Positions 1-64,000 of a DNA stretch of 64,000 nt are shown piece after piece. The DNA is taken from positions 1-64,000 of the forward strand of contig MEZH01000001.1 of the NCBI GenBank assembly GCA_001775995.1, written 5' to 3'. The DNA comes from Candidatus Bathyarchaeota archaeon RBG_16_48_13 (lineage in GTDB: Archaea; Thermoproteota; Bathyarchaeia; RBG-16-48-13). Numbering within the stretch: the stretch's first letter is position 1; each line of letters begins with the position of its first letter. Both the position numbers and the translations under genes were made by a program. A model generated the notes under the pieces. That model made no database searches. It saw nothing but the letters and a program-made list of their open reading frames with translations, and was not told where the DNA came from.

Positions 1-3
1 TAG

Positions 4-2190
4 TTGCCTAAGTTCAAGCAAATTTCAGACATAATCAAGATAGTCAAGAACTTAGAACAGATCAGAAACGCTGGAATCATAGCCCACGTTGATCATGGTA
101 AGACTACACTTACAGACTCCTTGCTTGCAGCCGCTGGTGTCTTGTCACCATCAGTAGCCGGGGAGGCCTTGGCCCTTGACTATCTGGAAGAAGAGCAGCA
201 AAGGCAGATGACCATCAAGGCGGCTAACATCAGTCTTTTCTACGAACGGGGGGAGAAAGGCTACGTTGTCAATCTGGTCGATACCCCAGGGCACGTTGAC
301 TTCTCAGGAAGGGTGACTAGGGCTCTCAGGGCCATTGACGGCGCAGTGGTCGTGGTGGATGCAGTAGAAGAAGTTATGGTCCAAACAGAAACCGTCACTA
401 GACAAGCATTGGAGGAGAGAGTTAGACCAGTAGTTTACATCAATAAGATTGATCGTCTGGTGAAGGAGCTTAGGCTTACCCCCGAACAGATTCAAGCCAA
501 GATTGGTAGGATAATTAGCGACTTCAACCGATTAATTGACATCTATGCAGAACCTCAATACAGGGATATCTGGAAAGTCAGTCCAGCTTCCGGTACAGTT
601 GCTTTCGGCTCAGCTAAGGATAGATGGGGATTCACTGCCGAAATAGCCCAAAGACATAATTTGAGATTTCAAGATGTACTCAAAACTTATGAGTCCAGTG
701 AATTCGATGAGTTGAAGAAGAAACTTCCACTTCACGAAGCAATCCTCAACATGATTATAGATCACATGCCTCCGCCTCACGTGGCTCAGAAGTATCGCAT
801 CCCCAAAATATGGCATGGCGACCTTGACAGCGAGGTGGGGAAGGCAATGGTCAATTGCGACGAGAACGGCCCGACAGTCATGTGCGTAACGGATGTCAAG
901 GTTGATCCCCAAGCGGGAATCGTCGCCACGGGTAGACTTTTTTCAGGAACATTGAATGGCGGCGACACGGTCAATCTGATGAACGCCAAAGGAGAGGCCA
1001 GAGTTCAACAAGTCTGTATTTATATGGGACCCTATCGAGAAATTGCTGGCTCTCTTATTGCTGGAAACATCCCCGCGCTACTGGGCTTAGAAGCAGCAAG
1101 ATCCGGTGAGACGATATCCTCAGTCAAAGGCGTCTTCCCATTCGAGCTCGTCAAATATGTTTCTGAGCCAGTTGTAACGATAGCCGTTGAGCCAAAGAAC
1201 AGCAAAGACCTACCGAAGCTGGTAGATTTCCTGAATAAGCTCTCCATTGAGGACCCCACTCTTGTCACAACCGTAAGACCGGAAACAGGCGAGTACCTGA
1301 TCGCAGGAATGGGTACCCTTCACCTAGAGATAGCTCAGACATGGATACAGAAGGCCGGCCTAGAAATAATTTCCTCAAAGCCAATAACCATCTATCGTGA
1401 AAGCATCAGAGGTAGAGCTGGACCCATTGAAGGTAAGTCGCCTAACAAGCACAACAAGATATACCTCAGCGTAGAGCCACTCGAACCTGAAGTCATTGAA
1501 CTGATTCGCAAAGGAACCATTTTTGAAGGACTAGATAGAAAAGAGATGGCTAAGATTCTCAGGGAATATGGATGGGATACCAACGAATCCAGAAACGTTT
1601 GGGTCATCGACGAGCACGGATGCATGTTGATCGATGGAACCAAGGGTCTGCAGTACCTAAGAGAGGTCAAGGAAATGATAATCTCAGGCTTCACATGGAC
1701 TAGTGACGAGGGGCCACTGGCCAACGAAGTATTGAGAGGAGTAAAAGCCAGACTCACAGATGCCCAGCTTCACGAAGACCCAGTTCACAGGGGACCAGCT
1801 CAGATTATGCCTGCCACCAAATACTCATTATTGGCGTCTTTGTTGCTCGCCGATCCAACAATCCTTGAACCTATAATGAAAGCTACGGTCAAAGTGCCCA
1901 TTGAGTATATCGGTGGAGTCACAAAGGTGTTAACCTCCAAGAGAGGTCGCGTTGTTAACATAGAGCAAAAAGAACACCTTGTGTACGTGATAGGCGAGCT
2001 TCCCGCATCAGAAACGTTCGATCTCTCAGAACAGATGAGGAGCGCTACATCAGGGCGGGCTTTTTGGGGGCTAGAGTTTGGTCGATGGGAGATCGTTCCT
2101 CAGTCAATACAGGGGCAGCTTATTCAAGACATAAGAAAGAGGAAGGGATTGAGCCCCACTCCACCTAAAGCCCAAGACTTCATGGAATAG
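4..2190 (+). CDS. fusA: Translation elongation factor 2 (aEF-2)
   Basis: GTPase motifs AHVDHGKTT, DTPGH and NKID; diphthamide-site loop HEDPVHRGPAQ. Confidence 0.98.
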   Translation: MPKFKQISDIIKIVKNLEQIRNAGIIAHVDHGKTTLTDSLLAAAGVLSPSVAGEALALDYLEEEQQRQMTIKAANISLFYERGEKGYVVNLVDTPGHVDFSGRVTRALRAIDGAVVVVDAVEEVMVQTETVTRQALEERVRPVVYINKIDRLVKELRLTPEQIQAKIGRIISDFNRLIDIYAEPQYRDIWKVSPASGTVAFGSAKDRWGFTAEIAQRHNLRFQDVLKTYESSEFDELKKKLPLHEAILNMIIDHMPPPHVAQKYRIPKIWHGDLDSEVGKAMVNCDENGPTVMCVTDVKVDPQAGIVATGRLFSGTLNGGDTVNLMNAKGEARVQQVCIYMGPYREIAGSLIAGNIPALLGLEAARSGETISSVKGVFPFELVKYVSEPVVTIAVEPKNSKDLPKLVDFLNKLSIEDPTLVTTVRPETGEYLIAGMGTLHLEIAQTWIQKAGLEIISSKPITIYRESIRGRAGPIEGKSPNKHNKIYLSVEPLEPEVIELIRKGTIFEGLDRKEMAKILREYGWDTNESRNVWVIDEHGCMLIDGTKGLQYLREVKEMIISGFTWTSDEGPLANEVLRGVKARLTDAQLHEDPVHRGPAQIMPATKYSLLASLLLADPTILEPIMKATVKVPIEYIGGVTKVLTSKRGRVVNIEQKEHLVYVIGELPASETFDLSEQMRSATSGRAFWGLEFGRWEIVPQSIQGQLIQDIRKRKGLSPTPPKAQDFME

Positions 2191-2219
2191 AAACACGAAT
2201 AGCGATGCCTTTTTCCCTT

Positions 2220-2810
2220 CTATTTCTTCGGGGCTGGATTCGCCTCCGTGAAGCTTGCGGCCTTCATTTCGCTCGTGACTTTGCGAGTCGTGGAGATATC
2301 AGCTTTATAGAATCTTTTCAGATATTCGAGGCCCCATCGATGCTCTTCTTCAGAAAGAGCCTCTACTGCATCTTGTGGGATAATGGTCTTGTAGCCTCTG
2401 AAGAAAGCATCTGCGGTTGTGTGTTTGACGCAACAATTCGTGTGTTGTCCGGTTATGATGAGAACGCTAACCTCCATTTCTCTGAGAGTTAGATCTAGGT
2501 CTGTTTCAAAGAAGGAGCTATACCTTCTCTTTGGTACGATGTAGTCTCCCTTTTTGGGCTTTAATTCGTCTATTACCTGTGCGCCCTTCGTCCCCGCGAC
2601 GGCGTGAGAACCCCAAATATCGAATTCTTTGTCCAGTTCCGGGAGATGCGCGTCATTGGAGTATATTACGGGTATTCCTCTCTTCCTTGCTGTCTCAATG
2701 AGTTCTCTGATAGTCGGTACGATTCTCTCTGATCTCTCGTTCTTCAGGGTCCCTTTCACAAAATCGTTAAGCATGTCGATAATAACTAGTGCCATTTGCG
2801 GCAATTTCAC
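2220..2810 (-). CDS. Isochorismatase-family cysteine hydrolase
   Basis: IIDMLNDF, KRRYSSF and TNCCV motifs of the isochorismatase/nicotinamidase family. Confidence 0.9.
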   Translation of the reverse strand: MKLPQMALVIIDMLNDFVKGTLKNERSERIVPTIRELIETARKRGIPVIYSNDAHLPELDKEFDIWGSHAVAGTKGAQVIDELKPKKGDYIVPKRRYSSFFETDLDLTLREMEVSVLIITGQHTNCCVKHTTADAFFRGYKTIIPQDAVEALSEEEHRWGLEYLKRFYKADISTTRKVTSEMKAASFTEANPAPKK

Positions 2811-2942
2811 GTCCTCCTTGAATCAAAGTGATTTTGGACGTCAGACTGGGACGGCGGTATCATCGAAGTAAATCTCAAATCGTCGCGAGCACATCATACG
2901 TCCATTGAACCATAGGCGAAGTAAAGCTAAAAAATGTTCTGT

Positions 2943-3287
2943 TTAGGGAAGCTTCCTTTTCTTAATTTTCTCTTTTAGAGATTTTATCGTGCCAGATACG
3001 CCAACGCTGTAGAGAACGATAGGTCGTCCATCTAATTCTTTAACGGTCGATGCAGCAGCCCTAACCATATCGACAGCTTTGTGAGAACAACGCACGATCG
3101 CGAAATTATCATCAGTGCCCATATCCATGATTCTAAGGCGCGTTCTGCTTGCCCCGACTTCGCCATAGAGTCTCATTACTGATAAAGAGAGGGCGTGGCT
3201 AAGAATACTACGGTCCAAGAAAATGTTATCGCGCCATTTGAAAAGTATATATCGTGATCTATAGTCTCTGACCGGCAAACTCTGCAC
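2943..3287 (-). CDS. rnp2: RNase P protein subunit Pop5/Rpp14
   Basis: RYILF at N-terminus, GVSGTIKSL near C-terminus; adjacent to Rpp30. Confidence 0.88.
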   Translation of the reverse strand: MQSLPVRDYRSRYILFKWRDNIFLDRSILSHALSLSVMRLYGEVGASRTRLRIMDMGTDDNFAIVRCSHKAVDMVRAAASTVKELDGRPIVLYSVGVSGTIKSLKEKIKKRKLP

Positions 3288-3978
3288 TCCTTATCAATTT
3301 GACCCCGGGTATGTAGTCGGGATTCAATTTCTCCCTATTTTTCTCGATTCTCTTAAGAGGTGAGTTGGTTATGGCGTCTGTTGCCTCCTTCCTGGTTAGA
3401 CCTATAGCCGATCCGAGAGCTATGACTTCGCCAGGTCCCCTCAAGTGATGAAGATCTCGAGCGCCACTGGACAATACAATTGGGATCTTGAAATTCCGGG
3501 CTGTCTGTATCTCCTTTAGCATTTTGTTCATTGCCATGACCCGCTGTATCCCTTCATTCAAGATCAGGTCAGAGAGAGTTATTTCCAGTGTTGCATTTGA
3601 CACAGAGGCCAGCTGGGCAGTGGATCGATCAAAGAATGGTCGAGCGCCCACGGGGAAGTTCAGGAGATCTACACGCCTATCCTTTGCGGCTTGTTTCGTG
3701 ACTTTGAAGTTATCACATGTAACGGCTATAATCTCGTACTTCAATCGGTACCTTTTCAATAGGTGCAGGAGATCTTTGGGGTCTTTCGGAAAAAGATTAA
3801 GCCTAGACACCAAGTTCAGGTTATATCTATCTGCGTTCTTCGAAAGGAAACGCATTTCATGGCTTGGAGATCGGTTTAGAACCAGCCCAACATCGGTATA
3901 CCCGAGTTCCGAGGCAAAACTAAGGACCTCTTCCAGATCTTGAGCGGCTGGATCTATTTGAAGATCGACGAATCTCAT
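3259..3978 (-). CDS. rnp3: RNase P protein subunit Rpp30
   Basis: PHP/TIM-barrel pattern, VDLL and SSGA-x4-LRGP motifs; operon context. Confidence 0.9.
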   Translation of the reverse strand: MRFVDLQIDPAAQDLEEVLSFASELGYTDVGLVLNRSPSHEMRFLSKNADRYNLNLVSRLNLFPKDPKDLLHLLKRYRLKYEIIAVTCDNFKVTKQAAKDRRVDLLNFPVGARPFFDRSTAQLASVSNATLEITLSDLILNEGIQRVMAMNKMLKEIQTARNFKIPIVLSSGARDLHHLRGPGEVIALGSAIGLTRKEATDAITNSPLKRIEKNREKLNPDYIPGVKLIRSAEFAGQRL

Positions 3979-4424
3979 GCTATAAGCCCCATTTCCTGAT
4001 AGACTTCGAAGAAATTCTTGTAACCCTTCGGGTGGAGCTTGAACCTGAACCTTATTTTTATAGGATCTCTGGAGGATAGCTGCATCTTACCTAGGTAAGC
4101 GGCCTGTTTGTCCAGTCTAATGAAGAGATCTCGATCTCTCTCGCCTTTCAATCGCATTTCTTGCCCCAGGGATAGCTTGTCCGACGAGCTCAGGTTCGAA
4201 GCAAAAAGAGCCACAATTTGATTTATAGCCTCTTTTTCTGTGACCCTTGCTCTGAGGATTTTTATCGGATTTCCATAATACCCGGTCAGCTCTTCTTCTC
4301 CGAATTCAACTTCCTCTAATATGGTCTCTGGGAGAATGTTCCTCAAAGCCTTGAGGACACGTTCCGTATTCTCAGTCGCGTGCGAAAAAGTCACAATTTC
4401 GATGCTGGCAATTGCCTTTTCCAT
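3975..4424 (-). CDS. DUF54 family RNA-binding protein (exosome superoperon)
   Basis: HATE-x4-V, GYYGNPI and LFIRLDKQAAY motifs. Confidence 0.85.
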   Translation of the reverse strand: MEKAIASIEIVTFSHATENTERVLKALRNILPETILEEVEFGEEELTGYYGNPIKILRARVTEKEAINQIVALFASNLSSSDKLSLGQEMRLKGERDRDLFIRLDKQAAYLGKMQLSSRDPIKIRFRFKLHPKGYKNFFEVYQEMGLIA

Positions 4425-4429
4425 GAAAA

Positions 4430-4945
4430 CTATTCCTTGGCTTCAGAACTCCCTGACTTACGTCTCTTTGTGGAACTCTTTCGTTCTTTAGGCTTGATGG
4501 GTTCTGCTGCTAGCTTTGGTTCTTCTGCAGGTTTGCTTGGGACAGGCGCTCTCTTTCTCTTGCTGGTCTTGATTTCCTTGACATCTATCTCTTCCACGGG
4601 TTTGCTTGGGACAGGCGCTCTCTTTCTCTTGCTGGTCTTGATTTCCTTGACATCTATCTCTTCCACAGTCTTTGTAGTGATAGGCTCTTTCTTCTCAGCC
4701 CGTAATTTGGGTTCCGCTGGTTTTTCCTCAATTTTCTTAGCAGGTTCAGCCGATGGCAATAGTCCCTTAATGGCCATAATGTTCTCTTCCCGAGAGCTAG
4801 ACCGTCTCTTGTCTACTGGGAGGTGCATTCGATGCGCTAAGTCCAGTGATAGCCCAGCACTGGAGAGTTCAGCCAAACTGAAACCTTTTCCGAGTCTTCT
4901 TTTTCCTGAAGGTGAAGTGACCGTTGGTTCCAATCTTCTAGTCAT
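4430..4945 (-). CDS. rpl13e: Ribosomal protein L13e with a long Lys/Glu/Pro-rich C-terminal extension
   Basis: GKGFSLAEL and PVDKRRSS match archaeal eL13; about 100 extra low-complexity residues. Confidence 0.85.
   Translation of the reverse strand: MTRRLEPTVTSPSGKRRLGKGFSLAELSSAGLSLDLAHRMHLPVDKRRSSSREENIMAIKGLLPSAEPAKKIEEKPAEPKLRAEKKEPITTKTVEEIDVKEIKTSKRKRAPVPSKPVEEIDVKEIKTSKRKRAPVPSKPAEEPKLAAEPIKPKERKSSTKRRKSGSSEAKE
4530..4666. repeat. Perfect tandem duplication, period 69 bp (23 aa VEEIDVKEIKTSKRKRAPVPSKP x2)
   Basis: 4530-4597 is identical to 4599-4666 on direct reading. Confidence 0.95.
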
Positions 4946-4992
4946 GTCAGAGTCCTCAATATTTCCATTCTTAAGAGAGAAGGATTGCTCAA

Positions 4993-6519
4993 CTAGAGTT
5001 TTAAGGTCTTGGGTTCTTTTGGGAGACTACTGAGATAACCTCTAAAGGATTCCGGCCAGTTCTTTGGATCCAGGCCTTTTTGGCTCAGAAAGACGCTCAT
5101 CCATCGTTCTAAGCCAATTCCTGAACAACCTGTCCATACTTCTTTCCCTGGTCTTATCTTGAATTTGAAGGCATCGCTGAACTTGGTTCCTGCAACCGTC
5201 AGGTTTTGAAATTCGAGCCATTCGCTTTCCTTACGGTTGCCTCTCCAGGGAAGCCAACCCTCAAAGTCAATTGTGCCCTTCTCCTTTGCTTCTTCAACGC
5301 CTTTTTCCCCAGTTTGAGCCATGTACCATGGAGTAACCCAAGCCGTTCTCCATTCTAACTCCATTATTTCGTTGAAGATATGCTTGTATTTTTCCATGAT
5401 TTGGTCCTTGATTTGGAGGGCTTGTTCTTTGCTCCCGAACCATACAAGCTCTATCCTGTGGAACTCGGTGTCTCGCTCTATGCCGTGGAGACCGCCTGCT
5501 TCATAGCGGTATGATGGTCCAGAACGGTCGAAGAATTTCAAAGGCATATCATCTTCATCTAAAAGCTGGCGTTCGAAGATTGAATAGAGGGGCGGACATT
5601 GAGCATAGCAGGCTCCTCCCAAGGGTTCCTTGATTTTTTCCGCTAGAAGTTTCATTGGGATTTCCCCAGTGATCTTGACGTGGTCTGAGAGGTCTTCCCA
5701 GAACTCTGGGTCCCAGCTTTTTGGCTGACTGATATAGAAGATTGATGGAGCCGAGCCCGGCATGTGACCAGTTTTCAACCAGATATTGAAGGGTGTGACC
5801 TTTGGGATAATGACTTCTTGAAAGCCAATAGGGCTGAGGAGTTCTTCAAGACATATCTGCTCTATGGTTCTCATGATCTTTGATGATGTAAAGGAGTGGT
5901 ACCATATCCCAGGAAGATACCTCACCACCCAGCCACGCTTTATCATCTCCTGGGTCGGGTCACCTGTCCAAATGGGTTCCCGTTGAGGACTCTCCCACAG
6001 AATTTCCCAATGCTCGGCTTTGCCGCCGTAGCTCTGTCTCTTTATCTTATCTTCGAGGAGGTCTAGGAGCCTATCTATTCCGCTCTCCAGAAGGTCTTCA
6101 GGTAGGTTCTCAAGTTCAAGGTACGCTGTGTTGCTTCTAATCTCAATTTTTTGGACAAAGGGAAGCGTGATCTCCTTCTCAGGTTCCCTGTCCAACTCAT
6201 ATTGTATCTCAAATCTATCAATGAAGACTTTTCTTATCCCAGTCTTGTACTTCTTCCCCATGTTCTCTGACAGGAAGTTCCGAATTCTTTTCACGGCGTG
6301 ATGGGCTCTAACGTAGCGACCACTTAAAATGCGAAGAAAGAGGTTTGCACCTTCAACTCTCCATTCCTTAACTTCGCTGGCTTCTTCTTCTTTACCCTTA
6401 GGACAACCCTTCTTCAGGATCCCTTGGTTTGCCTCTTCCAGTAGGATAGGTATATCCTTAAGCGCCTGCGCAGGCAATCGCGCTCCAAACTCAAAATGGA
6501 GTCTAATATCCAGCCTCAT
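4993..6519 (-). CDS. serS: Seryl-tRNA synthetase, type 2 (methanogen-type, Zn-dependent)
   Basis: Methanogen-type N-terminal domain; AQCPP, RYEAGG, FHRIE and TGCSGIGLERW motifs. Confidence 0.92.
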   Translation of the reverse strand: MRLDIRLHFEFGARLPAQALKDIPILLEEANQGILKKGCPKGKEEEASEVKEWRVEGANLFLRILSGRYVRAHHAVKRIRNFLSENMGKKYKTGIRKVFIDRFEIQYELDREPEKEITLPFVQKIEIRSNTAYLELENLPEDLLESGIDRLLDLLEDKIKRQSYGGKAEHWEILWESPQREPIWTGDPTQEMIKRGWVVRYLPGIWYHSFTSSKIMRTIEQICLEELLSPIGFQEVIIPKVTPFNIWLKTGHMPGSAPSIFYISQPKSWDPEFWEDLSDHVKITGEIPMKLLAEKIKEPLGGACYAQCPPLYSIFERQLLDEDDMPLKFFDRSGPSYRYEAGGLHGIERDTEFHRIELVWFGSKEQALQIKDQIMEKYKHIFNEIMELEWRTAWVTPWYMAQTGEKGVEEAKEKGTIDFEGWLPWRGNRKESEWLEFQNLTVAGTKFSDAFKFKIRPGKEVWTGCSGIGLERWMSVFLSQKGLDPKNWPESFRGYLSSLPKEPKTLKL

Positions 6520-6561
6520 TTGATTGCCTCAGTTTAAGGAGTTCAAGAATAGAGATGATCA

Positions 6562-7206
6562 TTAAAACCTTTTTTCATCGACCATAGATAACGCAACGGC
6601 TATGGCTGCATTCTCAGCGTCGCGGTAAGTGGGGGCCCCGCAGACTATGATCATATCGCCATCCTTTGGATCGAGTTTATTTCTGAGATCGTTAGCTAAT
6701 CTAGGTGCGTATATTCCTGCTTCATCAGTAACAGACGGAATAGCCAATTTCTTTTTTTCTGAAGTCATTAGAATTGCACCACTGGCTCCAGCCCTTATCG
6801 CGGTATCTCGATAGTCAAGAATGGGATGGCTAGAAAACTGAATGTTCCTCGTGAGAAGAGCAGAGTATTTCCCGCCTATGTTGAGTTCTTTGCCCTCTAC
6901 ATTGGCAATTCTTATGAGTTTCGCTGATAGCGCAGAGTATAGCGTTTCTCCCTTTTTGGAGAGAATGCATCCCTTATTCGTAACGGTCAGGAAAGTCTTC
7001 TTCTTTAGACGAGCAATTATTGTCCGAGTGACGCCTTCCCCCACACCAACTTCTTTCGACAACGATGCTCTGCCTATTGCTTTCCTTTGGCCAATGACCA
7101 GGATAGTCTTAACAATGTTTGAGAGCGAAATGGCCGCTCGCGGGCCAGTGAATCTCTCTGCGGCGATCTCCTTAAGGACTGTTGTCGATGCCATGGTCTC
7201 AGGCAC
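6562..7206 (-). CDS. Winged-helix protein with DUF4443-like C-terminal domain (putative regulator)
   Basis: IGRASLSKEVGVGEGVTRTII helix-turn-helix; RDTAIRAGASGA motif. Confidence 0.7.
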   Translation of the reverse strand: MPETMASTTVLKEIAAERFTGPRAAISLSNIVKTILVIGQRKAIGRASLSKEVGVGEGVTRTIIARLKKKTFLTVTNKGCILSKKGETLYSALSAKLIRIANVEGKELNIGGKYSALLTRNIQFSSHPILDYRDTAIRAGASGAILMTSEKKKLAIPSVTDEAGIYAPRLANDLRNKLDPKDGDMIIVCGAPTYRDAENAAIAVALSMVDEKRF

Positions 7207-7283
7207 TTCTTGATTATTGTATAGCGAAAAGCTTATTTGGTTTTCGAGTTAATTGGTTGGATGGATGATCCATCCAGCGGAGG

Positions 7284-7851
7284 ATGATTCCCATTAAGAT
7301 CCATAGAGCTGCAACAGCAAGCATACTAGTCGCCCTTTGCGTAACCACGAACTATGCGTTTGCTTTTCGCTCCTAATATAAAATTGATGGATATGATAGT
7401 ATTTTCCAGTGGATTTGTCTTCGGAGCATGGACAGGAGCGGTCGTAGGGGCGTTTTCTTGGCTTGTTTACGGCGTTGTTAATCCTTTTGGATTCTCGTTG
7501 CCAACTCTGCTTACTACAATGATCGGTGAAATTATCTACGGACTCGCTGGTGCAATATTGAGACGGAGCTGGTTCGAAATCAAATCTTCCGAGTGGAAGG
7601 CGGGAGCCTCAATCAAAAACTTCGGGTTTGCCTTGATTGGTTTGGTAACTACTCTGGGCTACGACCTCCTAACAAATGCTGTTACAGGCGCGCTGTTCTA
7701 TAATTCGATACTAGTTGGGTTGATGACCATGAACTTCCCGTTTCCAATGGGATTAATTCATGAGACATTCAATTTCTTACTCTTCTTCTTTCTTTGCCCC
7801 CTCACCATAGTAGCCATGAAGAGGTCTTCGAGCGGTTTCAAAAAGAAATAA
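7284..7851 (+). CDS. ECF transporter S component, frameshifted near 7359
   Basis: GGAGG RBS then ATG 7284 (MIPIKIHRAATASILVALCVTTNYA) joins the frame of ORF 7354 (LLFAPNIKLMD) if one T of TTT 7359-7361 is removed; multiple TM helices. Confidence 0.75.
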
Positions 7852-7862
7852 GGGTGATCAAA

Positions 7863-8348
7863 TTGAAGGGAACACAAGGTCTATGGTTCGCAGTGAGTCT
7901 TTTCCTGATCGGTACCACAATAATAGCATCAAGCTTCTCAGTATACTATTATTTGTTGTACAGCGACGCTAAGGAGCAGTATGAGCAGACGTTATCGTCT
8001 CTCCGATCTTCGACTTATGAGGTTAACATCATGGTAGAGTTTGCCAATGGTACTCGAATTTGGCATAATAACACGATTATACCCATTGGATGGTCTTTGT
8101 TTAACGCCACATTGAAAATCACCAATGGAAACTTGAAGTACATACTATTTTATGGCGCACCTGCTATGACGTCTATCCTTGGGACAGACGCGCAAGGTTC
8201 GCGGAGTTGGATATGGTGGTCTTGGAACTTTACCGAAGGAGATTGGCAGTTGGGCGAAGTTGGAGCGAGCGCGTTCATATTGAAGGATGGAAGCACCTTC
8301 GCTTGGTATTTGGCGGACACCTCAACTTGGCCACCAACGAAGCCTTGA
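7863..8348 (+). CDS. Membrane-anchored DUF4430-like (transcobalamin C-terminal-like) protein
   Basis: N-terminal TM helix; W-x-WW-x-WN, GA and L-x-DG-x4-W pattern; follows the ECF S component; start inferred from a GGTGA RBS. Confidence 0.65.
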   Translation: MKGTQGLWFAVSLFLIGTTIIASSFSVYYYLLYSDAKEQYEQTLSSLRSSTYEVNIMVEFANGTRIWHNNTIIPIGWSLFNATLKITNGNLKYILFYGAPAMTSILGTDAQGSRSWIWWSWNFTEGDWQLGEVGASAFILKDGSTFAWYLADTSTWPPTKP

Positions 8349-8392
8349 CTGCGAGTCGCCCATCACGGATTCAGAGAGACTTCGACTCGATG

Positions 8393-8668
8393 TCAATATT
8401 TGACGGAGAAGTTGTCAAAATCCCCTAGATACTTTTCATTAGTCACCTCAACCTTTGTCACGTTCGACCCTCCAGGGCCGGTGCTGCAGAATTCAATAAT
8501 TCGCTGGATCGCTAGATGGTCTCCTTCGAATATCGTCTCGACCCTTCCGTCAGGCAGATTTTTGACCCACCCATAGACGCCTTCTTGAATGGCCTTCTCT
8601 TTCGTATGGTTTCTAAAGAACACGCCTTGAACCTTACCTTCGATTAGTAAATGGACTCGCACATTCAA
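8393..8668 (-). CDS. acyP: Acylphosphatase
   Basis: GKVQGVFFR and GWVKNLPDGRVE. Confidence 0.95.
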   Translation of the reverse strand: MNVRVHLLIEGKVQGVFFRNHTKEKAIQEGVYGWVKNLPDGRVETIFEGDHLAIQRIIEFCSTGPGGSNVTKVEVTNEKYLGDFDNFSVKY

Positions 8669-8713
8669 TTCTGATATCCCCTAAGTCTTGTTCTGTGCCC
8701 GTTGTTTGACCCC

Positions 8714-9634
8714 TTAATACCATCCGCCCACGACATACAAATAGGAGTTTATGGCCGCTGTCACGCCTTGACCCACTGCTGAACTGACTTGCCGAACGCT
8801 CGGACAGACATCACCGGCTGCAAAGACGCCGGAAATGTTGGTTTCTTGCTTTCCATTGACCAGAATCAAGTCATTCTCATCAAGAGCGATGCCTGCTTTC
8901 TTGGCTAATGCGCTTTCAGGTTTGTGCCCTATACTAATGAATATCCCTCTTACGTCGATGATGAAGTCCTGTAAGGTTCTATTGTTGACAAGACTCAGGC
9001 CATTCACGAGTTTGTCTCCAAGTATCTCTTTGACCTCCGTATTCCAAAGAAAATTTACTCCGCTTTTCATGATCTTCGATGCATACGTCTTATCGGCTCT
9101 CAATTTGTCTCTTCTGTGGATGAGGTAGACTTTGCTGGTGATGTTACTCAAGTATAGAGCTTCAGTGACAGCAGCGTTCCCTCCGCCAACGACTGCAACA
9201 GGCTTGTTTCTGAAGAATGGCCCATCACAGGTAGCGCAGTAACTTACACCCTTTCCTCTGAATTCTTCTTCCCCCGTCACATTCAATTTCTTGTGTGTCG
9301 CACCTGTGGCCAATATTACAGCCCTTGCTTCATATTCACCGTTAACGGATTCTACCCTCCTCAGTTCTCCGTCCAAGTGAAGGGATGTGACCCTCTCAGG
9401 CATTCTAAGTACAGCTCCAAAGTTCGTGGCTTGCCTCATCATCGTTTCCGCGAGTTCTATGCCTGTAATCGCTTCAACCCCAGGGTAGTTTTCTATCGTA
9501 ACCGCCTCCGATGCCTGGCCTCCAAGAATCTCTCCAAGTATCAAAGTTTTTAGGCCCATTCTGGAGGTGTAGATCCCCGCAGCCAAGCCAGCTGCCCCGG
9601 AGCCTACAACTACGACATCATGTTTCACGATCAA
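8714..9634 (-). CDS. trxB: Thioredoxin reductase
   Basis: GSGAAG FAD motif, CATCDG redox centre, VGGGN NADPH motif. Confidence 0.95.
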   Translation of the reverse strand: MIVKHDVVVVGSGAAGLAAGIYTSRMGLKTLILGEILGGQASEAVTIENYPGVEAITGIELAETMMRQATNFGAVLRMPERVTSLHLDGELRRVESVNGEYEARAVILATGATHKKLNVTGEEEFRGKGVSYCATCDGPFFRNKPVAVVGGGNAAVTEALYLSNITSKVYLIHRRDKLRADKTYASKIMKSGVNFLWNTEVKEILGDKLVNGLSLVNNRTLQDFIIDVRGIFISIGHKPESALAKKAGIALDENDLILVNGKQETNISGVFAAGDVCPSVRQVSSAVGQGVTAAINSYLYVVGGWY

Positions 9635-9760
9635 ATCACATCATTCCACTATGACTCTGTCGATCTCTGATCCTTCGCGGTATTAAGAATAGCGACTCTG
9701 AAACGAAAAACGTATAAGAAGGATGTTTTTCATTCCTACAACTACTTCTCATGAAAATTC

Positions 9761-10180
9761 ATGAGGTTCGTTTGTTTGAACGATGAGGAATTGCAGAAGA
9801 TCAAAGAGAAGAGAATGAGGAAAATCATTATGGCGCAGAAGAGGTCAGATTCGACTTCCTCCGAGGGAGTCATTCATCTAAATCGAGAGAATTTCCGTGA
9901 TGTTGTAAATGGCCAGAAGCCAGTCTTAGTGGATTTCTGGGCCGAATGGTGTATGCCATGCAGAATGATGACGCCTGTTTTGGATAGTATGGCCAAAAAA
10001 CACGGTGGAAATGTGGTTTTCGGAAAAGTCAATGTCGATGAAAACCCTGACATAGCGGCCGAATTTGGAGTAAATGCGATACCTAACTTCATGGTCTTTC
10101 TCAAAGGGAAGGTCGTAGGTCAAGCGCTAGGAGCTATCGGGGAACAGGGACTAGAAAATCTAGTCAAGAAAGTCCTATAA
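9761..10180 (+). CDS. trxA: Thioredoxin
   Basis: DFWAEWCMPC active site; divergent from trxB. Confidence 0.95.
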   Translation: MRFVCLNDEELQKIKEKRMRKIIMAQKRSDSTSSEGVIHLNRENFRDVVNGQKPVLVDFWAEWCMPCRMMTPVLDSMAKKHGGNVVFGKVNVDENPDIAAEFGVNAIPNFMVFLKGKVVGQALGAIGEQGLENLVKKVL

Positions 10181-10242
10181 TGACTAGAGCGAACAAAATA
10201 GTTTCCTCAAGAGAACGGATGCTTCGGCGGAGTAAAATGACA

Positions 10243-10494
10243 CTACAATTGAATTCCAGCGAGGGTCTTCTCAGCAGATTGGATTGCACTCAATAGATCG
10301 TCGATGGTGGAAATGAAAGTCTCGATCTTTTTATCACATGTTATTACGGACCGAACCGATGATCCTACAGCTTCAGTCTCGACGGATAAGCCCTTAGGAG
10401 GATTCAAATTATCTGGAGAGACGGCAGCTGCTATTGATTTGGCCGCACGTGGATCTTCATACGTTATCTTTATTTCAGCTTTCAGCTTTTTCAC
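10243..10494 (-). CDS. pcc1: KEOPS complex subunit Pcc1
   Basis: 83 aa; AVSPDN and FISTIDDLL pattern; usual neighbour of S15 and DHH genes. Confidence 0.85.
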   Translation of the reverse strand: MKKLKAEIKITYEDPRAAKSIAAAVSPDNLNPPKGLSVETEAVGSSVRSVITCDKKIETFISTIDDLLSAIQSAEKTLAGIQL

Positions 10495-11899
10495 CGACCT
10501 GAAGTGCTTTATCTATCATTTCTTTCACGAGCATAAGGAAAGCGTCTTCTTTACCTAATGGTATTTGGGCTCCCGCAGCTATATTATGTCCTCCACCGCT
10601 TCCAGACACCATTTCAGAGGCCTTCTGCATTATCTCTCCGAGATTTAAACCCCTGCTTATGAGAAACTCATTCCCACGAGCAGACACCTTCACCGTATTT
10701 TCTTTGGTTCGGGTAATGGCGATTATGGGTCTTTCCTGTCCATAGGTTCTGGAGGTGGTAAGGATCGTTGAGATGGCACCAATTATCTTTTCATCTATTA
10801 CATCCTCGCCCTTAATTAGAATAAATGAAGGACACTCCTCCACTCTGTCAGGCACCTCGTTCAACCACTTCAAGCCTTCGCTCAGAGCCTTACGATATTG
10901 AATAAGAACTTGCTGAGCTTCCGAGAAGGCGCTTGCCCTATCACCCATACAGATGGCTATGCCCAGACCAGCTCTATCCATCCTCCCGCATGCATTTAGG
11001 AGTGAGCCGAACTCCCTTGCATCTCTCAGCGGCGAGGAATGGTCTTCCTTGTTTAAAGTGTATACTTTGCCAATGAGTCCAGAGGCTGCATCCTTGTCTA
11101 CCCCTAATGAATCCAGATGTGTAACAAGATGCTCCATGATCTCTTGTTTCTCATCCTTTCTCAGGTCTGAGACGGTTCGCCATCTATCTCCTTCTTTCAG
11201 TTCAATTTCCGCATCTTTTATCAAGAATCGCAAGCACTCGTCTTCTTCACCGCTAAGTCCAGGGATGAAGGGGTTGAAGGTCGATGCAATAGCTTTAGCA
11301 ATTTGTCTGGTTTCACGTCCATAGAATAAGAGATCCGTTTCTTCCTTGATATATCCTCCATCCACACCGTCTTTGACTATGCGCTTGTTAAGGCCTAATA
11401 ATTCCCGGCCCTTGTTTCTATCCTGCATATCGGCCAAAGCACCAACTATCGCTATTTGTGAGAGATCTGCATTCCTTTCGTCTACGGCTTTGGCCACTAG
11501 ATACGATACACCAGAACCGCTGAGATCAGTTGCGCCATCCAATCCATATGAATGGGGGTTTACTTGAATCACGTTTGCTGATGGCTCACCCTGAATTTGA
11601 TGGTGATCGAGTACCACGCACTGAGATTCAAAGCTCTTGTTTATCGCTTCGAGGTAACCACTGCCGAAGTCGACCATGATGTACAAGGCAGCTTTCTCTT
11701 TGGCGATATTATTTATGACCTTCTCATCAAGTTGTTTCGCAATTCGGATTGAGAAATTAGCTCCTTGTCTCAGTAGGGCTTTCCCCATGAGACCTGCACC
11801 TGATAGGCCGTCGGCGTCAAAGTGACCTATGATTCTTATATTGCCATCTTTTTGGGAGAATTCCCGGATTATCTTGGAGGCCCCGGCGGAATCCTTCAA
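10475..11899 (-). CDS. DHH-family phosphoesterase (RecJ/GAN/Cdc45-like)
   Basis: HFDADG, LDHH and GGGHNIAAGA motifs. Confidence 0.9.
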   Translation of the reverse strand: MKDSAGASKIIREFSQKDGNIRIIGHFDADGLSGAGLMGKALLRQGANFSIRIAKQLDEKVINNIAKEKAALYIMVDFGSGYLEAINKSFESQCVVLDHHQIQGEPSANVIQVNPHSYGLDGATDLSGSGVSYLVAKAVDERNADLSQIAIVGALADMQDRNKGRELLGLNKRIVKDGVDGGYIKEETDLLFYGRETRQIAKAIASTFNPFIPGLSGEEDECLRFLIKDAEIELKEGDRWRTVSDLRKDEKQEIMEHLVTHLDSLGVDKDAASGLIGKVYTLNKEDHSSPLRDAREFGSLLNACGRMDRAGLGIAICMGDRASAFSEAQQVLIQYRKALSEGLKWLNEVPDRVEECPSFILIKGEDVIDEKIIGAISTILTTSRTYGQERPIIAITRTKENTVKVSARGNEFLISRGLNLGEIMQKASEMVSGSGGGHNIAAGAQIPLGKEDAFLMLVKEMIDKALQVGEKAES

Positions 11900-11957
11900 A
11901 ACTCCCTCTACGGAACTAGAAGTTGCCAGTATTCGAGGGCCTCCTTTCCGTCAGAGA

Positions 11958-12407
11958 CTAGATGGCCTTCAAGACCACGGCCTTGTATTCCCATTCCTTT
12001 GGGAGTAAACCCTTTTTCTTATAGTATCTGGAGAGGCTGTGGATTTTGGCTTCTATTAGTATAAGTGAACGTTTATTGACGAAGTCTGTCTTATTCTTCT
12101 CCAGGTGTTTCTTCAGGCGGATGGCCTTTTCCACTAGCTCGTCTATGGTCTCGGGGATAGAAGGGCCGAGCTTAGATTCCTTGAGTATTTGTCCGATGCG
12201 CTTCCCAGTTATTGATTTAACGAGCGGTATTCCATGCTGATCTCGAAGGGCCGTTCCGATCATGGATAATTTCTGGCCCTCTTTTGCTTTCTTAACTATT
12301 ATAGCTTCGACTTCATCCGAGGTGTATTTGCACCAAGCTGGAGGGCGTTTTGTGACTGGCCTTGTGGATTGAGACTTTCCATGTTCCTTCTTCGGCAATC
12401 GTTTCAC
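11958..12407 (-). CDS. rps15: Ribosomal protein S15 (uS15/S13e)
   Basis: IGTALRDQHGIP and LILIEAKIHSLSRYYK. Confidence 0.95.
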   Translation of the reverse strand: MKRLPKKEHGKSQSTRPVTKRPPAWCKYTSDEVEAIIVKKAKEGQKLSMIGTALRDQHGIPLVKSITGKRIGQILKESKLGPSIPETIDELVEKAIRLKKHLEKNKTDFVNKRSLILIEAKIHSLSRYYKKKGLLPKEWEYKAVVLKAI

Positions 12408-12608
12408 CTATACCAAGAATTGAAACGGTCTATCTATGGAGAAGGGCAATTTAAAGGTTGTCTATACGAGGGGCACATTCTTGCGAAGGAGTATGGATGG
12501 AAGAAGAATCAAGCTGGACACAATTCTATGGCCCAGACCTCCCGAATCAACGTTGTCTGAAGAATTAAAATATTCGAATCCGAAGAGTTGGGAACGTGGG
12601 TCACAATA

Positions 12609-13959
12609 ATGGTCAACATATTGGTCAAGAACGTTCTCATCTTAACGATGAATGGTAGTCAACAAATCATTAAGGACGGTGCCATAGCTATTGAGAATGA
12701 TAGAATAGTCGAGATAGGCAAGAGCAATGATTTAACCAGGAGTTACAAAGCAGAAAAAGTCCTCGATGCTTCTGGGAGACTAGTGATGCCGGGGGTGGTT
12801 TGTCCCACTGCCACACCCAGAGCAAAGCATGGGGTGGGATGCCAACGCCGTACGAATCTGAGCTCTATGCGATATTGTCGACTGGCTGGTGGCCTATGCT
12901 TGAAGACATGCTAAGGAAAAGGATGTCTATGCCATTGCGAAGTGGGCATGTGTTGAGATGATGATGTTGGGAACTACAACTATTTTTGATGTAATGGAAG
13001 CTCCAAAAGGTCTACCAGGTATCTTAGACTCTGAAGCCAAGGCACTCGGAAGTGGGTATGAGGGGGATAATATGCCAAGAGGCTACAGAAAGAATCAGCA
13101 AGGAAAACGGCGAACTCGGAATAAAAGAGAACCTGGAATTTGTAAAAAGTGGAATAACGACCCCGAGGCGTTGGTCAAAGGGATGTTCTGTGTCCACACA
13201 GTCTTCTCATGTTCCCCCGAAATGTTGAAGAAAGTGAGAGAATTAGCCAACGAGTATAAGGCTGGGATCCACCTTCATGTAGAGGAAAGCGTGTATGAGG
13301 TTAATTATTGCCGTAAAACGCATGGAAAAGCCTCAGTATTCCATTTGGATGACCTTGGGGTTTTGGGTTCGGATGTTGTGGCGGCTCAATGCGTCCAAAC
13401 TACTGAGGCTGAGATTGAGATTTTGGCAGAGAGAGGTGTGAAGGTAGCTCACAACCTCCAAACCAACATGGAGATTGGGGCGGGAATAGCACAGGTACCG
13501 AAAATGTTGCAGGAAGGAGTGACGGTAGGCATAGGAAACGACGGATTTGTCCCAGACATGTTCGAAGTTCTTCGCGGAGTCTACCTAACCCACAAGGGAG
13601 TTACAAGGGATATTAGCGTTCTACCAGCTGAAAAGTGTTTAGAGATGGCGACAATAGATGGAGCAAGAGTTCTTGGAATGGACAGAGAGATAGGCTCCAT
13701 AGAAAAAGGCAAGAAGGCAGATATGATCATAGTTGATCTTCCGAATGTGACACCATTAACACCTGAGAATATATACAGCCAGATCATATCGACGGCTATG
13801 GGCCGAGGTGTTGAGTCCTCAATCATTGATGGGAGGGTTGTCATGGAAAAACGGAGGGTTCTAACGACGGATCCAGAGAAAGCGATGAAGAAGTGTGAAG
13901 AGACTTCCTTAGACATTTGGAACAGAAACAAGGTGAATCTTGAAAAAAGGTTGCTATGA
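12609..13959 (+). pseudogene. Amidohydrolase (MTA/SAH-deaminase-like) with about 4 frameshifts; pseudogene or assembly errors
   Basis: Metal-binding H-x-H is recovered only by shifting frame at 12804-12806; further shifts near 12917, 13048 and 13146; HLHVEES, GNDG and GSIEKGKKAD motifs intact. Confidence 0.7.
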
Positions 13960-14006
13960 GATAAGCATGGTCATACTATAGCATTTCTCGACCCCAACTT
14001 CCATTT

Positions 14007-15119
14007 CTAGGGTTTGAAGACAGCTTTTACGGCTTTCCTGTTCTCCACGGTTTCAAAAGCTTCTTGAGCTTTTTCAATTGAGAAGGTGTGCGTTATCAGT
14101 TTCTCAAAGTGGTATTTCCTATGAATCGTTCTCAAGATCTTCAGGGCTTTGTAGTAGTGGCGTGGCGCCATTCCCCATGAGCCGTAAATTTTCAGCTGCT
14201 TCCTTGTGATCAGATGAGGATTAACCGCAGTCGTGCCCCTATCTGTGAAGTGGCCAACAACTAGATACCTACCACTATCTCTGCACATCAATAGGCCGTC
14301 ATCAAGAGCGTTAGGGCTGCCCGTGCACTCAAGAACGACGTCAGCGCCAATGCCATCCGTCAAGTCAAGAACTCGTTGAACTCGTTCTTGGGGTGAGATC
14401 GCGTCGTTTGTATTTATTAGGAAATCTGCGCCCATTTCCCTAGCTACCTCCAGCCGTTCTTTCACAGAGTCTATAACGACAGTCGTAGATGCGCCTGATT
14501 CCTTCGCGAGGGCTAGGGCGAAAAGACCTATAGGACCGGCGCCTTGAATGGCAACGCTATCTCCAGCCTCAACACCCACAACTTCTATTCCATGGATAAT
14601 GGTTGGCGCAGCGCAACCTACTGAGACCAGCGATTCCGTAGGTAAATCTTCAGGCACTCTGAAAAGATATGCTTTTGGAAGAAGATAGACATATTCAGAG
14701 TGACCCCCAAAAAGGTACGGTGGACTTTTGCATGATAGAGTTATGCCGTAGACCTTTCTATTGATGCAGCGCGTCTGTTCTTTGGCTATCTGGCAGTAGT
14801 AGCACCTTCCGCAGTCTACTCCCGAAGCGAAGTAGATTCGATCTCCTACACTCAGAGGCTTTCCCAGGAGATCTTTCTCCAGTCCTTTTCCCATTTCCTC
14901 AAGGGTTCCAACGGTTTCATGCCCTGGGATGACAGGGTAAGGAATCTTCAACCTGCCGTGCCAAAGGTGTATGTCGGTCCCACATATTCCGGCCAAATCA
15001 ACTTTGAGAAGAGCAGCGCCGTCCTCCAATTTTTCGGGTCGGGGAAATTCTTGGACCTCTATCGGCTGATTGGGCGCGGTCAAAACAGCTGCCTTGACCA
15101 AATGATCACATCCATTCAT
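14007..15119 (-). CDS. Zinc-binding alcohol dehydrogenase (MDR family)
   Basis: GICGTD, GHE, C-GRCYYC-x7-C structural Zn site, GAGPIG. Confidence 0.93.
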   Translation of the reverse strand: MNGCDHLVKAAVLTAPNQPIEVQEFPRPEKLEDGAALLKVDLAGICGTDIHLWHGRLKIPYPVIPGHETVGTLEEMGKGLEKDLLGKPLSVGDRIYFASGVDCGRCYYCQIAKEQTRCINRKVYGITLSCKSPPYLFGGHSEYVYLLPKAYLFRVPEDLPTESLVSVGCAAPTIIHGIEVVGVEAGDSVAIQGAGPIGLFALALAKESGASTTVVIDSVKERLEVAREMGADFLINTNDAISPQERVQRVLDLTDGIGADVVLECTGSPNALDDGLLMCRDSGRYLVVGHFTDRGTTAVNPHLITRKQLKIYGSWGMAPRHYYKALKILRTIHRKYHFEKLITHTFSIEKAQEAFETVENRKAVKAVFKP

Positions 15120-15132
15120 TCTTAAGGTTCGT

Positions 15133-16941
15133 CTAGGCTAGACCAAGATCATACAGTTTCTCTTTTCTAGGTAGCCCGCTCTTCAGATCCCAGCCTCTCA
15201 GCTCGTAGTATTCATCCTTCATGGCTTCAAAGCTTGCTTTAGATAGTTTTTGACCCGCGTGGGGACCTGTTTTGACGGGTTCGACGAAGAACCTGTCAGC
15301 AACCACATCATGATCCCTAGTTATTCCACTTCTGGCTAAAAGCAACCTCTCCAAATTGTACACTCGCTCGCCTAATTTCAGTGCTTCCTCAGGAGTCAGA
15401 TTCAAACCGGTTACCAAGTTGACCGCTTTCGCCAGTTGAGGTAGTGGCAACGCCTTCATGGCGAAGAGGCACATACCAGAAGAGTCTATGAATGTTCTGA
15501 GGTTCTGAATGCCCAACACCAGCTTGGCTCGCCCTTCTGTGGAGTAGATGGGAACCTTACCGCTTAGTTCATCGGCTATCGTCCAAGCCCTGAGGTGACA
15601 ACCCCCCCTCGAGGCAGTGGAAAAGGCCAGAGCCATACCAGGAATTGGCCTAGGATCGTAGGCTGGAAGTTCCATACCCTTAACGTGGATGGCGAATTTG
15701 TCAGAGCCCTTCCCGATGATTTCGGCCATGACCTTTACCCCTTGAGCGAGGAGTGCCCCCTCGTCTTGGAGGTAGGATATCTTTCTGATTAATGGCAGGA
15801 GGGCTTCATGGTTACCAAACCTTAGGTCAATTCCGTTGACGTGGAATAGACCTTTCTCGGCGCATTCCATTGAAAATCCTATCACGTTGCCTGCTGAGAC
15901 CGTGTCTAGACCCAGGTCATTGCATAGAGCATTGGCAGCTATCACTGCGTCCATTCTGTCAATGCCACATTGGGCGCTGAAGGCCCATATAGTCTCATAT
16001 TGAGGGCCAAATGTGTGAACAGGTCCATATGGCCCCTCCTTGACGGCGGTAATCTTCTCACATACTATGGGGCATCGTAAACACGCGCTATCTTTGACAA
16101 CGTATTCTTTGAAGACATGTTCATTCACTTTGGTTATAGCTTCGTAGGCTCCCGATTCTTGGTAATTCTTTACTGGGAGCACGCCATAGGAATTCATAGA
16201 GCTCATGAAGTAGGTTGTGCCGTACTTAGGGTATAGATCACAAGCGGGACTGACAGTCCTGAGAGTCGATATAATCTCTTTTGTGGCGTCTAGGAGGGCC
16301 GGAGGATCGGAGACAGATATCTCCTTTGTTCCTCGGACGGCTACAGCTTTTAGATTTTTGGAGCCCATGACCGCTCCTATGCCGCATCTGCCTCCGGCCC
16401 GATTTCCCACTATTATGCTGGAATATTTAACGTGACGCTCCCCAGCTGGCCCTATGACTGCAGTTTGGGTTTCATGACCCAGTTCCTCCTTCAAGATCTG
16501 ATTAGCCGCAGTAGTAGTCAGACCCCACAGGTGTTGGCCAGCCCTGATCGATATAGCGCCATCGTTGATCCATAGGTATACGGGTTTCTCTGCTCTTCCC
16601 TCGAAGACTAGGTGATCGTAGCCTGCCGACTTCATCTTTGGAGCGAAAAAGCCGGAACTCATAGTGAATCCATACATATTCGTCAGCGGTGAGAGGGCGG
16701 TGATCGCGAACTTCACCGCAGCGGGTATTATGGTTCCCGTCAAGGGTCCTGTGGAGAAAATCAAAAGGTTATCAGGAGACAAAGGCTCGACGCCTGGGGG
16801 TAGGCGATCATACAGTAGCTTCGCTGCATAACCTCTGCCACCCAAGAAGCCTCTTGTTATGGCCGGATCGGTGGATTCTTCATGAATGGTTGACTTGGAT
16901 AGGTTTACTCTCAGGACCTTGCCTGCGTATCCGTTAGCCAT
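15133..16941 (-). CDS. aor: Tungsten-containing aldehyde:ferredoxin oxidoreductase family protein
   Basis: GGRG, GAVMGSKNLKA, C-x2-C-x3-C and RGGCHLR motifs. Confidence 0.93.
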   Translation of the reverse strand: MANGYAGKVLRVNLSKSTIHEESTDPAITRGFLGGRGYAAKLLYDRLPPGVEPLSPDNLLIFSTGPLTGTIIPAAVKFAITALSPLTNMYGFTMSSGFFAPKMKSAGYDHLVFEGRAEKPVYLWINDGAISIRAGQHLWGLTTTAANQILKEELGHETQTAVIGPAGERHVKYSSIIVGNRAGGRCGIGAVMGSKNLKAVAVRGTKEISVSDPPALLDATKEIISTLRTVSPACDLYPKYGTTYFMSSMNSYGVLPVKNYQESGAYEAITKVNEHVFKEYVVKDSACLRCPIVCEKITAVKEGPYGPVHTFGPQYETIWAFSAQCGIDRMDAVIAANALCNDLGLDTVSAGNVIGFSMECAEKGLFHVNGIDLRFGNHEALLPLIRKISYLQDEGALLAQGVKVMAEIIGKGSDKFAIHVKGMELPAYDPRPIPGMALAFSTASRGGCHLRAWTIADELSGKVPIYSTEGRAKLVLGIQNLRTFIDSSGMCLFAMKALPLPQLAKAVNLVTGLNLTPEEALKLGERVYNLERLLLARSGITRDHDVVADRFFVEPVKTGPHAGQKLSKASFEAMKDEYYELRGWDLKSGLPRKEKLYDLGLA

Positions 16942-17290
16942 GGGATGACCTCATTTTGATCTTTCTAAGGTGTCAAAGATTCTATTAGTTATGGTTAGTC
17001 TCAAGTGGTGACTTCTCTTGCGTCCATATAAGCATAGACTTTGGTCGATTGCATAAGTTGCTTGATATCAAGGAGCTCATTGGAGCTGTGAGCTGTTAGC
17101 GCGGGCCGTCTTTGACTTAACGATTTCGTCCGTGCTGTATGCTGATTCAATCTTCTTTGTAGGGGCCTACGTCAACGCTCTTATTTGTTCTCTATGACCA
17201 CGGCTCCGTCAGTGACAGTCTTCTGCTTCTCATCCATAGTCAGGACGTGTTTCCTTTTTGCAAGCAGGTGTTTTCAGTGCTTTTGCGCTT

Positions 17291-18382
17291 TCACGTTTTC
17301 CTCAACGGTTTCTTAACTTGCGCGAAGCGCTCGGCCATTGCATCGAACAATTTCGCTGCACCGAATCTCTGGACGTCAGTTGCGGGCAAATTCGTTTCCT
17401 TTTCAGCCTGTCTCATTGCCGCTCTGATTTCATCGTCCGACTTCAAACCGGCGTAGTTGTAAATATAGCTAATGGAAATTGCCACGACTTTGGCCTTGGG
17501 GTTCAGCGTTTCGATCAGATGTATCTCTCTCTTGGGACTCGCTACTTTCATCGTCGGAAAACCATCTCGGGTTCCTCTGAATGGATCGTGAACCATTATC
17601 ACTGCATCGGGCTGAGAACCGTAGAGTATTGCACAGGTTTCGACTGCATAGGCTGGGTGAGAAAGTGAGGCCTGCCCTTCAACGATGACTAAATCCTTTC
17701 CCATCTTTGCAACGTCAGCGGTCATCTTTGCTACGGTTCCCGAGATGAAATCTCCAGGAATGGCGTCTAGTGCTGCGCCAGCATCTCCTCGCACAAGCAT
17801 CATGGTCTGTCCAGTTGCAACTGCGCCGACTTTGTAACCTCTTTTTTCAGCTTCTTTCGCGAGTTCCATCATAACTATGTTCTTGCCCGTAGCCGCGTCA
17901 GTTGAAAGAATAGCCACTACAGGCACTTTGATATCTATCAGTTTCATGAGCACTTGCATATCCTTGGGTGGCTTTCTCAGATCGATCAATTTGACCCCGT
18001 GTTTCTCTGCAAGCTTAACAAATTCAGGCTGGTCGCCGAAGAAATAGTGCAGTCCGCTGACGATGTCCAGCCTGTTTTTGATGGCTTCTCTGACGATGTC
18101 TTTCCATGCTTCTGGAAGTGATCCACCAGGCGGTGCGATTCCGATGATCAATGCCCCCGGCTTGTACTTCAAAGCTTCTTTCAGGTTTCGAACGATCGGT
18201 ATGTTCCTCTTGCCAACTCCCAACACTTGGCCGGCATCTTTCCCGGCCTTTTCTTCATCGATGACTGCTAAGATGTCGTATTTGCCACTTCCGTATATGA
18301 CAAGGTCGTTGGCAGTTTTTGATTCAAGAGTGCCGAACGCCTTGTTTGCTAGTACTATGGCGCTTTTGCGATTTTCAGGCAT
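17291..18382 (-). CDS. DUF1611 family protein (DgcN-like)
   Basis: IGIAPPGG, VSGLH, TDAATGK, ATGQT and VEGQASLSHP motifs. Confidence 0.88.
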   Translation of the reverse strand: MPENRKSAIVLANKAFGTLESKTANDLVIYGSGKYDILAVIDEEKAGKDAGQVLGVGKRNIPIVRNLKEALKYKPGALIIGIAPPGGSLPEAWKDIVREAIKNRLDIVSGLHYFFGDQPEFVKLAEKHGVKLIDLRKPPKDMQVLMKLIDIKVPVVAILSTDAATGKNIVMMELAKEAEKRGYKVGAVATGQTMMLVRGDAGAALDAIPGDFISGTVAKMTADVAKMGKDLVIVEGQASLSHPAYAVETCAILYGSQPDAVIMVHDPFRGTRDGFPTMKVASPKREIHLIETLNPKAKVVAISISYIYNYAGLKSDDEIRAAMRQAEKETNLPATDVQRFGAAKLFDAMAERFAQVKKPLRKT

Positions 18383-18538
18383 TTTGTCACGCTCTTTTTA
18401 AGCCATTGACCAACTTGCTATATATCTTTATTCGTTGACAATAAATGGTTACAGACGGATGAATTCTACAGCAATAACGGTTAATCTTGTTTTTAAAGGT
18501 GAAAGATTGCGACTTCAACTGGTGTAATCGAGGCAGGA

Positions 18539-19852
18539 ATGGCGGTCGATCAAGGCAAGATCGTTGCTCTGGCCAAGCGAGCGCTCTTCAGGCCAGTTGC
18601 GGTTAGAAACGCTTTTACCCAAACTGCGGTTCATAGTTCAAGAGGAGGCTCTCTTTTGGCTTCGGAGATATCAGATATCCTGAAGAGGATTGATAGGAAA
18701 GAGGTCATCGAACTAACCCAGGAGCTCGTCAGAATACCGAGCGTCACTGGATGCGAAGGAGATGTAGCCGAATACATTCAGGGTCGCCTGAAGGCCTTCG
18801 GTCTCAAGACTGAGAAACAAAACATAGTCGAAAAAAGGTTCAACGTGATAGGTAGGATGGACGGAGCCTCGTCTGAGAATTCTCTGATGCTCCACGGCCA
18901 CATGGATACTGTCCCCACCTTCGATATGGAAGAGCCATATTCCGGAAAGATCATAGGAGATTCAATCTACGGTCGCGGGGCATGCGATCAGAAGGGCGGC
19001 ATCGCCGCCTCCATGATAGCTCTGAAAGCCATCAGAGAGTCCGGATTAAAGCTCAAGAAAGGAATACTCTTCGCAGGGGTCATAGATGAAGAAGCGGAGC
19101 ACAGAGGCAGCTATCATCTGGCCAAGAAAGGCCCGAGAGCCGAGATGGCCGTCATTACAGACCAATCAAACTTGGAAGCAGAGATCGGCTGCAAAGGAAG
19201 CATCCCAATTAGGATCACTACCAAAGGCAAAGCTGTCCACGGAAGCACTCCCTGGCTAGGGATCAATGCCATTTCCAAGATGGTCAAAATCATAGAAGTT
19301 ATGAATCAACTCTCCCTCGGAGAAACTAAAATAGAGGGCTTAGGCAACTTCAAAACAACAATCAACATCGGCCTGATCCAAGGCGGAAACGCCTACAACA
19401 TAGTCCCTGACAAATGCTCGATCTGGATCGATCTAAGAGTTGTGGCAGGAGACGACAATCAGACCATCTTGAAGCAATTCAAAGAAGCTCTGAGACAGCT
19501 GAAGCTCAAAGACAAAGAAATTGATGCAACCATGGAAGTAGCTAGGCCGGACTGGAAATGGGCCACAATATTAAGAAGGGGACTTAAACCCTTCTTGGTT
19601 CCACAAGATTCCTCGGTAGTAGTCTCCCTCTCAGAAGCCATAGCCGCGACTGGCGGAAAACTTCGCTTATCGTACTCAAACGGCTACGTTGACGCTGATT
19701 TCCTAGTAAACGATGCCAGCATACCCAGCGTGGTATACGGCCCTGGGGGCGAAGGCAATGCTCACAGCCCGAAAGAACGAGTGAAGATAGATCAGCTTGT
19801 GCAGGCAGCGAAGGTGTACGCCTACATGGCGGCTAAAGAAGCGTCAAAATGA
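18539..19852 (+). CDS. M20 family metallopeptidase/deacylase (ArgE/DapE-like); true start probably downstream
   Basis: GHMDTV, GRGACDQKGG, DEE and HS metal ligands. Confidence 0.9.
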   Translation: MAVDQGKIVALAKRALFRPVAVRNAFTQTAVHSSRGGSLLASEISDILKRIDRKEVIELTQELVRIPSVTGCEGDVAEYIQGRLKAFGLKTEKQNIVEKRFNVIGRMDGASSENSLMLHGHMDTVPTFDMEEPYSGKIIGDSIYGRGACDQKGGIAASMIALKAIRESGLKLKKGILFAGVIDEEAEHRGSYHLAKKGPRAEMAVITDQSNLEAEIGCKGSIPIRITTKGKAVHGSTPWLGINAISKMVKIIEVMNQLSLGETKIEGLGNFKTTINIGLIQGGNAYNIVPDKCSIWIDLRVVAGDDNQTILKQFKEALRQLKLKDKEIDATMEVARPDWKWATILRRGLKPFLVPQDSSVVVSLSEAIAATGGKLRLSYSNGYVDADFLVNDASIPSVVYGPGGEGNAHSPKERVKIDQLVQAAKVYAYMAAKEASK

Positions 19853-19960
19853 CTCTTTGATTATGCGTCACCGGCAATTTAGTCAAAACGTCTTCTGCAA
19901 GGTGAACCAATGGGTTTGTGAGATGTTGAGAAGCCCTCAAGAGCTTCTATAAACGTTATT

Positions 19961-21244
19961 CTAAAGAAATGTTACTGCAGCAAAAACGCATGCACCCGAC
20001 ACGATCGGTACTGAGAGGTTATCATCTATTCTGAGAGGCAGGGATTCAACGAATAGTGCTACGGCCGCACAAAGGAGGGCAAAAGGATAGGAGAGAAATA
20101 TGGACGCTGAGATAAGGGCTGCTGCGAACCCGGCTAAAGAACCCTCCAATGTCTTCCCCTTGTTGTATGGTAGACTGAATGTCCCAAATCTTCTTCCGAC
20201 CAAGTTGGCGACTGAGTCGCCCACAGTGAAGACAGCAATGGCCGCGAAGGAGATTGGTCGAGGATACATAAGGAAGCTAGCTATTATACCTACGGCGAAA
20301 TAAATTGGGGTGACTACTAGAGACTGGAGTTCGCTCAATCTAGCCACAGAGTTGGTTACCTTTGCGAATATTGGAAATCTGCGGTCATTTAATCTGAAGA
20401 GTTCTGAAATCAAGTAAAAAGAAGACAGGAGGAGAATCACCAGAACAGTGCTGATCTCACCGATTTCCATTGCCAGCCAGGCAGTAAGAATTCCTGAGGA
20501 ATGAACCATGTTCCTTATCCAATCCTTCCTCCTCATACTGGGGGTCTCTTGGATATATTGCTCATCCATAAGGATCATGGGTAAGATGGCAGTCAATTTT
20601 CTTTGGTATAGAATTGTGTCTGATAGCTGGACTAGCTTTCGATCTGGGTTTATGCCTATCCTCATACCACTCCTTTCAAAGAGACGGATATTTGTGGCAT
20701 CGTCACCCACTGCAGCTGTCTCGTACGGAGTGATGCCTTCTATTTCACAGAACTCTACGATCGATCTGACCTTGCTTTCTTCGATGTATTGGCTGCCCAA
20801 GACACGCCCTGTAAGGAGACCGTCTTTTGCCTCCAGCTCGAGGCCTCTGAAAAAATCTGCATCCAATCTCTCCGCGAGTTTCTGCATAATAAGGTCAGGT
20901 ACGCCGCTGCTCAACAGAGCCGTTTTCAATCCATTCTTTTTCAATGCTTGGAATGTCTCAACTACACCTGGCTTCAATGGCATACCATGGTAAACATCTA
21001 ACAGGTCGCTTTCTCTTAGGCCCTTTATATTCGTAACGACTTTTACAATAACCTTTCCCAGACTGGCTAAACCTATTTCGTATAAGAAAGCGTGAAATAA
21101 AAACAGGAGAAAGCTTTTTGCACCCTTTCTCCTTGAGAGACTGTAGAGGAAGATGCCTCCTTTATTGAAGAAAATGTTGGAGCGTGCCTCTAGGATTACG
21201 CCTTCCACATCAAAAGCAACAAGCTTAATTTTCGTTGACGTCAA
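19961..21244 (-). CDS. Fusion of an N-terminal HAD (SerB-like) phosphatase and a C-terminal Sec59/VTE5-type CTP-dependent polyprenol/diacylglycerol kinase
   Basis: HAD motifs FDVEG, LLSSG and GDDATN; kinase motifs R-x3-H, GDSVANLVGRRFG, KTLEGS and DDNL, all in one uninterrupted ORF. Confidence 0.85.
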   Translation of the reverse strand: MTSTKIKLVAFDVEGVILEARSNIFFNKGGIFLYSLSRRKGAKSFLLFLFHAFLYEIGLASLGKVIVKVVTNIKGLRESDLLDVYHGMPLKPGVVETFQALKKNGLKTALLSSGVPDLIMQKLAERLDADFFRGLELEAKDGLLTGRVLGSQYIEESKVRSIVEFCEIEGITPYETAAVGDDATNIRLFERSGMRIGINPDRKLVQLSDTILYQRKLTAILPMILMDEQYIQETPSMRRKDWIRNMVHSSGILTAWLAMEIGEISTVLVILLLSSFYLISELFRLNDRRFPIFAKVTNSVARLSELQSLVVTPIYFAVGIIASFLMYPRPISFAAIAVFTVGDSVANLVGRRFGTFSLPYNKGKTLEGSLAGFAAALISASIFLSYPFALLCAAVALFVESLPLRIDDNLSVPIVSGACVFAAVTFL

Positions 21245-21268
21245 GGATTGATTTTACCGGCTTCATAT

Positions 21269-21895
21269 TTAGTTAGCTGGAGAATTTCTTATGAGGAAAC
21301 CACGCCAGAATAATAGATATTTGGCCTTGTCAACAATCTCCAAGTTGTATTTGTTGACGAGTCTGACGAATTCATCTTCTGTGAATGGTTTTTCATCGAC
21401 CCTGATTCCAAAAAAGTTGAAGAGCTTTTGAACAATTCTATATGATCTGTTATTGGTTGGAACAAAAATGAAGAGGAACCCATCTTCAGCCATAGCTTTA
21501 ACATGAATCTCGAAGGCTTTCACTCTCTCATCATCATAGAAATGCTCCAAAACGCCTTCGCTATGAACAAGAGTGAATCTGCTGTTAAGATGGAGATCAA
21601 AGAAGTCCTCCTTCAGGAATGTAGCACATAGCCCAGCTTTTTGGAACTCTTTCTTGACATTGTCTAGAGCGTAGTCACAGTAATCTACTAGAGTAGCAGA
21701 CCCTCCATACTCTTTTATGATCTTAAGAGAGTTGAGACCAAAACCACATCCTAACTCCAAGACACTCAGATCGCGCTTTTCAACTTCCTTGAGGAACTTT
21801 TGATATTGTCGCCAGGTAACTGACCTAGTGACTCTATCCAGTAACTTGAAGCGCTGAATGCTGTGCCAGAACGAATCCCAGTTTTCAGCCTTCAG
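21269..21895 (-). CDS. Class I SAM-dependent methyltransferase; probable CTG start at 21895
   Basis: VLELGCGFG motif I; frame open 45 codons upstream of the track start with a typical W-D-S-F-W N-terminus. Confidence 0.8.
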   Translation of the reverse strand: MKAENWDSFWHSIQRFKLLDRVTRSVTWRQYQKFLKEVEKRDLSVLELGCGFGLNSLKIIKEYGGSATLVDYCDYALDNVKKEFQKAGLCATFLKEDFFDLHLNSRFTLVHSEGVLEHFYDDERVKAFEIHVKAMAEDGFLFIFVPTNNRSYRIVQKLFNFFGIRVDEKPFTEDEFVRLVNKYNLEIVDKAKYLLFWRGFLIRNSPAN

Positions 21896-22056
21896 ATCTC
21901 AGGTCCCCCAAAAAGACTATTTCATGGTATGAATTCATTGGGTTAATTGCATTGGGTACACTATAAATTTATAAGAGATTTCTGATTTCGATAAACGCCA
22001 ATAAAAGGATTATTAGATATGCCTCAGATTTTCTAAGAGTCAAAGAGGATCTCTAA

Positions 22057-23313
22057 GTGCAGCTGACAGAAATTCTTGTTATATCGGGTCTAATTGAGAC
22101 ATTGATTCTGTTCTCCTACGCTGTGCGCTATTACTTGTTCTCTTTGACCGTCTTGTTCTTCAGGAACAGTGGAAAAGAAGAACCAACGATCTCAGGCCAT
22201 GCTGTAGGCCAATTTGTATCAATTATGCTACCAGTCTACAACGAACCCAATGTTGTCGATAGGTTGTTGAAATCATGCACGTCCTTTGACTATCCCAACT
22301 ACGAGGTGCTGGCTTTAGATGATTCGACAGACGAGACGACTGCTAAGTTGGAGAAGTGGAAAGCCCACCCAAGAGTAAAGGTGATTCACAGAAATTCTCG
22401 CAAAGGATGGAAAGGTGGGGCTTTGAACGAAGGGCTCGAACACTTGGACACCCGGAGCACTCATGTATTGATTCTGGATGCTGATTTTGTTCCTCCCAAA
22501 GATTTACTTCAGAGGTTCTTGGCGAAGTACTGCGATGGAGGGACAGTTGCGGTGCAAGGCTACCAGAATCACGACCTAAACGCTGAGGAAAACTGGTTGA
22601 CTAAAGGTGTCCGGGTGCTTTACAGTATTGACAACATGGTTGAACTCAATGCAAAAAACAAGTTAAAGCTCTTCAATTACTTGACAGGGAGCGTCTTTAT
22701 GATCAAGACGGAGATATTGAAGAGATTCAAGTTTGAGGATGATCTCACCGAGGACTGGAACCTCGCCCTCAGACTCTATGAAGCTGGCTACAAGATTATC
22801 TACGATCCAACTCTAAAGGCGTCGGGAGAATGCCCTCAGACTCTGTTTAGGCTCTTTAAGCAAAACTTGAGGTGGGCTGAAGGTCATACGAGAAATGTAA
22901 GAAGGCATCTGTTTAATATCCTATTCAGTAAATTAATTACTAGAAGGGAAAAGCTAGAATTCCTATTGCTAGGTAGCATCTATTTCAACGCTATCTTTGT
23001 TGTAGGCCTTACTCTTCTCGGAATATTTCTCATACCTTACTTCAGCCTAGTCTTGGCTAATCCCTTTGCTGTTCTAACTTGGCTTTTAGCGTTAATTGGA
23101 ATCCCCTCAACGGCCATTGCAGCTCTGGTCGCATTGTCCTTAGAGGGGGCCAAGAAGGACTTTGGCAAGATTCCAAACGCCCTATTTCTTGGATATATCT
23201 CAACTCCCATAATGGCATATGGTGCTTTGAAGGGAATTTTTACTGATAACGGACATTTTCAAAGGACGTACAAGACTGGAAGGATCGCAAGACCAAATCG
23301 TCCGAACGGTTGA
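22057..23313 (+). CDS. GT2 processive-type glycosyltransferase (CesA-like)
   Basis: DDS, KGGALN, DAD, TED and QNLRW (Q-x-x-R-W) motifs; C-terminal TM helices. Confidence 0.9.
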   Translation: MQLTEILVISGLIETLILFSYAVRYYLFSLTVLFFRNSGKEEPTISGHAVGQFVSIMLPVYNEPNVVDRLLKSCTSFDYPNYEVLALDDSTDETTAKLEKWKAHPRVKVIHRNSRKGWKGGALNEGLEHLDTRSTHVLILDADFVPPKDLLQRFLAKYCDGGTVAVQGYQNHDLNAEENWLTKGVRVLYSIDNMVELNAKNKLKLFNYLTGSVFMIKTEILKRFKFEDDLTEDWNLALRLYEAGYKIIYDPTLKASGECPQTLFRLFKQNLRWAEGHTRNVRRHLFNILFSKLITRREKLEFLLLGSIYFNAIFVVGLTLLGIFLIPYFSLVLANPFAVLTWLLALIGIPSTAIAALVALSLEGAKKDFGKIPNALFLGYISTPIMAYGALKGIFTDNGHFQRTYKTGRIARPNRPNG

Positions 23314-23391
23314 CAACAATCGATGGCGCTTATTGAAAACGGAACGAAGTTGAACACTTCAGGTGCTACTGACCAGACTCGATGGAAAGAA

Positions 23392-24354
23392 TCATTGATC
23401 CAACATACCTTTCACGGTACGTCGAACTGCTTGACGACTATTCCATTTTGGTCTCCAACCAAGCTTATTGATTTTGGAAATATCCAGAAGCATCCTTTTG
23501 ACATCGCCTTTCCATCCTCTGCCATCTGCAATTTTCCTAGTCAACCGAATCTCAGCCCCCTTCAGATTCATCTCACCCACAACGATTTCTGCTATTGCCA
23601 AAACATCTATCGTATCATTTGAGCCAACATTGAAGATCTCAACCTGATCCTGTGCTCCTTCTGCAGATGTGAGAATGGCTTCTGTGCAGTCATCCACGTA
23701 TAGATACGACTTGTTCTGAGATCCATCCCCCAGTATCTGAAGAACCTTGGAATTTCTTCTCAACTTGTCAATTAAGTCGTAGATTACACCGTGAGTACTG
23801 CCCGGCCCCACAATATTCGCTAGTCTGCATATTACTCCTCTGATACCGAATAAATGCGAATAACCAGATATCATAGCTTCAGATGCGAGTTTTGAGGCAC
23901 CATACAAAGAGATTGGCTTCAGCGGTCCATAACATTCAGGGGTCGGAACTATGTTGGCGTCGCCATATATCGTTGATGAGGAAGTGAAGACGATATTTCT
24001 ACAGCTTTTGCTGTTTCTCATGGCCTCCAAAAGGCGGTAGGTATTCGAAATGTTCTGTTCAAAGTCGATTTTGGTATCGCTTACCCCAATTCTGACGTCA
24101 GGGTTTGCTGCCAAATGAAAAACAATGTCACAATCTTCTAACGCCGTTTTCGTCGTATCTAGATTCAACATATCCATCTTAAGGAATGTAAAACGGTTAT
24201 TGCCAATCCACTGTTCAAGGTTCTCTAACCTTCCGGCACTCAAATTGTCCAGAACAACAATCTCGCACCCACGGTTCATCAAATCACTCACTAAGCGGCT
24301 TCCTATAAAGCCGGCGCCGCCAGTGACGAGAGCTTTATTCCATGTCAAAGACAA
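23392..24354 (-). CDS. NAD-dependent epimerase/dehydratase (UDP-glucose 4-epimerase-like)
   Basis: TGGAGFIGS and YGASK extended-SDR motifs. Confidence 0.92.
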   Translation of the reverse strand: MSLTWNKALVTGGAGFIGSRLVSDLMNRGCEIVVLDNLSAGRLENLEQWIGNNRFTFLKMDMLNLDTTKTALEDCDIVFHLAANPDVRIGVSDTKIDFEQNISNTYRLLEAMRNSKSCRNIVFTSSSTIYGDANIVPTPECYGPLKPISLYGASKLASEAMISGYSHLFGIRGVICRLANIVGPGSTHGVIYDLIDKLRRNSKVLQILGDGSQNKSYLYVDDCTEAILTSAEGAQDQVEIFNVGSNDTIDVLAIAEIVVGEMNLKGAEIRLTRKIADGRGWKGDVKRMLLDISKINKLGWRPKWNSRQAVRRTVKGMLDQ

Positions 24355-24572
24355 GAATCACCCGTCTTCTATAGGTAATAGACTTCTTATACGTTGCCGC
24401 TTGCCTTTAAGAATGATTGATAGAAAAGGATCCCTGAATAAACCCCAAAATACTGCTTGCTAAGGTAGATCCACGGCAGCGCACTTTCTAAAAGTCTGAG
24501 AGAGTCTAGTTGTCACTTGCAGAAAGTAATAATGTCAGAATAAAAGTAAAAAGAGGGAGTATTATCGCGTAT

Positions 24573-25079
24573 TTATTCCCTACGGAATCCACCGCGGCTT
24601 CTGCCGTATCCGCCGCCGCCTCCACCTCTACCATATCCGCCGCCGCCTCCACCTCTACCATATCCGCCGCCGCCTCCACCTCTGTAAGGTGAGAAACGTC
24701 TCTCCTCCTCATACTTCTTCTCAGACATGTTGTTGTCGCTGTTGACGGAAATCTCTTTCTGAACCTTCTCGAACGACCCGTATCGTCCTATGTTCAATCG
24801 CATAGAGCCTTGGAATAGGGTGACATAACCATTCTTTATACTCAAAACGTCTCCATCGCTAACTTGGTCTATTTTGTCATCCCATAGGGTCATCAGTATC
24901 GTTCCCGTCTCATCTCCAACAGGAGTGTCCGAAACCCGATGAGTTGTATCATCTCTTCTAGATGTTATTTCTCTTACCTCGCCCTTAGACATGACTTTTA
25001 CAGTCAGATTGACTTGTCTAGAGGCTGGGGTCAGTCTATCCACTTTTGTCTCAATCATGGGTGCTTCTACTTCAGCCAT
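24573..25079 (-). CDS. Single-OB-fold ssDNA-binding protein with a Gly/Tyr/Arg-rich tail
   Basis: VGDETG, LWDD, NGYV and LNIGRYG crenarchaeal SSB signature. Confidence 0.88.
   Translation of the reverse strand: MAEVEAPMIETKVDRLTPASRQVNLTVKVMSKGEVREITSRRDDTTHRVSDTPVGDETGTILMTLWDDKIDQVSDGDVLSIKNGYVTLFQGSMRLNIGRYGSFEKVQKEISVNSDNNMSEKKYEEERRFSPYRGGGGGGYGRGGGGGGYGRGGGGGGYGRSRGGFRRE
24607..24683. repeat. 27-bp tandem repeat, about 2.9 copies, encoding RGGGGGGYG
   Basis: Unit tatccgccgccgcctccacctctacca starts at 24607, 24634 and 24661. Confidence 0.95.
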
Positions 25080-25183
25080 ATGAAATGTCGCCTACATGCT
25101 GGTTTTTTGAATGAAAAACAATCTGTGCAGTAGCTTATTAAAGGTTAGGGTGCACCGGTTATGAAAGACGTGGCATGAGAAAG

Positions 25184-25474
25184 TCACTGTGCTACCTTAA
25201 GCTGACCATATCTACCTACATTGAGTTGATTCTCACCTTTGAAGGACGTAACGTAGCCGTTCGTAATCTCCACTACGGCCCCAACGGAAACTTTCCCAAT
25301 GTCTTCGTTCCATAGAGAGAGCTTCATTTTTCCAGAGTCGTCTTCTATTATGACTGTCGCGACTGTTGCGTTGGAACCGAATTTGGTCATAACTTCTCGA
25401 GGTTCAGAGATCTCAACAACTTTAGCCTTGACATTGACTTGCTTCATGCCAGCAGTTATCTCAGACAATTCCAT
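25184..25474 (-). CDS. Single-OB-fold ssDNA-binding protein (SSB paralog)
   Basis: DDSG, LWNE, NGYV and LNVGRYG. Confidence 0.9.
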   Translation of the reverse strand: MELSEITAGMKQVNVKAKVVEISEPREVMTKFGSNATVATVIIEDDSGKMKLSLWNEDIGKVSVGAVVEITNGYVTSFKGENQLNVGRYGQLKVAQ

Positions 25475-25623
25475 TACGAATCACCAAATGGACTCTTGCA
25501 CATTGATTCTCTAATGAAGTTGAAAGACTTCACAATAAGACCGAGAGTTTACAGATTATATATAAGCATTTACCAAGAGAAGTAACTCATCAATTAGACA
25601 TCCTTAGAGAGAAGTGCAATACC

Positions 25624-26718
25624 TTGAAAGCTTTGATCCTCGCTGGCGGTTTTGCCACAAGGCTCCGTCCCCTGAGCTGTACTAGGCCGAAACAGCTCTT
25701 TCCGATAGTCAATAAGCCGTTGCTTGATTGGGTCATAGAAAATCTGGAAAGAAATGGAGTAAAAGAGATAGTGGTCGCTGTCAATTACATGGCGGATGCT
25801 CTGAGAAATTACTACGAAAAGAAGCAGACCAAAGCTACCATAATATTCTCTCTAGAGAATAGGCCACTTGGGACTGCAGGTCCCATAAAGAATGCGGAGC
25901 CTAACCTGAAAGGGAAAGAACCGTTCTTTGTCATCAATGGTGACATACTTTCAAACATGAATCTGAGGAAGATGAAGAATGCTCATGATCGAATTCCAGG
26001 ACCTGCTACAATAGCCTTAAGGAGGGTTGATGACGCCAGCAGGTTTGGGGTTGTAGATTTGGACGAGGAGAAATACATCCGTAGGTTTGTCGAGAAACCA
26101 AAGGGTGAAAATAGGAACAGGCTAATAAATGCAGGTGCCTACATCCTCAGCCAAGAGATCTTCGACCTTATACCTGAAGAGAACAGGAAGATTTCCATAG
26201 AAAGAGAGATCTTTCCGATACTAGCCAAGGAAGGGAAACTGCGAGGCTATATCACAGAGGGTCTTTGGATGGATATAGGAACCCACCCCGACTACCTACA
26301 AGCCAATTTCGCGCTCCTTAAGATGCCCGGAAAGAAGAACAGCATAGGAAGAAATGTGAAAATCAGTCCAAATGCAAAGATCGTGGAGCCGGTGGCAATC
26401 GGGGACGAAGTTGTAGTAAACGAGGGAGCGAAAATAGGTCCGCTTACCGTTGTAGGGGATAACTCTGAGATAGATGAAGGCTGCAGTATAGAAAGATCCG
26501 TATTATTCCCTAGATGCCTCATTGAAAGCTCCACATCCATCAAAGAAGCCATAATAGGGGAAGGGACAGTCATAGGGAGACGGGTCAAGATAGGGGAACA
26601 AAGTGTCATAGGGGACCATTGTGAGATCCTGGATGATGTCATCCTCAACAAGAACGTCAAGGTCTGCCCTTCCAAAGAAGTTGGGGAGAACGTTCTGGAA
26701 TCATGTCACATCATGTGA
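25624..26718 (+). CDS. NDP-sugar synthase (mannose-1-phosphate guanylyltransferase-like)
   Basis: LAGGFATRLRPL, PLGTAG and INGD motifs; C-terminal hexapeptide repeats. Confidence 0.92.
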   Translation: MKALILAGGFATRLRPLSCTRPKQLFPIVNKPLLDWVIENLERNGVKEIVVAVNYMADALRNYYEKKQTKATIIFSLENRPLGTAGPIKNAEPNLKGKEPFFVINGDILSNMNLRKMKNAHDRIPGPATIALRRVDDASRFGVVDLDEEKYIRRFVEKPKGENRNRLINAGAYILSQEIFDLIPEENRKISIEREIFPILAKEGKLRGYITEGLWMDIGTHPDYLQANFALLKMPGKKNSIGRNVKISPNAKIVEPVAIGDEVVVNEGAKIGPLTVVGDNSEIDEGCSIERSVLFPRCLIESSTSIKEAIIGEGTVIGRRVKIGEQSVIGDHCEILDDVILNKNVKVCPSKEVGENVLESCHIM

Positions 26719-26776
26719 GAGTTCAAGAACCTGAGCGCGTGAGAGATATTTCCTCAGAAATTGAGGGGAAATAGCT

Positions 26777-28162
26777 ATGATAAGAAGGAAGCTCTTCGGC
26801 ACCAATGGCGTCAGAGGTTTAGCTAATATTGACCTTACACCTAGTTTCGTCTCAAGTCTAGGTCAAGCCATAGGCACTTTCTTCGGCTCCTCTAAGACAA
26901 TTTACTTGGGAATGGATGGTCGCACCTCTGGTCCTTTCATAAAATACGCTTTGATGAGCGGCCTTATGTCGGTGGGATGCAGAGTGGTAGATACCGGGAT
27001 GGTGCCTACGCCAGCCCTCCAATATGCTGTGACTGCAGAAGAGGCAGATGGCGGTGTGATGATAACCGCTAGCCATAATCCCCCAGAATACAACGGAATA
27101 AAAGTTGCAGGAAAAGACGGGATTGAGATCTCAGGTGAAGATGAAAAGGCAATAGAAGATACCTACTACGCTGGAAGTTGGAAGACCGTCTCATGGGAGC
27201 AAGTCCACGAAGCCTCGACCAATTCGGGGATCCTTGACCTGTATAGGAAAGCGATAAAAAAGCATGTGGACGTTGACTCCATCACTAAGGCTGGACTTAA
27301 GGTTGTTGTGGACCCAGGAAACGGGGTAGGTAGCCTTGTTACTCCTTACCTATTGAGAGAACTTGGATGCGCGGTTACCACCATCAATAGTCATATTGAT
27401 GGGATCTCTCCCAGCAGAATGCCGGAGCCGACACCCGCATCTCTTCAAGATCTCATGATAACCGTCAAAGCCCTGGGTGCTGATTTGGGAATTGCCCATG
27501 ATGGCGATGCTGATCGGGCAGTCTTCATAGATGATCGGGGAGGGTTTCAATGGGGCGACAGGACTTTCGGTCTGATTGAAAAGTTCTTTCTCAAGAGTAA
27601 TCCGGGGAGCGTAATTGTGACCCCGGTCAGTTCTTCGCAAATGATAGCAGAGATTGCTGAAAGTTTTCACGGAAAGGTGGAGTTCACTCGAGTAGGAAGC
27701 ACGGTAGTATCAAGGAGAATGGTCGAGATCGGAGCTATGCTGGGAGGAGAGGAGAATGGGGGGGTGTTCTACGGTCCTCATCAGTCGGTCCGTGATGGTG
27801 CCATGACAGCTGCTCTATTACTTGATATAATAGCAAAGGAGGGGAAAGCTCTGTCAGAGCTGCTAAATGAACTCCCTCGATACTATTCGGTTAAGGATAA
27901 GGTGGTTTGTCCCAATAACATGAAGAACGAGGTCACACGTGAATTCATATCAGCGGTCAAAGCCGAGAGGTTTGAGACCATTGACGGCATAAAGATATGG
28001 CCAGATAAGAAAAGCTGGATACTAATAAGACCCAGCGGAACGGAACCAATTTTCAGAATATTTGTCGAATCAACGACAGAGAAAAAAACTAGAGAACTAC
28101 TCGACGCAAATAAGAAGTTGCTGATAAATATCGTGAAGAAATTGAAGAGAAGATTAACCTAA
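26777..28162 (+). CDS. glmM: Phosphoglucosamine mutase / phosphomannomutase
   Basis: FGTNG, TASHNP, DGDADR, GEENGG and RPSGTEP motifs. Confidence 0.88.
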   Translation: MIRRKLFGTNGVRGLANIDLTPSFVSSLGQAIGTFFGSSKTIYLGMDGRTSGPFIKYALMSGLMSVGCRVVDTGMVPTPALQYAVTAEEADGGVMITASHNPPEYNGIKVAGKDGIEISGEDEKAIEDTYYAGSWKTVSWEQVHEASTNSGILDLYRKAIKKHVDVDSITKAGLKVVVDPGNGVGSLVTPYLLRELGCAVTTINSHIDGISPSRMPEPTPASLQDLMITVKALGADLGIAHDGDADRAVFIDDRGGFQWGDRTFGLIEKFFLKSNPGSVIVTPVSSSQMIAEIAESFHGKVEFTRVGSTVVSRRMVEIGAMLGGEENGGVFYGPHQSVRDGAMTAALLLDIIAKEGKALSELLNELPRYYSVKDKVVCPNNMKNEVTREFISAVKAERFETIDGIKIWPDKKSWILIRPSGTEPIFRIFVESTTEKKTRELLDANKKLLINIVKKLKRRLT

Positions 28163-28645
28163 TGTGTAACCGAGCTTCTTTACCAGCTCCCGTCGCTCTG
28201 TTCGCTGCGCTTCATTCTCTATGTTCTCCGCGCTTTTTCCGTCTACAACGCCTATAATGGATTTGCCCAGCTGCGTCTTGCCCACCAAAACCTCCACGTT
28301 GTTGGCTGTTGCAGCCAAGATGGAACAAACCCCGGGCAATTTTTTAATCTCGTTAAGGACATTGATTGGATATGCATTTTCGAAAATTATGAGGAAAGCG
28401 TGGCCAGCACCTATTCTCATCAGGTTTTCTGCTGCCCTTTGTCCCAGAGATTCATCATTGCAGGCATAACGAGTGAGCTTGGGAACTGCTTCGTTGAATG
28501 CCACGCCGACTTTTATGCCTTGGACTGAGTCGAGACAGGCCCGATAAACGTCGTCAACCATCTTTATCGAGAAGTTGCCCATTCCAATTACTACCTGTTG
28601 ACTCGGTTTCTTGTCAATTTTAACCACTTCTACATCGACCTGCAT
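28154..28645 (-). CDS. Adenosine-specific kinase family (DUF355)
   Basis: GVAFNEA, AYPINVLNEIK, ATAN and GVVDG motifs. Confidence 0.85.
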   Translation of the reverse strand: MQVDVEVVKIDKKPSQQVVIGMGNFSIKMVDDVYRACLDSVQGIKVGVAFNEAVPKLTRYACNDESLGQRAAENLMRIGAGHAFLIIFENAYPINVLNEIKKLPGVCSILAATANNVEVLVGKTQLGKSIIGVVDGKSAENIENEAQRTERRELVKKLGYTLG

Positions 28646-28731
28646 GCCTCAACCACCGCTAACCTTCACAACTAAATTGAAATGAGAGGATTTTAAGAAT
28701 ATCACAGATTGTGGGGTAATCAATGTTCTGT

Positions 28732-29913
28732 TCAATTGGCTCCTGGATCAATCTTAATATGACCGAAGCGACCTAGATTCAGCTCAATTTTGCCATTCAA
28801 GCCTTCCTTCGTGTAAGCGTCCTCGATAAGAATAGCATCTCCTACGTTTAGGCGCGTCGTCAGTTCTGTATTATGGTCCCAAAGAGTGAGCCTAACTTCG
28901 CCGGTCTCGTCCCCAACTATCATGGAAACAACCTTGCCGGCTGAACCATCAGATCGTTCAAACCCCCTTATGGGACCAATCTCGATGATTCTGGCAGAAA
29001 CATCTAAGCTACTCATGCTAGATTGAAGAGCAGATATTTTGCATTCAGTCTGTTGTCTTAAGAGCCCTTTAGGAGGAGCCAATTTTGATACGGTAGAGCT
29101 AGCCTCCACATGAATCTCAGTCTTGCCGTTCTGATTTTTCTTGGTTCTTCCTCGTTCTATCTGAACGTAGTCGTCTCTCTTCAATTCTCTCATTTCCTCG
29201 ACTTTTTCGTTCCAGGCGACTGCGGGTATCTTCCCTGTCTCGTCCTCCAAGAGAAATCTCTGAACCCTGCCGTGACCGTCCTTTTTCTCAAAGAACGAGA
29301 CTTCCGAGATTCTTGAAATGAATCCCCTGAGGTTTACTACTACATCCTTGTCGTTTATCTCGGAGACTTTCTTAGAAAAATCCTGAATATTCGGGTAGTT
29401 GTGTTCGTCGGCGTCGACTTTACGAACAAGCTTTCCCCGGAGTCCCACATTCAATTCGGCATTTCCGTCTAGGCCGGCCTTGACATAGCCATGAAGGACC
29501 CTAATGATTTGCCCGAGCTCAAGTTTCTTCTCTTCCAAGAGGTTTGCGTTGTCTCCCCAGAGATTTACCCTTAATGTTCCGCTTTTGTCTGCTATCACAA
29601 GGCGCAAAAGTTTTCCTGCTTTACCATCTTTGCTGGTGAAACTTTGGGGTGAATAGATGTTTATCACACGCCCTGTTACAGAAGCATCGTTTGCACCAGT
29701 CATGAGATCTTTGATCAGAAGCTCAGTTTTCAATTGGGTCTTGTCGTTAATTGATATTTCGAGATCAGATGCCACTAAAATCACAGCACCACGGTCGGTA
29801 AGTAAATTACCATAATCTTCCTTTTTTTTGTCGACGAGTTTTTTCACGTCATCCTTGGTCAGGTCTTTCCGAAATTTCAGAATCCGTTCTGTCATATCGT
29901 CCAAAGACAGCAA
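28732..29913 (-). CDS. Replication protein A-like protein with three OB folds
   Basis: Three repeats of D-x-(S/T)G-x5-W OB motifs; euryarchaeal RPA-type N-terminal helical domain. Confidence 0.88.
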   Translation of the reverse strand: MLSLDDMTERILKFRKDLTKDDVKKLVDKKKEDYGNLLTDRGAVILVASDLEISINDKTQLKTELLIKDLMTGANDASVTGRVINIYSPQSFTSKDGKAGKLLRLVIADKSGTLRVNLWGDNANLLEEKKLELGQIIRVLHGYVKAGLDGNAELNVGLRGKLVRKVDADEHNYPNIQDFSKKVSEINDKDVVVNLRGFISRISEVSFFEKKDGHGRVQRFLLEDETGKIPAVAWNEKVEEMRELKRDDYVQIERGRTKKNQNGKTEIHVEASSTVSKLAPPKGLLRQQTECKISALQSSMSSLDVSARIIEIGPIRGFERSDGSAGKVVSMIVGDETGEVRLTLWDHNTELTTRLNVGDAILIEDAYTKEGLNGKIELNLGRFGHIKIDPGAN

Positions 29914-29974
29914 TCCACACCACCCAAGGAATGTTCGGAAATTCTATCCTTTCCGGTCTGTAATAGAGTTTTAC

Positions 29975-32810
29975 CTACTTGTCCCAGAACATCCTCGTGG
30001 CTAGGTACTGGCGCTCTGCCCTCAATATGTGTTCATAGAAATTCTCTTCAGTTCTATAGGGTTGTCTTAACACTCTTATGGCAGAGGTAGGACCTACTCC
30101 TCTTGCCGCCAATGCTATTACCGCTTTTTTGCCATAGGTTTGGACGAGGGAGGCACTCTTCCAAGCTTTCAGCCATCTTTCTTCTTCTTCCATGGATATG
30201 ATCTTCCTTTTGAGCTTCTTCTGAACTATCTTGTAGAGTTCTGTGTCGGTGTTGTAGGTCACAGCTATCAGAGTTGAGTTGCATGATGGACATTTAACCT
30301 TCTCAAGTAGAGATTTCACCGTCCTGATGCCCTCCCAGTCTCCGTGATAAATGCAGAGAAGTCGTACCTTGGCTGAGTCAAGTCTCTCCTTGACGATTTC
30401 TAAAACGTTTCTGGATTCAGCCACTGATCTAAGTAGATCTTGAGGCGCGATCTTGTCGACAATGGGGAGAGCGAAGGGTGAGAAGGTAGTATTACCTTCA
30501 ACAACTTCAATCTCGATTTGGCCTCCGTTTATAGCTGACAAAACTTCTTTGGCTTTAGAGAGATCGAGCTTCTCAACTTCAAGCTCCCTGAAAGCTTCTT
30601 TGTACACTGGGGTTTCCTTCAAGACCATCGAGAGCATGCGAGCCTTGGAAGAAGTGTAGTCTGCCTCATGGTCCACCACTCCGAATCGTTTGGCAACATG
30701 CCATAGCCGCCAAGATAGGAATCTGGAATCCGTAATGCAGACTTGCAGGATATTTCGGAGATCTGCTTTCCCAAGCTCCGTAAATTCTTTTTTCACATCG
30801 TTACCGAACATATGTGTGAAACTTATGAGAGCAATCCTGTACGGATCTGAGATTGCGGATATTGGAGATCCAAGCTTTGATGCCATAATGCAGCTCAGAG
30901 CCCGAGCAAAAGTTTCATTGACTTTATTCCCGAAAGCACAGTGGATTATGACGAAGTTCTCAAAGCTCTCAACCAGAATCCTCTTATCTGTGGGAATCGG
31001 AAAGCCTTCTTTGACTTGCCTCTCTATAAGTTGAAGAACCTTTCTGCGAGATTCATCATCAAGATTCGAAACCGACGAATATGGGTCTCTACTTAGACTC
31101 TCTCTTAGGCGGCCCACACCTTGTGCAATTTCAAATTGGACTGGAATTATTTCACCCTCCCAACTGGGGATGGCTCCAATGCTTTGGGGGACTGGCTCTA
31201 CAATGATCGCGCTCTTTTCTTCCTCTACTCCTATCACCTTCCATGTCTGACCATGCATTATGAATTCGACGCCGGGTTGTCCGTTGCGCGCCACGAACTC
31301 TTGATCTAGGCTACCTATCTTTCTACCGCTTGAGAAGTCTTTGACGAGAAAGGTTTTGACGTCTGGGATCATGGAGAGGTTTTGATAGTAATACTGGAAA
31401 GCCTTCTTGAAGTTGCGGTATAGTCTGCCTTCTTTGAAGCGAAGAATTCTCTCATCCTCTAGCTGTTGGACCGTTAATAGGAGGTCATCGGTCGCGAGGT
31501 TGGCATATGGATACGCCCGGATGACGTTGTGATAGAGCCAGTCCAGTTCTACTGTTCCGTGATCCATCAAGAACCCGACCAATTGATGAGCAAGGACGTC
31601 AAGAGAGTTGAAGTGTATCTCCGGTGGTTCTATGACTTCCTTTGAAGCGCAGTCAGTTAAGATTGCGGACTCTAAGATGTCGTCTGGCCAAGAGGCGATT
31701 AAGCGGCCTTTTGGGACTGAGTCTACCCTATGACCACTTCTACCAACCCTCTGGATTAGTTTTCCTGCCTGCCTAGGTGAGAAGACCTGAACTACGAGGT
31801 CAACATTACCGATGTCTATGCCGAGTTCCAGAGAGGAGGTACAGATGACCGCCTTAAGACGGCCTTCTTTGAATCCCTCCTCAGTTTCTATCCTAACATC
31901 TCGTGAGAGTGAACCATGATGAATGCCCATTTCGAGGTCTGGATCCATGTAGCGCATCCTGGAGGCAATGGCCTCAGCATGTTCCCGCGTGTTGGTGAAA
32001 ACTAAGGTAGATCTGTGGGATCTTATCAGTTCTGACAACCTTCGGATTCGCCTGATGCTCCCAGCCGGCACCATGAGCTTCTCTGCAAGCTTGGCGTCTT
32101 CGGTTGTAGGAGTTGGACTTTCGACAGAGAACTCCATATTCTTTGGAAGGCTGCTTTTAACTATGATTGCCTTTTTATCTTTTCCAGTGAGAAAGTTGGA
32201 TACAGTCTCAAGATTTCCTATGGTAGCAGATAATCCGATCCTCTGAAATTCTCTGCCTGAGAGTATTCTGAGCCTTTCCAGTGCGAGAGAGAGTTGGACA
32301 CCCCTTTCGTCTGAAACGAGTTCATGGATCTCGTCTATAATGACCCAGCGAACCGCCCTCAGATGTTCTCTCATCTTCCTTCCAGGCATGATGGCTTGGA
32401 GAGTCTCGGGAGTTGTAATGAGCATGTCAGGTGGCTCAAGAGCCTGGAGCCTGCGAGCGCTTGGACTGGTATCACCGTGACGAACTTGGATTTTTATGTC
32501 TATTGCTTTGCCTAATTCCGTCAATCTCTTCAGTAAGTCTCGGTTCAAAGCTCTAAGGGGTGTTACGTAGAGGATCGAGATACCGCGCATCTTCTCGAGT
32601 GACCTCCTATTCAGGAGGAGGTTGAAGACGGAAGATTACGGCCTCGGTCTTACCCGTGCCAGTGGGGGCCACAAGAAGAGCGTTATCCTCGTTCAAAATG
32701 CAAGGGATAGCTAGAGCTTGTATCTCCGTTGGTCTCTCAAAGTCCAGTTGCTCGATTTGTCTTCTTAAAGTAGGTAAGAGAAGGTTGAATAGATTCTCAG
32801 AAGTACTCAT
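29975..32810 (-). CDS. lhr: Lhr-type SF2 DEAD/DEAH helicase, frameshifted near 32630
   Basis: Q motif and APTGTGKT in ORF 32607-32810 join DEIH, SAT and QRVGRSGH in ORF 29975-32590; C-terminal C-x2-H..C-x2-C zinc site. Confidence 0.88.
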
Positions 32811-32954
32811 TACAGGTCTTTAAGCCTCTCTTGCCGTATTAGTAAAATCAACGGCATAAAATTCAGATACCTAGGATGTCAAGATTTCTGTTCGGCTTCT
32901 TTCTTTTTCTCCGATCGGCCATAAGCCACGTAGAGAAAAGCGAAGGTAATCGCT

Positions 32955-33665
32955 ATGAAAATCATGATGTTAATCCCAAACATTACTAGGGTGAAATACT
33001 CGTCAACGGTCATTGTTCATCCCATGAATTCTCTTCTTCAGACAAAGTATTTAACAACGGTCATGGAAAATCCATCTAGGAATTTATTAATGAAACAAGA
33101 GCCAGTTAAAAAGGTTTTCACTTTGAAGTATGATTTCACTCTGGCTCTGAAGAGGATCAGAGTCGATAAAAGCGCTTCAATGATTATGATTGCAGTGATA
33201 GGTCTTAGCGCTGCCTTGACGGAGTTGGCATATGCGAACCTGATATTCTCTCGAGTTTTCATGGAATCTTATGAGTTGCCTGCAGGAGATGAAGTTCACC
33301 TCTACATTGTGGCGGCGGCTTTCTTATTTATGGTTGCCATCATCGGGGTGGCGTCTTACCTGAGGATTAGAGAAGGTGAAGCAAATTATGAGGTTATGAA
33401 AACATGTGGAGCTTCCCCCGCTCAGATTTTAAAGTTGTGTCTGGCAGAGAATCTTGTTATAGGTCTAGCTGGCGGTACATTGGGAGCTTTTGGAAGCTTG
33501 CTCACATTCTTGATAATATGTGGTTCACAGTTTGGCTGGCCACTCTGGCTATTATCACCAACCTTCGAATATTTAGTTTCAGGTGCGATCACGGCAATCA
33601 TTTCCATCGGCGTCTCTATCTTATTCCCTATTTTGTTCTCCCACATTTCACTGAATAAGTATTAG
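32955..33665 (+). CDS. Short FtsX/MacB-like permease; start probably at 33061 or 33088
   Basis: MKTCGASPAQILKLCLAENLVIGLAGG FtsX signature; about 4 TM helices. Confidence 0.7.
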   Translation: MKIMMLIPNITRVKYSSTVIVHPMNSLLQTKYLTTVMENPSRNLLMKQEPVKKVFTLKYDFTLALKRIRVDKSASMIMIAVIGLSAALTELAYANLIFSRVFMESYELPAGDEVHLYIVAAAFLFMVAIIGVASYLRIREGEANYEVMKTCGASPAQILKLCLAENLVIGLAGGTLGAFGSLLTFLIICGSQFGWPLWLLSPTFEYLVSGAITAIISIGVSILFPILFSHISLNKY

Positions 33666-33783
33666 AACTGAGGATTTTGACAAAGCTTTGATGTTCTTTG
33701 GAATGTATGATTCAAGCCTTTTTACCAAGACAAGCACTTGTATGGATGTTGAACAAACTTAGACCGCTGCAAAATTTTGGCGA

Positions 33784-34629
33784 CTATTCTGCCAGTTCTT
33801 TAACCCTCTTTATGTTCCCTTTTTCATCCCTTCGGTTATCCAGTGGGGTCTCAAGAATGAAGGGACGGTCTTGGAGTCCTTCATATTCTAAGAAGCTCCG
33901 AAAGCCTTTTTCTCCAATGTAACCTAGACCTATGTGTTCGTGTCTATCTTTTCCCGATCTTAGATCTCCTTTCGAGTCGTTTAGATGGATGACTTTTATC
34001 CGTTCTAAGCCCAGAACCCGGTCAAAGTGATCCAAAGTTTTTCTTATCGCTTCTGCAGTTCTCAAATCGTATCCAGCAGCGAAGGCATGGGCGGTGTCGA
34101 AACACAGAGCTACGCGGTTCTTGTTGTACATTCGATCGATGACACTTTTTATGTCTCCAAAGGTGGAGCCCATACTGTTAAGAGTCCCGGCCGTATTCTC
34201 AAGAAGTATAGTGACGGAGGCGTTCTGTGTCTCAAAGAGAGCCCGATCTATCAGATCCGAGACCCGTTTTATGCCGTTTTCCATTCCTCGTCCCAAATGA
34301 CTGCCCAAATGGGTTACCAGATAGGGTATTTTGAGCTGAGCACATCTCTCAAGTTCTTTTTCTAGGGTTTCACAGGATCTTGCATAGAGCTCTTCGGTTG
34401 AGGTGGCTAGGTTTGGGAGATATGGCATGTGGGCTACAGCAGGAGAAATATTATATTGGTTCACTTTCTCTACGAAATTCTTGATCTCTTCCGGCTTTAG
34501 GGCGGAGAATTCCCATCTACGGGGGTTTCTTGTGAATATCTGGAAGGTTGAGCAGCCCCTCTCTACAACACGGTCAACGGCTTTGTCGACCCCGCCCGCG
34601 ATGGATGCATGAAACCCCACATTTATCAT
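33784..34629 (-). CDS. nfo: Endonuclease IV
   Basis: GFHASIAGG, HMPY, ENTAG, DTAH, HLND and DRHE metal ligands. Confidence 0.95.
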   Translation of the reverse strand: MINVGFHASIAGGVDKAVDRVVERGCSTFQIFTRNPRRWEFSALKPEEIKNFVEKVNQYNISPAVAHMPYLPNLATSTEELYARSCETLEKELERCAQLKIPYLVTHLGSHLGRGMENGIKRVSDLIDRALFETQNASVTILLENTAGTLNSMGSTFGDIKSVIDRMYNKNRVALCFDTAHAFAAGYDLRTAEAIRKTLDHFDRVLGLERIKVIHLNDSKGDLRSGKDRHEHIGLGYIGEKGFRSFLEYEGLQDRPFILETPLDNRRDEKGNIKRVKELAE

Positions 34630-34681
34630 GATCGATCAGCATCTATTACGACTCATTCGATGGACAAATAAACAAATCGAG

Positions 34682-35116
34682 TTACGAAGATTCTTTGAAT
34701 TCCCGCCATTCTCCCATAAGTAGGTCATAAAGGTCATCTTCTTCTTCGATCTTTTCGTAGAAATCTAGGGCTTCAGCCAGTCTTTGGGCTATTAAGTGGT
34801 AGCACAGGTGAGTTAAGCCGTCGATAACCCTGAAATAGAAATCGTCGCAAGTACAGTAATTGACTATCGGTAGAATCTGGTAGTCCCTTTCCCTCCCGAC
34901 AACTATCCAGGCTACCCTGTGGCTTGGAGAGAAGACATATTTCTTGATCCGACCCTCGTTGATAGCTTTCCAGGCGTTCTCAAACCTCTTTCCGAAGAGA
35001 ACACCCAAGTGGGTCATCTGAGGGCCAGTTATGGTTCCGGTCCTAACCATGTCTATGCATATCTTTTCCAGATCTTGGATTTCTCGATCTTTTCTCTCCA
35101 TCGCCTTCTCGTCCAT
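34682..35116 (-). CDS. SWIM zinc-finger protein
   Basis: C-T-C-x13-C-Y-H SWIM pattern. Confidence 0.85.
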   Translation of the reverse strand: MDEKAMERKDREIQDLEKICIDMVRTGTITGPQMTHLGVLFGKRFENAWKAINEGRIKKYVFSPSHRVAWIVVGRERDYQILPIVNYCTCDDFYFRVIDGLTHLCYHLIAQRLAEALDFYEKIEEEDDLYDLLMGEWREFKESS

Positions 35117-35208
35117 GAATACTGATCATTGTCACTGATCTTCGTTTGATTATCTCTTAATTTTAATATTATTGCAGACATTTTTTCAATATACGAGTTG
35201 CGAAAGTC

Positions 35209-36045
35209 TTGTTGAGACCATTTGTTCCATGGCCCGCCCTTCTATATGAGGAGAGAGGTGAGAAGACCCTGATCATAGGAGACCTTCACTTGGGTTATGA
35301 GATGGCTTTGGCCAAGGAGGGAATAAACATACCATCTCAGACGTTTAGACTTGAAAAAAGGTTGTTGGAGATTATCCGCGAGATAAAACCAGAGAGATTG
35401 ATTATGATCGGTGACGTGAAGCATAGTATTCCTAACATCTCTCTTCAAGAATGGACTGATATTCCCAAGTTCTTTGAAGATGTCAAAGCTGAGGTGGATG
35501 TGGTGGACGTGGTCCCAGGAAATCACGACGGCGACTTAGAGCCCCTCTTGCCTCGTGGGATCAATCTGAGGGATGCAAGGGGAGTACTATTAGGGGAAGA
35601 GAATAAGGTGGGCGTGTTTCATGGACATACTTGGCCTTCCCATGAGCTGTTAGCAGCGAGGTATCTTGTAACAGCCCATAACCATCCTATGGTTCAGTTT
35701 AGGGATCCGTCGGGGTTCAGAATTGTCAAGCAGACTTGGGTGAAAGCACCATGCGATGAGAAGGCCCTAGCCAGAAAGATTTTGGAGAAACTCCATATAA
35801 GGGACGAAGGGAACGAACTGAGAGTACTCCATGAAAGGTTCGGGATCAAGCTGGAAAAGATGACTCTGATCATAATGCCTGCGTTCAACGATATTTTGGG
35901 AGGAGTGATCGTGAATCGGATAGGCATTATGAGACATATTGGCCCTCTCGGAAGGTCAGACGTGACGGATATGAATGAGGCAGAAATCTATCTTCTGGAT
36001 GGTACGTATATCGGCCTAGTGAAAAATCTAAGGGGTCATCCTTAG
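35209..36045 (+). CDS. Calcineurin-like metallophosphoesterase (Lhr-associated MPE type)
   Basis: DLHLG, GDVKH, GNHD and AHNHP motifs. Confidence 0.9.
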   Translation: MLRPFVPWPALLYEERGEKTLIIGDLHLGYEMALAKEGINIPSQTFRLEKRLLEIIREIKPERLIMIGDVKHSIPNISLQEWTDIPKFFEDVKAEVDVVDVVPGNHDGDLEPLLPRGINLRDARGVLLGEENKVGVFHGHTWPSHELLAARYLVTAHNHPMVQFRDPSGFRIVKQTWVKAPCDEKALARKILEKLHIRDEGNELRVLHERFGIKLEKMTLIIMPAFNDILGGVIVNRIGIMRHIGPLGRSDVTDMNEAEIYLLDGTYIGLVKNLRGHP

Positions 36046-36251
36046 GGTTTGACAGTTGACCGTTTCAGTAGCTCTCTAGACACTATCAAGCCTGAGGCTT
36101 GGATTAGTCCTCTTGTGATGCTTGCACCATCACCTATTGTGAAGAGGTTATGTATCTTCGTTTTCCAAGGGGCGTTTGAGTTCCAAGCGAGAGGATAGGA
36201 CTTTACCTAAATGCCATAGATAAGAATGTGTTGTCAAGATTTGTATCGTGG

Positions 36252-36338
36252 TGGGGCCGCCCGGATTTGGACCGGAGTCACGTGGGCTCTCGCCAAGTCC
36301 CGAGCCACGTAGCCTAGACCAAGCTAGCCGACGGCCCC
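36252..36338 (-). tRNA. tRNA-Pro(CGG) with a 12-nt intron at 37/38 (36287-36298)
   Basis: Manual cloverleaf: GGGGCCG/CGGCCCC acceptor, CGTGG/CCACG anticodon stem; T-loop TCCAAAT. Confidence 0.9.
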
Positions 36339-36495
36339 TCAACTTCTCTCTTGAGACCTTGCTGGAGAGATTCTCCTTCTAGGCTAAAAACCTTGATTCA
36401 GTTTTGGCACACACTCAATTGAAAACAGACAACAAACCGTCAACGAGGAATCAAGAAGTAAGAAAAAGGAAGAGGCCAGATTAGTCTCGCGCGGT

Positions 36496-37722
36496 TTATT
36501 TTTCCGGCGCTATTTCGTTGAAAGTCAGGAACCTCATATTCACTGGCCGTTTTGTGACATCGGAAATCCTATCCGCAACCAGAGTCTTAACACCTTTTTC
36601 GCCTGCTATGTCTACTAACCTTTGGGTTATAACCCCATCAAATACTACTGTGTCGGCACCTTCTATTTGTTGTAGTTTTTCCGCAAGTTCGTTCACCGGG
36701 AGTCTCAAAATAGTTGCCATGCTGCTGCTCAGGATAACAGCTTCTAGGGTGTTTCTAAGTTCGTTGACAACTTCTAGGATTTGCGATTGGACAGGGACTT
36801 TGGGGATCTCTTTTAGCTCGATGGATTCTTTGCGCTCTTTCGGTGCTGGTATTTCCCGAAACTCTCTTGGTTCTCTAGGCTCTCTGTGGTGGTGTTTCAT
36901 GCTCTCCTTGATTTGATCGATTGGGATCTTTTCTTTCAGCGCTTTCAATATTTCCTTTGGTGTAAGTTCCTCTACTTCTTTGCCTTGTGGCGCTCTTGCC
37001 ACGTAGTCAATATTTGCCACTTGAAGAAGTTCTTTTAGGATCAAGTCGCCACCTCTGTCCCCGTCCAAGAAGGCTGTGACCTCTTTCTCTCTGGATAGCT
37101 TACCGATGGTCTCAGGCATCTTGGCGCCCTCAACAGCTACGGTGTTCTTGATACCGCATCTAAGGAGATTTATGATGTCTGCTCTACCTTCGACTATTAT
37201 TATGGACGGGGAGGAAATCATTTCGGGTCCCGCAGGCAATTCGTCAGGACCATAACTCACCACGTCTTGAATTTTCATGGTGTCAGAGACTTCTTTTATG
37301 ACTTCGTCGATGCTAGGAATCGACTCAATGGTCCATTTTTGGAGTATTTGCTTAGCCCGATCTATGATGACTTTTCTCTTTTCTTCCCTAGCATCGTCTA
37401 TCTTCTCGATGCTCAACTTCGCGGCGCATGGACCTATCCTATCCACGCTTTCTATTGCAGCAACGATAATTGAAGTAGAAACTCGATCCAAGCTTGATGT
37501 TATTGTGATGGTACCATAAGTCCTGTCTTTCTTGGACTCTAAATCTATTTCTATTCTTCCGACCCTACCAGTTTTTTGGAGTTCTCTCAGGTCAAGCTCT
37601 GAACCGAATAGCCCTTCAGTTTGGCCGAATATTGCGCCTATTACGTCGGGTTTTTCGACAACCCCATCAACTTCAAATTTGCCTTTAATAACATATTTAG
37701 TTGTAAATTGTGATGCAACCAT
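36496..37722 (-). CDS. dnaG: Archaeal DnaG-type primase
   Basis: GAIFGQTEGLFG, IVEGRAD and DGDRGG TOPRIM motifs. Confidence 0.95.
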   Translation of the reverse strand: MVASQFTTKYVIKGKFEVDGVVEKPDVIGAIFGQTEGLFGSELDLRELQKTGRVGRIEIDLESKKDRTYGTITITSSLDRVSTSIIVAAIESVDRIGPCAAKLSIEKIDDAREEKRKVIIDRAKQILQKWTIESIPSIDEVIKEVSDTMKIQDVVSYGPDELPAGPEMISSPSIIIVEGRADIINLLRCGIKNTVAVEGAKMPETIGKLSREKEVTAFLDGDRGGDLILKELLQVANIDYVARAPQGKEVEELTPKEILKALKEKIPIDQIKESMKHHHREPREPREFREIPAPKERKESIELKEIPKVPVQSQILEVVNELRNTLEAVILSSSMATILRLPVNELAEKLQQIEGADTVVFDGVITQRLVDIAGEKGVKTLVADRISDVTKRPVNMRFLTFNEIAPEK

Positions 37723-37835
37723 ATTTTGTCGCCTTTTCCTTTTTTCTTCAATTTCAAATTCCTCTTTACATTATGACCGTAATCGTGTGAGACAACTATT
37801 AGATCATTGTAAGAGGTATGTATCCCAAGTCGCTA

Positions 37836-38258
37836 TCATAGCTTAAGTGTACTTTTTAATCTTTCCATATATCTGGATAGACTTTCGATATCCTTTATTT
37901 CATGTCGCACTAGGCTCTTGATCCTTCTCCAGAATACCAGATTCGCCTTGACCCTATTTCCCTCCAATGAACCACGGAGGCGCCCCGCCAACTCGCGCCC
38001 ATAACGATCAAAGTCGGTCAATATTATGACGGAATTCTGCGTATCACTTATCTCCTCAACAAGATTAGTAAGAGCTTTGCCACTATTATGCAAACATATG
38101 ATTTTGCCTGTGACGCCTAATTCACGAAGGGCGACAACGTCTTTTCTTCCTTCAACTATGATAGCCGTCTCTTTGGATTCTTCAGCAAGTTTCTCCACGA
38201 GCTTTATTAACGTTTCTGCCCTTTGCTCAATGTTCAATTGCACACCTGTTCGGATCAC
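37836..38258 (-). CDS. Small TOPRIM-domain protein
   Basis: IVEG-x-KD and TDFD-x-G. Confidence 0.88.
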   Translation of the reverse strand: MIRTGVQLNIEQRAETLIKLVEKLAEESKETAIIVEGRKDVVALRELGVTGKIICLHNSGKALTNLVEEISDTQNSVIILTDFDRYGRELAGRLRGSLEGNRVKANLVFWRRIKSLVRHEIKDIESLSRYMERLKSTLKL

Positions 38259-39337
38259 CGAGTTATGCTTCTCTTATTTAGAAAATCGTATAGGTTCCTT
38301 GCTTCTTCATTCTCGGCAAAATACCTCCTGACGGGTTTCAATCGTTCATTAAGGACTTTTATGGTGCTGTTCTTCAGGTCCAAGGGATGTAACTTTCCTT
38401 CAGAATAGAAGGATGTCAATCGTTCGATCGATTCTATTGAGATATCTCCGCCGTATTTCCTAGGTCTGTCTATTGGCAGACTGAAGCTAGAGTCTGTGAA
38501 AAACAGATAGCGATTTAGATCGATTACTGGATTACCCTCAACAATTCTTGGTGGACAATAAGCAGCACTGATTTTTTTTTCTATTACTTCTTCCGAATCG
38601 TGGATGAAAATGGCGGTTTCGGGTTTGGATTTGCTCATCTTAATCTCCATAAGTTCCGTTTCAGATTTGGAGATATCCATTCTACCCGCCCCTGTAAGCG
38701 ATGACATAAGCGGTGTGTGGATTGCGATAACCCTCTTCTTGCCGAGTTTCTCTGCTGCATCCCGAGCTAACATATGAGCTTTCCTTTGGTCAGTTCCACC
38801 CAGACATATGTCGAGATTCAAATAGAAAATGTCAGCCACTTGCATGCACGGATAGACTAGTTTGGAGAAATCCATTGTTCCTTCCTTACCCTTTCTTCCC
38901 AGAATAGTCATAGTTCGTTTCATTCTGAGAAGAGATGAACTCTTGGCCACTTTCAGAACAAGCGCCCAATAATCCGGATCTTCTACCAGGTCATCTGCCG
39001 TTATGACCTTAAATCTATTCACGTTAATACCCAAGGCTCTGATGCAATGGATGATATAGTCACCACACTTCTGGATCGCTTTCATATCTCCACCGAGTTT
39101 GTCATTTATCCAAGCATGCCAAGTAGCTTGGAGGAAAACCATCTCAATATCGGCTTCGATCAGCTCCTTGAGTTTTGATGCCCAAATCATCCAACCCACG
39201 TGGAAAAAGCCACTAGGCTCAACCCCAATATATCCTCTTAACGGTTTCTTCTCTTGGAGCAGTTTCTTCAGATCTATTAGTGTGACCACTTCAGTAGCAT
39301 TCTTAGTGATCAGGGACAACTTTTCTGAGAAATCCAT
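38255..39337 (-). CDS. tyrS: Tyrosyl-tRNA synthetase
   Basis: YIGVEPSG-x2-H-x-G, YPCMQVAD and KMSKS. Confidence 0.95.
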   Translation of the reverse strand: MDFSEKLSLITKNATEVVTLIDLKKLLQEKKPLRGYIGVEPSGFFHVGWMIWASKLKELIEADIEMVFLQATWHAWINDKLGGDMKAIQKCGDYIIHCIRALGINVNRFKVITADDLVEDPDYWALVLKVAKSSSLLRMKRTMTILGRKGKEGTMDFSKLVYPCMQVADIFYLNLDICLGGTDQRKAHMLARDAAEKLGKKRVIAIHTPLMSSLTGAGRMDISKSETELMEIKMSKSKPETAIFIHDSEEVIEKKISAAYCPPRIVEGNPVIDLNRYLFFTDSSFSLPIDRPRKYGGDISIESIERLTSFYSEGKLHPLDLKNSTIKVLNERLKPVRRYFAENEEARNLYDFLNKRSITR

Positions 39338-39344
39338 AGTAATC

Positions 39345-39665
39345 TCGCTCAGTTGCTAGAACTTTCATCGCAAGGTCCCTAATATGGGTTCTTAGCTTCC
39401 GGGAGGCGCAGCCTGTCTCCCAAGTAACTAACACTCAGTCTCACTGTAGGGCATTATGCCCACCTAAACTGAGCTCTCAGGTCATGGGATGTTGGCGTCT
39501 CCCGCCCCCGTCTGTCCCATATCTGGATAAACCTTTCTTCATTGAGGGGCTCTCGCCTATCTTTGTCAGGACCGTCTATATGGGGCGTAAAGCAATCTAC
39601 GGAGGTTCGCGGTCCTTCTGGGACCGCTAGATAGAGTTTATCTCACTATGGGATTAATCTTGCTA
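39345..39665 (-). ncRNA. Candidate structured non-coding RNA of unknown family between pheT and tyrS
   Basis: No ORF of 60 aa or more; at least six GC-rich stems read by eye (see findings); strand inferred from G.U pairs and a GAGA tetraloop. Confidence 0.45.
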
Positions 39666-39670
39666 CGCAT

Positions 39671-41338
39671 TCATTCTTCAGACTGAGTCAGAAGTTCAGT
39701 CATGTTGATCTCTAGGGCTACAACGGGATTTTCAAGCTCGAAGTTTTTGAGAACCTCAGGATGGATTTCGCCTAGAATAGCTATCTCGGCATCCTCTGTC
39801 CTAATTTGCGCAGATCTTCCGTCAATGAAACTGGGGTGGTGAGAACCCTCGATGCTCCAATGCTTTAGGTTGAGAGTCTTAAAAGTTGTATATGCTATGG
39901 ACTGAACCTCCTCGAAGCTAGCCTTGTAGTTGCATATAACGGCGGCCAGCTTCCTCAGGGTTCTTGGAGAGGATTTTGGGGCGTAGCCTATCACGTCGCC
40001 GCATTCAAAAATCTTTTGCGGATACTGAACATGTCGATTGAAGCTGAGATAGTTCAGAAGGCCAGGAATGAGGGAGTCACGTAACATATGATATTCCATT
40101 GACATGGGATTTGAGATCTCTATTAGATTGTCTGCCTCTCTTTTCATCTTCGTGCAGAGTATATTCTTGTTGCTTAGGATGTAGTTTAGAACCTCTTGGA
40201 AGGCGAAGCCTACCATTATCTCTCTGGCCGTCCGAGTCAATGTTGAAATTGCAAGTTCTTTTCCAACCGTGGCCGTGGAGGGAAGCTCTGGGGTTAGGTT
40301 GTTGAAGCCATAAGACATCACCACATCCTCCACTAGATCAATCTGGTGAAGAATATCACATCTGTATGGTGGAATCAAAACTCGTATTTTGCGCCCATCT
40401 ATAGGTTTAGCACTATGTCCAGCTCTTCGGAGTAATCTCGTCATACTCCCCGCGCCCATGGAGAGGCCGAGGGTTTGATTCGCATAATCTATGTTCATAG
40501 TCATCTCAGTTGGCTTGAGGAGTGGAGTAGCTATTTTCCGACCAGTTGAATATTTGATCGAGACGATTTCCGGATTGCCGCCTCTAAGAGCTAGATTATA
40601 TATGAGTATGTTGTTGACAGAATTTACCAGGCGCTCATCGAGTCCTGTGACGTCGATGAAAAGGTCTTCTGTAAGGGATGTGACACGCGTGTCCTCGCTG
40701 TTCAAGATAGGCGGCATCGAAAGGACAATTCCGTTTTCGTCTCTGAGAAGAGGGTAGACGCGCAGTTGCTTTATTATTGGGGCATATCTAATGCCTTTAT
40801 CCGTCCTCTCTAGGATTTCCGTTCCACTCATCTTCTCATTTGCATCCAAGGGAACGAAAGAGATCTTACCAGGCGAAACTGCCTCATATATTATGTTGGG
40901 GCTGACTCTATCCAAGTCATATATGCCAATGGAGGCTTTCCTCCTATTTCGGCAATAAGTTTCGTGAAGTTTCTCTTGAAGTTGCATCATCTGCCTTACT
41001 ATCTCGTCTGATAGTTTTATTCCTCTCAGAATCGAGCAGGCTATGAATGGCCTGACCTTTTCGGTAGAAGCTAGGACTTTAACGTTTACCGGCCCCTTTT
41101 TTGCCATAATCTTTTGGGGACCAGTTTTCATTTCCATAAAACTTCTCAGTGCCCTTACAACTCCCTCAACGCTCAACATGTCGGGGCGATCCGAGTTCAG
41201 TTCGAGCGTTATTTCGTCGCCAATGGTCGCTTTTACCTCGCATTTTATGGAAGGGAGATAAACTTCGAGCTCACCTAGAGTCATCTCTTTCTTAAGGAGT
41301 TCGCACAGGTCGCTATGGCTTACTGTAATCGTTGGCGT
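39671..41338 (-). CDS. pheT: Phenylalanyl-tRNA synthetase beta subunit; probable ACG start at 41338
   Basis: DRPDMLSVEG, QEKLH and DLVEDV motifs; frame extends 18 codons upstream to (M)PTITVSHSDL. Confidence 0.93.
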   Translation of the reverse strand, partial: TPTITVSHSDLCELLKKEMTLGELEVYLPSIKCEVKATIGDEITLELNSDRPDMLSVEGVVRALRSFMEMKTGPQKIMAKKGPVNVKVLASTEKVRPFIACSILRGIKLSDEIVRQMMQLQEKLHETYCRNRRKASIGIYDLDRVSPNIIYEAVSPGKISFVPLDANEKMSGTEILERTDKGIRYAPIIKQLRVYPLLRDENGIVLSMPPILNSEDTRVTSLTEDLFIDVTGLDERLVNSVNNILIYNLALRGGNPEIVSIKYSTGRKIATPLLKPTEMTMNIDYANQTLGLSMGAGSMTRLLRRAGHSAKPIDGRKIRVLIPPYRCDILHQIDLVEDVVMSYGFNNLTPELPSTATVGKELAISTLTRTAREIMVGFAFQEVLNYILSNKNILCTKMKREADNLIEISNPMSMEYHMLRDSLIPGLLNYLSFNRHVQYPQKIFECGDVIGYAPKSSPRTLRKLAAVICNYKASFEEVQSIAYTTFKTLNLKHWSIEGSHHPSFIDGRSAQIRTEDAEIAILGEIHPEVLKNFELENPVVALEINMTELLTQSEE

Positions 41339-41342
41339 ATGC

Positions 41343-42851
41343 TCACCTCAAGGGTTTCGCGCGAAGCCAATCCAGTTTTTTTGTAAAAAGCTCTCTAATG
41401 TCATCTATTCCGAGAGATGCCATGGCGATCCTATCTATGCCTATTCCCCACGCTAGGACTGGGCAATCTAGCCCCAACGGCTTGATAACTTCAGGTCGGA
41501 AAATTCCTCCTGGCAGGCATTCGATCCAGCCGAGCCTTGGGTGCTGCACAAACCCCTCCACGCTGGGTTCTGTGAAAGGAAAGTATCCCGGCTTGAACTT
41601 GACCTTGTCTATCCCAAAAGCCCTTGAGAACTCTTTGAGGAATCCCAGAAGGTGTCTGAAGTTCGCGTCTTTGCCCATCACTATTCCTTCGCATTGATAG
41701 AACTCCATTGAGTGAGTTGCATCCAAGAAGTCAGGTCGGAAATTGCGGGAAATGCAAAACATCTTCACTGGAGGCCTCTTGTGAGTTGAGAGATAATGTA
41801 TAGAGGTGGCAGTAGTCTGAGTTCTTAGGATGAGGCGGCGGGCGATCTCAGGGTTCCATTTATATCTCCAGCCTGTTGATCCGGTTATCCAGCCATTCTC
41901 ATGGGTCCACATGACTCTTCTCATGAGCCCTCTGTCTGAGATTCTCCCCTTTGTAGGGTTCTTGAGGGCATAGCTATCATGAACCTCACGCGCAGGGTGA
42001 TCTTGGGCTTGAAATAGCACATCGAAATTCCAGAACTCAGTCTCAATATATGAGCTCTCAGCTTCTGCAAATCCCATACTTATTAAGAAACGCCGCACAT
42101 CCTCGAGGAATTCCAGATAGACATGCTTCTTTCCTGGATATACGACCGGCGGCTCGGCCTTCACGTCATAGGGAACGAACTTTGCCTCCTTCCAGAGGTC
42201 ATATTTCAATACGTCGGCGGTCAGCGCGCTTATCTCTCGAATTCCCTTCAAATCTTTCTCAGATAGGGAGCGCCCCTTCTCTGTAAGATAAGCCTCTCGC
42301 AGAGTTCTCTCCACAACTTCCAAGAGGTTCCTCTTGCGAAGGACGTTCAATGCCTCTCTACACTCCGAGGTCAGGTCGTCTATTGGGAGCTCGTTTTTCT
42401 TCTCAAACAGAATTAGGAGCTGTTCATCTAGCCCTTGTTCCTGGTCTCTCTTGGCAGATATGAGAATTCCGCCATCTCTTCTCGTTAATGTGGCCCATCC
42501 TTTCTTCTTAAGCCAGCCAAGAGCCATGTTAATGACACTTTCATCTAGGCCAGTATGTTTGCCGACGTCATACGTAGTCAGTTCTCCACCCTTGTCCAAT
42601 ACAGCTTCAAGTATCTGTCTTTCGGGCAGACCTTTCGACAAGTATGAAGAGCCTTCCTCTAAAAGATATGCGAAGCTCTGGTTTCTTTCTCTCAGTTCGA
42701 CCAGTCTCTTTTCTGAAAGCGCGAATATTGCTTGCATTAGAGCAGGGCCTTTGAGCTCGCTTATTTGGGTCAACCTTTCTACGTCTGTATGATCATCGAC
42801 CTTTTTCAAGGCGAGAATCGCAAGACGCTCGTTTTCCCTTAGGTCAGTCAA
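41343..42851 (-). CDS. pheS: Phenylalanyl-tRNA synthetase alpha subunit
   Basis: QDHPARE, LRTQTT, YFPFTEPS and WGIGIDR. Confidence 0.95.
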   Translation of the reverse strand: MTDLRENERLAILALKKVDDHTDVERLTQISELKGPALMQAIFALSEKRLVELRERNQSFAYLLEEGSSYLSKGLPERQILEAVLDKGGELTTYDVGKHTGLDESVINMALGWLKKKGWATLTRRDGGILISAKRDQEQGLDEQLLILFEKKNELPIDDLTSECREALNVLRKRNLLEVVERTLREAYLTEKGRSLSEKDLKGIREISALTADVLKYDLWKEAKFVPYDVKAEPPVVYPGKKHVYLEFLEDVRRFLISMGFAEAESSYIETEFWNFDVLFQAQDHPAREVHDSYALKNPTKGRISDRGLMRRVMWTHENGWITGSTGWRYKWNPEIARRLILRTQTTATSIHYLSTHKRPPVKMFCISRNFRPDFLDATHSMEFYQCEGIVMGKDANFRHLLGFLKEFSRAFGIDKVKFKPGYFPFTEPSVEGFVQHPRLGWIECLPGGIFRPEVIKPLGLDCPVLAWGIGIDRIAMASLGIDDIRELFTKKLDWLRAKPLR

Positions 42852-42902
42852 TTGAGAGAATCACCATTAGAGTCATTTTCCCATGGATGAAATTTCAACT
42901 AT

Positions 42903-44054
42903 CTATTTTAGAGATAATATTAGTTGCTCCCTACTCCTAGCCAATAGCTCACGGGATTTGTCGATGAGCTTGGCTTTTCTTCTCTGATGCTCATTCAAGA
43001 AGTTCGTAACGAGCTCCGCCGCCTCCTTCTTGCAGTCGCCACATATTCTCTTGCCTTGCACGCATTCATTGTAGATCTTCTTGACCAATGCGTCGTCTTC
43101 AGCGAAGTGTATGACACACAGCTCATAATTAACACATTTCTCGGGTTCGCCGCCGTACTTCTTCTGGTTCTCAGTGGTCTCTCTGCCGCCTGTGAAGCAA
43201 CTCATTACTTTCTTTTTAGCCAACGTTGGGTTGTCGTCAAGAGTCAGGAGGCTAAGAGGATCCCTCTTAGACATCTTATACTCCCCTGAAAGCGAACGGG
43301 TCAGCTTATGGTATATGGCGCTGGGCAAGACAAATTTAAAATCCGGATAATATTTTTTTGCTAAGTCACGGGCAAGCCGGATATGAGGATCTTGATCCGC
43401 ACCAACCGGAACTAGCACTGGCTTAGGTCCTCCAAAACCTTCAGTCTGGGGCAGGAGAATGTCGCCTGCTTGAATCAAAGCAGACACATAAAGCCCGAAG
43501 GGTTTCTTGCCATAGATTGCTTCCATCATATTATTGGTGACGCCCCGTGAAAAGATGAATGCCATGTTCATGACTGTCAGTGCCTCTGACTGTTTGTAGA
43601 CGTAGGCTCTATCTGGATCAAGCCCCAGAGCAAGTATATCTGCGACGTTATTCGTGGCTATTTCGGATGTCTCGGCAAAAGTAAGCCCATTGTCGCAGTA
43701 GGCTTCCACATCGGCTATGGCATAGAAAGCGCGAGCATTTCGCGAGATCTTTTGGAAGTATATAATATCATCAGCGGTCATCTTGCTTCCCAAATGAAAG
43801 GGCCCCGTGGGTTTGATGCCTGACATTACTGCGTAGAGTTCATTGTTCTCTATGGCCTTAAGAATACGCTCGAGATTCCTGTGGCCGAAATCAATATTCC
43901 TCCTTATGTAACGATTCGATTCGAAAGCTCTGAATTTCGATTTATCCAGAGGTTCTATACCAAATAGGTCAAAAAGCTTTGAGTAATCCCTTATGTCAGT
44001 AGTGCCCCAAGGATCGAGCTTTATAGTGTCTTTCAATGCCTCTCTAACCTCCAT
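42903..44054 (-). CDS. trpS: Tryptophanyl-tRNA synthetase
   Basis: SGIKPTGPFHLG, GADQDPH and KMSK. Confidence 0.93.
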   Translation of the reverse strand: MEVREALKDTIKLDPWGTTDIRDYSKLFDLFGIEPLDKSKFRAFESNRYIRRNIDFGHRNLERILKAIENNELYAVMSGIKPTGPFHLGSKMTADDIIYFQKISRNARAFYAIADVEAYCDNGLTFAETSEIATNNVADILALGLDPDRAYVYKQSEALTVMNMAFIFSRGVTNNMMEAIYGKKPFGLYVSALIQAGDILLPQTEGFGGPKPVLVPVGADQDPHIRLARDLAKKYYPDFKFVLPSAIYHKLTRSLSGEYKMSKRDPLSLLTLDDNPTLAKKKVMSCFTGGRETTENQKKYGGEPEKCVNYELCVIHFAEDDALVKKIYNECVQGKRICGDCKKEAAELVTNFLNEHQRRKAKLIDKSRELLARSREQLILSLK

Positions 44055-44530
44055 TCTCTCATCAATGCACCGTTTCGGTCAATTATCTTTTTCAATATTC
44101 TGTCGGAGGAGATTGGTTTCCCATCTTCGGCCAATACCTGTCTTATGGCTATTATTTTCAGAGGTTTTAGTCCTTTCTTGCGCCTTTTCACATTAATCTC
44201 TTTTGCTCTAACTTTGGTTTCTTCGCTTACAACGATCACATCTATGTCTTTAAGGGTAATTGCTGGACCATATGGATCAGTGATCGGAAATATGGAAAAC
44301 CGTTTGACCGCTTGTTCCTTGAGATATGTTGCCAAATTCCTCTCCCTCTCCTCATAGGTTGAGATGAGATGTTCTTTGGATCTTCGACCCATTTCATCCG
44401 TCGTCAAACCAATGAGTAGGTATTCGGCTGTTTGAGCCGCTTTTTTCAGTAGTGCCTCATGGCCTTTGTGAAAATGATCGAAAGTGCCACCAAGTATGGC
44501 TATCTTGTAGACTCGTGAGTCAGAATGCAT
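44033..44530 (-). CDS. coaD: Phosphopantetheine adenylyltransferase (archaeal type)
   Basis: GGTFDHFHKGH, DPYGP and ISS. Confidence 0.9.
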   Translation of the reverse strand: MHSDSRVYKIAILGGTFDHFHKGHEALLKKAAQTAEYLLIGLTTDEMGRRSKEHLISTYEERERNLATYLKEQAVKRFSIFPITDPYGPAITLKDIDVIVVSEETKVRAKEINVKRRKKGLKPLKIIAIRQVLAEDGKPISSDRILKKIIDRNGALMREWRLERH

Positions 44531-44554
44531 GAATAATCACTGATCATGAGTCTG

Positions 44555-45228
44555 TCATAATTCAAGAGTCTCTCCAGGTTCAAGTATATGTATTTCAACT
44601 TCCGTCGCCTCTCTTTCAGCCATTGAGGCGAAGACCTCAACTTCTTGATGTATCCGCGTAAAAGTGTTGTAGTGACTGGGTATGACGATTTTGGGCTTCA
44701 CTAGCTTTATCGCCTCAATTGCTTCTATTGGACCCATGGTGTAGTGACCACCAATGGTACGATGAAGACCCGAGGGTGATACAATCTACCTATAATACTC
44801 ATGTCACCAAAGAGCGCATTATTACCTGGATGATATACAGAAGACCTAGCAGATTTTATTACGAAGCCAACAGGATTCCCTAATCTAGATGAGTGAACAG
44901 CATAAGTCATGATGAAGTTTAGTCCGTCCGCTTCCATGACGCCACCAATATTCATTCCAACAGTGTTCTTGACGCCTTTCGATGAAGCGTACTTGCTCAG
45001 TTCAGAGATGCTTACAAATGTGGCGTTAGTTCTTTTCGCTATTTTTAGTGCATCATTCAATCCGTGATCTGCATGGTCATGAGTCACCAAGATGTAATCC
45101 ACATCGGACATGTCTGCACTCTTTAGTGGCGCCTTTGGATTTCCCGTGAGCCGTGGATCAATCAGAGTCTTCTTGTTGTTTAAGGTCATCTCAAAGGCAG
45201 CGTGTCCGAGCCAGATTGTTTTTTCCAA
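44555..45228 (-). pseudogene. UPF0173 metallo-beta-lactamase-fold hydrolase, frameshifted near 44755
   Basis: THDHADH motif; PIGGHYTMGP appears only after a frame change; conserved W and GDT replaced by R and GNN. Confidence 0.7.
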
Positions 45229-45337
45229 CTTCCCGCCTTCCTGAAGATTAAACTCCCATGAAAAATCATGGATCATTAATAACTATTTATCTAGGTCAAT
45301 TATATACGACCAATTGTACAGAGCAAGGTGGTTTTAA

Positions 45338-46237
45338 TTGCTTTCTGAGGATATCGTTAAAAAATACATGCAGGCCGGCCATATTGCCTCAGAGGTAAGA
45401 AACTCAGCAAAGCAGTTGGTAAAAGCTGGAGCCCAGATCATAGATATTTGTGAAGGGATCGAGAGACTCATAAGAGCAAAGGGAGGAAACTCTGCTTTCC
45501 CCTGCAACGTCTGCATCAACGATATAGCAGCTCACTACACATCGCCTCCCAAAGATAACCACGTCGTTCCGCCTGACTCCATAGTCAAGGTCGATTTGGG
45601 GGTGCATATCGATGGTTATATCGCGGATACGGCAACCACCATATGTTTGGATAGGAGGTACGAAGACCTTTTTGCGACAGCTCAAAGAGCTTTGCAGGCT
45701 GCCATAGTCGAGATTCAGCCTGGAACAAAGGTCTCCAAGATTGGGTCAGTGATCCAGAAGACCATAGAATCCAATGGTTTCAAGCCTATATCGAATCTCT
45801 CAGGCCACAAAATGGATCAGTATATTATTCATAGCGGAAAGTCGATACCTAACGTTGGTCAGATGAATGGTACCAAGACCGAAGAATGGGAGGTTTATGC
45901 AATAGAACCTTTCGTAACTATGAATGACGCAGCTGGTCAGGTCAAAAATGGAAGGGATTCTTACATCTACAGATTCTTGAGAGATCGAAAACCAAAAGGG
46001 ATAGAAGCAAAAATCCTGCTTCAGAAGATACGATCATCCCAAAGAACATTGCCATTCCCAGAGAGATGGCTTTATTCCGGAACATCCGACGGTCAGAGGA
46101 GGGCCTTTTTGGAGATTCTAGCCTCCAAGAGCATTATGGCCTATCCAGTTCTGATCGAGGCGAGTGGAAGTCTTGTGGCCCAAGCTGAGCACACAGTTCT
46201 CATAAAGAAAGATGAGAGCGTGGTCATAACACTCTAG
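45338..46237 (+). CDS. map: Methionine aminopeptidase type II
   Basis: AAHYT, DLGVHIDGYIADTA, GH, EPF and EHT. Confidence 0.95.
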   Translation: MLSEDIVKKYMQAGHIASEVRNSAKQLVKAGAQIIDICEGIERLIRAKGGNSAFPCNVCINDIAAHYTSPPKDNHVVPPDSIVKVDLGVHIDGYIADTATTICLDRRYEDLFATAQRALQAAIVEIQPGTKVSKIGSVIQKTIESNGFKPISNLSGHKMDQYIIHSGKSIPNVGQMNGTKTEEWEVYAIEPFVTMNDAAGQVKNGRDSYIYRFLRDRKPKGIEAKILLQKIRSSQRTLPFPERWLYSGTSDGQRRAFLEILASKSIMAYPVLIEASGSLVAQAEHTVLIKKDESVVITL

Positions 46238-46671
46238 GCCTGTGATTTGGCCTTTTCGTCTTCCTGTTGATATATTGCAGTAATCATCAAGCTGTCTGCA
46301 GAGCATCGTGGACACAATTCAACGACCTTGAAGACGTGATCACCCTTCAAGAACTTGCGTAAGTTCTTAAATCCGCACTTGGCACATTCCAAGACTGAAA
46401 CGACTTCAGATTTCTGAACCATGGCGGTTATGGCCTCAGTTCTTCGCCTCATCTGAAATAGCATATATCCTGAGGTGGCTAAACCCATGGCTGCAATCAA
46501 TGTACTAGTCATAAACTCGTCCATTAGACCCTCTTGATAGAATATTATTGCCCTGAAGAGGAACCACATTGAGACCACGAAAATCAGTAGAATTATCAAA
46601 TAGAATGTGGAGAAGGTGTTGATGCCTTTCTTCTTTTGTGGTTGTTGTTCGGTCATGTTCAGCCTCCTCAT
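46234..46671 (-). CDS. Two-TM membrane protein with a C-terminal zinc ribbon
   Basis: Two hydrophobic helices; C-AK-C..C-PR-C. Confidence 0.7.
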   Translation of the reverse strand: MRRLNMTEQQPQKKKGINTFSTFYLIILLIFVVSMWFLFRAIIFYQEGLMDEFMTSTLIAAMGLATSGYMLFQMRRRTEAITAMVQKSEVVSVLECAKCGFKNLRKFLKGDHVFKVVELCPRCSADSLMITAIYQQEDEKAKSQA

Positions 46672-47810
46672 TGTGCCACACCGAGTGTGTTGCCAATCCC
46701 CGCAACAATAATAGTATCACCCTCTTTAGTCTTCTCGGCAATCAGTCTTCTCACGCGTTTGATGGAATCATCAACGCCGTCTATTAGACTCTTCTTCATA
46801 GCAGATATGGATTCTACCATGGATTCTTTTATGACAACAGCATTCACAGGGATTTTATACTTCGTTAGAACCTCTTCTATCTTGAATTTATCTACTCCTG
46901 GTCCGCCTATAGCTGCACCAATGCCTTCAAAGGCTTCTCCGGACTTTTCACCTTCGAGTTTCAATCCTGCATCTATCATTATGAGCATTGCTATTTTTCC
47001 GTTCCGCTCTTCTATCAGGTTGACTATACCGTCTCCAGGCTTGCCAACTGTCCCCCCCGGTCCTTCGGCCTTCAATACAAGGAGAGCCCTGCCGTCCATA
47101 GGCACCTCAGCCATGACCGTGTCTTTTGCAACTTTTCTGGTAGGCATACCATGCATTAGTTTTCCAGCTACCATGGCTCCCGCAGCGTCACCTATGGGTT
47201 GTCCCGCTGCGATGGCTTCTGCGGCTTTGGAATAGCTCTCAGCCATCTCCATGATTAGGGGCATTGACATTTGGAGTTGCATGATTGAATAAATACTCTT
47301 TGTCCTCTTACCTTGCACATAATAGTGTCTTACTACCCTGTAGAACGTGTTTAGGGCCGCAGCAACTTCTACAGAGAGACTATAATTGTTGATCTGGATA
47401 TCGTTAGCAGAAGGTGTAATCAGCCGAATATCCTCTTTGAACCTTTCTTCCTCCAAAGTTATCAAGTGGTCAAGTTTTCCGACTATACCCGCTGGGTCGA
47501 GTGAGACAGGTTCTATTAGGAAGAATTCCATCATGCGATCAAGTCTAGCCATCATGTCGTCGCTGGTCTTACCGGTGTCCTTCAAGGTATCTATGGTGAT
47601 CTGTTTTGTCTTGTCTCTCATGATTTTCAGCTTATTGAGAGATTTCTCAATATCCCAGAGCCATGTTCGAACCTGAAGCTTGTTACCGTATAGAAGGAAT
47701 ATTATGAAAAATAGTGGGTAGGCGACCTGGAAGAGGAGATTAATAAGCTGGGAGACCTGGTCTGTGGGGGCAATTTGACTGATGAATGACATTCTTTCTA
47801 CATTCTCCAT
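46668..47810 (-). CDS. DUF1512 family protein
   Basis: PVSLDPAGIV, GDAAG, IDAGLKLEGE and GIGNT. Confidence 0.88.
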   Translation of the reverse strand: MENVERMSFISQIAPTDQVSQLINLLFQVAYPLFFIIFLLYGNKLQVRTWLWDIEKSLNKLKIMRDKTKQITIDTLKDTGKTSDDMMARLDRMMEFFLIEPVSLDPAGIVGKLDHLITLEEERFKEDIRLITPSANDIQINNYSLSVEVAAALNTFYRVVRHYYVQGKRTKSIYSIMQLQMSMPLIMEMAESYSKAAEAIAAGQPIGDAAGAMVAGKLMHGMPTRKVAKDTVMAEVPMDGRALLVLKAEGPGGTVGKPGDGIVNLIEERNGKIAMLIMIDAGLKLEGEKSGEAFEGIGAAIGGPGVDKFKIEEVLTKYKIPVNAVVIKESMVESISAMKKSLIDGVDDSIKRVRRLIAEKTKEGDTIIVAGIGNTLGVAQ

Positions 47811-47904
47811 TGACGGACAGAAAAGAGAAGTAACCGTTTGATTTTATGATTTTCCATTCATAGGGTAGGGCTCAGAAAGATAAGTCTTTTGGATTATGTT
47901 GAAG

Positions 47905-48028
47905 TCGCTCGCCAGAATCCCGGGCCCTCGTAGGCTCTCGCACCACAGGGAAACGGGACGTGGTCCTGCTTAGCTTCCGAGTTCGGAATGGGATCGGGCG
48001 TTTCCAAGACCCTATGACCGGCGAACGA
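47905..48028 (-). rRNA. rrf: 5S rRNA, unlinked from 16S/23S
   Basis: Conserved GATCCCATTCCGAACTCGGAAGCTAAG; terminal helix TCGTTCGCC/GGCGAGCGA. Confidence 0.93.
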
Positions 48029-48182
48029 CAAGAAAGAAACAATACGCTCCTACTTAAATATTTCAGTGTTAACATCTGGATACACCATGGAAGAGTGTTC
48101 TTGGACAGGTTTATTGATTCAAGTTCAGCGTGAGGAGGGAAAAAATGTCTATAAAGAAGAAAAAAAATGCCGGCGTCGGCTA

Positions 48183-48479
48183 TCACTTCTTCTTGGACTC
48201 TTTTTCAATTCTTTCGTATATAGGATAGACTTTTTCACTGGTAATGAGCGGATATGTTTCTCGTTCGGTATAGTTGAATAGTGGATCTCCGTTTATGGCT
48301 TCGAAAAGATCAATGTCGCTCTTGACGTCAAATATGATCACTCTTGCTCGTTTCCCTAGATATGCGGCAGTGAACTTTATTGTGCCCTGTTTCTCAAGTT
48401 TCTTTATATATTCTGCGTGTTCATTCGCCGCTTTGGCAAATTGCTGCAATGGGATCGGTAATGGCGCATAAGCTCTCAT
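48183..48479 (-). CDS. Muconolactone-isomerase/YCII-like dimeric barrel protein
   Basis: 98 aa; IFDV-x2-D-x2-L-x6-P-L pattern. Confidence 0.55.
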   Translation of the reverse strand: MRAYAPLPIPLQQFAKAANEHAEYIKKLEKQGTIKFTAAYLGKRARVIIFDVKSDIDLFEAINGDPLFNYTERETYPLITSEKVYPIYERIEKESKKK

Positions 48480-48578
48480 TAGGTGTAAGAAGAGAATTTT
48501 TTATCACCTCCAGCAATCTGCAATTGATGCAAATATGGACTCTACACATATATAAAAACCCTGAAGCAGCGGGAATGG

Positions 48579-48735
48579 TGGGGCCGGTGCGATTTGAACA
48601 CACGATCTACGGGTTTCCCCGAACGCTCCAGAGTTTCTTCATCCCTGGAGTACAGGTCAATCCATTTTATGTACTCTGGAGCCCTTAACGTCAGGTTATG
48701 CCTGATGTCGTCATCCCTAGCTAGACTACGGCCCC
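48579..48735 (-). tRNA. tRNA-Trp(CCA), introns at 28/29 (22 nt, 48685-48706) and 37/38 (61 nt, 48615-48675); CCA encoded
   Basis: Manual reconstruction; 28/29 BHB central helix GACG/CGTT with TCAGG/CCTGA stem. Confidence 0.9.
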
Positions 48736-48855
48736 CCGCCATCATCTCCGTAGTCATACAACTGTGAAATATATAACTTTACCACTTGATCTTGAAGAAA
48801 ATGAGAATCATGAAAGACATAAATATGATTATGGATTGGTTCTTTGTTTGGGAGG

Positions 48856-48962
48856 GGGGCTGTCTGCTAGTCTGGTCTAGACATTATGGGATTAGCTTCG
48901 TGGCTTGGGTGCATATAGGCAAAGAAACCACGAGATCGCCGGTTCAAATCCGGCCGGCCCCA
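48856..48962 (+). tRNA. tRNA-Pro(TGG), introns at 22/23 (14 nt, 48881-48894) and 37/38 (17 nt, 48910-48926); CCA encoded
   Basis: GGGGCTG/CGGCCCC acceptor; 22/23 BHB central helix GTCT/GGAT. Confidence 0.88.
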
Positions 48963-48976
48963 CCACATCAGTATAG

Positions 48977-49065
48977 AGCCTCGGGTGGGATTTGAACCCA
49001 CGATCAATGGCTTTCCTTAAGATATCGTACAAGGCCATCGCTCTGCTGGGCTAAGCTACCGAGGC
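48977..49065 (-). tRNA. tRNA-Thr(TGT) with a 15-nt intron at 37/38
   Basis: GCCTCGG/CCGAGGC acceptor, ATGGC/GCCAT anticodon stem, TTCAAAT T-loop. Confidence 0.9.
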
Positions 49066-49185
49066 ACATGAGAGAACAGATTCAGCAAACCTTTTAAATT
49101 GTTCGCATCCATCACACAACTTACTCTGGACCAGAAAGCGTAGAAACGTTTTCTGGCAAATAGTGTGTGCCGAGGGGCCTTATAG

Positions 49186-49319
49186 GCCGGGGTTGGTCTC
49201 CGACTACCGAAAGCTCAGCCTGGTTAGATGAGTGACCTCAAACCAAAGCGCCAGACCTCTCTATGAGAGGAGCGTTACTCATAATCTGGAGATCGTGGGT
49301 TCGAAACCCACCCTCGGCT
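49186..49319 (+). tRNA. Elongator tRNA-Met(CAT), introns at 8/9 (18 nt, 49194-49211), 22/23 (19 nt, 49228-49246) and 30/31 (22 nt, 49255-49276)
   Basis: Removing the three BHB-like inserts gives GCCGGGGTAGCTCAGCCTGGTTAGAGCGCCAGACTCATAATCTGGAGATCGTGGGTTCGAAACCCACCCTCGGC. Confidence 0.85.
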
Positions 49320-49324
49320 TTACT

Positions 49325-50029
49325 TCAAATGATGCTCTTCCTAAGAACATGTACAGTGGTTTTGTTACCAACGTAGACCTCTGTGGCCATATCTAGGAAA
49401 AGCCCTGTTTCAACAATTCCGGGGATCGTCTTGAGTTTGTTTTCGAGGTTTCCCGGTTCTTTTATGACGCCAAAATCCACGTCAATTATGAAATTGTTAT
49501 TATCAGTAATGACGGGCCCAACTTTGCCCAAGGACTGCCTTAAGATAGGTTTTCCGCCCAGTTGTTGGATTCTTTTCGACGATGTCTGTAGGGCGATAGG
49601 GAATATCTCAAGGGGAACTGGATGATCTAGAATCGCGGCAATTTTGGTTTCATCTACGACTATCAAGAGGTCTTTAGCGGCACTGTCAATAATCTTCTCG
49701 CGGGTTAGCGCCGCGCCTCCGCCCTTTATAAGGTTCAGATCTCTAGAGACCTGGTCAGCACCATCAATCGCGATGTCTATCTCAGGGTTTTCGTTGAGGG
49801 TAGTCAGTCTTATTCCAGATTCAATGGCCAAAAACATCGATTGATAGGAAGTGGGAATCCCTAAAACATTCAGACCTTCCGTCGCGATTCTTTTTCCGAG
49901 TTCTCTTATGGCATAAGCTGCTGTGCTTCCACTCCCCAAACCAACGATTTGGCCATCTCTAATTCTCTTAAGAGCTTGTTCAACGGCCGCTCTCTTTGCA
50001 TCCTCTCTCCAGTCCTTCTCAAAGGACAT
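49325..50029 (-). CDS. rpiA: Ribose-5-phosphate isomerase A
   Basis: GLGSGSTA, DGADQV and KGGGAAL. Confidence 0.96.
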   Translation of the reverse strand: MSFEKDWREDAKRAAVEQALKRIRDGQIVGLGSGSTAAYAIRELGKRIATEGLNVLGIPTSYQSMFLAIESGIRLTTLNENPEIDIAIDGADQVSRDLNLIKGGGAALTREKIIDSAAKDLLIVVDETKIAAILDHPVPLEIFPIALQTSSKRIQQLGGKPILRQSLGKVGPVITDNNNFIIDVDFGVIKEPGNLENKLKTIPGIVETGLFLDMATEVYVGNKTTVHVLRKSII

Positions 50030-50031
50030 TC

Positions 50032-50652
50032 TTAGATTCCAGCCTCGGTCTTGTCGAGTTTTTCGATGAGCTTCAGTACCTCTTCCCTGATATTCTCGAT
50101 CTTCTGTTCTGTTGGACTCTTAGGAGTTGGTGGCTTAGGCTTTGTCTCCTTTGGCCTAGTCTTTTCCGACGGAGTCTTGGCAGCCTCATCCTTGGGTTTC
50201 TCTTCAGCCACTTCGCTACGCTTTTGCCCCAAGAGGCCACGGACATCGTCGATCTTACGATTCAATTCATCTATCTTTTCGTAGAACATCCCGATTAGTT
50301 CAGATTGAGTCTCTTCCAGTTTGTATAAGTCTATGACGGACTGACTATAATCTAGTTTCTCTTCTATCTGACTAAGTTCTTCTTTATACTTCTTGGTGAG
50401 GTGGTCCCGTTCACCCTCGCTTATCTTTCCTTCAGCCTCTGCCTCATAGAGTCGCGTCAAGGCGTAGCTAGTGATCTCCTTCAAGAGGCTGGAGATCTTC
50501 AACTCCTCTTTCGCTTGAGTTGCCTCTTCATCTTTGATCGTCTTACTGGAGGTGAATGGCAATTTCATTCTTGGTTCTTCTGTAATGGGAAGAGTCGTCG
50601 ACTTTTCAGGCTCTTTCTTTTCTTTTCCGAAATATTTCATTATACGGCTCAA
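50032..50652 (-). CDS. Hypothetical coiled-coil protein
   Basis: 206-aa charged helical ORF whose stop abuts the rpiA start. Confidence 0.7.
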   Translation of the reverse strand: MSRIMKYFGKEKKEPEKSTTLPITEEPRMKLPFTSSKTIKDEEATQAKEELKISSLLKEITSYALTRLYEAEAEGKISEGERDHLTKKYKEELSQIEEKLDYSQSVIDLYKLEETQSELIGMFYEKIDELNRKIDDVRGLLGQKRSEVAEEKPKDEAAKTPSEKTRPKETKPKPPTPKSPTEQKIENIREEVLKLIEKLDKTEAGI

Positions 50653-50833
50653 AGAATCTGAAACCTCGGCTACAGTTAGGAGTATCCTATCCCGGATTAT
50701 GTAATTTCTGGAGTAGTTCTTATAAGCGTAATTTCTTCAAATAAAACATTTCTTGTCAATGGATTCGTTGGGAGAAAATTGGAAAAACATGGGCAATCCA
50801 GTAGGATTGCCGATTTTCGGGGAGGGAAAACAT

Positions 50834-50850
50834 AAAAGCTAATCTATAAC
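50834..50850 (+). promoter_or_regulatory. BRE/TATA-like promoter of tRNA-Thr(GGT)
   Basis: AAAAGCTAATCTATAAC; TATAA lies 21-25 nt upstream of 50870. Confidence 0.5.
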
Positions 50851-50882
50851 CTTCTTGAATGTCAAATGTGCCCCGGCATCGA

Positions 50883-51016
50883 GCCTCGGTACCCAAACCT
50901 TGGGCGAGAGAGCTCAGCATGGTCAGATGCCTTGAGTGCGAAGGCGGGCTAAAGCGCCAGCTTGGTATCCATCAACAAAGAGCTGTAGGTCGCGGGTCCG
51001 AATCCCGCCCGGGGCT
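50883..51016 (+). tRNA. tRNA-Thr(GGT), introns at 8/9 (20 nt, 50891-50910), 22/23 (26 nt, 50927-50952) and 37/38 (13 nt, 50968-50980); CCA encoded
   Basis: 8/9 intron has a strict BHB (GAGC/GCTC, CTCG/CGAG, CCCAA/TTGGG); 22/23 central helix GGTC/GGCT. Confidence 0.88.
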
Positions 51017-51389
51017 CCAAGATTTTCCACTTTAATTATGAAGGAAAAAAAGGAAGAATAATGATCACATGCCCGTGGAAGGGCACAATACCCGAAAAAG
51101 GCTATTCGTAACTACTTTTTCTTTGGTTTTGCTTTTGCTTTCTTCTTGGACATTATAGAGTTCTCCGACTCGATAATTTTGTAGCTTTTAGAATAAAAAA
51201 CTTTACATCGAGAAACTGGCCCTAAACCAATTCGAAGAAGAGTTTGGAACCAAACCGCACCTTAGACGCATTCTGGAGCGGTATTTGGAAGCTGTTATTT
51301 CATAGAAAAAATTTAAAGACTCGTTTTGAGTCAATTAAGCGCCTTTATAGAGGAAACTCGTCTTTAAGACTTCACAATGAGGAACCTAA

Positions 51390-52223
51390 ATGTACCAGAT
51401 AGTAGCCGAAATAGAACTGGCGCCTAACATAAAGCAATTCAGAATCAATGCCCCGCTGATAGCAAAGAAATGTATGCCAGGTCAGTTCATAGTTCTCCGA
51501 ACGAACGAGAAAGGAGAAAGAATTCCTCTAACTGTCTTCGAAAAAGATCCCGGGGAAGGGACGATTACAATAATATTCCAAGAAGTGGGGAAAACTACCA
51601 AGGAGCTCGGTAGATTGAGAACCGGGGAGGCCATTCAAGACGTCGTTGGACCGCTCGGCACTCCTTCCGAAATTAGAAATTATGGTCAAGTCGTGGCGAT
51701 AGCTGGCGGAACGGCTGCTGCTGTGGCTTATCCGGAGATTAAGGCTTTGAAACTAGTTGGAAACAAACTGATAACCATTTTGGGTGCTCGCAGTAAGGAT
51801 CTCTTAATTCTTGAGGAAGAAATGAGAAAATACAGTGATGAATTATACATAACGACCGATGATGGCTCAAAGGGTCACCATGGTTTTGTGACAGATGTTC
51901 TCAAGAAGCTTGTTGCTGATGGTAAGAAAATCGACATGGTTCTAGCTATAGGGCCAGCTATAATGATGAAGGTCGCTTCAGAGATTACTCGACCTTTCAA
52001 CATACGGACGATTGTTAGCGTCAACCCTATTATGTTGGACGCTACAGGGATGTGTGGCGTCTGTAGAGTAAGGGTGAACAACGAGATGAAGTTGGGCTGC
52101 GTTGACGGACCGGAATTTGATGGGCACCTAGTGGATTTTGATCAACTTATGGCCCGCCAAAATATGTATACAGAAAAGGAAAAGGAATCCCTTCACGCAT
52201 ACGAAGCCAAAATGAAAAAATGA
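51390..52223 (+). CDS. nfnA: NfnA/SudB-type FAD/NAD-binding subunit of a bifurcating transhydrogenase
   Basis: ERIPLT, GPLG and DATGMCGVCRV..CVDGPEF motifs. Confidence 0.88.
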   Translation: MYQIVAEIELAPNIKQFRINAPLIAKKCMPGQFIVLRTNEKGERIPLTVFEKDPGEGTITIIFQEVGKTTKELGRLRTGEAIQDVVGPLGTPSEIRNYGQVVAIAGGTAAAVAYPEIKALKLVGNKLITILGARSKDLLILEEEMRKYSDELYITTDDGSKGHHGFVTDVLKKLVADGKKIDMVLAIGPAIMMKVASEITRPFNIRTIVSVNPIMLDATGMCGVCRVRVNNEMKLGCVDGPEFDGHLVDFDQLMARQNMYTEKEKESLHAYEAKMKK

Positions 52224-52236
52224 AAGGTGCAGGATA

Positions 52237-53724
52237 TTGGAGCTAAATAAAATAGACACAGGAATTTCAACCAAAGAGATGATATTGAACATAGTACTTT
52301 ACAAGGAAGACCCAAACTATCCAACAGTCTACAGATATTTTAGAAGACAGGAAATGCCAAAGCAACCCATAGTAGAGAGGATCAAGAACTTCAACGAAGT
52401 TGCTTTAGGTTTTGAGCCGGACCAAGCTATAATGGAAGCGAGCAGATGTCTGCAATGCCAAGATCCTCAATGTCGAAGGGGCTGTCCTGTTGGCATCAAT
52501 ATCACATCTTTCTGCGGGTATGTTAGAGAAGGAAATTTTGACAAGGCCATCTCAGTGATTAGAGAAAGCAACAGTCTTCCAGCAATATGTGGCAGAGTCT
52601 GCCCTCAGGAGAGTCAATGTGAAGCTTACTGCGCGATGGGTCAAACAGGGTCGCCTCTAGCTATCGGAGCTTTGGAGAGATTCTTAGCTGATTACGAATT
52701 GAAGAAGGGAATTACGATGCCTAGTATCGCTCCAATTACTGGAAAAAAGGTTGCTGTAATTGGATCTGGACCAGCAGGATTGACTGTAGCTGGGGACCTA
52801 GCCAAGTTAGGTCACATTGTCTCTATCTTTGAAGCTCTCCACACACCAGGTGGCGTACTAGCTTACGGTATACCTGAATTCAGATTGCCTAAGTCGATTG
52901 TGGCTGCCGAGGTTGACTATGTCAAAAGACTTGGTGCAAAGCTGGAGACTAACATGGTAATTGGAAAGATTTTCACAATCGATGAACTCGTTGAAATGGG
53001 GTACCAAGCGATTTTTCTAGGGACTGGAGCTGGATCGCCTTATTTTCTTAGTATATCTGGAGAAAATCTGAATGGAGTCTACTCGGCAAATGAGTTCTTG
53101 ACCAGATGCAATTTAATGAAGTCATATCTCTTTCCAGAATACGATACGCCTCTGATTGTGGGAAAGGAAGTTGTAGTGATCGGAGGAGGAAATGTGACAA
53201 TGGATTCTGCCCGAACCGCTTTGAGGCTCGGGGTGGAGAAGGTACATGTGGTATATAGGCGATCTGAACAGGAGATGCCAGCTCGAAGAGAAGAGGTTCT
53301 GAATGCTAAAGATGAGGGGATACTGTTTAATTTCTTGACATACCCTCTGCGACTCATAGGCAACTCTAGGGGTTGGGTTGAGAAGGTAGAATGCGGAATG
53401 ATGGAACTTTGTGAGCCTGATGAAACGGGTAGGAGAAGACCAGTACCGATCCCCAATCATAGTTTCACGATAGATGCTCAGACAGTGATCATAGCTATAG
53501 GTCAGGGACCAAATCCGCTCCTGTCAAAAGTGACAAAAGATCTTGAAACGGACAGAGATGGCCGTTTCATAGCTGACGAATGGGGAAGGACATCAAAGAG
53601 GGGCATTTGGTCAGGGGGAGATGTTGCAACCGGGTGGGCGGATGCAACGGTCATCAACGCCATGGGTACGGGAAAGAGGGCGGCATCTTCAATTCATCAA
53701 TTCCTGACAACTGGCCAATGGTAA
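52237..53724 (+). CDS. nfnB: NfnB/SudA (GltD-like) NADPH-dependent flavoprotein
   Basis: RCLQC..C..GCP, CGRVCPQE..CE, GSGPAG, GIPEFRLPK and GGGNV. Confidence 0.88.
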   Translation: MELNKIDTGISTKEMILNIVLYKEDPNYPTVYRYFRRQEMPKQPIVERIKNFNEVALGFEPDQAIMEASRCLQCQDPQCRRGCPVGINITSFCGYVREGNFDKAISVIRESNSLPAICGRVCPQESQCEAYCAMGQTGSPLAIGALERFLADYELKKGITMPSIAPITGKKVAVIGSGPAGLTVAGDLAKLGHIVSIFEALHTPGGVLAYGIPEFRLPKSIVAAEVDYVKRLGAKLETNMVIGKIFTIDELVEMGYQAIFLGTGAGSPYFLSISGENLNGVYSANEFLTRCNLMKSYLFPEYDTPLIVGKEVVVIGGGNVTMDSARTALRLGVEKVHVVYRRSEQEMPARREEVLNAKDEGILFNFLTYPLRLIGNSRGWVEKVECGMMELCEPDETGRRRPVPIPNHSFTIDAQTVIIAIGQGPNPLLSKVTKDLETDRDGRFIADEWGRTSKRGIWSGGDVATGWADATVINAMGTGKRAASSIHQFLTTGQW

Positions 53725-53778
53725 ACCGCCGTCATTTCTTATCGCAGTTTGAGATTGCTTCTTGGGTGGAACGATGAT

Positions 53779-54590
53779 TTGAACTGGAACACTCTCATAT
53801 TAGAGGCAGCCACAGAAGTAAAGCGAAGAGTCACACATCTAGTTGGGACAAATGAGGGCAGAAGATCTTTTGGAATTGGAGCTGGCGGGGACACCACAAG
53901 AAAAATAGACAAGGCTGCGGAAGAAGCGATCGTTGATACCTTGAATTATCAGTGTGCTGCACCTTTGTGAGCGAGGAAATGGGCACTAAGATCATAGGTG
54001 GAGAATCAGATTTATTCGTGGTGGCGGACCCTGTTGATGGGACAACTAACGCACTTCATAGCATAGATTTCTATGCTACATCCATAGCAATCTCTGACAA
54101 ACCATTTTTGGACGGGGTGTTCTACGGATTAGTAATGAATCTGGTGAATGGTGAAGTATTTGAGGCTGGAAGAGGAAGAGGAGCTCTCCACAACGGACAG
54201 CCATTAGAGGTATCAAGCGAGACGGACGTCGCTTCGAGCATTGTAGGTATAGACTTAAGTGGAATCGATAAAATCATGCTGAAAAGAGTTGAACCAATTA
54301 TTTTGAGTTGCCGTCATCTAAGGCATTTTGGCGCCAACGCATTAGAGTTATGTCAAGTGGCTTCTGGACTGATAGAAGTATTTATCGATATTAGAGATAG
54401 GATTCGAGCTACTGACATAGCAGCAGCTTACTTACTACTAAGAGAGGCGGGTGGAGTGGTGCTGGATCCTACTGGGGTTGAACTAAATGTACCCTTGACC
54501 CCCAAATCCAGAGCATCTTTGATAGCCGGAAACCCAAAGATATGCAATAGGATTCTGGACAAATTCAGAATAGCCTCAAAGATTTACTGA
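53779..54590 (+). CDS. Inositol monophosphatase/FBPase family protein, frameshifted near 53950
   Basis: GAGGD..ID-x2-AE in one frame; SEE, DPVDGT and DIAAA in the next. Confidence 0.85.
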
Positions 54591-54675
54591 TCGTGGCAGC
54601 AGATGATTCTTACTCCTTAACGGATCGAAGCTAAGTCAGGATTGATGTGGGTAGGTGTTTTTAGGATTTCAATGG

Positions 54676-54760
54676 TGCGGAGGAAGGGATTTGAACCCTT
54701 GGACTCCTGCGAGACAAGGTCCTGAGCCTTGCGCCTTTGACCAAACTTGGCTACCTCCGC
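54676..54760 (-). tRNA. tRNA-Leu(CAG), no intron; CCA encoded
   Basis: GCGGAGG/CCTCCGC acceptor, CAAGG/CCTTG stem, long variable arm. Confidence 0.95.
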
Positions 54761-54886
54761 TGCAAACTAACCATAAGGGATATGCTCTCTCCCTTAAATA
54801 TCATTACTTAGAAAGAACAGAAACATTTCCAATTGAGAATCTTTTGAGTAAAGTGGACGAAATTGAGTTTAGCTTTAGAAAGATGG

Positions 54887-54971
54887 TGCGGGGAGTGGGA
54901 CTTGAACCCACGAAGGCCTGCGCCATAGGAGCCTCAGTCCTACTCCTTAGACCTAGCTCGGAAATCCCCGC
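54887..54971 (-). tRNA. tRNA-Leu(GAG), no intron; CCA encoded
   Basis: GCGGGGA/TCCCCGC acceptor, TAGGA/TCCTA stem, long variable arm. Confidence 0.93.
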
Positions 54972-55037
54972 CTTGCCGACCAGAATCTAGATGGAATATT
55001 TCTTAGCTATTAAGGTATTCCAATTCCAAATGAATGA

Positions 55038-55111
55038 AGCCTCGGCCGGGCTTCGATCCCGGGACTTACGGCTTACGAGGTCGTCGCTCTACCAGACTGA
55101 GCCACCGAGGC
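55038..55111 (-). tRNA. tRNA-Thr(CGT), no intron
   Basis: GCCTCGG/CCGAGGC acceptor; one A.C mismatch in the anticodon stem; T-loop ATCGAAG. Confidence 0.85.
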
Positions 55112-55202
55112 ACACTAACTATTGGAGAGGTAGAGGTTTTTAAAGAAATTTTTCATAATCTAAGGATATTATGTATAGACTCCTAATTGTGGGGCGTGAT
55201 AA

Positions 55203-56237
55203 GTGTTGTTGAGAGCTAAGGATCTTGGGGAATGGAAGATAATAGATATCTTCCATAAGAATTTCGAGGAAGCTCCTGATCTTCTAGTGCCCTTTGGCGA
55301 TGATGTCTCTGTGGTTGACCTTGGAAAAGATGCTTTGGCAGCAATTAAGACGGATATGTTGGTAGCTTCGACCGATGTGCCACCTGGGATGACGGACTGG
55401 CAAGTGGGTAGAAAAGCAGTGGTCGGAACGATAAGCGATTTTGCAGCAAAAGGGGTCGAACCCAAGGCCGTACTGGTCTCTTTGGGTATTCCTGCTGAAT
55501 ATTCGAAAATCAGCTTGGAAGCTTTAGCCAAAGGAGTCAATGCCGGGGCCAGAGAATACGGTGCCTTTGTCCTCGGAGGTGACACAAATGAGTCCAGAGA
55601 TCTGGTAATTGCAGTTATGCTCTTGGGGGCGACAAGAAAAGGCCAAATAACTCTCCGAAGCACAGCGAAACCCAATGATATTGTAGCTGTCACTGGCCCA
55701 TTTGGGAAGACTGCGGCAGGGCTACAATGCCTTGTTGATAAAACGGTAAGAATTCGCAGGAAGCTGGAAGCGGAACTATTGGAAGCCTTGTACATGCCGA
55801 AAGCAAGACTAAATGAGGGACTGACCCTGAGCAAGCGTGGTCTAACAACTTCCATAATTGATTCTAGCGATGGGCTAGCTTGGAGTCTTCACGAATTATC
55901 CAAATCAAGTAGAAAGGGGTTCATTGTAGACAAGTTGCCAACAACTGAGTCTGTGAAGGAATATGCAAAAATGAGCAACATTAAGCTTGAGGATCTTATC
56001 CTCTACGGTGGCGAGGAATATGAATTGGTCATGACTGTAAACCAAGAGAAATGGGAAGAAGCCAAAGAGGCTATTGAACAAGTCGGTGGAAAACTCATTA
56101 GAATTGGTCGCACAACACGTGAGCGAGGTGTTAGATACAAAAGAGGTCATGATACGATACTTATTGAATCTCGTGGATGGGAACACTTCAAATCAGGTGA
56201 TCAAAACAAGGAGACTCTAGCAAGGAGATTCAGGTAA
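55203..56237 (+). CDS. thiL: Thiamine-monophosphate kinase
   Basis: GDD, ISDFAAKG, GGDTN, DSSDGL and GGEEYEL. Confidence 0.93.
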   Translation: MLLRAKDLGEWKIIDIFHKNFEEAPDLLVPFGDDVSVVDLGKDALAAIKTDMLVASTDVPPGMTDWQVGRKAVVGTISDFAAKGVEPKAVLVSLGIPAEYSKISLEALAKGVNAGAREYGAFVLGGDTNESRDLVIAVMLLGATRKGQITLRSTAKPNDIVAVTGPFGKTAAGLQCLVDKTVRIRRKLEAELLEALYMPKARLNEGLTLSKRGLTTSIIDSSDGLAWSLHELSKSSRKGFIVDKLPTTESVKEYAKMSNIKLEDLILYGGEEYELVMTVNQEKWEEAKEAIEQVGGKLIRIGRTTRERGVRYKRGHDTILIESRGWEHFKSGDQNKETLARRFR

Positions 56238-56300
56238 AGATGACTAATTTGTGAAAGATCATCACGCATGCGATGCAAGCTTTCTCGCATGTAATTGTAG

Positions 56301-56445
56301 CGGGCCCGACGGGAATTGAACCCGTGACCCCCGGATTTCTTCTTTTCTCATTAAAAGTTTCACCGAAGCGCCATTTTCAGGCGACCTCTCCGATGCTCTT
56401 CCTAGCTGAGCCTCCCGGCCGAAACAAAGATCGGCTTACGGGCCC
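56301..56445 (-). tRNA. tRNA-Lys(TTT), introns at 9/10 (25 nt, 56412-56436), 30/31 (31 nt, 56359-56389) and 37/38 (15 nt, 56337-56351)
   Basis: 9/10 strict BHB (GGG/CTC, CCCG/CGGG, GCCGA/TCGGC); 30/31 central helix CATC/GGTG; G73. Confidence 0.88.
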
Positions 56446-56481
56446 ATGGACCCGCTAAGAAGCTTTCTCAAACGGAATCTT

Positions 56482-56530
56482 CCTAATAACTTTTCCTCTT
56501 CCATTTGTTATAGTAAAAATTTAAATAAAA
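56482..56530. promoter_or_regulatory. Divergent BRE/TATA-like promoters for tRNA-Lys (minus) and tRNA-Asp (plus)
   Basis: Minus strand GAAAAGTTATTAG about 27-33 nt upstream of 56455; plus strand TTTAAATA at 56520-56527. Confidence 0.5.
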
Positions 56531-56553
56531 ACTGCTCATTCAATGTGATGGAA

Positions 56554-56680
56554 GCCCTGGTAGTATAGCCCGGCCTAGTATGTGCGGCTGAACCCGAAAA
56601 AAGGGTAGCCGAATCACCCGCACGACCCGGGTTCAAATCCCGGCCAAAGGAAAGAAAAGAATCTTTCCTACCGAAGGGCG
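56554..56680 (+). tRNA. tRNA-Asp(GTC), introns at 34/35 (23 nt, 56591-56613) and 68/69 (29 nt, 56647-56675); CCA encoded
   Basis: Removing both gives GCCCTGG/CCAGGGC acceptor, G73, TGCGG/CCGCA stem and loop CTGTCAC. Confidence 0.85.
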
Positions 56681-56769
56681 CCACACTTTGATAGTGCCGG
56701 GGCTTCGCCATTCCATCAATTGACCGGTTGTCATTTTTATAAGCTCCAAGAGCGATAGATCATTTCCAG

Positions 56770-57774
56770 ATGACGAAAATGGCAACTTTGGGAATAGCGA
56801 TAACTCCCAGTAAGAGTCCATTGGAATATGTTAAGATTGCCCAGTTGTGCGAAACGATGGGTGTAGAATATATCTGGGTGGCTGACGAAATACCTTCTTC
56901 TCCGTATCGAGACCCATTTGTAACTATGACAATCTTAGCCCTGAACACAAAGAAAGTGAAACTTGGCACAGACATCACAAACCCTTACACACGACATCTA
57001 GCACATATTGCCGCGGCGATGTTATCTATAGATGAGATTTCTAATGGAAGAGCCGTAATTGGTCTTGGGCCAGGTGGCTCCCTGACTCTTCAGCCTTTGG
57101 GAATAAGGTTATGGGACAAACCTTTACTAACTGTCAGAGAAGCAGTCAATCTTCTTGGACGACTCGTAAACGGGGAAATCGTAAACCACGATAGCTCCCC
57201 CATGAAAATGGTCAGAGTCCAAATGTTCCGCAAAAGTAAGATTCCTATCTATTTAGCTGCCCGAGGAGAAGGAATGCTGTCTCTTGCGGGCGAGATAGCC
57301 GATGGAGTCCTTCCCACATCTCCAATAAAACTATTGAGGAATCAGGTGAATTTAATAAAGGAAAGTGCTAGGAAAGCAGGTCGCGACATCTCGAAGATTG
57401 ACATAGCAAACACTATACCCCTTTCAGTTTCCATGAATGAAAACCAAGCGCGAGAAGCAATAAAGCCCGAGATAACCTACATGATCACCAATCTTCCAAA
57501 ATCATGGCTTGTACAACTAGACATGAGCGAAAACGAGCAAGAGATTGTTAGAAAAGCCCTCTTCAAGGGAGGAATAATAGAAGCACAAAAGAAGATTAAA
57601 GACAAAATGGTAGACGCTCTCGGAATAGTTGGTACTCCTAAAACTTGCGCACAAAAATTCAGGGAAATGATGAATGCTGGGGCGACCCAAGTAGTCTTGT
57701 CATCACCCTTTGGCCCGGATCTGAAGGAGGCTTTCAATCTCATAAAGGACGACGTTATACCGAGACTTAAATAG
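56770..57774 (+). CDS. LLM-class flavin/F420-dependent oxidoreductase (Mer-like)
   Basis: WVADE, TNPYTRH, GRAVIGLGPG and IADG motifs. Confidence 0.88.
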   Translation: MTKMATLGIAITPSKSPLEYVKIAQLCETMGVEYIWVADEIPSSPYRDPFVTMTILALNTKKVKLGTDITNPYTRHLAHIAAAMLSIDEISNGRAVIGLGPGGSLTLQPLGIRLWDKPLLTVREAVNLLGRLVNGEIVNHDSSPMKMVRVQMFRKSKIPIYLAARGEGMLSLAGEIADGVLPTSPIKLLRNQVNLIKESARKAGRDISKIDIANTIPLSVSMNENQAREAIKPEITYMITNLPKSWLVQLDMSENEQEIVRKALFKGGIIEAQKKIKDKMVDALGIVGTPKTCAQKFREMMNAGATQVVLSSPFGPDLKEAFNLIKDDVIPRLK

Positions 57775-57797
57775 TCTTGGAAACAAATTCTTTATTT

Positions 57798-58805
57798 TCA
57801 AGCGTTCTCTTCAATTCTTGGGATTATATCTTCGTCAAGAAACCTAATCATCTTTTTCATATCTGCTCCAAGCGGAAATACTAGGTTGAACTCATCTATT
57901 CCTTTCTCTATGTATGCTCTAAAACGCCTCAGGCATTCTTGGGGAGTTCCCGTGATGGAGAGTTTCTCAACTACCTCATCTGATATTAGCTCGGAAGCCT
58001 TGTCCCAGTTGGGTACAGCATTCTGTATCGCTGCAACCTCTTCTAGGCCTATCTTGGCCATCTCCAACATCTGGTGTGGAGCCATTATCAGAAACTGAGG
58101 AAATGGAAAACGCTTGACTATGTTCCTCGCTGCATCACCATCCTCCGAGATCATGCACATTATGCAGTTTGCGTACCGAAAATTCTTCCTCCTGCCAGCA
58201 GTCTTTAGACCTTCTCCAACCTTGTTGATAGCATATCCAACGTACTCAACAGGCACCCCGTCTAAGAGAACTCCGTCAGCAACGCTCCCTGCTATCGTCA
58301 TCATCCTTGGCCTGCGGCAAGCTAGATAAATAGGCACTTCAGCTGGTCTTCGGTCAAGAAGGTGAGCCTCATGAGTCTCAAAAATCTCACCATCGTATGT
58401 GAGTTTCTCACCAGTCAGAATTCTCCTAACGATCTCTATGGTTTCTCTGCAACGTTTAACAGGCTGGTCCCATTTCATGTTGATGGCAGCAAGCATTTCT
58501 CTACTTCCAGCTCCAAGAGCTAAGAGAGCTCGTCCTCCGGAAATTTCGTTCAGATAGCCTATGGAAAAAGCTGTAACAAATGGATCGCGGGTGTATGGGT
58601 TGGTGGCTCCCAAGGCTAGTTCAACTCTCTTTGTTTCCCAGGCCATAATGTTTAGTATGGCGTATGGATCAGCATGAACCGCTCCGTCACCTGTCCAGAC
58701 AGTATCAATTCTTGATTCATCAGCGATCTTGCAGAACTCCTTTATCTCTTTCAAGCCGCCTCTGCTTATTGTAAAGGGTATTCCAGCTACTCCGAATTTG
58801 ACCAT
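57798..58805 (-). CDS. LLM-class flavin/F420-dependent oxidoreductase (second paralog, convergent)
   Basis: TNPYTRDP, GRALLALGAG, VADG and GTPQEC motifs. Confidence 0.88.
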   Translation of the reverse strand: MVKFGVAGIPFTISRGGLKEIKEFCKIADESRIDTVWTGDGAVHADPYAILNIMAWETKRVELALGATNPYTRDPFVTAFSIGYLNEISGGRALLALGAGSREMLAAINMKWDQPVKRCRETIEIVRRILTGEKLTYDGEIFETHEAHLLDRRPAEVPIYLACRRPRMMTIAGSVADGVLLDGVPVEYVGYAINKVGEGLKTAGRRKNFRYANCIMCMISEDGDAARNIVKRFPFPQFLIMAPHQMLEMAKIGLEEVAAIQNAVPNWDKASELISDEVVEKLSITGTPQECLRRFRAYIEKGIDEFNLVFPLGADMKKMIRFLDEDIIPRIEENA

Positions 58806-59177
58806 ATACTAGACCTTAATGTTCAAGTTAAAGATCATTTTCGTTGACATGTAATTTTTCTTGAGATGAAGTCGCCAGAATTCTGCAACACACAGAATTC
58901 TTCTTCCAATTTATGTCATAGAATTCAAAATGGAAAGATAGAGTATGAAAAAACTCTGACGGAAATATTGACAATGGTAATTGTCGAGTGAAAAGAATCA
59001 TTTTGAAAAATAATAACATGTACTGTTTTCGCGGAATGTAGCACGGAAAATTTAAAGTTGGAAGGGCTTGCGGCCGGATTTGCCAAATGACGATATGAAG
59101 GAGTTATGAACCTGCAGATTTGTAGCATGGCGGCACGCGCGCTCATGATAATTAATACTTTTGTTCTTTTCAAAGAG

Positions 59178-59640
59178 GGTACCAGTATGATACCAAGCGA
59201 TGACAGGGTCTCCAGTGGTACTACCACCACCCATCGGGGGTGTGTGGGTTTGTCCAGTACCCGGATGTGGTAAATCATACCCACTTGCGAATTAGGGGTG
59301 AGTGGAATGGCAGGGGGTGGCATATCTCAAAAGGAAGACTGGACCACCCGGGTACCAGTGGGTAGTATACCAGTGGTTTACCAGTGGTACCGGTAGGTAC
59401 CTGTAGTATACCGGGGAGGATCCCGGAAGTACTGGTGGTACCGGGGGTGGTACCCAAAAATACCAGTGAAGTACCAGGGGCCCCAGCGAGTACCGATTAA
59501 GAGCTAAACGACACACTCAGCGATCCTATAGGTGGTTCTGGGGACTCTGAAGACCCCAATAGTGGTTCAACTGACGGTGAAGTGGGGTAAGGTACCAGGG
59601 TGGGACCACCCACCAGGTCAAACCAAGGGGCTGGGTACCG
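59178..59640. repeat. Low-complexity GTAC / TACCAGTG-rich tract
   Basis: About 13 GTAC and 8 GGTACC counted by eye in about 460 bp; TACCAGTG at 59353, 59368, 59379 and 59461. Confidence 0.8.
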
Positions 59641-59910
59641 ACCAGGCCTACCACCCAGGTTCGCCTTTGACCCTGCCTCCATTCTAACATATATCGACAA
59701 ATACATTGACGAGAAACTCAAGAATGCGTTGAAGACAAGGGGTGCTGGGAGTTCCAAGTTCGAGGGGAGCGGACCGATGTACTACGAGGAGGATGGGATA
59801 CGGGTCTGGGAAACAAAAGACAACAACGCGCGCGCTCGGCTGCTTATTAATGTATTGACCCCACGGATTATGGCGGGCCCGGCAGGATTCGAACCCGCGA
59901 CTTCAGGCTC
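59600..59910 (+). mobile_element. Probable N-terminal fragment (intN) of an SSV-type tyrosine integrase reading into the antisense of tRNA-Arg; remnant of an integrated element
   Basis: About 90 protein-like codons run in frame into AGPAGFEPATSG, the antisense of the tRNA 3' end; no intC or second att site seen. Confidence 0.4.
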
Positions 59911-59987
59911 TCTCCACCTACAGAGGTGCCGAAGGCTTGCGCAATCTCTCCAGATTCTGCGCCCTATCCTGACTAGGCAACGGGCCC
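59874..59987 (-). tRNA. tRNA-Arg(TCG), introns at 29/30 (20 nt, 59937-59956) and 37/38 (19 nt, 59910-59928); CCA encoded
   Basis: BHB central helices GCGC/GCGC and CTTC/GGAG; GGGCCCG/CGGGCCC acceptor. Confidence 0.9.
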
Positions 59988-60092
59988 TAGAAATCTCTTT
60001 CATCAAGTGTTATGGCTATTTCAGACTTGAATCTATCGGTCTCATAGGATATCAATGTTTATTAACCAATTCTGCTCCATTCAGATTTTGGT

Positions 60093-60276
60093 CCCGAGGT
60101 AGCTCAGAGCTCACGGGAACAAAACCCTTGAACGGGTAACCTGGTAGAAAAGTGCCCAAGGTTGGGCCACGCCAAAAGCTTCCGGCTGTAGGCATTTGCC
60201 ATGAAGTGCAAGTACTACTCAGCCTATCAGGCTAACAGATACCGGAGTGTCAGGTGTTCAATTCACCTCCTCGGGA
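60093..60276 (+). tRNA. tRNA-Tyr(GTA), introns at 15/16 (32 nt, 60108-60139), 22/23 (29 nt, 60148-60176) and 37/38 (49 nt, 60192-60240); CCA encoded
   Basis: C1:G72 and A73 Tyr identity; TCCGG/CCGGA stem; 37/38 central helix CTGT/ACAG. Confidence 0.87.
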
Positions 60277-60445
60277 CCACATGTCAATATAAAAAAGATG
60301 AGTCCATAGATTTTCTTCGCTAATAGACAATAACCCAACGAAATAGGCATTATGTACCACCCCCAGCCTAGTCTAATAGAAAGTTTAAATATCTCATAGA
60401 GATTGCAGAAAAGGGATGTCGCTCTCCTATGGATAGGCTGAAAAC

Positions 60446-60958
60446 ATGAGGGGAAAATGTTACAGATTTTCAAAAGGGATGGCATATACTAGAAAGAAGT
60501 ACATCCACGGTTCGCCCCAGAACAAAATCTCCAAATTCACTATGGGAGACCCAGCGGGTAGCTTTGACCTTCGGGCATCTTTGATAGTCTTGGATGGGGG
60601 CCAAATCCGCCATAACGCCTTGGAGGCAGCTAGAATCGCATCCAACAAGGTCTTATTTGATAAACTTGGAGAGAAGGGATATTGTTTAAGAATCATGGTT
60701 TACCCGCACATGATCCTCCGAGAGAATAAAATGATGGCATTCGCTGGAGCTGATCGACTTCAAGAGGGAATGAGAAAAGCATTTGGCAAACCTATAGGCA
60801 GCGCTGCGAGAGTTAAACCGGACCAGGTAATAATAATCTCAGAGGTACCCTCCGCGGCCTTGGATTTAGTTAAAGTATCAATGAGAGTTGGATCTTCCAA
60901 GATCCCTCTTCCATGCAGAGTTGAGATAGTCAAACTCGAGAAAGCCATCGCACCATGA
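60446..60958 (+). CDS. rpl10e: Ribosomal protein L10e (uL16)
   Basis: QIRHNALEAAR, YPH..RENKM and GMRKAFGKP. Confidence 0.96.
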   Translation: MRGKCYRFSKGMAYTRKKYIHGSPQNKISKFTMGDPAGSFDLRASLIVLDGGQIRHNALEAARIASNKVLFDKLGEKGYCLRIMVYPHMILRENKMMAFAGADRLQEGMRKAFGKPIGSAARVKPDQVIIISEVPSAALDLVKVSMRVGSSKIPLPCRVEIVKLEKAIAP

Positions 60959-61019
60959 TGCGACGCCGTCTTAAAAGGCTTCTTTATACATATATCTCTA
61001 GTCGGTGCATAACATATAG

Positions 61020-62009
61020 ATGTTTGAGTTGGAAGAAGAGAAGCTTCTTAGGAAACTGACAAAAATCGGCCCTAGACTCATTCTGATTCAGCTTCCTGAA
61101 GGCTTAAAGAAGGAAGGATTCACCCTAGCCCAGCTTATTGAGGGTAGAACCAATATCGATGTGGCGGTCTCTGCAGATCCCTGTTACGGCGGCTGTGATG
61201 TGGCGATAGATGAAGCCTTGCTTCTGGGAGCAGAGTTGGTAGTCCATTATGGTCACACGCCATTTCTGAGCAAGACAGAGATCCCCGTAATATATATGCG
61301 AGCAAAATCAAGAGTGAATGTTGCCAAAATCGTGAGAAAATCCATCCCCACCCTATCACCATACAACGTGATAGGTTTGGTTGCAACTGCACAAAACGCA
61401 AGCAAATTGAAGGAAGTTAAGAGGATCCTCGAAGACGCTGGAAAAATAGTACGCATAGGCAAGAAGAGCGGCTTGGCAAAGATGGATGGCCAAATATTAG
61501 GTTGTGATTATTCGACAGCAAGATCCATCGTGAAATCCGTGGACGCCTTTCTTTTTGTAGGTGGTGGCGATTTTCATCCATTAGGATTGGCCATGAGAAC
61601 GAGAAAAAAAGTCGTAGTAGCTGACCCTTATAGAAATCGAATAATAGATATGGAGAGTCTGGCAAGAATTGCGCTAAATCAAAGATGGATGGCCATAGAA
61701 GAAGCCCGTAAAGCAAAGAGGTTTGGCATAATAATCGCGCTAAAGCTGGGTCAAAAGAAAATCTCTGACGCTAACAAGATTCGGGAGAAGTTGAAAAGGA
61801 GTGGAAGGAACTCCGTGCTATTGGCGGCCAGAGAAGTGATCCCTGAAAGTCTGCTGAACTTTCAAGACATCGAAGCGTTTGTGATAACCGCTTGTCCACG
61901 TATAGCTATTGATGACTCGCAAAGATTTTTGAAGCCCGTTCTAAACCAAGAGGAATTCTCCATAATGATTGGAGAAAGACCATGGGAAGACTACACAGAG
62001 AAATGGTAA
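61020..62009 (+). CDS. dph2: Diphthamide biosynthesis radical-SAM enzyme Dph2
   Basis: QLPEGLK, CYGGCD, HYGH, GQILGCD and TACPR. Confidence 0.93.
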   Translation: MFELEEEKLLRKLTKIGPRLILIQLPEGLKKEGFTLAQLIEGRTNIDVAVSADPCYGGCDVAIDEALLLGAELVVHYGHTPFLSKTEIPVIYMRAKSRVNVAKIVRKSIPTLSPYNVIGLVATAQNASKLKEVKRILEDAGKIVRIGKKSGLAKMDGQILGCDYSTARSIVKSVDAFLFVGGGDFHPLGLAMRTRKKVVVADPYRNRIIDMESLARIALNQRWMAIEEARKAKRFGIIIALKLGQKKISDANKIREKLKRSGRNSVLLAAREVIPESLLNFQDIEAFVITACPRIAIDDSQRFLKPVLNQEEFSIMIGERPWEDYTEKW

Positions 62010-62647
62010 AAACCAATAAAAGTGGGCTCTCTAATATGCAGACCTTTAAAAAACGGAACCTGGAAATGCTTCTAAGCACTCTAACGTCCTTCGAATGCCC
62101 AAGAATCATGCTGGAACAATATACAACACCTCCCAGAGTCGCATCTGAGATGCTCTTCCTGGCCGCTTTCATAAATGATGACATACGCGACAGGCGAGTT
62201 CTAGATTTAGGTAGCGGGAATGGATGTCTGGCAATAGGTGCAAAATTGACGGGAGCGAAGGAGGCCGTGGGGGTGGAAATTGACCCAAATATTATTAGAT
62301 TAGCCATAGAAAATGCTAGAAAGATCGGCGTCAACATCGAATGGATTAATGCACCGATTGACGTTGTTCTTCCACCATTTGACACTATAATAATGAACCC
62401 CCCCTTTGGCACAAGAAGGGAACATACGGATAGAGAATTCCTTGAAAAGGCTATGGAAATAGGTGAAGTAATCTATTCTATCCACAAGACAAGTACAAGG
62501 GACTACCTAATCAAATATATTCATTCCATGAAGAGAAGAGTGGATACGTTACTTCAAATGAAACTAGAAATTCCTTACTTATATAAATTCCACACCAAGA
62601 GGAAGGGGTTGATTGAAGTTGATCTATTCAGAATAACGAGATCATAG
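61982..62647 (+). CDS. METTL5-family N6-adenine methyltransferase
   Basis: LEQYTTP, DLGSGNG and MNPPFG. Confidence 0.9.
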   Translation: MGRLHREMVKTNKSGLSNMQTFKKRNLEMLLSTLTSFECPRIMLEQYTTPPRVASEMLFLAAFINDDIRDRRVLDLGSGNGCLAIGAKLTGAKEAVGVEIDPNIIRLAIENARKIGVNIEWINAPIDVVLPPFDTIIMNPPFGTRREHTDREFLEKAMEIGEVIYSIHKTSTRDYLIKYIHSMKRRVDTLLQMKLEIPYLYKFHTKRKGLIEVDLFRITRS

Positions 62648-62769
62648 AGGAAAGGAAAGATCGGCGTAGATAAAGGTTAAAAGAGGCGACGCACCCTAAA
62701 AGACCGCTACTAACCTGATAAGTCTCTAATGAATTCTCATGGTAATGACCCTTTGTCTGAGGCAAGAAA

Positions 62770-63381
62770 TTGGACGACAATGGCATGCGTAAAAAGAAGC
62801 AAGGCACTCATAATGATAGAGAAAATGAAAAAACTCAGATAATTATCCCAGGAGACAAACTCGGCGTAATAGAAGAGTATGTGCCTGGTCAGGGCACATT
62901 CACGAATGATGGCAATATTATTTCCTCTGTGATAGGAAAGAAAGAGATATCTCCCAAGACTCGAAGTATTTCCATCGGCCCAGCAAGGCCTCTAACAATG
63001 CCTACTCTTGGAAGCCTTGTTGAAGGCCAAGTTACCAGCGTTCAGGATAAGATGGCGAATATCCGTATCCTAAAAGTTGGCGAAAAAATCCCATCAGGTT
63101 TCTTCACAGGTGTGATCCACATTTCCACAGCAAGTGACGACTACGTGAAAGTGATGCCTTTTGTGTGTAAACCAGGTGATATAGTGAGAGCGAAGGTCAT
63201 AAGCGACAAGAATCGAACATATCAACTTTCCACAGCAGAGAAGAACCTGGGAGTGATACACGGTTTTTGTTCAAGATGTGGAGGTAGCCTATTCAAAAGA
63301 GGAAGAATCCTCCAATGTAACACCTGCCAGAATACCGAAGAAAGAAAGACCGCGAATGACTACGGAAACGGTGCGCAGTAA
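62770..63381 (+). CDS. csl4: Exosome RNA-binding subunit Csl4
   Basis: PGDKLG, GDIVRAKV, LGVI and C-x2-C..C-x2-C zinc ribbon. Confidence 0.92.
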   Translation: MDDNGMRKKKQGTHNDRENEKTQIIIPGDKLGVIEEYVPGQGTFTNDGNIISSVIGKKEISPKTRSISIGPARPLTMPTLGSLVEGQVTSVQDKMANIRILKVGEKIPSGFFTGVIHISTASDDYVKVMPFVCKPGDIVRAKVISDKNRTYQLSTAEKNLGVIHGFCSRCGGSLFKRGRILQCNTCQNTEERKTANDYGNGAQ

Positions 63382-63394
63382 GTGGAGGCAGAGG

Positions 63395-63694
63395 ATGAAC
63401 ATAAGAATCATAAGCAAAACTAAGAACAACGTGAAGATCGAGATTGAAGGTGAAGGTCATACCTTTTGTAATATTCTACAAAAAACTCTGCTTCTAGATC
63501 GGGACGTTGAATATGCGGGATACAATGTTCCTCATCCTCTTACAAATAACTCATTTGTAGAGTTGAAGGTCAAAGGTAGCAGGAAAGCAGAGAAAATACT
63601 GATCACTTCTGCCAAGAAGATTGGAGACGAGGCCAAGGAGTTCGAAGAGAAAATTGGAAAAGCTCTAGTTAAGTACTCGCCCAAAAACGAGTAA
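63395..63694 (+). CDS. rpoL: RNA polymerase subunit L (Rpo11)
   Basis: GEGHTFCN and YNVPHPL; ATG 63395 follows a GAGG RBS. Confidence 0.93.
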   Translation: MNIRIISKTKNNVKIEIEGEGHTFCNILQKTLLLDRDVEYAGYNVPHPLTNNSFVELKVKGSRKAEKILITSAKKIGDEAKEFEEKIGKALVKYSPKNE

Positions 63695-63700
63695 GTGTCA

Positions 63701-64000
63701 ATGCCCATCTTTCTGGAAGAGTACCTTCAAAAGAACTTGTTGAGATGTTCCATTCGAGAGATTCTTCTGGATAAAGAGTTAGCCCAGCTGGGCGACGCAT
63801 ACGTGAATTTCATTTACTCTCTCGCTCTATCTATTTCTGAAAGAAGACCGCTCGGAAAGAAGGTTTCCAGCGAGATCTTGGCAAACGCTATCAAGGAGAG
63901 CGATATCCGGCGGCTTCTACCCAGCGGATCTGATAGACATACTCAAGGAGATGCTGCTGAAGCATTAATATTATGCTCATGGATAACTGACAGGGTGACT
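63701..64000 (+). CDS. Mini ribonuclease III-like protein, truncated by the window end
   Basis: Manual translation gives LAQLGDAYVNF and QGDAAEAL, both RNase III signature motifs. Confidence 0.8.
   Translation, partial: MPIFLEEYLQKNLLRCSIREILLDKELAQLGDAYVNFIYSLALSISERRPLGKKVSSEILANAIKESDIRRLLPSGSDRHTQGDAAEALILCSWITDRVT

Follow-up and report, generated by a model that had tools for sequence, protein, structure and literature searches.

Across archaeal tRNA genes in which an intron at 8/9 to 10/11 draws nucleotides of the acceptor stem into its BHB motif, a short element just outside the tRNA is conserved, is tied to these introns and covaries with the 3' end of the tRNA. The element lies on the matching side, no more than some 20 nt from the end of the mature tRNA, and complements whichever acceptor strand loses its partner to the BHB. 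We consider it likely, on balance, that this flanking element acts in cis as a stand-in for one acceptor strand.

Elements beside four tRNA genes

The first-pass annotation of the window (the whole stretch of 64,000 nucleotides that was analysed) reported flanking copies for tRNA-Met, tRNA-Thr(GGT), tRNA-Lys and tRNA-Asp, and all four are present (Table 1). The intron positions given there (8/9 in Met and Thr-GGT, 9/10 in Lys and 68/69 in Asp) also hold, with strict BHB motifs in Thr-GGT and Lys and relaxed ones in Met and Asp, and no flanking duplicate is seen beside the tRNAs named for comparison (Tyr, Trp, Pro-TGG and Leu in the window). The elements of Met and Thr-GGT pair in full with the 3' acceptor strand (7/7) and differ from the proximal copy at one position each (A5 against G5 in Met, C4 against U4 in Thr-GGT). 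The Lys element is no plain copy (6/7 in register) and is shifted, with additional pairs to G73 and C74. The Lys element is of the type GGCGGGYYN, the complement of positions 67-75, which is seen in 30/30 tRNAs with a GGGCCCG acceptor and a 9/10 intron.

Table 1. Flanking elements, acceptor strands and introns of the four tRNA genes in the window
Feature	Coordinates	Strand	Description
tRNA-Met(CAT) leader element	49169-49175	+	GCCGAGG; all Watson-Crick against 3' acceptor strand CCTCGGC; partner 49312-49318 in MFE and partition function
tRNA-Met true 5' acceptor strand	49186-49192	+	GCCGGGG; G5.U68 wobble; U8 next at 49193
tRNA-Met intron at 8/9, 18 nt	49194-49211	+	Relaxed BHB; 3' end CTACCGAA; hand-read
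tRNA-Met 3' acceptor strand	49312-49318	+	CCTCGGC; discriminator T at 49319
tRNA-Thr(GGT) leader element	50870-50876	+	GCCCCGG; all Watson-Crick against CCGGGGC
tRNA-Thr(GGT) true 5' acceptor strand	50883-50889	+	GCCTCGG; U8 at 50890; strict BHB gagc[CTCG](GT/A)
tRNA-Thr(GGT) intron at 8/9, 20 nt	50891-50910	+	Strict hBHBh'; score 35; outer helix 4 bp, inner helix 5 bp
tRNA-Thr(GGT) 3' acceptor strand	51009-51015	+	CCGGGGC; T73 at 51016, CCA at 51017-51019
tRNA-Lys(TTT) leader element	56448-56455	-	GCGGGTCC; 8 bp with positions 67-74 (GGGCCCGC)
tRNA-Lys true 5' acceptor strand	56445-56439	-	GGGCCCG
tRNA-Lys intron at 9/10, 25 nt	56436-56412	-	Strict BHB tggg[CCCG](TA/A)...[CGGG](AG/G)ctca
tRNA-Lys 3' end	56308-56300	-	CGGGCCC 56308-56302, G73 56301, C74 56300
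tRNA-Asp(GTC) leader and 5' acceptor strand	56551-56560	+	Leader GAA, strand GCCCTGG
tRNA-Asp intron at 68/69, 29 nt	56647-56675	+	Relaxed BHB within 3' acceptor strand (CCA/.../GGGC)
tRNA-Asp trailer element	56697-56706	+	CCGGGGCTTC; 10 bp with GAAGCCCTGG (leader and positions 1-7)

The relaxed BHB of tRNA-Met consists of a central helix of 3 pairs and a G:A mismatch, an inner helix of 4 bp and a 3' bulge AA/A, with ACCG in the 3' part of the intron pairing with nucleotides 3-5 of the 5' strand, while U4 of tRNA-Thr(GGT) forms a wobble with G69 in the acceptor stem but a U4:A pair in the BHB. The Met and Thr-GGT introns of the window were placed by hand rather than by an automated model search.

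Intron position, covariation and alternative readings

All seven tRNAs of this genome with an intron at 8/9-10/11 or at 68/69 carry a flanking element (Met, Thr-GGT and Lys, with Ser, Gln and Asn on another contig, and Asp at 68/69). A leader element is found in each of the six tRNAs whose D-arm does not come right after position 9, and among the approximately 30 other tRNAs Gly-GCC is the sole carrier. The comparative analysis covered 201 genomes of the class, and its gene sets were defined solely by their intron. A 7/7 leader copy is located 2-12 nt upstream in 32/32 Gln genes with a 10/11 intron (AGCCCGG in 19 and GGCCCGG in 13, where A1>G still pairs with U72), and a leader helix of 7-10 bp is found in 30/30 genes of the Lys-like GGGCCCG type with a 9/10 intron. 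Elements orthologous to that of the window Thr-GGT are present in relatives; in the Thr-GGT set with an 8/9 intron (n = 20) the copy is full in 11 genes, partial (5-6 nt) in 7 and absent in 2 (G100 and G003), and a copy of at least 5 nt anchored at position 1 is seen in 18/20. The earlier claim that every tRNA with an acceptor-strand intron has such an element is thus too strong, and some lineages can do without the element.

Against these counts, a leader helix of at least 7 bp occurs in 4/96 controls, and the survey of intron classes ties the element to introns at 8/9-10/11. Among 124 tRNA-like genes, leader pairing is 7/7 in 15 of the 17 that carry such an intron and 6/7 in the remaining 2, as compared to 7/7 in 1/96 of the genes without one (Fisher p ~1e-15, with relatives not being independent). 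Since relatives share ancestry, the counts exaggerate the number of independent events. When leaders and 3' strands are swapped, 7/7 pairing anywhere in the 45-nt leader arises in 1.4% of the pairs, and chance is excluded as the source of the leader copies. Of the intron-less Gln genes, 0/13 have a copy when no more than one G.U pair is allowed.

The same distribution bears on what the element might be for. It could mainly mask or protect the 3' end, blocking CCA addition, aminoacylation or exonucleases on the unspliced RNA, or offer other enzymes a tRNA-like minihelix, with no part in enabling the BHB; the leader helix of the GGGCCCG family does cover G73, C74 and C75, and Asp of G000 has a 10-bp leader-trailer stem, yet shows no BHB gain when modelled. 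This reading seems unlikely to us, since it leaves unexplained why only introns with an acceptor-strand BHB have the element when tRNAs of the same genomes with D-loop, anticodon or T-arm introns show none. It is also compatible with the stand-in explanation rather than opposed to it.

The covariation that the first-pass annotation proposed to test is found as well: changes in the leader preserve pairing with the 3' strand and follow the discriminator. Where copies differ, most of the changes keep the pairing, with C>T facing G or A/G facing T. The base preceding the copy is T in 15 and C in 13 genes with A73, A in 5, G in 2, C in 1 and T in 3 with U73, and C in 16, T in 2, G in 2 and A in 3 with G73; in one family (f27) the copy is preceded by GGC in one genus (3' end GCC) and by T in another (A73). 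As the discriminator lies outside the copied strand and is yet tracked by the leader, pairing with the 3' end is the conserved property. The spacers vary both in length (-1 to 13 nt) and in sequence while the copy is retained.

Replication slippage could produce an upstream copy as the neutral by-product of a short tandem duplication of the 5' acceptor strand, with no role in processing. Many copies are indeed exact 7-nt direct repeats, 9-27 nt apart, and in two genera (L212/L213 and L217/L216) a genome with two copies has a sister with one, the single copy occupying the site of the distal copy, as gain or loss of a unit would leave it; decayed-looking copies are also seen at the intron-less Gly-GCC and at 2/13 intron-less Gln genes. 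However, a neutral repeat would not persist in 32/32 and 30/30 intron genes, in more than 10 families, as the spacers diverge, would neither extend to nor covary with the discriminator and C74-C75, which are outside the 5' strand, and would not be nearly missing from the 96 controls. We regard slippage as very unlikely to be the whole account; it may well be how the copy arises, which leaves its retention unexplained.

In tRNA-Asp the arrangement is mirrored, with an intron in the 3' strand and a trailer element that may replace the 5' strand, and this is the weaker half of the explanation. The intron, which is kept in 9/201 genomes of the class, has the same 3' end as the Met intron (CTACCGAA), and the trailer element pairs with GAAGCCCTGG at P = 1.00 in folding. 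An element is found in the same place (5-13 nt past CCA) in 68/69-intron Asp genes of six families, with partial conservation; one compensatory change, GAA/TTC in G000 vs. GGA/TCC in G009, lengthens the helix into the leader, and 0/12 intron-less Asp genes have it at 6/7 or better. The mirror case put forward in the first-pass annotation thus stands as far as the presence and partial conservation of the element are concerned, and does not in the folding models, where BHB probability fails to rise consistently when the trailer element is there.

The likeness of the Asp trailer (CCGGGGC TTC GCCA) to the spliced end (CCAGGGC G CCA) could instead be left over from an att-like duplication of the tRNA 3' end at an integration site. 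We find this highly improbable, given that the repeat is only some 10 nt long, that the neighbours of Asp are housekeeping genes with no integrase, and that the recurrence in six families, the compensatory change and the intron-less Asp genes all speak against it. Duplication at an integrase att site was also rejected as a source of the elements, the repeats being 7-10 nt long and 2-13 nt away, and the neighbouring ORFs encoding RpiA, an AIR-synthase-like protein and luciferase-like monooxygenases.

The gene models themselves are supported by the introns. The central BHB helix has 4/4 pairs in Gln, Glu, Tyr, Ser and the Thr orthologues and 3/4 pairs, as a relaxed BHB, in Met, Asp and Asn, and intron removal restores the cloverleaf by the D-arm check in Lys, Ser, Asn, Gln, Glu, Tyr and the Thr of relatives, with further introns in multi-intron genes resolved in part. 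Models that treat the distal copy as the genuine 5' acceptor strand and assign the proximal one to a longer intron would agree with the better Watson-Crick pairing of the distal copy in Met and Thr-GGT, with its usual promoter distance and, where the copies are identical, with the same mature sequence, but they are scarcely credible because strict BHBs place the 5' cut just past the proximal strand and U8/A9 (Thr, Lys, Gln, Glu and Tyr), U8 adjoins the proximal and not the distal copy, and many elements are unfit as an acceptor strand (5-6 nt long, shifted to 67-75, or abutting or overlapping nucleotide 1). Split or permuted tRNA genes were considered and rejected, as all genes are colinear with one promoter-like A+T peak upstream, and what lies upstream is a copy of the 5' strand, not a 3' half. 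tRNA genes with these introns are missed by ARAGORN and fall below threshold in Rfam.

Folding models and a possible course of processing

An A+T-rich peak (0.90-0.95 A+T) is located at -29 to -26 from the start of the copy, and in 32/32 Gln genes the copy begins with a purine that follows a pyrimidine. The peak fits a TATA box starting transcription at the copy, and from this geometry we infer that transcription starts at the element and that the element lies within the primary transcript.

Folding of 17 genes with a 2D partition function gives a probability of 0.87 for the element pairing with the 3' strand and 0.51 for the central BHB helix in the wild type. The latter falls to 0.13 when the element is mutated, while leaderless transcripts give 0.97 for the acceptor stem and 0.001 for the BHB, so that in the models the 5'-side BHB helix depends on the leader. 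With the intron removed, the stand-in is still paired in the 2D model (P 0.85 vs. 0.10, an advantage of 0-11 kcal/mol), and no return to the true strand is predicted post-splicing. Since the stand-in stays paired there, return to the true stem would have to rely on tertiary folding and the irreversible cleavage by RNase P.

A course of processing that would fit these results is as follows. With an intron at 8/9-10/11, the 4-bp central BHB helix has to take tRNA nucleotides 3-8, which also form the GC-rich acceptor stem; because both need these nucleotides, the BHB and the acceptor stem are mutually exclusive. The primary transcript appears to begin with 7-10 nt complementary to the 3' acceptor strand, a stretch that often spans the discriminator and C74-C75 too. 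By pairing with the 3' end, this stand-in would offset the energy needed to open the real stem, and the freed true 5' strand could then fold with the intron into the BHB cut by the splicing endonuclease. Upon ligation the true strand would be without its intron partner and could displace the stand-in, which an RNase P cut at the true +1 would remove permanently. This is the processing order, strand exchange and effect on splicing that we infer for the cell. The core idea of the earlier reading, in which the element pairs with the orphaned strand and frees the other for the BHB, is supported on the 5' side by the intron-defined association, the copy kept despite spacer divergence, the 3'-end covariation and the leader-dependent BHB folding, and is not borne out by modelling on the trailer side of Asp. 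The delay of RNase P, RNase Z and CCA addition that the first-pass annotation also suggested would be a putative further effect.

RNase P RNA is present. The EndA domain (PF01974) is not found in this genome, which is 75% complete; four relatives of the same order have two PF01974 genes each, as in the broad-specificity (alpha-beta)2 type (PMC5829648), and a genome of another order has one.

A stronger version, in which the pseudo-acceptor stem of the stand-in is an obligatory checkpoint that forces splicing before 5' maturation, is conceivable but rather doubtful. The pre-tRNA would then be born leaderless with the stand-in already in a pseudo-acceptor stem, and with its discriminator and CCA hidden the unspliced RNA could not be charged. 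Only intron removal would let the true 5' strand invade the stem and yield an RNase P substrate, whose cleavage would license the tRNA. In Bathyarchaeia, Asgard and DPANN lineages, a stand-in that is easily obtained by simple slippage would also have let introns colonise acceptor-proximal positions.

Relation to known systems

To our knowledge, it is so far unexplained in archaea how the endonuclease gains access to splice sites that conflict with a very stable acceptor stem. A stand-in strand encoded in the transcript would offer a simple solution; it predicts that splicing always comes before RNase P, would provide tRNA gene finders with a new signal, would mark transcript start sites and suggests a route to intron gain at otherwise lethal positions. 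In the literature on archaeal tRNA introns we found no description of a leader or trailer stretch replacing a displaced acceptor strand, which agrees with the view in the first-pass annotation that no such folding helper has been described before.

Archaeal tRNA genes are known to carry non-canonical and multiple BHB introns (Marck and Grosjean, 2003), among them those of the Thermoproteales, which include position 3/4 (reviews: PMC4090602, PMC4033280). The introns discussed here resemble them in the 4-bp central helix, the two 3-nt bulges, the strict and relaxed forms and a lineage with two EndA-domain genes. Those descriptions deal with the intron and its exon partner, whereas here a leader or trailer stretch would replace the acceptor strand that is displaced. 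Split and permuted tRNA genes in Nanoarchaeum, Caldivirga and Thermofilum (PMC3218864, PMC3978253) are similar in that pairing by a leader or trailer outside the mature tRNA makes splicing possible. There, the leader-trailer pairing builds the BHB between separate or permuted pieces, whereas here the gene is colinear and the element builds no BHB, its partner being the 3' (or 5') acceptor strand of the mature tRNA.

Two exclusive helices that compete for one strand, with a third segment deciding between them, also recall attenuators and riboswitch anti-terminators, although neither ligand nor ribosome takes part, intron removal is the proposed trigger and the reset would be the irreversible RNase P cut; the likeness to alternative-helix RNA switches is one of logic only and not of membership. 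Finally, the processing stems of archaeal rRNA (PMC7714728) likewise combine a long-range helix between precursor ends with EndA processing, but place the BHB inside the leader-trailer helix, while in the tRNA genes described here the helix mimics the acceptor stem and the BHB lies elsewhere.

The affected tRNA genes and their genome

The window carries a tRNA gene cluster at 48.5-60.3 kb in which most genes have one to several introns. ARAGORN found 5 tRNA genes in the window and some others appeared in Rfam below threshold only; since both detect simple tRNAs only, we built gene models from T-arm/acceptor scans together with a finder for the bulge-helix-bulge (BHB) splice motif. Introns were placed throughout with the BHB geometry as published, in which the last six bases of exon 1 make up the 4-bp central helix and two bulge bases, the partner strand is the 3' part of the intron, and the second bulge contains the first base of exon 2 (bioRxiv 10.64898/2026.10.13.758758).

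Features of the window and one related gene elsewhere in the assembly
Feature	Position	Strand	Remarks
Multi-intron tRNA, acceptor GGGGCCG, encoded CCA	48576-48735	-	Sub-threshold tmRNA in Rfam; missed by standard finders
Multi-intron tRNA, acceptor GGGGCTG, encoded CCA	48856-48965	+	Sub-threshold tmRNA in Rfam; missed by standard finders
Met intron at 8/9	49194-49211		Relaxed BHB, 3/4 central pairs
Thr-GGT intron at 8/9	50891-50910		Strict hBHBh'
ORF, 495 aa	52237-53724	+	Nearest relatives bacterial
Lys intron at 9/10	56436-56412	-	Strict
Asp intron at 68/69	56647-56675		Relaxed BHB, 3/4 central pairs
tRNA-Tyr	60093-60276	+	Introns in the D-loop and elsewhere
tRNA-Gly(GCC), locus L035	~103271-103381 (contig C7)		Sole intron type canonical

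The first-pass annotation had claimed that the introns of Met, Thr-GGT, Lys and Asp compete with the acceptor stem, and that each gene is flanked by a second copy of the strand concerned (hereafter the element, a short stretch outside the mature tRNA and complementary to one acceptor strand). The central BHB helix does use acceptor-stem bases in all four genes, and the four flanking copies are reproduced to the exact coordinate. For Met and Thr-GGT it is the leader copy that matches the 3' strand in full by Watson-Crick pairing, and the true 5' strand has a G.U wobble at the base that in the BHB pairs instead as Watson-Crick G5:C (Met) or U4:A (Thr-GGT). The Lys leader element is shifted, with GCGGGTCC pairing with positions 67-74.

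A scan of the whole assembly (848 kb, 16 contigs, 75% complete) for T-arms, and then for every upstream partner of the next 7 nt, added three genes on contig C7, each offering two candidates for the 5' strand at a distance of 12-20 nt. These are class II Ser, Gln(TTG) and Asn(GTT), each with an intron immediately after position 8-10; a Phe identity was dropped for the gene with acceptor GCCGCCG, which is Asn(GTT) with micro-exon GCTGTTA. Without exception, the tRNAs of this genome in which an intron directly follows position 8-10 have the element, and among ~30 others it is present only in Gly-GCC, with GCGGTTG 18 nt upstream of the true strand GCGGTCG. That gene has no intron but the canonical type, yet keeps the copy, perhaps left over from an acceptor-proximal intron since lost. 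A search across the genome with loose criteria for a repeat plus its complement returned mainly noise and 0 new tRNAs.

The window Tyr gene lacks both a 9/10 intron and a leader copy, in orthologous contrast to the Tyr gene of relative G011 (locus L042), where a 9/10 intron is accompanied by an exact copy (CCCGCGG twice, spacer 3). The ORF in the table has its nearest relatives in the genome collection among bacterial MAGs (Bacillota, Krumholzibacteriota and Latescibacteria, 55-58% identity), and may have been transferred into the archaeon. The catalytic domain of the splicing endonuclease EndA (PF01974) was not found in this 75%-complete assembly; same-order relatives have two genes each with this domain.

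Association with acceptor-proximal introns in relatives

The 8/9 intron and a copy are both retained by orthologues of Thr-GGT from a second family of the same order and from a different order. Genes for Gln, Glu, Tyr and Asn with 8/9-10/11 introns, located in five relatives via partial Rfam hits, are each accompanied by an exact copy (spacer 2-6 nt), and no copies were seen beside the D-loop-intron genes at the same loci of these relatives. In a collection of 124 tRNA-like genes, pairing is 7/7 in 15 of the 17 bearing an 8/9-10/11 intron (6/7 in the other two) vs. 1 of the 96 without one. A chance origin of the copies is rejected, as a swap null gives 7/7 pairing at only 1.4%.

The same association is found in leader-blind sets, for which the search patterns consisted of exon-intron-exon junctions only and were applied to 201 genomes of the class. 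A 7/7 copy lies 2-12 nt upstream in all 32 genes (26 genomes) of the Gln 10/11 set, reading AGCCCGG in 19 and GGCCCGG in 13, and the A>G change preserves the pair with U72; none of 13 intron-less Gln genes has such a copy, and the G.U-rich 7-mers in two of them may be relics. Genes with acceptor GGGCCCG and a 9/10 intron, the type of the window Lys, have a leader helix of 7-10 bp in 30/30 cases. The element in these genes typically reads GGCGGGYYN, complementary to 67-75; with discriminator A the leader is T-GGGCCC instead. Strict in-register 7-mer scoring under-counts elements of this type, and its replacement scores the longest helix against positions 66-76.

Of the 20 genes in the Thr-GGT 8/9 set, 11 carry a full copy, 7 a partial one of 5-6 nt starting at position 1, and 2 no copy at all, so the rule linking element and intron is strong but not absolute. 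The leaders of the two exceptions (loci L213 in G100 and L216 in G003) align to the sequence upstream of the distal copy at their sister loci (L212 and L217), and thus one repeat unit of copy plus spacer is missing, as if it had been lost or never gained. Such gain and loss of repeat units occurs within genera, with slippage as the probable route.

Pairing, folding and promoter geometry

The element covaries with the 3' end, in that the base preceding the copy tracks the discriminator: it is T in 15 and C in 13 genes with A73; A in 5, G in 2, C in 1 and T in 3 with U73; and C in 16, T in 2, G in 2 and A in 3 with G73. Since the discriminator and CCA have nothing equivalent in the 5' strand, duplication alone is insufficient to explain this tracking. 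The conserved property is pairing rather than copying.

Minimum free energy structures for Met, Thr, Ser, Gln and Asn place the distal copy against the 3' strand and the true strand in the BHB. Partition-function values averaged over 17 genes give the wild type a probability of 0.87 for element:3' strand pairing, 0.06 for the true stem and 0.51 for the BHB helix. Mutation of the element changes these to 0.00, 0.44 and 0.13, and leaderless transcripts, to which the first value does not apply, have 0.97 for the true stem and 0.001 for the BHB helix. After deletion of the first intron the stand-in remains the preferred partner in the model (P 0.85, by 0-11 kcal/mol), so that tertiary folding and the irreversible RNase P cut would have to bring back the true stem. 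This inferred step is the weakest point of the proposed mechanism. RNase P RNA is encoded in the assembly (199 bits).

Archaeal TATA boxes sit at a usual distance from the transcription start. When 45 cases are aligned at the first base of the copy, a sharp A+T peak of 0.90-0.95 stands at -29 to -26, against an A+T-rich zone at -38 to -30 for 94 ordinary tRNAs with +1 as the reference. From this geometry transcription would start at the copy or 1-2 nt before it. The Gln copies have a purine as first base and a pyrimidine just before in 32/32.

The trailer element and the overall reading

The Asp 68/69 intron is kept in 9 of the 201 genomes, from six families, and the trailer element, C[CT]NGGG[CT], lies 5-13 nt downstream of CCA. 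It scores 7/7 in the assembly studied here, G004 and G046; in G017 a weak 7/7 with four G.U pairs lies farther out, and of the other genomes four score 6/7 and one 5/7. The best score among intron-less Asp genes (n=12) is 5/7. In the present assembly and G009 the trailer helix takes in three leader bases as well, and these show a compensatory change (GAA/TTC vs. GGA/TCC). No BHB gain from the trailer element was consistent across folding models. An att-site remnant as its origin is rejected, as no integrase was found near the Asp gene.

The Asp gene of G046 (locus L151, contig C6) combines both stand-ins: its 5' acceptor strand is interrupted by an intron (~6/7) and has the leader copy GCCCTGG, and the 68/69 intron goes with trailer copy CCGGGGT. 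The only other 65/66-72/73 intron encountered is at 70/71 of a Pro(GGG) gene (locus L052, G004 contig C18; CGTCC|...|CC A CCA), where the trailer TGTCCT is able to pair with 6/7 bases of the 5' strand. The trailer half of the phenomenon is rated as real and probably functional.

The observation of flanking copies is thus confirmed and extended. It had been proposed that the element holds the partner acceptor strand so that the other strand can build the BHB of the intron. For the 5' side this is the best-supported reading, and a likely one, given the association in intron-defined sets, the covariation and the folding results; for the 3' side, with no consistent BHB gain, it is plausible but weaker. 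The proposed delay of other processing enzymes by the element would be a further, putative effect. Readings as a permuted or split tRNA gene, or as a gene whose real acceptor strand is the distal copy, are rejected.

We found no published description of such an element in the archaeal tRNA-intron literature covered, which included PMC4090602, PMC3218864, PMC4033280, PMC8450103, PMC3239211, PMC5829648 and a 2026 Asgard census preprint. The introns themselves have features in common, as Met 8/9 and Asp 68/69 share the 3' end CTACCGAA, and (G)CCGAA or CCGAG ends many 8/9-10/11 introns in other tRNAs of the relatives. These common ends suggest a single intron family that would have moved between tRNA genes, a type of movement proposed earlier for Thermoproteales.

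Follow-up and report, generated by a model that had tools for sequence, protein, structure and literature searches.

How can a tRNA precursor present a splice motif that takes up strands of its own acceptor stem and T-stem? So far it has been unclear how a weak 4-bp bulge-helix-bulge (BHB) motif prevails over a 7-bp acceptor stem together with a 5-bp T-stem. The question is raised by a tRNA-Asp locus in the window, that is, the whole 64,000-nucleotide stretch of DNA of Candidatus Bathyarchaeota archaeon RBG_16_48_13 that was analysed, in which one intron interrupts the anticodon (site 34/35) and another interrupts the 3' strand of the acceptor stem (site 68/69). Pairing between the tRNA and its flanks offers a testable answer. 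Taking the account as a whole, we consider it likely that the locus is a functional tRNA-Asp(GUC) gene with two BHB introns and that its trailer serves as a surrogate pairing partner, splicing and the helper role of the trailer being inferred in the absence of any RNA or biochemical evidence. The trailer is the new part of the finding; the gene and its introns are ordinary for the clade.

Joined by coordinate with a script, the exons (Table 1) yield an RNA of 78 nt, for which ARAGORN returns a tRNA-Asp(gtc) without a flaw in any stem. The GUC anticodon, the discriminator G73, C38 and the G10-U25 pair are identity elements for AspRS, and all of them are present in the spliced molecule. The end of exon 1 is marked independently by intron-free tRNA-Asp contigs from other organisms, which part from the locus directly after 56590 and read on TCACCCG. 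The locus itself recurs on metagenome contigs from two independent studies, one of them identical and one lacking a single A of the intron-1 loop, and a search of the assembly (849 kb, 75% complete) revealed no other Asp-like gene. That the locus is a real archaeal tRNA-Asp gene is well supported, with its splicing inferred and no RNA data at hand; we regard it as an ordinary multi-intron archaeal tRNA for its clade, because relatives share both intron sites, and the changes in their intron helices compensate one another. The promoter is assigned by inference, from the distance at which archaeal promoters usually lie.

Table 1. Features of the tRNA-Asp locus and its flanks, in coordinates of the window
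Feature	Position	Strand	Content, pairing or basis
Second TATA-box-like candidate	56508-56515	+	would give a leader of ~16 nt
TATA-box-like TTTAAATA	56520-56527	+	read from sequence; predicted transcript start ~3-5 nt before the tRNA
Leader TCAAT-G-TGATGGAA	56540-56553	+	complementary to distal trailer
Exon 1, tRNA positions 1-34	56554-56590	+	5' acceptor strand, D-arm, 5' anticodon stem, C32 U33 G34
Intron 1, 23 nt, site 34/35 inside the anticodon	56591-56613	+	sequence; same-site introns in G004, G057, G062
Intron 1 outer helix GTG/CAC	56582-56584 / 56615-56617	+	sequence
Intron 1 central helix CGGC/GCCG	56585-56588 / 56608-56611	+	sequence
Intron 1 3-nt bulges TGA, AAT	56589-56591, 56612-56614	+	sequence
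Intron 1 inner helix ACCC/GGGT	56592-56595 / 56603-56606	+	sequence
Exon 2, positions 35-68	56614-56646	+	U35 C36, 3' anticodon stem, variable loop, T-arm, C66 C67 A68
Intron 2, 29 nt, site 68/69 in the 3' acceptor strand	56647-56675	+	sequence, pairing, same-site relatives
Intron 2 outer helix CC/GG (C61-C62 with G70-G71)	56639-56640 / 56677-56678	+	sequence
Intron 2 central helix CGGC/ACCG, 3 pairs and a C.A mismatch	56641-56644 / 56670-56673	+	sequence
Intron 2 bulges CAA, AAG	56645-56647, 56674-56676	+	sequence
Intron 2 inner helix, 8 bp, AGGAAAGA/TCTTTCCT	56648-56655 / 56662-56669	+	sequence, pairing
Exon 3 = GGGC (G69-C72), discriminator G73, encoded CCA	56676-56683	+	spliced cloverleaf
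Putative surrogate strand ATAGTG-CCGGGGC-TTC	56691-56706	+	pairs with leader -3..-1, acceptor 1-7 (U5.G wobble), 8-13
Distal trailer: bulge with GCCA, then TTCCATCA, ATTGA	56707-56723	+	pairs with leader 56540-56553
First T5 run 3' of the gene, likely archaeal terminator	56734-56738	+	downstream of the surrogate strand

Both junctions are BHB motifs, each in a slightly relaxed form, as borne out by the canonical tRNA that ARAGORN recovers upon removal of the introns and by covarying intron helices at the same sites in relatives. At intron 1, one additional unpaired A (56607), which the relatives lack, lies between the inner and central helices; cuts after the second base of each bulge join CUG to UCAC and restore the GUC anticodon. 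At intron 2, the 5' side of the central helix, CGGC, consists of the 3' strand of the T-stem plus C66, and the opposing ACCG is unique to this tRNA-Asp, GCCG being present in 45/45 environmental genes and in eight other genomes. The ACCG is identical in the independent contigs from two other studies. In addition, an 8/9 intron in the tRNA-Met of the same genome likewise ends in ACCGAA, with a mismatch at the same position, and the C.A mismatch is possibly a habit tolerated in this lineage. Removal of the 68/69 intron is itself inferred, without RNA data. As a separate observation, the 5' junction of intron 1, TGAACCCG (56589-56596), is a perfect 8-bp complement of CGGGTTCA (56628-56635), which comprises the 5' strand of the T-stem plus T-loop; TGAACCCG also resembles TTGAACCCGGGT, a trailer element of relatives. 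It might conceivably hold the 5' half of the T-arm during cutting of intron 2, with about 0.5 chance matches of such length expected in the region.

Across 23 genomes of the same order, tRNA-Asp introns form a mosaic. The 68/69 intron is found in the genome under study, in G004, G009, G010, G017, G002, G012 and G015, and in G046 from another family, that is, in 9 of ~401 genomes sampled in the class, and a metagenome scan added 65 further loci, representing 45 distinct genes. In the relatives the intron has a strict, invariant form, CGGC/CAA ... GCCG/AN/G-GGCGCCA (slashes divide the segments), around inner helices that vary with compensating changes, and GGGCGCCA stands directly after the intron in all nine genome relatives. 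GGGCG is present in all 68/69-intron genes found, but the search pattern demanded it; CCA follows it in all nine genome genes and in nearly all of the metagenome genes. The 34/35 intron, for which relatives were searched at the family level, was seen in only four genomes (the one under study, G004, G057 and G062), with G057 and G062 belonging to another family of the class and with inner helices of ATCC/GGAT in G004 and ACCGG/CCGGT in G057. G004, of the same order, carries a T-loop intron in its tRNA-Asp in addition to those at 34/35 and 68/69. Of the 45 metagenome genes, 23 carry a 37/38-type intron and none a 34/35 intron. The combination of 34/35 and 68/69 introns is uncommon, and neither site is among the positions given in the text of a 2014 review (PMC4090602), fuller position catalogues lying outside this comparison.

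In default mode ARAGORN made no call at the unspliced locus, and with its intron option it reported a tRNA-Val(gac) at 56554-56651; the Rfam tRNA model reached 29.2 bits against a 29-bit threshold, in permissive mode only. Genes of such build are missed or mislabelled (here as Val-GAC), so that MAGs of the clade seem to be without tRNA-Asp and other tRNAs. The first-pass annotation, made from the sequence alone, had warned that the gene could be scored as a missing tRNA-Asp, and this held, as did its description of the elements between 56540 and 56723, all of which are in place. Its reading of a tRNA-Asp with introns at 34/35 and 68/69, with the real 3' end at the upstream GGGC-G-CCA and the similar strand in the trailer as a decoy, is supported by the spliced cloverleaf, the BHB geometry, the same-site relatives and the invariant GGGCGCCA. 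It had called both intron positions rare, a fair statement in view of the genome counts (9 of ~401 for 68/69, four for 34/35), and the check that it proposed, for another tRNA-Asp(GTC) elsewhere in the genome, turned up none in the 75%-complete assembly.

Downstream of the gene, the trailer is complementary to the leader and to the first positions of the tRNA. A repeat search found 56551-56566 to be 81% complementary to 56691-56706 over 16 nt and 56546-56553 to be complementary to 56711-56718 at 8/8 positions, with TCAAT/ATTGA lengthening the pairing; the leader-trailer helix contains a 1-nt bulge and a 7-nt bulge. The duplex of the trailer with the leader plus positions 1-13 has a modelled energy of -32.7 kcal/mol, compared with -14.5 +/- 3.1 kcal/mol for shuffled trailers (z -5.8), and 0/2000 shuffled trailers matched it; a separate test of the surrogate strand gave z -4.4. 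The pairing runs on into leader sequence that is not part of the tRNA, through GAA/TTC in this gene and GGA/TCC in G009. The first T4 run lies at +54, versus a median of about +21 in genes without a 68/69 intron, and the trailers of 68/69-intron genes remain free of T4 runs for a longer stretch; transcription of the trailer is nevertheless inferred from sequence, no RNA data being available. That the trailer pairs with the leader and the 5' strand had been recognized in the first-pass annotation, and this held, although the extent was understated, as the pairing reaches positions 8-13. The further claim that the decoy lacks G73-CCA held in part: the next base is T, but a GCCA follows 3 nt downstream (56707-56710). 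No function had been assigned to the decoy, for which the comparative data suggest an inferred role as a helper.

We propose the following course of events, all of which is inferred. The locus would be a functional gene for the tRNA-Asp(GUC) of an uncultured archaeon, and its primary transcript would contain two short BHB introns, at 34/35 and 68/69, which the archaeal splicing endonuclease EndA would cut, with RtcB joining the exons; the tRNA ends would then be made by RNase P and 3' trimming. Formation of the 68/69 BHB would take the 3' strand of the T-stem (positions 61-66) and G70-G71, melting both the T-stem and the acceptor stem and leaving the 5' acceptor strand and the 5' strand of the T-stem without partners. 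The trailer may act as a surrogate partner, for the leader and positions 1-13 in this gene and for positions 46-58, or for both regions, in most relatives. Such surrogate pairing would make the splice-competent fold cheaper and prevent the BHB from losing out to the acceptor stem. Once the introns are spliced out, the acceptor and T helices would form without interruption and the trailer would be trimmed off.

The link between trailer and intron is shown by comparison. A 7-mer resembling a 3' acceptor strand lies 8-25 nt past G73 in 9/9 genome genes with the 68/69 intron, and it forms 5-7 of 7 pairs with GCCCUGG, versus 4-5/7 at best in 13 genes that lack this intron. In most metagenome trailers there is an element, TTGAACCYGGGT(C), that exactly reverse-complements positions 46-58, the 5' strand of the T-stem and the 5' half of the T-loop; 4-6 nt beyond this element there is often AGGGCGC(C) or CCAGGGCGCC, a complement of the 5' acceptor strand. 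Since unpaired bases of the T-loop are among those that it complements, the T-arm-type element cannot be a mere copy of a tRNA 3' end. The gene under study represents the acceptor type, G010, G002, G012 and G015 the T-arm type and G046 an intermediate; as exceptions, the trailer of G017 is weak and in G010 a T4 run precedes the element. Among 46 distinct environmental genes with the 68/69 intron, z was below -2 against the T-arm 5' half in 78%, against the leader plus acceptor strand in 35% and against either target in 96%, versus 0/13 genes without the intron, in which mean z was -0.16 (T-arm 5' half) and +0.18 (leader plus acceptor strand). Mann-Whitney comparisons of genes with and without the intron gave p 7e-8 and 2e-5; the compared sequences are related, so that these and the other p-values given here overstate their independence. 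Variants of the T-arm-type element show 27 C-to-T or A-to-G changes, which keep a G.U pair, versus 10 other changes at C and A positions, a count that is partly biased by ascertainment in that windows were picked by pairing quality. Moreover, trailer elements are kept across at least six families in which neighbouring trailer sequence cannot be aligned, and the strands with which they pair are exactly the two freed when the BHB takes positions 61-66 and 70-71. That the trailer helps in splicing is inferred from these sequences, without RNA data.

The modelled cost of the splice-competent fold was obtained by forcing the 68/69 BHB and comparing ensemble free energies. For this tRNA-Asp the BHB costs 9.9 kcal/mol without a trailer, about 7.0 kcal/mol with shuffled trailers and 4.6 kcal/mol with the real one, and the corresponding means for 46 environmental genes are 7.7, 7.2 and 4.4 kcal/mol. 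The real trailer was the cheaper one in 44/46 environmental genes (Wilcoxon p 9e-12). Even with the trailer, the BHB fold is still modelled 3.5-5 kcal/mol above the ensemble, a minority state in the equilibrium model. Under the same folding model, six tRNAs with 5'-side introns showed no clear advantage of real over shuffled leaders, a fraction of 0.07-0.77 of the shuffled leaders doing equally well; these leaders help in comparison with a 4-nt leader, but no support is gained from this test.

Copies of acceptor strands in flanking sequence are not confined to tRNA-Asp. In a census of the same genome, a flank copy of the acceptor strand used by the BHB accompanies 7/7 tRNAs with an acceptor-adjacent intron (Met 8/9, Thr-GGU 8/9, Lys 9/10, Ser 8/9, Asn 8/9, Tyr 10/11 and Asp 68/69, the Tyr isotype being a provisional ARAGORN call) versus 1/22 others (Fisher p 5e-6), and in all seven it lies at a distance of 5-13 nt. 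The exception is tRNA-Gly(GCC) (C7:103271-103384), whose sole intron is near the anticodon and whose leader copy, GCGGTTG, 11 nt upstream of the 5' end, may be a relic of a lost intron or due to chance. In G010, copies are found at iMet (7/8 intron, two tandem copies), Cys (9/10) and Met (8/9) and at 0/8 ordinary tRNAs examined; those of iMet (L062, G010:C50:900-1320) are two perfect tandem leader repeats, AGCGGGGAAT, of its own 5' acceptor strand. The tRNA-Asp of G046 has a 6/7 intron beside the one at 68/69, and its leader element pairs over 10 bp with CCAGGGCGCC. A tRNA-Pro with a 70/71 intron in G004 gave only a weak trailer match (z -0.9).

Several of these genes lie in the window. The tRNA-Lys(UUU) gene (56301-56457, minus strand) is divergent from tRNA-Asp and carries a strict-BHB intron at 9/10 and at least one more intron near the anticodon, with an Rfam score of only 24.9 bits. 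Its leader element TAGCGGGTCC (56448-56457) forms 10 bp with a stretch (GGGCCCGCTA) made up of 3' acceptor strand, G73 and trailer, so that the helix, TAGCGGGTCC with GGGCCCGCUA, reaches the opposite flank; none of the tRNA-Lys relatives in the order has the 9/10 intron, and the leader copy is absent from them too. At tRNA-Thr(GGU) (50870-51019, plus strand), which has a strict-BHB intron at 8/9, the leader GCCCCGG (50870-50876) complements the 3' strand CCGGGGC at every position; pairing of that strand with the real 5' strand, GCCTCGG, includes a wobble. The tRNA-Met(CAU) gene (49169-49320, plus strand), found by neither ARAGORN nor Rfam, has about three introns (8/9, about 26/27 and 31/32) and the leader copy GCCGAGG (49169-49175). 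Here the decoy follows the 3' strand, as GCCGAGG/CCTCGGC in this genome and GCCGGAG/CTCCGGC in G010, and in this comparison the real 5' strand retains a wobble pair. Positions 56300-56342, the conserved T-arm and 3' end of tRNA-Lys, showed a very high summed contig depth in all four metagenome runs; this peak is no copy-number signal, because many organisms have this stretch in common.

The main rival to a trailer that assists folding holds that the trailer and leader copies are neutral leftovers, stemming from a partial duplication of a tRNA end or from the attachment site of an integrated element and co-inherited with the intron from one ancestral allele. In its favour, a copy of a 3' strand is complementary to the 5' strand by definition, several trailers have the look of degenerate 3' ends (ATCCC..CAGGGCTCCA in G009, CCAGGGCGCC in environmental genes), the tandem AGCGGGGAAT repeats at the iMet gene of G010 resemble recent duplications and the tRNA-Gly(GCC) copy occurs without an acceptor-adjacent intron. 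The idea would also explain a possible origin of the copies. However, TTGAACCYGGGT, the element met most often, reverse-complements positions 46-58, T-loop bases included, and is no direct 3'-end copy, and the pairing enters the opposite, non-tRNA flank, over 10 bp at tRNA-Lys, over 10 bp at the G046 leader and in the leader of tRNA-Asp. Furthermore, the elements persist in at least six families amid unalignable trailer sequence, their substitutions are biased towards retention of G.U pairs, seven different tRNAs of the same genome each have their own matching copy, and the effect on modelled energies would go unexplained. On balance, we regard neutral leftovers as an unlikely explanation.

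Readings in which the locus itself is something else fare worse, and we consider them very unlikely. It could be a decaying pseudogene, with the real tRNA-Asp in the unassembled quarter of the genome: the mismatch in the 68/69 central helix is unique to this gene, intron 1 has an extra bulged A, and the genome is 75% complete. Yet the cloverleaf formed by the exons has no defect and ends in G73 and CCA, and neither intron hairpin is broken. Contigs of two other studies carry the same sequence, down to the ACCG, the tRNA-Met 8/9 intron shares ACCGAA and the position of the mismatch, maybe a tolerated habit, and no second Asp gene was found in the assembly. Alternatively, the leader-trailer helix might be a processing stem of the kind known from rRNA or permuted tRNAs, which EndA would cut so as to release the tRNA or make it circular, or CCGGGGC might be the true 3' acceptor strand, with a 56-nt intron at 65/66. 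A long leader-trailer helix does exist, and ARAGORN accepts the alternative join as a tRNA-Asp too. The helix, however, lacks a pair of 3-nt bulges spaced by 4 bp, and the alternative 3' end would have U73, a U5.G68 wobble and no CCA directly after it; in addition, GGGCGCCA is kept in the nine genome relatives, whereas the decoy is variable or gives way to a T-arm complement.

Some other origins were considered and rejected. A target-site duplication would not account for the flank copies, as the order is copy, spacer, real strand, intron, and the intron is not flanked by copies. A split or permuted tRNA is excluded by exons that are colinear in one 130-nt gene and by a leader-trailer helix that forms no BHB. 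An integrase attachment-site duplicate was dismissed on the repeats alone, in view of a repeat 13 nt past CCA with nothing integrated between and of homologous trailers that are mostly reverse complements of positions 46-58 and not direct copies.

The surrogate-partner reading can be set beside known systems. Multi-intron archaeal tRNAs of Thermoproteales and other Thermoproteota (Marck & Grosjean 2003; Sugahara 2007/2008; reviewed in PMC4090602 and PMC4033280) likewise have short helix-bulge-helix-bulge-helix introns, up to three per gene, in lineages with two EndA paralogues that suggest a broad-specificity heterotetramer, and their precursors likewise must quit the cloverleaf fold to present the motif; they differ in that 34/35 and 68/69 are outside the list in the review's text and that surrogate strands in the flanks are undescribed in the papers searched. 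Split tRNAs (Nanoarchaeum equitans, Caldivirga) and permuted tRNAs (Cyanidioschyzon merolae, Thermofilum) share leader-trailer pairing in the splicing substrate. Their flank helix, however, adjoins and builds the BHB that is cut, whereas the tRNA-Asp gene is colinear and its flank pairs with strands freed by the BHB, away from the cut sites and without a BHB of its own. In the ordered removal of BHB introns (tRNAscan-SE 2.0, PMC8450103; C. merolae, PMC3728597) competing folds likewise determine which motif forms first, but there the introns compete with one another, without a dedicated flanking element.

A search of the open-access literature found no description of flank-encoded surrogate strands accompanying introns near the acceptor stem. 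A bolder reading is that such strands are a general, as yet undescribed, cis-acting folding device, for and against which we find the case about evenly poised; under this reading no archaeal BHB intron could settle in or beside the acceptor stem or the T-arm unless leader or trailer offers the freed strand another partner. If that is true, flank sequence would be predictable from intron position, and the flank would govern if an intron is removed and which one goes first. A rule by which the intron site predicts a flank complement could sharpen intron finders and bears on the sites of intron gain.

As for the processing enzymes, RNase P RNA is encoded in the genome under study, and no PF01974 match for EndA was found in its 75%-complete assembly, including the tRNA-Asp contig. 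EndA is encoded by 22/22 of the order's remaining genomes, in most of them by two paralogous genes, which fits a broad-specificity heterotetramer (PMC4090602, PMC4033280). In seven relatives (G012:C1, G015:C27, G017:C12, G002:C38, G004:C11, G010:C4 and G005:C9), the distance between the tRNA-Asp gene and one of the two EndA paralogues is 1-7 kb.
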